Shown here piece by piece: positions 1 to 23,255 of a stretch of 23,255 bases of DNA. The stretch's first letter is position 1. Every line of letters starts with the position of its first letter. A model generated the notes under the pieces. The model worked only from the letters and a program-made list of their open reading frames with translations. It was not told the origin of the DNA and did no database searches. Source of the stretch: Schizochytrium sp. TIO01 (Eukaryota > Protista > Bigyra: Labyrinthulomycetes); contig SMSO01000016.1 of assembly GCA_004764695.1 (NCBI GenBank), forward strand, positions 48,494 through 71,748, given 5' to 3'. A program made the translations under genes and the position numbers.

Positions 1-56
1 CGGGTTGTTTCGCACCCACTCGTAAGCCTCGAAAAAATAAAAAAATTATATCCTAA
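1..56 (+). CDS. rps19: ribosomal protein S19, 3' end (partial)
   Basis: Frame from nt 3 reads GCFAPTRKPRKNKK..., matching the S19 C-terminal G(E)FAPTR motif. TAA at 54-56 abuts the rps3 ATG; S10-operon order rps19-rps3-rpl16. Confidence 0.8.
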   Translation, partial: GCFAPTRKPRKNKKIIS

Positions 57-728
57 ATGTATTCTTCTATTAAATTTTCAGATACTCTATTCACAAAATT
101 TTCGTATAGTTTTTGGTTTAGTAAAGGTTTGTTGGTATCAAAGGTTATTGATACTACTCTATTTTCTTTGGGTTATTTGCCTGTAAAATCTACTTTGAAC
201 TTTAATAGTTCTTATTGTTACATTACCCTAGATTTGTTTCAATTTAAGTCTAGCTATACTTCAGCTCTTTTTTTGAAAGCAGTATCTCTTTTGGAAAAGC
301 ATATTTCTTTGCTTATTTTGGCGGGTATTCCAACTCGCATTTTTATTAAATCGTCTGCAGTTTCATCTGAATCGTCACTTTTTGAAACTATCTTTAGTTT
401 GGCTTCTAAAGGTTTTAATGTAAGTCATCTAGTGGCCAAAGTTATTGTCACCCTTCTAGAAAAAACTGCTCGTCATAGTCGAGTGCTTGACGTTTGTTTT
501 AGTACAATTACCCGCGTTTTTAATTCATCTACTAATTCTCGAATCGTAGGTCTAAAAATTAATGTGCAAGGTCGCGTAAATGGATCTGATAGGTCTAAAA
601 AAATAGTTTTGTCTTTGGGTACTGTGTCCCGTAAAACTTTTATAAAAGTAACTGATATAAATCATTCTTTTGCTAAAACTCCTTATGGAGTGCTTGGTGT
701 TAAAGTTTGGTGTTCTTATTCTAATTAA
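57..728 (+). CDS. rps3: ribosomal protein S3 (divergent)
   Basis: C-terminal S3 motifs GLKINVQGRVNGSDRS and AKTPYGVLGVKVW; ends TAA. Confidence 0.92.
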   Translation: MYSSIKFSDTLFTKFSYSFWFSKGLLVSKVIDTTLFSLGYLPVKSTLNFNSSYCYITLDLFQFKSSYTSALFLKAVSLLEKHISLLILAGIPTRIFIKSSAVSSESSLFETIFSLASKGFNVSHLVAKVIVTLLEKTARHSRVLDVCFSTITRVFNSSTNSRIVGLKINVQGRVNGSDRSKKIVLSLGTVSRKTFIKVTDINHSFAKTPYGVLGVKVWCSYSN

Positions 729-733
729 TTAAA

Positions 734-1171
734 ATGTGTTCACTTCGTCCTAAACGTATAAAATTTGCAAAGTATCAGCGAGGTCGTCTTAAGTGTTCTT
801 CACCGGGTATTCAAGATCTACTTGCTACAAATTTGCCTTCTTTTACTTTGATTTCAACTGAATCTTGTTACGTTACGAATAATCATCTTAGCGTAGCTAT
901 TAAGCTAATCAAGAAAAAGCTAGTTCGTAAAGGAATTCTTCGTTTGCACGTATTTCCTGATAAACCTTTTACGTCTAAAAGTATTGGTGCTCGAATGGGT
1001 AAAGGTAAGGGTGCTATCTCCATTTGGAAAGCTAAAGTGTCTCCTGGTTCTGTTATCTTTTCTATTTCTGGGGTTTCTGAAACTATCGTAGTAGATGCTT
1101 TTAATTCTATATCTAAAAAATTTCCCTGTTCAGTAAAAGTTGTAAAACGTAATTTTCCAGCCTCATTCTTA
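734..1171 (+). CDS. rpl16: ribosomal protein L16 (145 aa, TTA stop)
   Basis: PKRIKFAKYQRG, VFPDKPFTSK, RMGKGKG motifs; first in-frame TTA at 1169-1171, two codons before TAA. Confidence 0.95.
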
Positions 1172-1196
1172 TATTAAGTGTTATTTTTACCCTCTT

Positions 1197-1247
1197 AGTG
1201 GTACTCGTAGTATTATATAAATAGGGGTTCAATTCCCTTTGCCACTT
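1197..1247 (+). ncRNA. tRNA-like minihelix element 1 (acceptor stem + T arm, no anticodon arm); putative processing signal
   Basis: AGTGGTA(1197-1203) pairs with TGCCACT(1240-1246). T arm AGGGG-TTCAATT-CCCTT at 1223-1239. The connector is only 19 nt. Confidence 0.6.
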
Positions 1248-1260
1248 TACTGAATTTATT

Positions 1261-2454
1261 ATGGCACTTACAAAACGAAAAATAAATAAAGAGCTAAAGA
1301 ATTTTACTCTAAACTTTGGTCCTCAACATCCCGCTGCTCACGGGGTTTTGCGTCTTGTTTTGGACTTGCAAGGAGAAAATGTTCTTCGTGCAGATCCTCA
1401 CATTGGTCTTTTGCATCGAGGTACTGAAAAATTGGTTGAACATAAGAATTATATGCAAGCATTGCCTTATTTCGATAGGCTGGACTATGTTTCTATGATG
1501 GCCCAAGAACACACTTATTCTATAGCAGTTGAATCATTGATGAATATTCAAGTACCTAAACGTTCTATGTATATTAGGGTTATCTTTTTGGAAATCACTC
1601 GTCTATTGAATCATTTGCTATTTATTAGTTGCCACGCGCTTGACGTTGGGGCTATGACCGCTTTTTTTTGGGGATTCGAAGAACGGGAAAAACTTATAGA
1701 GTTTTATGAGCGTGTTTCTGGTGCTCGAATGCACGCTGCTTATGTACGTCCCGGAGGGGTTGCTTACGACATTCCTATAGGCTTGTCAGCAGATATTTAT
1801 AGTTTTTGTGAAGCTTTTCGGGTTCGTCTAGATGAATTTGAAGAGTTGCTAACCGAAAACCGTATTTGGAAACAACGTCTAGTTGATGTGGGAGTTGTTA
1901 CCATAAAAGATGCTGCTTCTTGGGGGTTTAGTGGTGTTATGCTTCGAGGTAGCGGAGTTTGTTGGGATTTGCGTAAAAACACTCCTTATGAAATCTATGA
2001 TGAACTCGATTTTTCGGTTCCTGTAGGTACAAACGGAGATTGCTATGACCGTTACCTTGTTCGAGTAGCTGAGATGCGAGAATCTTTGTCAATCATCGTT
2101 CAGTGTTTGAATAATCTTCCACAAGGTTCTGTTAAAGTAGACCACAAAGTGTCTGCCCCTTCTCGTAAAGAATTGAAACATTCTATGGAAGCTACTATTC
2201 AACACTTTAAATACTTCTCTGAAGGTTTTTCAGTTCCCGCAGGTGAAATTTATATAGCGACTGAAGCCCCTAAAGGAGAATTCGGTGTATTTCTTGTTTC
2301 TGACGGATCTTCAAAACCTTATCGTTGTAAAATAAAAGCGCCCGGATTTGCTCATTTGCAAGGGCTAGACATAATAGCAAAAGGACATCTAATTGCTGAT
2401 GTAGTTACCATTATTGGTACTCAAGATATTGTTTTTGGAGAAGTTGATCGTTTA
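1261..2454 (+). CDS. nad7: NADH dehydrogenase subunit 7 (397 aa, TTA stop)
   Basis: [15 protein letters not shown] near the N-terminus. The canonical C-terminus DIVFGEVDR is followed immediately by TTA (2452-2454); read-through would enter trnG. Confidence 0.98.
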
Positions 2455-2468
2455 TTTAGGTCAGCTTT

Positions 2469-2540
2469 GCGGATGTGGTGTAAAGGTTAACACTTTAGCC
2501 TTCCAAGCTAATTATGAGGGTTCAAGTCCCTTCATCCGTT
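2469..2540 (+). tRNA. trnG: tRNA-Gly(UCC)
   Basis: Acceptor GCGGATG/CATCCGT; anticodon arm TTAGC-CTTCCAA-GCTAA; T loop TTCAAGT. Confidence 0.95.
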
Positions 2541-2547
2541 TTTATTT

Positions 2548-5002
2548 ATGGCATTTGAAGGATCTCTAGGTAATGTTAATATAGAGGCGTTTTTATATGC
2601 GATAAGCTAACCTATTTCGGTTAGATTCCTCTAGGAAAACCATTAATTTATTTTATTTATAACCTTGCGAATTGAAACATCTTAGTAGCAAGTTAAAAAA
2701 TTAAACAAGGAGTTGAAAGTAGTGGCGAGCGAAATCAATTTAAGCTTAAGGATTTTTTGCAAAAAATTTTAAAACCATAGAAGGTATTTAAGTCCTGTAT
2801 TTTGTAAAAATTTCTTATACATTAGTAAGTTGAGACATGTTATCTTTACTGAAAATAGGAGAACCATCTTCTAAAGCTTAACTTAACATTAACCGATAGC
2901 GCACAAGTACTGTAAAGGAAAGAGTGAAATCAAACTGCTTTTTATGCTAGAGTAGTTTAAAGCTATTATAGCGTGCTTTTTGTATTACGAACTGAAGAGT
3001 TAATAAAAGTAGCCCAGCTTAAGTGGAGACATGTAGGCGTACGTGAAAGCAAAAATTCAATATTATGTTACTTTTATTATACCCGAAACCAAGTGATCTA
3101 TTTATGAACTAGCGGATGTATATTTGCATTCGGCTGAACCCGTATCTGTTGCAAAAGATTGGGATGATTTGTGAATAGGAGTGAAAGGCTAATCAAACTT
3201 GGAAATAGCTGGTTCTTTGCGAAATCTATTTAGGTAGAGTGTTAAATACTAAAAAAGGGGGTAGAGCTCTGTTTAGGGAAGGGGGTGTCACTTACTAACT
3301 CTTTGCAAACTACGAATACCTTTTTTAAGAATATTTAATAAACAAACAATAGGCGATAAGGTCTTTTGTTGAGAGGGAAACAGCCCAGATTTATCGCTAA
3401 GGCCTTTAATGTTTTTTAAGTGCAAAAAGAGTTTATATCCAATGACAGTTAATATGTAGGCTTGGAAGCAGCCATCATTGAAAGAAAGCGTAGTAGCTCA
3501 TTAACTAAGGGTATAGGTTCTGAAAATGTAGGAGACTAAAAAAACAGCCGAAGCGGAAACAGAGCTTAAAAGCTCTGGGTAGCAAAGCTTTTTGTATAAG
3601 TTAGCATACGTTGTAAAATGTGTGTGTTTATCAATTTGATTATTTCAGTATGAGTAACGGAAAACACTCTGTGAATGAGTGTCGTCTGAATCCTCCAGGT
3701 TTCCTAAACAAATGTTGTTCAGTTTAGGGTTATTCGGTCCCTAATTAATTAGCTGAAAAGTTATTATGATGGGTTTTATATATCTAATGAAAAAAAGTAA
3801 TCTAGAAAATTATATAAGGTTTACCGTACTTAAACCGACACAGGTGAGGTAGCATAGTTATGCTAAGACGTAGAGATATTTATTTAAAAGGAACTCGGCA
3901 AATTGGCCTCGTAACTTCGGGAGAAGAGGCGCTTTCTTGATTAAAGAGAAAGTTGCAAAAAAACGGAAATAGCAACTGTTTACTAAAAACACAGGTCTTT
4001 GCAAACACGTAAGTGGTAGTATAAGGACTGACTCCTGCCCGGTGCTGTTATTTTAACTTTTATAGTATTTGCTATAAAACTAAGAACCAGTAAACGGCGG
4101 CAGTAACTCTGACTGTCCTAAGGTAGCGAAATTCATTGGTCACTAATTATGATCCCGCATGAATGGAGTAATGACTGTTTCACTGTCTCTTAAATAATCT
4201 CTGTGAAATTTATTTGCTCGTGAAGAAGCGAGCGTATTCTAAAAAGACGGAAAGACCCCGTGAACTTTTACTGTATCTTTATATTGTTCAAGGTTTTCTA
4301 TTGTACACTGGAAGTGGTAGTTTAATTACATAAGTGAAAGTCCACTCTTTAGTCTACCTAGACTCATTTTTTTAATAAAAGACCGTATAAGGAAGGCAGT
4401 TTATCTGGGGCGGATTCCTTTTAAAAAGTAACAAAGGAGTGCAAAGGCAAGTTATACTTTAAAAAAGTAAGCAGTGTAACGGCAATAAAAACTTGCTTGA
4501 CTGTAAGAGGTACATCTCGCACAGGGGTTTAAAAGCCGGCCGTAGTGATCCGGTGTTTTTTAATGGACAAGACATCGCTTAACGAATAAAAAGTACTCCG
4601 GGGATAACAGGCTAATGTTCTTCAAGAGCTCATATCTAAAAGAACGTTTGGCACCTCGATGTCGACTCAACGCAACCTGAAGCTGAAGCCGGTTTCAAGG
4701 GTTTGGCTGTTCGCCGATTAAAGCGTTACGTGAGTTGGGTTTAGAACGCTGTGAAGCAGTTTGGTCCCTATCTTTTAGAATTTATTGAAAGTAAACAAAA
4801 TGTTTAACTAGTACGAGAGGACCGTTAAGCACTATCCTCTTATGAACCTGTTGTCTAATGGCATCGCAGGGTAGTAACGATAGTTCAGAATAATTGCTGA
4901 AAGCATCTAAAGCAAGAAATCTTTTTGTTATCTTTCTAAACAAAGTGAAAGAACATCTCTTTGATAGGTCACGTGTGTTTTTAGCTTAGTGATACTAATT
5001 TT
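2548..5002 (+). rRNA. rnl: large subunit rRNA (ends approximate)
   Basis: Conserved 23S-type motifs: AGTAGTGGCGAGCGAA, GGAAATAGCTGGTTCT, AAGGAACTCGGCAAA, CCTAAGGTAGCGAAATT, GGGGATAACAGGCT, GGCACCTCGATGTCG, sarcin-ricin loop AGTACGAGAGGAC. Confidence 0.97.
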
Positions 5003-5069
5003 ATTTTTTATTTTATTATATAGTTTACATTTTTTTAGTATTTATTAAATACTATTTAATATTTTTATG

Positions 5070-6388
5070 TAAGTTTGATCTTGGCTTAGGATGAACGTTA
5101 GTGAAATGTTTTACACATGCGAGTTGAAAAGCGTACGGGTGAGTTTGTTAAGTATTTATCTTGAAAAAGAGAAGCTTTTCGGAAAGCAAGGTAGTAGGTC
5201 GTTTAATAGACTGACCTAGCCTATGACTTTAAGCGGTTTCGAAAGAAAGATCCGCCACAATGGCACTGAAAAAAGGGCCATACTCTACGTAGAGGCAGCA
5301 GTGAAGAATCTTAGGCAATGAGCGAAAGCTTGACCTAGCAATTTCACAAAATGAAGAAGGCAATTTTGTTGTAAAGTTTAGTAATAAGTTTAAATAATGA
5401 TATAAACTTATTTCTTAGTCCTGACCAATATGCGTGCCAGCAGTCGCGGTAATACGTGAAGGGCTTACGTTATCTATACATTAGGCGTAAAACGTTTGTA
5501 GGTGGTTATTTTTGTTATTTTCTAAATTTTAATTAAACTTTAATTTTGAAATAATACGTTATATCTAGAGGTTCTGAGAAGAAAATAGAATTTTTGAAGT
5601 ACGGGTAAAATCGGTTGATATCAAAAGGACTTTTTTGTGAAGACAATTTTCTACGAAAACCTGACACTGAGAAACGAAAGCGCAGGTAGCAAAAAGGATT
5701 AGAGACCCTTGTAGTCTGCGCCGTAAACGATGTTTATTGTTTAGTGAAATTACTCTTCGGAGATTTTCACTAAATAAGCTAACGCTAAATAAACTGCCTG
5801 GAGAGTACCCCGGCAACGGTGAAATCCAAAAGAATTGACGGGAGCTAGTATAGGCAGCGGAGCATGTTACTTAATTCGACAATACGCGAGTAATCTTACC
5901 AAAGCTTGACAGGAATCTTTTTAACAGGTGTTGCATGGTTGTCTTCAGCTCGTGTTTTGAAATGTATGGTTTAGTCCTTAAACGAGCGAAACCTTTTTTT
6001 AAAGATGTTTTTTCATCTTTAAATCAGCTGAGATAATCAGTTTGAAATTTAAGACTAAGACAAATCTTCATGACCCTTATGCTTTGGGCTGTAAACGTGC
6101 TACAATGGTAAATTCAAAAAGAAGCAATAAAGAAATTTAAAGCAATCCTTTTAACCATTACCGTAGTTCGGATTAAAAGTTGAAACTCACTTTTATGAAG
6201 TTGGAGTTGCCAGTAATCGTGGATCAGCACGCCACGGTGAAATTTTTTACCTAGCTTTGTACATACCGCCCGTCATGTTATGGGAGGTTTCGTTGTATGA
6301 AATGGTTTTAGCCTATAGTATAACGCAGCTGACTGTAATAAAGTCGTAACAAGGTAGCCGTAAGTGAACTTGCGGCTGAATTTATAAA
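5070..6388 (+). rRNA. rns: small subunit rRNA (ends approximate, about 1.3 kb)
   Basis: AGTTTGATCTTGGCT at the 5' end, GTGCCAGCAGTCGCGGTAATAC, GAATTGACGGG, and AAGTCGTAACAAGGTAGCCGTA near the 3' end. No CCUCC anti-SD tail. Confidence 0.97.
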
Positions 6389-6394
6389 TAAATT

Positions 6395-6482
6395 TTAATT
6401 ATAATATCTTTGTATAAAGAAACATTCGGAAACTTTATACTTTTACTTTTTTAAATACTACTCAGGGAATCAAAAAAAGTTT
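6395..6482 (+). rRNA. rrn5: candidate divergent AT-rich 5S rRNA (boundaries uncertain)
   Basis: Hairpin GTATAAAG/CTTTATAC with a 13-nt loop AAACATTCGGAAA resembling 5S loop C. It is followed by ACTTTTTT/AAAAAAGT enclosing AATACT...GGGAA (domain gamma-like). Confidence 0.45.
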
Positions 6483-6569
6483 GGAGAAGTGGCAGAGAGG
6501 TCGATTGCGAACGTTTGCTAAACGTTTACAGGTTAAAACTTGTCGCTGGTTCGAATCCAGTCTTCTCCG
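6483..6569 (+). tRNA. trnS: tRNA-Ser(GCU)
   Basis: GGAGAAG/CTTCTCC acceptor; AACGT-TTGCTAA-ACGTT anticodon arm; long variable arm. Confidence 0.95.
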
Positions 6570-6585
6570 TTTTGTTTTATATTGT

Positions 6586-6657
6586 TGGGATATAGCTTAA
6601 AGGTAAAGCTTTAGTTTTTGGTACTAAAAGATATAGGTTCGAATCCTGTTATCCCAG
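6586..6657 (+). tRNA. trnQ: tRNA-Gln(UUG)
   Basis: TGGGATA/TATCCCA acceptor; TTAGT-TTTTGGT-ACTAA anticodon arm. Confidence 0.93.
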
Positions 6658-6673
6658 CAGCATTTTGTATGTA

Positions 6674-6747
6674 GGTGGGTATAGTACAGTGGTTAGTACG
6701 CTTGCTTGTGGTGCAAGATGTCGTAGGTTCAAATCCTTCTTCCCGCC
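6674..6747 (+). tRNA. trnH: tRNA-His(GUG), genome-encoded G-1:C73
   Basis: CTTGC-TTGTGGT-GCAAG anticodon arm; G6674 opposite C6747. Confidence 0.93.
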
Positions 6748-6761
6748 ATTAACTTTTTATC

Positions 6762-7292
6762 ATGTATTTTACAGTGGTTATAAAAGATGGATTCTCTTTC
6801 TCTGAAAATCAATCTTTTTATATTATTACAGATTCATTTAATAATAAAAGCTTTGCGTTTAAAAAAGAGTTCTTTTTTCAGGTATTTAACGAAACATCGT
6901 CTATCCAATTTGTGTGTTCGAAACGTTCATTTTTGACTAAATTTAAGTCCCTACAATCTAAAATTATCTCTTTCATATCTAATAAAGTTTTTTCTGAAAA
7001 ATTTTCTATAGTAGGGGTAGGTTACAAATGTTCTCTAATTTCTCAAAATACTTTCCAAATTAACATTGGGCTTAGTCACCCTGTTTTGTTTACTATTCCT
7101 AAAGGTATTGTTGTGGAAATTAGTAAAGACCAAACTAAAGCTTTTTTCTATTCTATAAATTATAGTCTTCTAAAAGAATTCGTTTCTTTTATTTGCCAAC
7201 AAAAACAAACTGATCCTTATAAAGGTAAGGGTTGTTTTATAATAAGCAAAGTTTCTGTGTTGCCTCTAAAAGAAGGTAAACGTTCTAAATTA
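6762..7292 (+). CDS. rpl6: ribosomal protein L6 (176 aa, TTA stop)
   Basis: IVGVGYK, IGLSHPV and DPYKGKG motifs. C-terminus LKEGKRSK is followed by TTA (7290-7292). Confidence 0.92.
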
Positions 7293-7301
7293 TTTATTAT
7301 T

Positions 7302-7772
7302 ATGAAATCTGTTAAAATAATCTTTTTTTCTTCTATTTTGTCAAAGTATGGTTTGCTTTATTCTAAGCAAACTCAAGCGTTTATGAAAGTTTTCTACTTT
7401 ATTACCAATCTGCGTAAAAGTCAAGTTTCTTTTTGTATTGTAGGGAATTCAAAATCAATAGCACGCTTCTTTTATATGTTTAAAAATGAATCCGTTACTT
7501 TTTTGAGTAAATGGGTTCCTGGTACTCTATCCAATTCTCAAAAAAATTCTCGATCTTTTTATCCTGATATTTTGATCGTTATGGGCTTTAAAAAAAATCT
7601 TGTCGCTATTTTGGAAGCAAATAAAAAGGGGATTCCTGTAATCTGTTTTTCTAACGAAAGTTCTCTAAAGAAATATTCTTTTTATTTGCCTTACGTTATT
7701 TTTTGTGATCCTCGTCAAATTAAAGCTCTTTGGTTTTCTATATTTCTTTTTTTTACATCTTTTAAAAAATAA
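7302..7772 (+). CDS. rps2: ribosomal protein S2, shortened (156 aa)
   Basis: KWVPGTLSN, PDILIV and AILEANKKGIPVI are S2 motifs. ATG lies 9 nt after the rpl6 TTA, in the same frame. Confidence 0.85.
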   Translation: MKSVKIIFFSSILSKYGLLYSKQTQAFMKVFYFITNLRKSQVSFCIVGNSKSIARFFYMFKNESVTFLSKWVPGTLSNSQKNSRSFYPDILIVMGFKKNLVAILEANKKGIPVICFSNESSLKKYSFYLPYVIFCDPRQIKALWFSIFLFFTSFKK

Positions 7773-7773
7773 A

Positions 7774-8271
7774 ATGCTTAAGTTTAAACAACTAAAAAAA
7801 CTAAAAATAAATCCTATCTATTCTCAAAAATTTGTTGCTCATTGTTGTAAGCCGCAAAATACTTGGGTTTCCATTTTGAAACAAGCTCAAAAAAATAGGG
7901 TTTCTTCATTTGTACGTTTGCACGCAATTAAAAAAGATGTTTTTAATCAGCGCAAACAAGTTAAGTACACTTATGGTTCATCTTCTCCAAGTCCACTTAA
8001 GCTTGATTTTCTTATTTGGAGTTCTCGTTTCTATCCTTCACTATTGGCAGCTCGTCATGCTGTTTGTTCTAGTAAAGTAGTCGTAAATGGAATTGTTCAA
8101 AAAAATCCAAATTTCATTTTGTCAGCGGGAGATCTTGTTCATATTCAGGGAAATATCACTATTAATGGTTCATTTTTTACTACCGTAAATCAAAATGTAG
8201 CTTTGCAAGCTATTATTCCCCAAAATTTGGAAATCAGTTTTAGTACACGCAGTTTTGTAGTTTGTTACTAA
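7774..8271 (+). CDS. rps4: ribosomal protein S4 (divergent, 165 aa)
   Basis: S4 RNA-binding domain LKLDFLIW...ARHAV...VVVNG...PNFILSAGDLV, then IPQNLEISF. ATG 1 nt after the rps2 stop. Confidence 0.85.
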   Translation: MLKFKQLKKLKINPIYSQKFVAHCCKPQNTWVSILKQAQKNRVSSFVRLHAIKKDVFNQRKQVKYTYGSSSPSPLKLDFLIWSSRFYPSLLAARHAVCSSKVVVNGIVQKNPNFILSAGDLVHIQGNITINGSFFTTVNQNVALQAIIPQNLEISFSTRSFVVCY

Positions 8272-8281
8272 CTACGTGTTT

Positions 8282-8327
8282 ACGGGGGTTTCGGTTAATT
8301 AAAAAGGTTCAAGTCCTTTTCCTCGTT
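8282..8327 (+). ncRNA. tRNA-like minihelix element 2 (acceptor stem + T arm, no anticodon arm); putative processing signal
   Basis: ACGGGGG(8282-8288) pairs with TCCTCGT(8320-8326). T arm AAAGG-TTCAAGT-CCTTT at 8303-8319. The 14-nt connector contains a D-loop-like GG. Confidence 0.6.
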
Positions 8328-8339
8328 TAAATATATTTT

Positions 8340-8714
8340 ATGATAAATTTTCAAAGGCTTATCTCTTCTTTGAATATAGGAATTCAACAAAATGCAAGTG
8401 TTGTGCAAGTTCCTAATTCTAAACAAAATCTTCAATTTATTTCTTTGCTTTATAAAGAAGGTTTTATTAAAGCTTTTCAATTTTCTGGTCGTAATATTAA
8501 AGTTTTTCTTTTCAAAAATAATAGTCTTTTGAAAGGTAAAAAATTTATTCTTTTTTCACACAATAAAAAAGATGTTTACGTATCTACTAAAAATTTGTGG
8601 GCGCATAGTGGACTTTGTTCGTTGTTTATCTCTACTTCAAAAGGTTCATTGGTTCATTATTCAAAAAGTTTTTCAAATCTAAAAGGAGGTAAATTGCTTG
8701 CCGCCACTATCTAA
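8340..8714 (+). CDS. rps8: ribosomal protein S8
   Basis: VPNSK...LLYKEGFI, ISTSKG and GGKLL motifs typical of S8. Confidence 0.88.
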   Translation: MINFQRLISSLNIGIQQNASVVQVPNSKQNLQFISLLYKEGFIKAFQFSGRNIKVFLFKNNSLLKGKKFILFSHNKKDVYVSTKNLWAHSGLCSLFISTSKGSLVHYSKSFSNLKGGKLLAATI

Positions 8715-8745
8715 TTTTCTATTCTTATGATTTCATTGCTAACTC

Positions 8746-10245
8746 ATGATTTTTTTTTCGGGATTTCCACTTCTTTTTTTGGCACTTTCCGCATGTTTTT
8801 TTCTTTCATTCTTTTCGTTTTTCTTTAGTAAAGCTGTTATTATTAACTCTCAAAAAAAACATTTTGTTATAAAGCACTACGCTTTTAATATAACTCTTCT
8901 AATTATTGCATTTACATTTATAATTGAACTTAACACTCCTATTCAAAATTATTCTAGTTTTTGGGGATTTTTGAACTTTGATTTCTATTCACATAGCCTT
9001 TCTCTAATCGTTTTGTTTTTGAGTTTTCTTAGTTTTTTGAGCAGTCGTTCTTATATTATAACAAAATTTTCTTTTACCTTTGAATATTTTTTTCTTATTC
9101 TTTTCGGTATCTTTTCTCTAATAGGTTTGCCTGCTTGCTCTGATTTTTTGGGTATTTATCTATTTTTGGAACTTCAATCTCTTATCTTTTATACACTAGC
9201 CTGTTTTAATAGGTCATCCGCTTTTTCTACAGAAGCCGGAGTTAAATATTTTATTATGGGTGCATTTTCTTCGGGGATTCTTCTATTTGGTATGTCTCTT
9301 ATTTATGGGATGTGTGGGTCGTTGAATTTTGAAATTTTGAAAACACTTTTGTTTTATTTTTCAGAAGCTACTTTTTCATTTAACTACTTCGTAACTTATT
9401 TTGGTTTCTTTTTGATTGTGTGCAGTTTCCTATTTAAACTTAGTGCTGCACCTTTTCATTTCTGGTCACCCGAAGTTTATGAAGGTTCTGTAGCTCCAGT
9501 AAGTTTGTTTTTTGCAGTAGTTCCTAAAATTGCTCTGTTTGGGTCTCTTGTTCGAATTAGCGTGGGTGTTTTCTTTGAATTCTCAGCATTTTGGACAGTT
9601 TTGTTTGCTATCGTAGCATTTCTTTCACTGCTTTTTGGTAGTTTTTCTGCACTAGCTCAGAAAAAAGTAAAGAAATTTTTGGCATTCAGTTCTGTTACTC
9701 ACGTAGGTTTTATAATAGCCGCTTTGTCAGCGCATAGTTTTGATGGCCTTGTAGGTTTGTTCTTTTATTTGCTAGTTTATAGTTTTCTTTCATTGTGTTT
9801 TTGGAGTTTTGTAGTCCTTATGCACAAAGAAAAAAATAGTTCATTTCTAGTAGATTTTAAAATTTTGGCAAAACAAAATCCGTTTATTGGAGGTAGTCTT
9901 TGTATTTTGTTGTTTTCGATAGCTGGTATTCCTCCTTTGTCTGGGTTTGGAGCAAAATTTTTTAGTTTTATAGCTGTAGTAGAACAAAATGAATTCTTGT
10001 TGGCTGTTGTAATAGTATTGTTTGCTGTCGTGAGTTGTTTTTATTATTTGCGTGTAATTAAATGGATCTTTTTTGATAATTCTTCAAATGCAGTAACCAT
10101 TCAAAGTAATTATAACTTGACTTTTACATTCAGTCGATTGGAAGCTTATCTAATTTCTTTTAGTTTGTTTATATCAAGTATTCTTTTTATGCTACCTGAT
10201 TTTTGTATGCTGGTGGCACATCGTATGGCCCTTTCACTTTTTTAA
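8746..10245 (+). CDS. nad2: NADH dehydrogenase subunit 2 (start may be 8727, see findings)
   Basis: STEAGVKYFIMGAFSSG, FKLSAAPFHFWSPEVYEG, FSIAGIPPLSGF. Confidence 0.96.
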   Translation: MIFFSGFPLLFLALSACFFLSFFSFFFSKAVIINSQKKHFVIKHYAFNITLLIIAFTFIIELNTPIQNYSSFWGFLNFDFYSHSLSLIVLFLSFLSFLSSRSYIITKFSFTFEYFFLILFGIFSLIGLPACSDFLGIYLFLELQSLIFYTLACFNRSSAFSTEAGVKYFIMGAFSSGILLFGMSLIYGMCGSLNFEILKTLLFYFSEATFSFNYFVTYFGFFLIVCSFLFKLSAAPFHFWSPEVYEGSVAPVSLFFAVVPKIALFGSLVRISVGVFFEFSAFWTVLFAIVAFLSLLFGSFSALAQKKVKKFLAFSSVTHVGFIIAALSAHSFDGLVGLFFYLLVYSFLSLCFWSFVVLMHKEKNSSFLVDFKILAKQNPFIGGSLCILLFSIAGIPPLSGFGAKFFSFIAVVEQNEFLLAVVIVLFAVVSCFYYLRVIKWIFFDNSSNAVTIQSNYNLTFTFSRLEAYLISFSLFISSILFMLPDFCMLVAHRMALSLF

Positions 10246-10262
10246 ATGGTAAATCCATTTTC

Positions 10263-10335
10263 GCTTAAGTAGCTCAGTTGGCAGAGCATAAGACTGAAAA
10301 TCTTTGTGTCACTGGTTCAAATCCAGTCTTAAGCA
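10263..10335 (+). tRNA. trnF: tRNA-Phe(GAA)
   Basis: GCTTAAG/CTTAAGC acceptor; AAGA-CTGAAAA-TCTT anticodon arm. Confidence 0.95.
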
Positions 10336-10347
10336 ATTTATTTTATT

Positions 10348-10623
10348 ATGATTCGTGGTTATTTTCAACTTTATAGTTTTAAATCTATACCTTCTTCTGT
10401 TAAACAAAAAAAGGTATTCACTTTTAACAAATCTCATCATGTAAATAAAAAATCTAAGACATCCGCAAGTCTTGTTTTTTATAAAACTAAAGCATCTTCA
10501 CTTCATACATTTAGTTCGTGGTCAGATATAAAAAATTTTTATATTTATCAAGCACTTTCTATTTTTTCTAAAAAAATTACTTTTAGTTTTCGTATGAAAG
10601 TGGTTGCTTGCCCTTATAGTTTA
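10348..10623 (+). CDS. rps10: ribosomal protein S10 (divergent, 91 aa); stop lies inside trnE
   Basis: FTFNKSHHVNKKSK resembles the S10 motif TVLRSPHVNKKSR. First stop is TTA at 10621-10623. Confidence 0.7.
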
Positions 10624-10681
10624 ATGGTTAGAACATAGCTTTTTCGTAGCTCAAGTGAGAGTTCAATTCTCTCTAAGGGTA
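10610..10681 (+). tRNA. trnE: tRNA-Glu(UUC)
   Basis: GCCCTTA/TAAGGGT acceptor; AGCT-TTTTCGT-AGCT anticodon arm; GAGAG-TTCAATT-CTCTC T arm. Confidence 0.88.
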
Positions 10682-10695
10682 ACTCTTATTAGAAA

Positions 10696-11484
10696 ATGAC
10701 ACAAAAACATCCTTTTCATCTTGTCGACCCTAGTCCTTGGCCAATGGTCGCTTCTATTTCTGCTTTTATTACCACTACAGGTGGTGTTCTTTTTATGCAT
10801 AACTATAACGGTGGAGGTAGCTTTCTATTCTTTGGATTCGTTATGCTATTGTACACTATGTTTGTGTGGTGGCGTGATGTAGTTCGAGAAGGTACTTTTG
10901 AAGGGCAACACACTTCAATTGTACAATTGGGGCTTCGTTTTGGTATAATCTTGTTTATTGTATCCGAAGCAATGCTTTTCTTTGCTTTCTTTTGGGCTTT
11001 CTTTTGGGCAAGTCTAGCACCTGTTCCTGAAATTGGTTCTGTATGGCCTCCTAAAGGTATTGAAACCCTTTCCGCTTGGGAAGTTCCTTTTTTGAACACT
11101 GTAATTCTTCTTAGTTCTGGTGCTTCTGTTACTTGGGCGCATCATGCTATTATTGCAGGTTATCGAAAAGAAGCAATTCTTTCTTTGTCTATTACTGTTG
11201 CTTTGGCGGTAGTTTTTACAGGGTTGCAATTGTTTGAATATAAAAATGCTCCATTTACCATCGCAGATGGTATTTATGGAAGTACTTTTTATATGGCAAC
11301 CGGTTTTCATGGTTTCCACGTATTCGTAGGAACTGTTTTTTTGACCGTATGCCTTTATCGTGTATTTGCATATCACTTTACAAAACAACATCATTTTGGA
11401 TTTGAAGCTGCTGCCTGGTATTGGCACTTTGTGGATGTTGTTTGGTTGTTTCTTTTTGTAAGTATTTATTGGTGGGGAAATTAA
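10696..11484 (+). CDS. cox3: cytochrome c oxidase subunit 3
   Basis: [36 protein letters not shown]. Confidence 0.99.
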
Positions 11485-11485
11485 T

Positions 11486-12241
11486 ATGTTTTTTAGTCCT
11501 TTGGAACAGTTTGAAATTTATCCTATTTTGCCTTTGCGCATAGGAGCTTTTGATCTTTCATTTACAAACTCTAGCTTTTTTTTGCTTTTGATTTGTTTGG
11601 TATACGTTTTTTTTGTTAAATTGGTTTATTCTAATGGTAGTGGGTTCTTTATTCCAAATCGTTGGCAATTGTTGTTTGAAAATTTTTATTCTTTCAGTGC
11701 TGATATGGTAGAAGAAAATATGGGTGCTAAAGGTCAAACTTTTGTGCCTTTTATTTTTGGACTTTTTATGTTTTTGCTTTTGGCAAACACTTTTGGAATG
11801 GTTCCTTATAGCTTTACAGTTACTTCTCATTTGATTGTTACTTTTACTTTGTCTGCTTTGGTATGGGTAGGTAAACTATATGTAGGTATTAAACATCACG
11901 GTATTCGTATTTTGGGTGTTCTTTTGCCTGGAGGTATTCCTTTTGCAATGGTGCCTTTCTTCGTAGTTGTTGAACTTTTGAGTTTTTTTATTCCTCTAGC
12001 CGCATTGGGTATTCGACTTTTTGCAAACATGATGGCTGGTCACATTCTTATGAAAGTTATTGTAGGTTTTTGTTGGTCTATGCTATTGGCAGGAAATGTT
12101 TTTTTTCTAGCTCACTTTATTCCTATGGGAGTATTGTTTCTTTTGTTGTTTCTAGAAACTGCTGTTGCATTTATTCAGGCTTACGTATTTACTATGTTGA
12201 CTTGTCTAATGACAGGTGATATGGTTCACGGAGGTCATTAA
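11486..12241 (+). CDS. atp6: ATP synthase F0 subunit a
   Basis: SPLEQF, PYSFTVTSH, IRLFANMMAGH, LETAVAFIQAYVF. Confidence 0.98.
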   Translation: MFFSPLEQFEIYPILPLRIGAFDLSFTNSSFFLLLICLVYVFFVKLVYSNGSGFFIPNRWQLLFENFYSFSADMVEENMGAKGQTFVPFIFGLFMFLLLANTFGMVPYSFTVTSHLIVTFTLSALVWVGKLYVGIKHHGIRILGVLLPGGIPFAMVPFFVVVELLSFFIPLAALGIRLFANMMAGHILMKVIVGFCWSMLLAGNVFFLAHFIPMGVLFLLLFLETAVAFIQAYVFTMLTCLMTGDMVHGGH

Positions 12242-12263
12242 TTATTATGTAGGTTTACTACAT

Positions 12264-12335
12264 TCTCTAGTAGCTCAGGGGTAGAGCATTTGGCTGTTAA
12301 CCAAATTGTCGTTGGTTCAAATCCAATCTAGGGAG
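12264..12335 (+). tRNA. trnN: tRNA-Asn(GUU)
   Basis: TCTCTAG/CTAGGGA acceptor; TTTGG-CTGTTAA-CCAAA anticodon arm. Confidence 0.95.
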
Positions 12336-12353
12336 TTTATTAAATTTTTATAT

Positions 12354-13106
12354 ATGCTTTTTACTTTGTTTGGTTATTGTGATGCTGCTACTCCATGGCA
12401 ATTCGGATTTCAAGACCCTGCTACTCCTATCGCAGAAGGTATTATTCGATTTCATCACGATTTGATGTTTATTATGGTTTTTGTTGTAGTTTTTGTTTTT
12501 TGGATGCTTACTCGTATCGTAATGCATTTCAACGTAAAAACCAACCCTAACCCTTCAGCTGTAGTTCACGGAACTACTATTGAAATTATTTGGACTTTGA
12601 TTCCTGCAGTTCTTCTTATGATTATTGCAGTTCCTTCTTTTGCTCTTCTATACTCTGTAGATGAAGTAGTAGATCCCTCTGTTACTTTGAAAGTTATTGG
12701 GCATCAATGGTATTGGTCATACGAATACTCTGACTATGAAAATGAAGATGGAGAAAATCTAGTTTTCGATTCTTACATGTTGCCTGATGATGAATTGTCT
12801 TTGGGAGATTTGCGAATGTTGGAAGTAGATAACCGTGTAGTATTGCCTGTTGATACTCATGTTCGTCTTATTGTAACCAGTGCTGATGTGCTACATTCTT
12901 GGACTGTACCGTCTTTTGGAGTTAAAATGGATGCTTGCCCTGGTCGTCTTAACGAAGCTAGTTTGTTTATTCAACGTCCTGGTGTTTTTTATGGTCAATG
13001 TAGTGAAATTTGTGGTGTAAACCATGGATTTATGCCTATCGCAGTAGAAGCTTTGAAACTAGAAGATTACGTTTCTTGGGTAGCTGCTAAACTAGAAGAC
13101 GCTTTA
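12354..13106 (+). CDS. cox2: cytochrome c oxidase subunit 2 (250 aa, TTA stop)
   Basis: [20 protein letters not shown], CuA motif [15 protein letters not shown]. First ATG after trnN; TTA at 13104-13106. Confidence 0.98.
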
Positions 13107-13116
13107 TTTTTAGTAT

Positions 13117-13251
13117 ATGTATCTTAGCTTTTTTCAAATTTGTTTTGTTGTACTTATCGCTTTTTTGCTTTTTGGTAATTCTAATAATCTTATTAAAACA
13201 TTTAAAAAGAATATTAAAAATATTCAAAAAGAATTTCAAAAAAAAGAATTA
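13117..13251 (+). CDS. tatA: twin-arginine translocase subunit TatA-like (44 aa), absent from the ORF track
   Basis: [44 protein letters not shown]: polar Q7, short TM helix, FG hinge, amphipathic basic helix. Ends in TTA just before trnW. Confidence 0.75.
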
Positions 13252-13260
13252 CAACATTTC

Positions 13261-14856
<1,596 letters not shown>

Positions 14857-14883
14857 ATTAAAAGCTTTTAGCTTTAAAAAATT

Positions 14884-16359
14884 ATGTCATTTCTTTATAT
14901 TTCTTACCTTATTGGTATTCCCGCTTTTATCGGTAGTTTTCTTTTGATTTTTCCACTATCAAATAAAGTATCAAAGCAACTTGCTTTGGGAGCATCACTT
15001 ATTAGTTTTTATATTTCTATTCTAATGTGGGTGTTTTTTGATAATAACAACGGTGCGTTTCAATTCGTAGAAACTTATAATTGGTTTAGTTCATCCAATC
15101 TAGCTATTACCTTTGGAGTCGATGGAATTTCTTTGTTCTTTATTCTATTGACAGCTTTTCTAATTCCTATTTGTCTTCTATCTTCTTGGTCGTCTGTAAA
15201 AACAAAAAATCATCTTTTTACTGATCGTCATTATTTTGCTCTTTTTCTTTTGATAGAAAGTATGATTTTTATCGTATTTACTTCACTAGATTTGATCGTT
15301 TTTTATACTTTTTTTGAAGCCGTTTTGATGCCTATGTTTTTTATTATCGGTGTTTGGGGTTCCCGTGAACGTAAAATTCGTGCATCTTATCTATTTTTTA
15401 TGTACACTCTTTTTGGTTCTCTATTTATATTGCTTGCTATCGTATTCATCTATATAGAATGCGGTAGTACTCATTATTTGATGCTTTTGGAAACTAGTTT
15501 TAGTCCTGAACGTCAAAAAATTTTGTGGCTAGCTTTCTTTTTCTCATTCGCTGTTAAAGTGCCTATGTTGCCTGTACATTTGTGGTTGCCTGAAGCGCAC
15601 GTAGAAGCACCTACTGCGGGTTCTGTTCTACTAGCTGGAGTGCTTTTGAAATTGGGTACTTACGGTATAATCCGTTATTCTTTGCCATTGTTTCCATTGG
15701 CTAGTTTTTATTTTCGTCCTTTTGTATTTACTTTGGCATCTTTGGCAGTTGTTTATTCTTCAATAACCGCTATTCGTCAAAGTGATATAAAACGTGTGAT
15801 TGCTTACGCTTCAGTTGCTCACATAAATATAACTGTAATTGGCTTGTTTAGTTTTAATTTGGTAGGTGTTGAAGGTGCTATTTTTCAAATGCTATCACAC
15901 GGTGTTGTTTCAGGAGCTTTGTTTTTGTGTGTAGGTGTATTGTATGATCGTCATCATAGCCGATTGATTAAATATTATGGCGGACTTGTGCATACTATGC
16001 CTCTTTTTGTAATTCTATTTCTTGTATTTACTATAGCAAATATTGCATTGCCAGGTACTTCCAGTTTTGTTGGAGAGTTCCTTATCTTGTTTGGTACTTT
16101 TTATGCTAATTCATTCGTAGCTTTTGTAGCCGCGACTAGTATGATTTTGGGAAGTGCGTATTCTCTATGGCTTTTTAATCGTCTGTGTTACGGTAACCTC
16201 AAATTGCAATACATTCAAGTTTCTTTTGATATTACAAAACAAGAATTTTGGGTGTTTATGCCATTGTTGTTTCTTACTATCTTTGGGGGTATCTTTCCCG
16301 GTATTTTTTTGGATCCTCTACATACTAGCTGTAGCGTTTTGCTTTCAGTTTTTTATTTA
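14884..16359 (+). CDS. nad4: NADH dehydrogenase subunit 4 (TTA stop, followed by TAA)
   Basis: VKVPMLPVHLWLPEAHVEAPTAGS, LLKLGTYG, LPGTSSFVGE. Confidence 0.98.
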
Positions 16360-16365
16360 TAAAAT

Positions 16366-16992
16366 ATGATTTCTCTATATATTAACAATTCTAAAGTACT
16401 TGTACAGAAAAATTCAACCGTATTTCAAGCTTGTGCAAAAGTCGGTGTTGTAATTCCTCGTTTTTGTTTTCATGAACGTTTGCTTATCGCAGGTAATTGC
16501 CGTATATGTTTGGTGGAAATCGAAAAATTTCCTAAACCTGTAGCTTCGTGTGCAATGCCCGTAAGTGAAAATATAAAAATTTTTACTGATACTCCATTGG
16601 TAAAAAAAGCACGTGAAGCTGTAATAGAGTTTTTGTTGATTAATCATCCTCTGGATTGTCCTATTTGTGATCAAGGGGGTGAATGTGATTTGCAAAATCA
16701 ATCTTTTCATTATGGAACTAATTCTTCTCGTTTTTTTTCAAAAAAACGTAGTGTGGTTGATAAGAATGTAGGTCCTTTTATTTCTATAATTATAACCAGG
16801 TGTATCCATTGTACTCGTTGTGTTCGTTTTCTAAATGAAGTTGCTGGTTATTCTTTTTTTGGTATAACCGGTCGTGGATATGCCTCTGAAATTGGTACTT
16901 TTGTCCAAAAATCTCTTAAATCAAAACTTTCCGGTAATATTATTGATCTATGTCCTGTTGGTTTTATTTCTATTAAAAAATACAATGTTTTA
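16366..16992 (+). CDS. nad11: NADH dehydrogenase subunit 11, N-terminal Fe-S domain only (208 aa)
   Basis: [10 protein letters not shown], AGNCRxCLVE, [38 protein letters not shown] at 16990-16992; overlaps the nad1 start by 8 nt. Confidence 0.95.
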
Positions 16993-17953
16993 TATTGAAA
17001 GTGTACTTAAAGTTTTGGGTATCGTAGTTCCTTTGCTAGTAGGTATTGCATTGTTTACTGTGGCTGAGCGAAAAGTTTTGAGTAGTATTCAACGTAGGCG
17101 AGGTCCAAATATTATTGGAGCTTTCGGATTGTTGCAAGCCTTTGCAGATGGTCTTAAACTATTGTTGAAAGAAACTGTTTTGCCAAGTAGTTCAAACAAA
17201 GCTTTGTTTGTAATTGCTCCAATAATTACTTTTTTCTTGAGTCTTATAGGTTGGGCAGTTATTCCCGTAAATGAAACTTATGTGTTTGCTGATCTAAATG
17301 TAGGTGTTTTGTATATCTTTGCAATTTCGTCTCTAGGAGTTTACGGTATTATTATTTCTGGTTGGGCAAGTAACTCAAAATACGCTTTTTTGGGTGCCCT
17401 TCGTTCTGCTGCCCAAATAGTTTCCTATGAAATTTCAATAGGTTTTATTATAATAAACGTTATTCTTTGTGCAAATTCTCTAAACCTTACTCAAATTGTT
17501 TTGGCTCAAGAAGCTATTTGGTATTGTGTGCCTTTGCTACCTATATTTATTTTGTTTTTTGTTTCATGTTTGGCTGAAACAAATCGTCACCCTTTTGATT
17601 TGCCTGAAGCTGAAGCTGAACTTGTTTCCGGGTATAATGTTGAATATTCTGCTATGGGTTTTGCATTGTTCTTTTTGGGTGAATATGGTAATATAATTTT
17701 GATAAGTTCTCTAAATGTTATTCTATTTATAGGAGGATGGCTATTTCCATTGCAAATTTTTGAAGGTTGTTTTTGTTTTGCTATTAAAACATTCTTTTTT
17801 ATTAGTTTGTTTATTTGGGTCCGTGCCGCATATCCTCGTTATCGTTATGATCAACTAATACGCCTTGGATGGAAAGTATTTCTTCCTTTGTCTATAAGTT
17901 GGACTATTTTGACTGCAAGTATTCTATTGAGTTTTAATTGGTATATTTCTTTA
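16985..17953 (+). CDS. nad1: NADH dehydrogenase subunit 1 (322 aa, TTA stop)
   Basis: [50 protein letters not shown] at 17951-17953, 1 nt before the nad4L ATG. Confidence 0.98.
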
Positions 17954-17954
17954 C

Positions 17955-18263
17955 ATGTTTTTGGATATCTTTTATTTTATTTTTGTTAGTTTTTGTTTGT
18001 TTTTTATTGGAGTATGTGGTATTGTTCTAAACAGGAAAAGTATTTTGATTATCTTGATATCAATTGAAATTATGTTGCTAGCTGTAAATCTTCAATTTTT
18101 GTTTTTTTCTGTTTATTTGGATGATCTTTATGGCCAAGTATTTTCACTATTTGTTCTTACTGTTGCAGCGGCAGAATCCGCGATTGGTTTGGCTATTTTG
18201 GTTTGTTATTTTAAAGTTCATACTAGTGTAGAAATAAAAACAGTTAATTTGCTTCAAGGATGA
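17955..18263 (+). CDS. nad4L: NADH dehydrogenase subunit 4L (TGA stop)
   Basis: [32 protein letters not shown]. Confidence 0.97.
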
Positions 18264-18268
18264 AGCAT

Positions 18269-18341
18269 GGGCGTGTAGCTTAGTGGTTAAAGCTTTCGGT
18301 TGATAATCGAAAGACCAAAGGTTCAAATCCTTTTACGCCTA
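18269..18341 (+). tRNA. trnI: tRNA-Ile(GAU)
   Basis: GGGCGTG/TACGCCT acceptor; TTCGG-TTGATAA-TCGAA anticodon arm. Confidence 0.94.
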
Positions 18342-18351
18342 TCCCTTTATA

Positions 18352-18425
18352 AGGCAGTTAGCTCAATAGGTTAGAGCATTTCGTTTACACCGAAGAGGTT
18401 GGCGGTTCAAGTCCGCTGCTGCCTA
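18352..18425 (+). tRNA. trnV: tRNA-Val(UAC)
   Basis: AGGCAGT/GCTGCCT acceptor; TTTCG-TTTACAC-CGAAG anticodon arm. Confidence 0.94.
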
Positions 18426-18436
18426 AATTTTATTAT

Positions 18437-19006
18437 ATGTTTACTTTCTATAAATGGATTAGCTCAGTTCTTGCAAACGTGCTAAATGGTAGTTTCTTTA
18501 TAAATGATCATATCACTTTGGTCGTTAAAAAAGAATCTCTAATTGATGTAATACGTTTTCTAAAAAGTAATTCACATTGCCAGTTTATTGTTTTGAGTGA
18601 TATCGCAGGGGTAGATTACCCTTTTCGAGCAAATCGCTTTGAAGTAGTTTATCAACTGCTATCTATTAGGTATAACTGTCGAATTACTGTTAAAGTAAAT
18701 CTTGCTTCAGAAGAAGCAGTACCTTCTATTACATCTATTCATGAATCCGCGAATTGGTATGAGCGAGAAGCATTTGATCTTTTTGGAATCTTTTTCTCAA
18801 ATCACCCTGATCTTCGTCGTATTCTAACTGACTACGGTTTTGAAGGGCATCCTATGCGTAAAGATTTTCCTCTAACTGGATTTCATGAATTGCGTTACGA
18901 TATTGAAAAAAAACGAGTTGTTTGTGAACCACTTGAACTTTCTCAAGAATTCCGTAATTATACTTTTAATTCTTCTTCTCAGCTTACTAAGCCTGTTATT
19001 TCTTTA
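18437..19006 (+). CDS. nad9: NADH dehydrogenase subunit 9 (189 aa, TTA stop)
   Basis: [43 protein letters not shown] at 19004-19006 removes the apparent overlap with cob. Confidence 0.97.
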
Positions 19007-19013
19007 TTTTTAA

Positions 19014-20162
19014 ATGAAACGTTGGACTAAACAGCCTATTCTGGCTATTATCAATAATCATATCGTTGACTACCCTACTCCTATCAATATTAGTTATATG
19101 TGGGGATTCGGATCTTTGTCAGGGCTTATGTTGGTTGTTCAAATTCTTACTGGTGTTTTTCTTGCTATGCATTATACTCCTCATGTAGATCTCGCTTTTA
19201 GTAGTGTAGAACATATTATGCGTGATGTAAATAATGGTTGGCTTCTTCGTTACCTTCATGCAAATGGAGCAAGTTTCTTTTTTATTGTTGTTTACATTCA
19301 CATGTTTCGTGGTCTATACTATGGATCATATGCGCATCCTCGTGAATTGCTATGGTGTTCTGGAGTAGTTATTTTTATTTTGATGATGGCTACTGCTTTT
19401 ATTGGATATGTTCTTCCTTGGGGTCAAATGTCTTTTTGGGGAGCTACCGTTATTACTAATCTTATTTCTGCTATTCCTGCTGTAGGTGAATCTGTGGTTA
19501 ATTGGGTTTGGGGAGGTTTTTCAGTAGATAATCCTACTCTAAATCGTTTCTTTAGTTTGCACTATATTTTGCCTTTTGTTATTGCAGCTTTGGCATTGGT
19601 TCACTTGGTACTTTTGCACCAAGATGGATCAAACAACCCTTTGGGAGTAGATTCAAAATCTGATACCATTAGTTTTTATCCTTATTTTTATGTTAAAGAT
19701 CTATTTGGGTTGATTCTTTTGTTTATTGTTTACTCTTATTTTGTGTTTTTTGCTCCAAATGTTTTGGGTCACAGTGATAACTATATTATGGCAAATCCTA
19801 TGGTTACTCCTGCACACATTGTTCCTGAATGGTACTTTTTGCCATTCTATGCTATTTTGCGTTCTATTCCTCACAAATTGGGTGGTGTTATTGCTATGTT
19901 TGGTGCTATCGTTTGTTTGATGGCTTTGCCATTCATTAACACTTCAGAAGTTCGTTCATCTGTATTTCGTCCTATTTTCCGAAAATTTTTTTGGTTGTTT
20001 GTTGTTGATTGTATGATTTTGGGTTGGATTGGTCAAAATGTAGTTGAATATCCTTATGTAGAAATTGGGCAAGTTTGTACTGTTTTCTACTTCTTCTTTT
20101 TGCTAGTTCTAATTCCTCTTTTGGGTCGTTTTGAAAGTATGCTAATGCGAGCATCACTTTAA
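19014..20162 (+). CDS. cob: apocytochrome b (no introns)
   Basis: [45 protein letters not shown]. Confidence 0.99.
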
Positions 20163-20170
20163 AACGTTTT

Positions 20171-20244
20171 GGCGGTATAGCTCAGTTGGTTAGAGCATGG
20201 GAATCATAATCCTGGGGTTGCAAGTTCAAATCTTGCTATCGCTA
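20171..20244 (+). tRNA. trnM: tRNA-Met(CAU), elongator type
   Basis: GGCGGTA/TATCGCT acceptor with paired 1:72; anticodon loop ATCATAA. Confidence 0.88.
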
Positions 20245-20250
20245 AATTTT

Positions 20251-20324
20251 CGGGGTGTAACGCAGTTGGTTAGCGTGTTAGTTTTGGGAACTAAAAGTCG
20301 TATGTTCAAGTCATACCTCCCCGA
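20251..20324 (+). tRNA. trnP: tRNA-Pro(UGG)
   Basis: CGGGGTG/CTCCCCG acceptor; TTAGT-TTTGGGA-ACTAA anticodon arm. Confidence 0.94.
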
Positions 20325-20336
20325 TCTTTATTTTAA

Positions 20337-20945
20337 ATGCTTTCCTTTCTTTTTTATATTTTTAGCTCTATTTTGCTAATTTCTAGTTTGTTTGTTATTA
20401 TAACAACTAACCCTGTTTATTCGGTATTTTATCTTATTCTTGGTTTTTGTAATGCATCCGCAATCCTTTTGTTGTTTGAGCTAGAATTTCTTGGTTTTTT
20501 GCTTTTGATTGTTTACGTAGGTGCTATCGCAGTACTTTTTCTTTTTGTTGTTATAATGTTGAATGTTGCAGTTTCTCGAGAACATTCTTCAAATTTTTTT
20601 GGTTATCTGTTTTTTGCTGTCATTTTTTGTAGTTTTTTTGTAATAACCCAAAATTTTTCATATAATACAAGTCTTTTTTTTCAACAATCATATTTTTCTT
20701 GGTTTTCTTCATACGATTCATCCCAAAACGTATTGCTTATAGCAAACGTTTTGTATTCTTATTATTTTGTACCTTTTTTGCTAGCCGGGTTTGTTTTGCT
20801 AATTGCCATGGTAGGTGCTATCGTTTTGACACTAAATCCAACCCTATTTTATAATAGCCAATCTTTGATTTTTAAAAAACAAAAAGTTTATCAACAACTT
20901 TCGCGCCAATCAAATAAAGCTGTTTTTTTGTTTAAACGTAATTAA
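20337..20945 (+). CDS. nad6: NADH dehydrogenase subunit 6
   Basis: NPVYSVFYLIL, IVYVGAIAVLFLFV, LLIAMVGAIVLT. TAATG overlap with rps7. Confidence 0.97.
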   Translation: MLSFLFYIFSSILLISSLFVIITTNPVYSVFYLILGFCNASAILLLFELEFLGFLLLIVYVGAIAVLFLFVVIMLNVAVSREHSSNFFGYLFFAVIFCSFFVITQNFSYNTSLFFQQSYFSWFSSYDSSQNVLLIANVLYSYYFVPFLLAGFVLLIAMVGAIVLTLNPTLFYNSQSLIFKKQKVYQQLSRQSNKAVFLFKRN

Positions 20946-21340
20946 TGTTCTTTTCTAAACTAAATTCATTTATTATAAATAAAGGTACTCGTAAAGTGGC
21001 AAAAAAAAATCTTGCTAAAACATGCTTGCTTTTTTTGAAAAGTTCAGTTTCAAATTCTGAAAAACTTATTAGTTTTTCTAGTTTTATGAAAAAAAGTTTT
21101 GATAAAGCCTCTTTGCCGCTAGCTCAAAAAAGGCTTCTTCATAAACGTAATGCAGTTGTTATTATACCCCTTTCAAAATCAAAACAAATGTTGAAAAGTA
21201 TATCTTCTTTTGTTCGTTCTGCCCAAAAAGCTTCTTTTTCTCAAGTATTTTTTAAAGAAATTATATCTAGTCAATCAAATCAAGGGAGTGTATTTATAAA
21301 AAAAATTACTTCTTTGAAATCTATTGAAAAAGCTCGTTAA
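20945..21340 (+). CDS. rps7: ribosomal protein S7 (divergent)
   Basis: Basic 131-aa ORF. KLNSFI(M)NKGTRKVA resembles S7 FINxLMxxGKKSxA, and the C-terminal EII...GS...KK pattern fits. Adjacent to rps12. Confidence 0.72.
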   Translation: MFFSKLNSFIINKGTRKVAKKNLAKTCLLFLKSSVSNSEKLISFSSFMKKSFDKASLPLAQKRLLHKRNAVVIIPLSKSKQMLKSISSFVRSAQKASFSQVFFKEIISSQSNQGSVFIKKITSLKSIEKAR

Positions 21341-21347
21341 TAAATAA

Positions 21348-21710
21348 ATGTCCACTCTTTTGCAATCTATAAAACGTAAAAAAAGTAGTTTCATTAAAAA
21401 AGAAACTGCTTTGAAAAAAGCACCCCAAGCAAGTGGTGTTTGTTTGAAAGTTTTTACTATGTCTCCAAAAAAGCCTAACTCTGCTGTACGTAAAGTAGCC
21501 AAAGTGCTTTTGAGTAATAAAAACATTATTTCTGCGTATATTCCAGGCGAAGGACATAACCTTCAAGAACATTCTAGCGTATTGGTTCGTGGAGGTCGTG
21601 TTAAGGATCTACCTGGAGTTCGTTATAAAATTGTACGTGGGGCTAAAGATACTGCCGGTGTTATAAAACGAAAAACATCGCGTTCTAAATATGGAGCCCC
21701 TAAACAATTA
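21348..21710 (+). CDS. rps12: ribosomal protein S12 (120 aa, TTA stop)
   Basis: [43 protein letters not shown], then TTA (21708-21710) 1 nt before trnD. Confidence 0.98.
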
Positions 21711-21711
21711 T

Positions 21712-21785
21712 GGAGGAATAGCTCAGTTGGTTAGAGCGTAAGCTTGTCGAGCTTAATGTCGCGAGTTCAAATCTCGTTTCTTCCG
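21712..21785 (+). tRNA. trnD: tRNA-Asp(GUC)
   Basis: GGAGGAA/TTCTTCC acceptor with G73; TAAGC-TTGTCGA-GCTTA anticodon arm. Confidence 0.92.
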
Positions 21786-21799
21786 TTTCTTTTTATTAA

Positions 21800-22162
21800 A
21801 TGACTTTTTTGCTTTTTGAATATTCTTTTATTCTTATTTTTTGCATAGTTGCTGCAATCCTTTCTTTTGTTATTTTTATAGCTTCTTTTTTGTTGGCTAC
21901 TCAAAATAATTACGCTGAAAAAGTTTCTCCATATGAATGTGGATTTGATCCTTTTGAAGATGCGCGTAATCAATTTGATGTCCGTTTTTATTTGGTTGCT
22001 ATCCTTTTTCTTATTTTTGATTTGGAAGCTAGTTTTTTGTTTCCTTGGTCTATTATAGTGGGTAAACTGGGATCTTTTAGTTTTTGGATTATAATCGATT
22101 TCTTTGTTGAATTGGTTATCGGTTTTCTTTATGCCTGGAAAGTAGGTGCTCTTGAATGGTAA
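21800..22162 (+). CDS. nad3: NADH dehydrogenase subunit 3
   Basis: [33 protein letters not shown]. Confidence 0.98.
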
Positions 22163-22178
22163 TTCCTTAATCAGGATT

Positions 22179-22251
22179 TGCGGGGTAGAGTAATGGTTAT
22201 CTCATTAGGCTCATAACCTAAAGATTGGAGGTTCAAATCCTCCCCCCGCCT
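22179..22251 (+). tRNA. trnM: initiator tRNA-fMet(CAU)
   Basis: TGCGGGG/CCCCGCC acceptor with a 1:72 mismatch, A11:U24, and TTAGG-CTCATAA-CCTAA anticodon arm. Confidence 0.92.
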
Positions 22252-22272
22252 TTATTAAAAATTTTAAAATAA

Positions 22273-22500
<228 letters not shown>

Positions 22501-22528
22501 GTTATCGCTTTCTTATTTGAAAGCTTTT

Positions 22529-22610
22529 GCTGCTTTGGTGGAATTGGTAGACACGGTGGATTTAGGTTCCATTTAATTTATTAGTGCAAGTTCAAGTCTT
22601 GCAAGCAGTA
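22529..22610 (+). tRNA. trnL: tRNA-Leu(UAG)
   Basis: GCTGCTT/AAGCAGT acceptor; GTGGA-TTTAGGT-TCCAT anticodon arm; 13-nt variable region. Confidence 0.94.
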
Positions 22611-22612
22611 TT

Positions 22613-22684
22613 GGGAATGTAGATCAATGGTAGATCATTTGCTTTGCAAGCAAAATGTTGTTGGTTCAAATCCAATCATTTCCA
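22613..22684 (+). tRNA. trnA: tRNA-Ala(UGC)
   Basis: GGGAATG/CATTTCC acceptor with G3:U70; TTTGC-TTTGCAA-GCAAA anticodon arm. Confidence 0.94.
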
Positions 22685-22697
22685 AAATAATCTTTAT

Positions 22698-22970
22698 ATG
22701 AAAAGTTCTCTAAGTAAAAATCGTAAGTATAAACTAGATTCTATTTTTAACCCTACCGTTTTTAATTCTTTTGATACAATGGCTAGTTTTTATACTCCTT
22801 TCTCTAAAAAAGTAGTCGTAGAAAAAAATATAAAAACAAAATTGAATAATCGCTGCTTTCTAACAGGGCGTTCCCGTTTTGTTTTTAGGTTTTTTAAAAT
22901 TTCTAGGATAAGTATTCGACGAGTATTGCTTCAATATCGTGTTTCTGGTTTGTCGTCTTATTCTTGGTAA
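22698..22970 (+). CDS. rps14: ribosomal protein S14 (90 aa)
   Basis: NRCFLTGRSR, FKISR, and terminal GLSSYSW. First ATG after trnA. Confidence 0.92.
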   Translation: MKSSLSKNRKYKLDSIFNPTVFNSFDTMASFYTPFSKKVVVEKNIKTKLNNRCFLTGRSRFVFRFFKISRISIRRVLLQYRVSGLSSYSW

Positions 22971-22978
22971 TTATTTTT

Positions 22979-23053
22979 GCCCCTATGGTGGAATTGGTAG
23001 ACGCGGTAGATTCAAAATCTATTTTTTTGCTGGTTCAAATCCAGCTAGGGGTA
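22979..23053 (+). tRNA. trnL: tRNA-Leu(CAA) with very short variable region
   Basis: GCCCCTA/TAGGGGT acceptor; Leu-type D arm GGTGGAATTGGTAGACG; GTAGA-TTCAAAA-TCTAT anticodon arm. Confidence 0.92.
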
Positions 23054-23068
23054 ATCCATTTTTATTTT

Positions 23069-23255
23069 ATGCTATATCCTCAAATAACTCTAAATGTTCT
23101 TGATAATAGTGGAGTTCGTGAAGTTCGTTGTGTTCATATTAAAAATAAACGTTATGCTAATAATGGGGTAGTGGGATCCGTATTTGTGGGGTTGTTCAAG
23201 CAATGAAAAATCAAACAAATAAACAACAAAAATTTAAAAAGGGTCAACTAGTGGC
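23069..23255 (+). CDS. rpl14: ribosomal protein L14, 5' part (partial; apparent frameshift at 23188-23191)
   Basis: TLNVLDNSGVREVRCV is the L14 N-terminal motif. KFKKGQLVA continues in the -1 frame after a G4 run. Confidence 0.88.

Follow-up and report, generated by a model that had tools for sequence, protein, structure and literature searches.

Two short tRNA-like elements in the mitochondrial genome of Schizochytrium sp. TIO01, each corresponding to the top half of a tRNA, probably serve as mRNA processing signals between genes. Element A (1197-1247) lies at the rpl16-nad7 junction and element B (8282-8327) at the rps4-rps8 junction, and both are acceptor/T-arm minihelices that appear to be derived from tRNA genes. 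The comparisons presented below support their assignment to the tRNA-like processing signals of the t-element kind, which are already known, in a new lineage; our literature search turned up no report of such elements in labyrinthulomycete mitochondrial DNA (mtDNA). Coordinates refer to the window, the whole stretch of 23,255 nucleotides that was analyzed (G000:C15:48494-71748), unless another locus is named. The window belongs to a 41,148-bp mitochondrial unit, which the assembly contains as a concatemer and once more on contig C37. All genes in the window are encoded on the plus strand, as are both elements.

The first-pass annotation described element A as two stacked helices, an acceptor stem of 7 bp and a T stem of 5 bp, with a T loop and a 19-nt linker, and exactly this arrangement is seen in the sequence and in its minimum free energy (MFE) fold. 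The acceptor 5' strand AGTGGTA (1197-1203) pairs at all seven positions with 1240-1246 of the 3' strand TGCCACT, one of the seven pairs being U.G, and the 3' strand is followed by a discriminator base, T1247 (1240-1247 together). In the T arm (1223-1239), AGGGG (1223-1227) pairs with CCCTT (1235-1239), including one G.U, and encloses the 7-nt loop TTCAATT (1228-1234), which follows the canonical T54-T55-C56-R57-A58 pattern. The A+T-rich linker (1204-1222) takes the place of the D and anticodon arms and is unpaired in the MFE fold. Element A is thus not a canonical decoding tRNA, that is, a cloverleaf with an anticodon stem-loop. ARAGORN called 17 tRNAs in the window, none of them at element A, and the Rfam tRNA model gave no match to it even at E values up to 10. 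Element B has the same architecture, with the acceptor strands ACGGGGG and TCCTCGT, a 14-nt linker, and the T loop TTCAAGT. A third element type is represented by ten further copies in the repeat region of this genome.

The RNAfold minimum of element A is the minihelix itself, at -11.1 kcal/mol, with an energy z-score against shuffles of only -1.4, which is not significant by itself; across the elements, folding z-scores range from an unremarkable -1.2 to -2.4. This is the one observation that favors regarding element A as a chance stem-loop within an A+T-rich spacer. A scan for stand-alone minihelices with 7/7 acceptor pairs, 5/5 T-stem pairs, and a linker of 5 to 34 nt recovered exactly two in 27.5 kb of unique mtDNA, elements A and B, against a mean of 0.09 in dinucleotide-shuffled sequences, of which 7/2000 reached two. 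Exact matches to the T-loop consensus GGTTCRANYCC were found in the called tRNAs and at just two other sites, 1226-1236 and 8306-8316. Together with the conservation of the element at the corresponding junction of a diverged genome, these results speak against a chance origin so strongly that we consider it effectively refuted.

The genomic setting of the elements depends on correct gene ends. In-frame TTA codons are confined to the 3' ends of the coding genes across the window (for example, 1169-1171, 2452-2454, and 21708-21710), which fits a role of TTA as a stop codon in these genes. This agrees with the Thraustochytrium mitochondrial code, table 23, and "TTA" stops have been reported in Schizochytrium sp. 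TIO1101 (PMC7799850). With TTA read as a stop, rpl16 (734-1171; 145 codons; Pfam Ribosomal_L16, E 2e-27) ends at 1171, and element A therefore begins 25 nt after it, which corrects the first-pass annotation in this respect. This 25-nt trailer (1172-1196) corresponds to a gap of 19 nt of unconserved sequence in the relative described below. On the other side of the element, nad7 (1261-2454; 397 codons; homologues with PF00346) likewise ends with a TTA stop. Element B sits 10 nt after rps4 (7774-8271), the end of which is also set by a TTA stop, and 12 nt before rps8 (8340-8714). Open reading frames (ORFs) called under table 11 erroneously extend into the tRNA genes that follow, trnG in the case of nad7 and trnD in that of rps12, and a 336-codon "rps2" ORF splits into two parts, 6762-7292 and 7302-7772, when TTA is taken as a stop.

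Both elements are spaced from the following gene as a tRNA would be. Twelve real tRNAs precede a coding sequence (CDS) with leaders of 10 to 21 nt (median about 12.5), and the corresponding distances are 13 nt for element A, in the form of an A+T-rich nad7 leader (1248-1260), and 12 nt for element B; the tRNA-like leader spacing first proposed from the position of element A thus held up. CDS-CDS junctions lacking a minihelix do not exceed 31 nt in this genome or 17 nt in the relative; longer junctions are confined to the two with a minihelix, which measure 89 and 68 nt here. Position, strand, leader length, and compactness of the genome all fit a role as tRNA-like punctuation. For annotation, the elements explain the only long CDS-CDS spacers in the two thraustochytrid mitogenomes compared. 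Outside the CDS-CDS junctions, the cox2-trnW spacer, with 154 nt here (13107-13260) and 157 nt in the relative (15056-15212), is by far the longest one lacking a recognized feature in this otherwise compact genome. A 91-codon ORF following trnF, with TTA as a stop, overlaps trnE by 15 nt here (10609-10623) and by 14 nt in the relative (12559-12572), so that the ORF mRNA or the tRNA would not be obtainable intact from one precursor molecule.

The orthologue comparison covers one diverged relative, PAKY01000056.1 (29,465 nt; G001:C56, also L087, L168, and L169), reached via a nad7 product with 87% identity (MAY74467.1). This thraustochytrid mitochondrial contig has been mis-binned in the metagenome-assembled genome (MAG) "Phycisphaerae bacterium SAT56," a contamination of a public MAG, and its nad7 was deposited as a bacterial NADH-quinone oxidoreductase subunit D. 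It carries the same 21 tRNAs in a colinear gene order from which trnC alone has moved. Amino acid identity between the two genomes is 87% for nad7, 58% for rpl16, and 50% for rps8, whereas third codon positions of nad7 are 51% identical and its four-fold sites 42%, which is close to saturation; the tRNA genes are 74 to 97% identical. At the rpl16-nad7 and rps4-rps8 junctions, where ARAGORN called no full tRNA in the relative, we found elements A' (L087:3056-3113) and B' (L087:10210-10257). The first-pass annotation had conceded that relatives might carry a complete tRNA gene here and that the element might be a decaying, nonconserved pseudogene; the one diverged relative carries the same minihelix instead. 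At the relative's contig end after trnY, a full-length tRNA-like sequence (G001:C56:10-88) has a bulged acceptor stem and the noncanonical T loop TTCGCAA and was not called by ARAGORN; in the window genome, trnC followed by the first repeat-region minihelix occupies this place.

Elements A and A' are identical at 30/32 structured nucleotides, compared to an average of 89% at the same positions of the 21 real tRNAs. The acceptor 5' strand and the discriminator are the same in both, and the two differences leave pairing intact: in the T arm, 16/17 nt are identical and the single change turns G.U into A-U, and in the acceptor 3' strand an A-to-G change turns U-A into U.G. The linkers, in contrast, have lengths of 19 and 26 nt and unrelated, unalignable sequences, and the leader following A' is 23 nt long, slightly beyond the tRNA range. 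The comparison of B with B' is different in kind. Their T arms are nearly identical, and the acceptor stem of B', TGCGAGA/TCTCGTA, differs from that of B at 10/14 nt, yet all seven pairs are formed in both species and the 7 + 5 stacked pairs remain. A register shift of one base could account for part of this difference. The acceptor helix of element B evolves more rapidly than its counterpart in any tRNA of these genomes and stays paired nevertheless, a behavior to be expected of a purely structural signal that would be free of synthetase identity. In total, all 12 pairs of both elements are retained in both genomes, which points to selection on the shape of the elements rather than on their sequence. 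In the relative, stems are thus conserved or compensated, and linkers are free to vary. In predicted folds of A' and B', an alternative hairpin using the T-stem 5' strand beats the minihelix by 3.4 and 1.5 kcal/mol, respectively.

A covariance model, R1, built from A and A', recovered B', B, and the repeat-region elements C1 and C2, in addition to elements in two other contigs. Among six thraustochytrid elements, 97.2% of the cells of the pairing table are paired, compared to 72% in shuffles, of which 0/500 reached the observed value, and to 53 to 65% with slid partners; double changes occur at 8/12 pairs. Since a structural scan supplied these six elements and the structure itself guided their alignment, this table is biased toward structure, and the independent evidence consists of the two orthologous comparisons. 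Further nad7 homologues share 88% (P0004) and 76 to 79% (P0006 to P0010) identity, and the element may also be present in further relatives, to judge from protein read-throughs in P0005 and P0008, DNA read back from protein being ambiguous.

Both elements bear traces of tRNA genes of the same genome. The T arm of element A (1223-1239, compared with trnK at L004:3572-3588), extended by the following three bases, matches trnK(UUU) at 19/19 nt. The T stem of element B equals that of trnI(GAU) (8303-8319 compared with 18315-18331), and at 11/13 bases its linker agrees with the 5' strand and loop of the anticodon arm of trnI, with the anticodon mutated. An 8-mer common to this linker and trnI occurs five times in the window, so that by itself it says little and gains weight only in combination with the T-stem match. 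From these matches, elements A and B are probably old paralogues of the existing trnK and trnI genes, respectively, rather than remnants of tRNAs that are missing here (Arg, Thr, or Leu(UAA)). A search for the parent tRNA by top-half similarity among 325 tRNAs gave no clear winner, and tRNAs upstream of nad7 in other AT-rich mtDNAs revealed no common ancestor state. The 7-mer AGTGGTA, which forms the acceptor 5' strand of element A, recurs in the D loop of trnK (L004:3545-3551) and of many other tRNAs, and for this reason R1 also matches D loops of tRNA-Gly elsewhere. It is tempting to speculate that this strand was recruited from the D loop of a trnK copy, but identity between trnK and the remainder of the linker is only about 37%.

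At T-stem position 50, element and parent tRNA agree within each genome and differ between the genomes: element A and trnK both have G here and A in the relative, and element B and trnI both have A here and G in the relative. This suggests short-patch gene conversion between an element and its parent tRNA gene. Conservation of the T arm therefore speaks less strongly for selection, whereas the argument from the acceptor stem is unaffected. It also lends weight to the view that the elements are nonfunctional relics of duplicated trnK-like and trnI-like genes, decaying slowly while their T arms are converted by the parent, a scenario for which the trnK and trnI matches described above speak as well. 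Conversion cannot maintain the acceptor stems, however, since these are not common to the parent tRNAs, and the acceptor stems are fully paired in both species, in element B despite the ten changed bases. In addition, neutral sites between the two genomes are saturated, no other CDS-CDS spacer in this genome exceeds 31 nt, and two separate elements have been reduced to the same half-tRNA rather than to random fragments. A decaying pseudogene should have eroding stems and lack conservation in relatives, whereas the stems of A and B are preserved in both genomes. Taken together, we regard the relic scenario as unlikely.

If the elements are excised, the same enzymes would also free an RNA of roughly 51 nt, and this RNA rather than the mRNA ends might be what is selected, for example, as a CCA-tailed regulator, a decoy for tRNA-binding enzymes, or a chargeable minihelix, with mRNA processing as a side effect. 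Accumulation of plant t-element RNAs, which carry nonencoded C residues (PMC1920247), sets a precedent, and the best, albeit subthreshold, Rfam likeness of element A is to mascRNA, an excised tRNA-like RNA. The free drift of the B acceptor sequence and the absence of constraint on length and sequence of the linkers argue against a sequence-specific function in trans, and we judge a small-RNA function of this kind to be rather improbable. Very little speaks for a still-decoding, extremely reduced tRNA, for instance, for the missing Arg, Thr, or Leu-UAA tRNAs, even though both genomes have just 21 tRNA genes and none for Arg or Thr. Every element lacks an anticodon stem, the linker varies in length and sequence between orthologues, the B linker resembles a trnI anticodon arm with a mutated anticodon, and the known armless mitochondrial tRNAs show the opposite pattern, dispensing with the D or T arm but not with the anticodon arm (PMC2797822); a decoding role is therefore highly improbable.

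In the reading that we favor, elements A and B act as processing signals. They would be transcribed within a single-strand polycistronic precursor and recognized by the tRNA end-processing enzymes. RNase P, probably a nuclear-encoded PRORP, would cut 5' of 1197 and thereby end the rps3-rpl16 message, and RNase Z would cut after the discriminator at 1247, yielding an nad7 mRNA with a short A+T-rich leader as after real tRNAs. The roughly 51-nt RNA released between these cuts might be CCA tailed. We infer both cleavages and the release of this RNA from sequence features. Acceptor/T-arm minihelices can serve as substrates of RNase P, tRNase Z, and the CCA-adding enzyme (PMC3714273), and PRORP has been reported as a replacement of RNA-based RNase P in stramenopiles (PMC10941002). 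An Rfam search of the mtDNA detected no RNase P RNA. In the nuclear genome, a single PRORP-domain match (G000:C31:5112035-5112700; 80.9 bits) and a single match to long-form RNase Z (G000:C13:2685681-2685854; 39.9 bits) exceed their family cutoffs. The products of these nuclear genes are candidate enzymes for the elements. The proposal that element A is a punctuation mark separating the rpl16 cistron from nad7 thus gains support from its position and spacing, its conservation in the relative, and the presence of nuclear genes for the putative enzymes.

Beyond the two thraustochytrid genomes, other mitochondrial and bacterial loci, about 1.3 Mb in all, yielded only a handful of matches in a strict minihelix scan, of which two look real. 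Both reside in unrelated environmental mtDNA contigs: the first, in an A+T-rich contig, is separated by 3 nt from the upstream nad7 and by 14 nt from the downstream cox2 (L072:1481-1528), and the second lies 27 nt after trnS(UGA) (L077:5499-5548). On 93 other loci, R1 matched mostly real tRNAs via the D loop or T arm and produced no convincing stand-alone elements beyond those in L072 and L077, and a scan of viral contigs gave one, unrelated match. Our metagenome scan for nad7 yielded 80 loci, all at most 75% identical, and only L077 among them has rpl16 upstream of nad7. It carries a complete trnW between these genes and was considered as a relative with a full tRNA at the junction; with an rpl16 only 29% identical, it is too distant to count as such.

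A more far-reaching scenario, which we put forward as speculative and doubtful as a whole, is that protist mitochondria keep dedicated half-tRNA punctuation marks that arose from duplicated tRNA genes (trnK-like and trnI-like). Their T arms would be kept uniform by gene conversion, their acceptor stems would be rebuilt by compensatory change or register shift such that the 12-bp stack is kept, and they would be excised as possibly CCA-tailed RNAs that accumulate and might have a function of their own. Should this be true, the L072 and L077 elements would make half-tRNA marks widespread beyond thraustochytrids. The elements of Schizochytrium are of interest in several further ways. They represent a natural model of a minimal substrate, predicted to be recognized by PRORP and RNase Z in vivo. 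They show a route by which a tRNA gene copy may be reduced to its processing half, and they predict exact mRNA ends in a cultivable, industrially used organism.

Several known systems invite comparison. The mascRNA and MEN-beta tRNA-like elements have a tRNA-like fold without a working anticodon and are cut by RNase P and RNase Z, which makes the end of a longer RNA. Their family, mascRNA-menRNA (RF01684), gave the best Rfam match of element A, with 19.3 bits, far below the cutoff of 42.5 bits, and an E value of 0.23, so the resemblance is one of shape only. This family is nuclear and found in vertebrates, whereas element A is mitochondrial and below the gathering threshold.

In animal mitochondria, excision of tRNAs from a polycistronic precursor frees the flanking mRNAs (reviewed in PMC3790967). 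Similarly, tRNA-shaped units are placed between genes in the genome analyzed here, and real tRNAs precede 12 of its genes at the short leader distances given above. Unlike in the animal system, the punctuating unit at the two junctions is not a tRNA and cannot decode. The armless mitochondrial tRNAs of nematodes and mites, about 42 to 55 nt in length, still decode (PMC2797822; bioRxiv 10.64898/2026.06.12.731814). Element A shares with them its very short length, its derivation from a tRNA, and its location in mtDNA, but it is built the other way around: it keeps the T arm and is devoid of the anticodon arm, which the armless tRNAs retain while losing the D or T arm.

The closest counterparts are the mitochondrial t-elements of plants. 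In wheat, Arabidopsis, and Brassica, a GGTTCRANYCC screen detected these elements at mapped mRNA ends, and cleavage at their borders by RNase Z and RNase P (PRORP) sets the 5' and 3' termini of mRNAs (PMC1920247). The plant elements reside in large, loosely packed genomes, and several of them have mapped ends, whereas A and B are minimal acceptor/T-arm halves with predicted ends, located at fixed junctions of a compact stramenopile mtDNA with tRNA-like leader spacing and without sequence homology to the plant elements. Like the plant t-elements, A and B carry GGTTCRANYCC outside tRNA genes and adjoin protein genes, and element A combines an exact match to this motif with an acceptor-containing MFE fold on the plus strand between rpl16 and nad7. 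Processing at tRNA-like elements that are not tRNAs has been documented mainly for land plants, and the same solution now appears to be used in a compact stramenopile mitochondrial genome.
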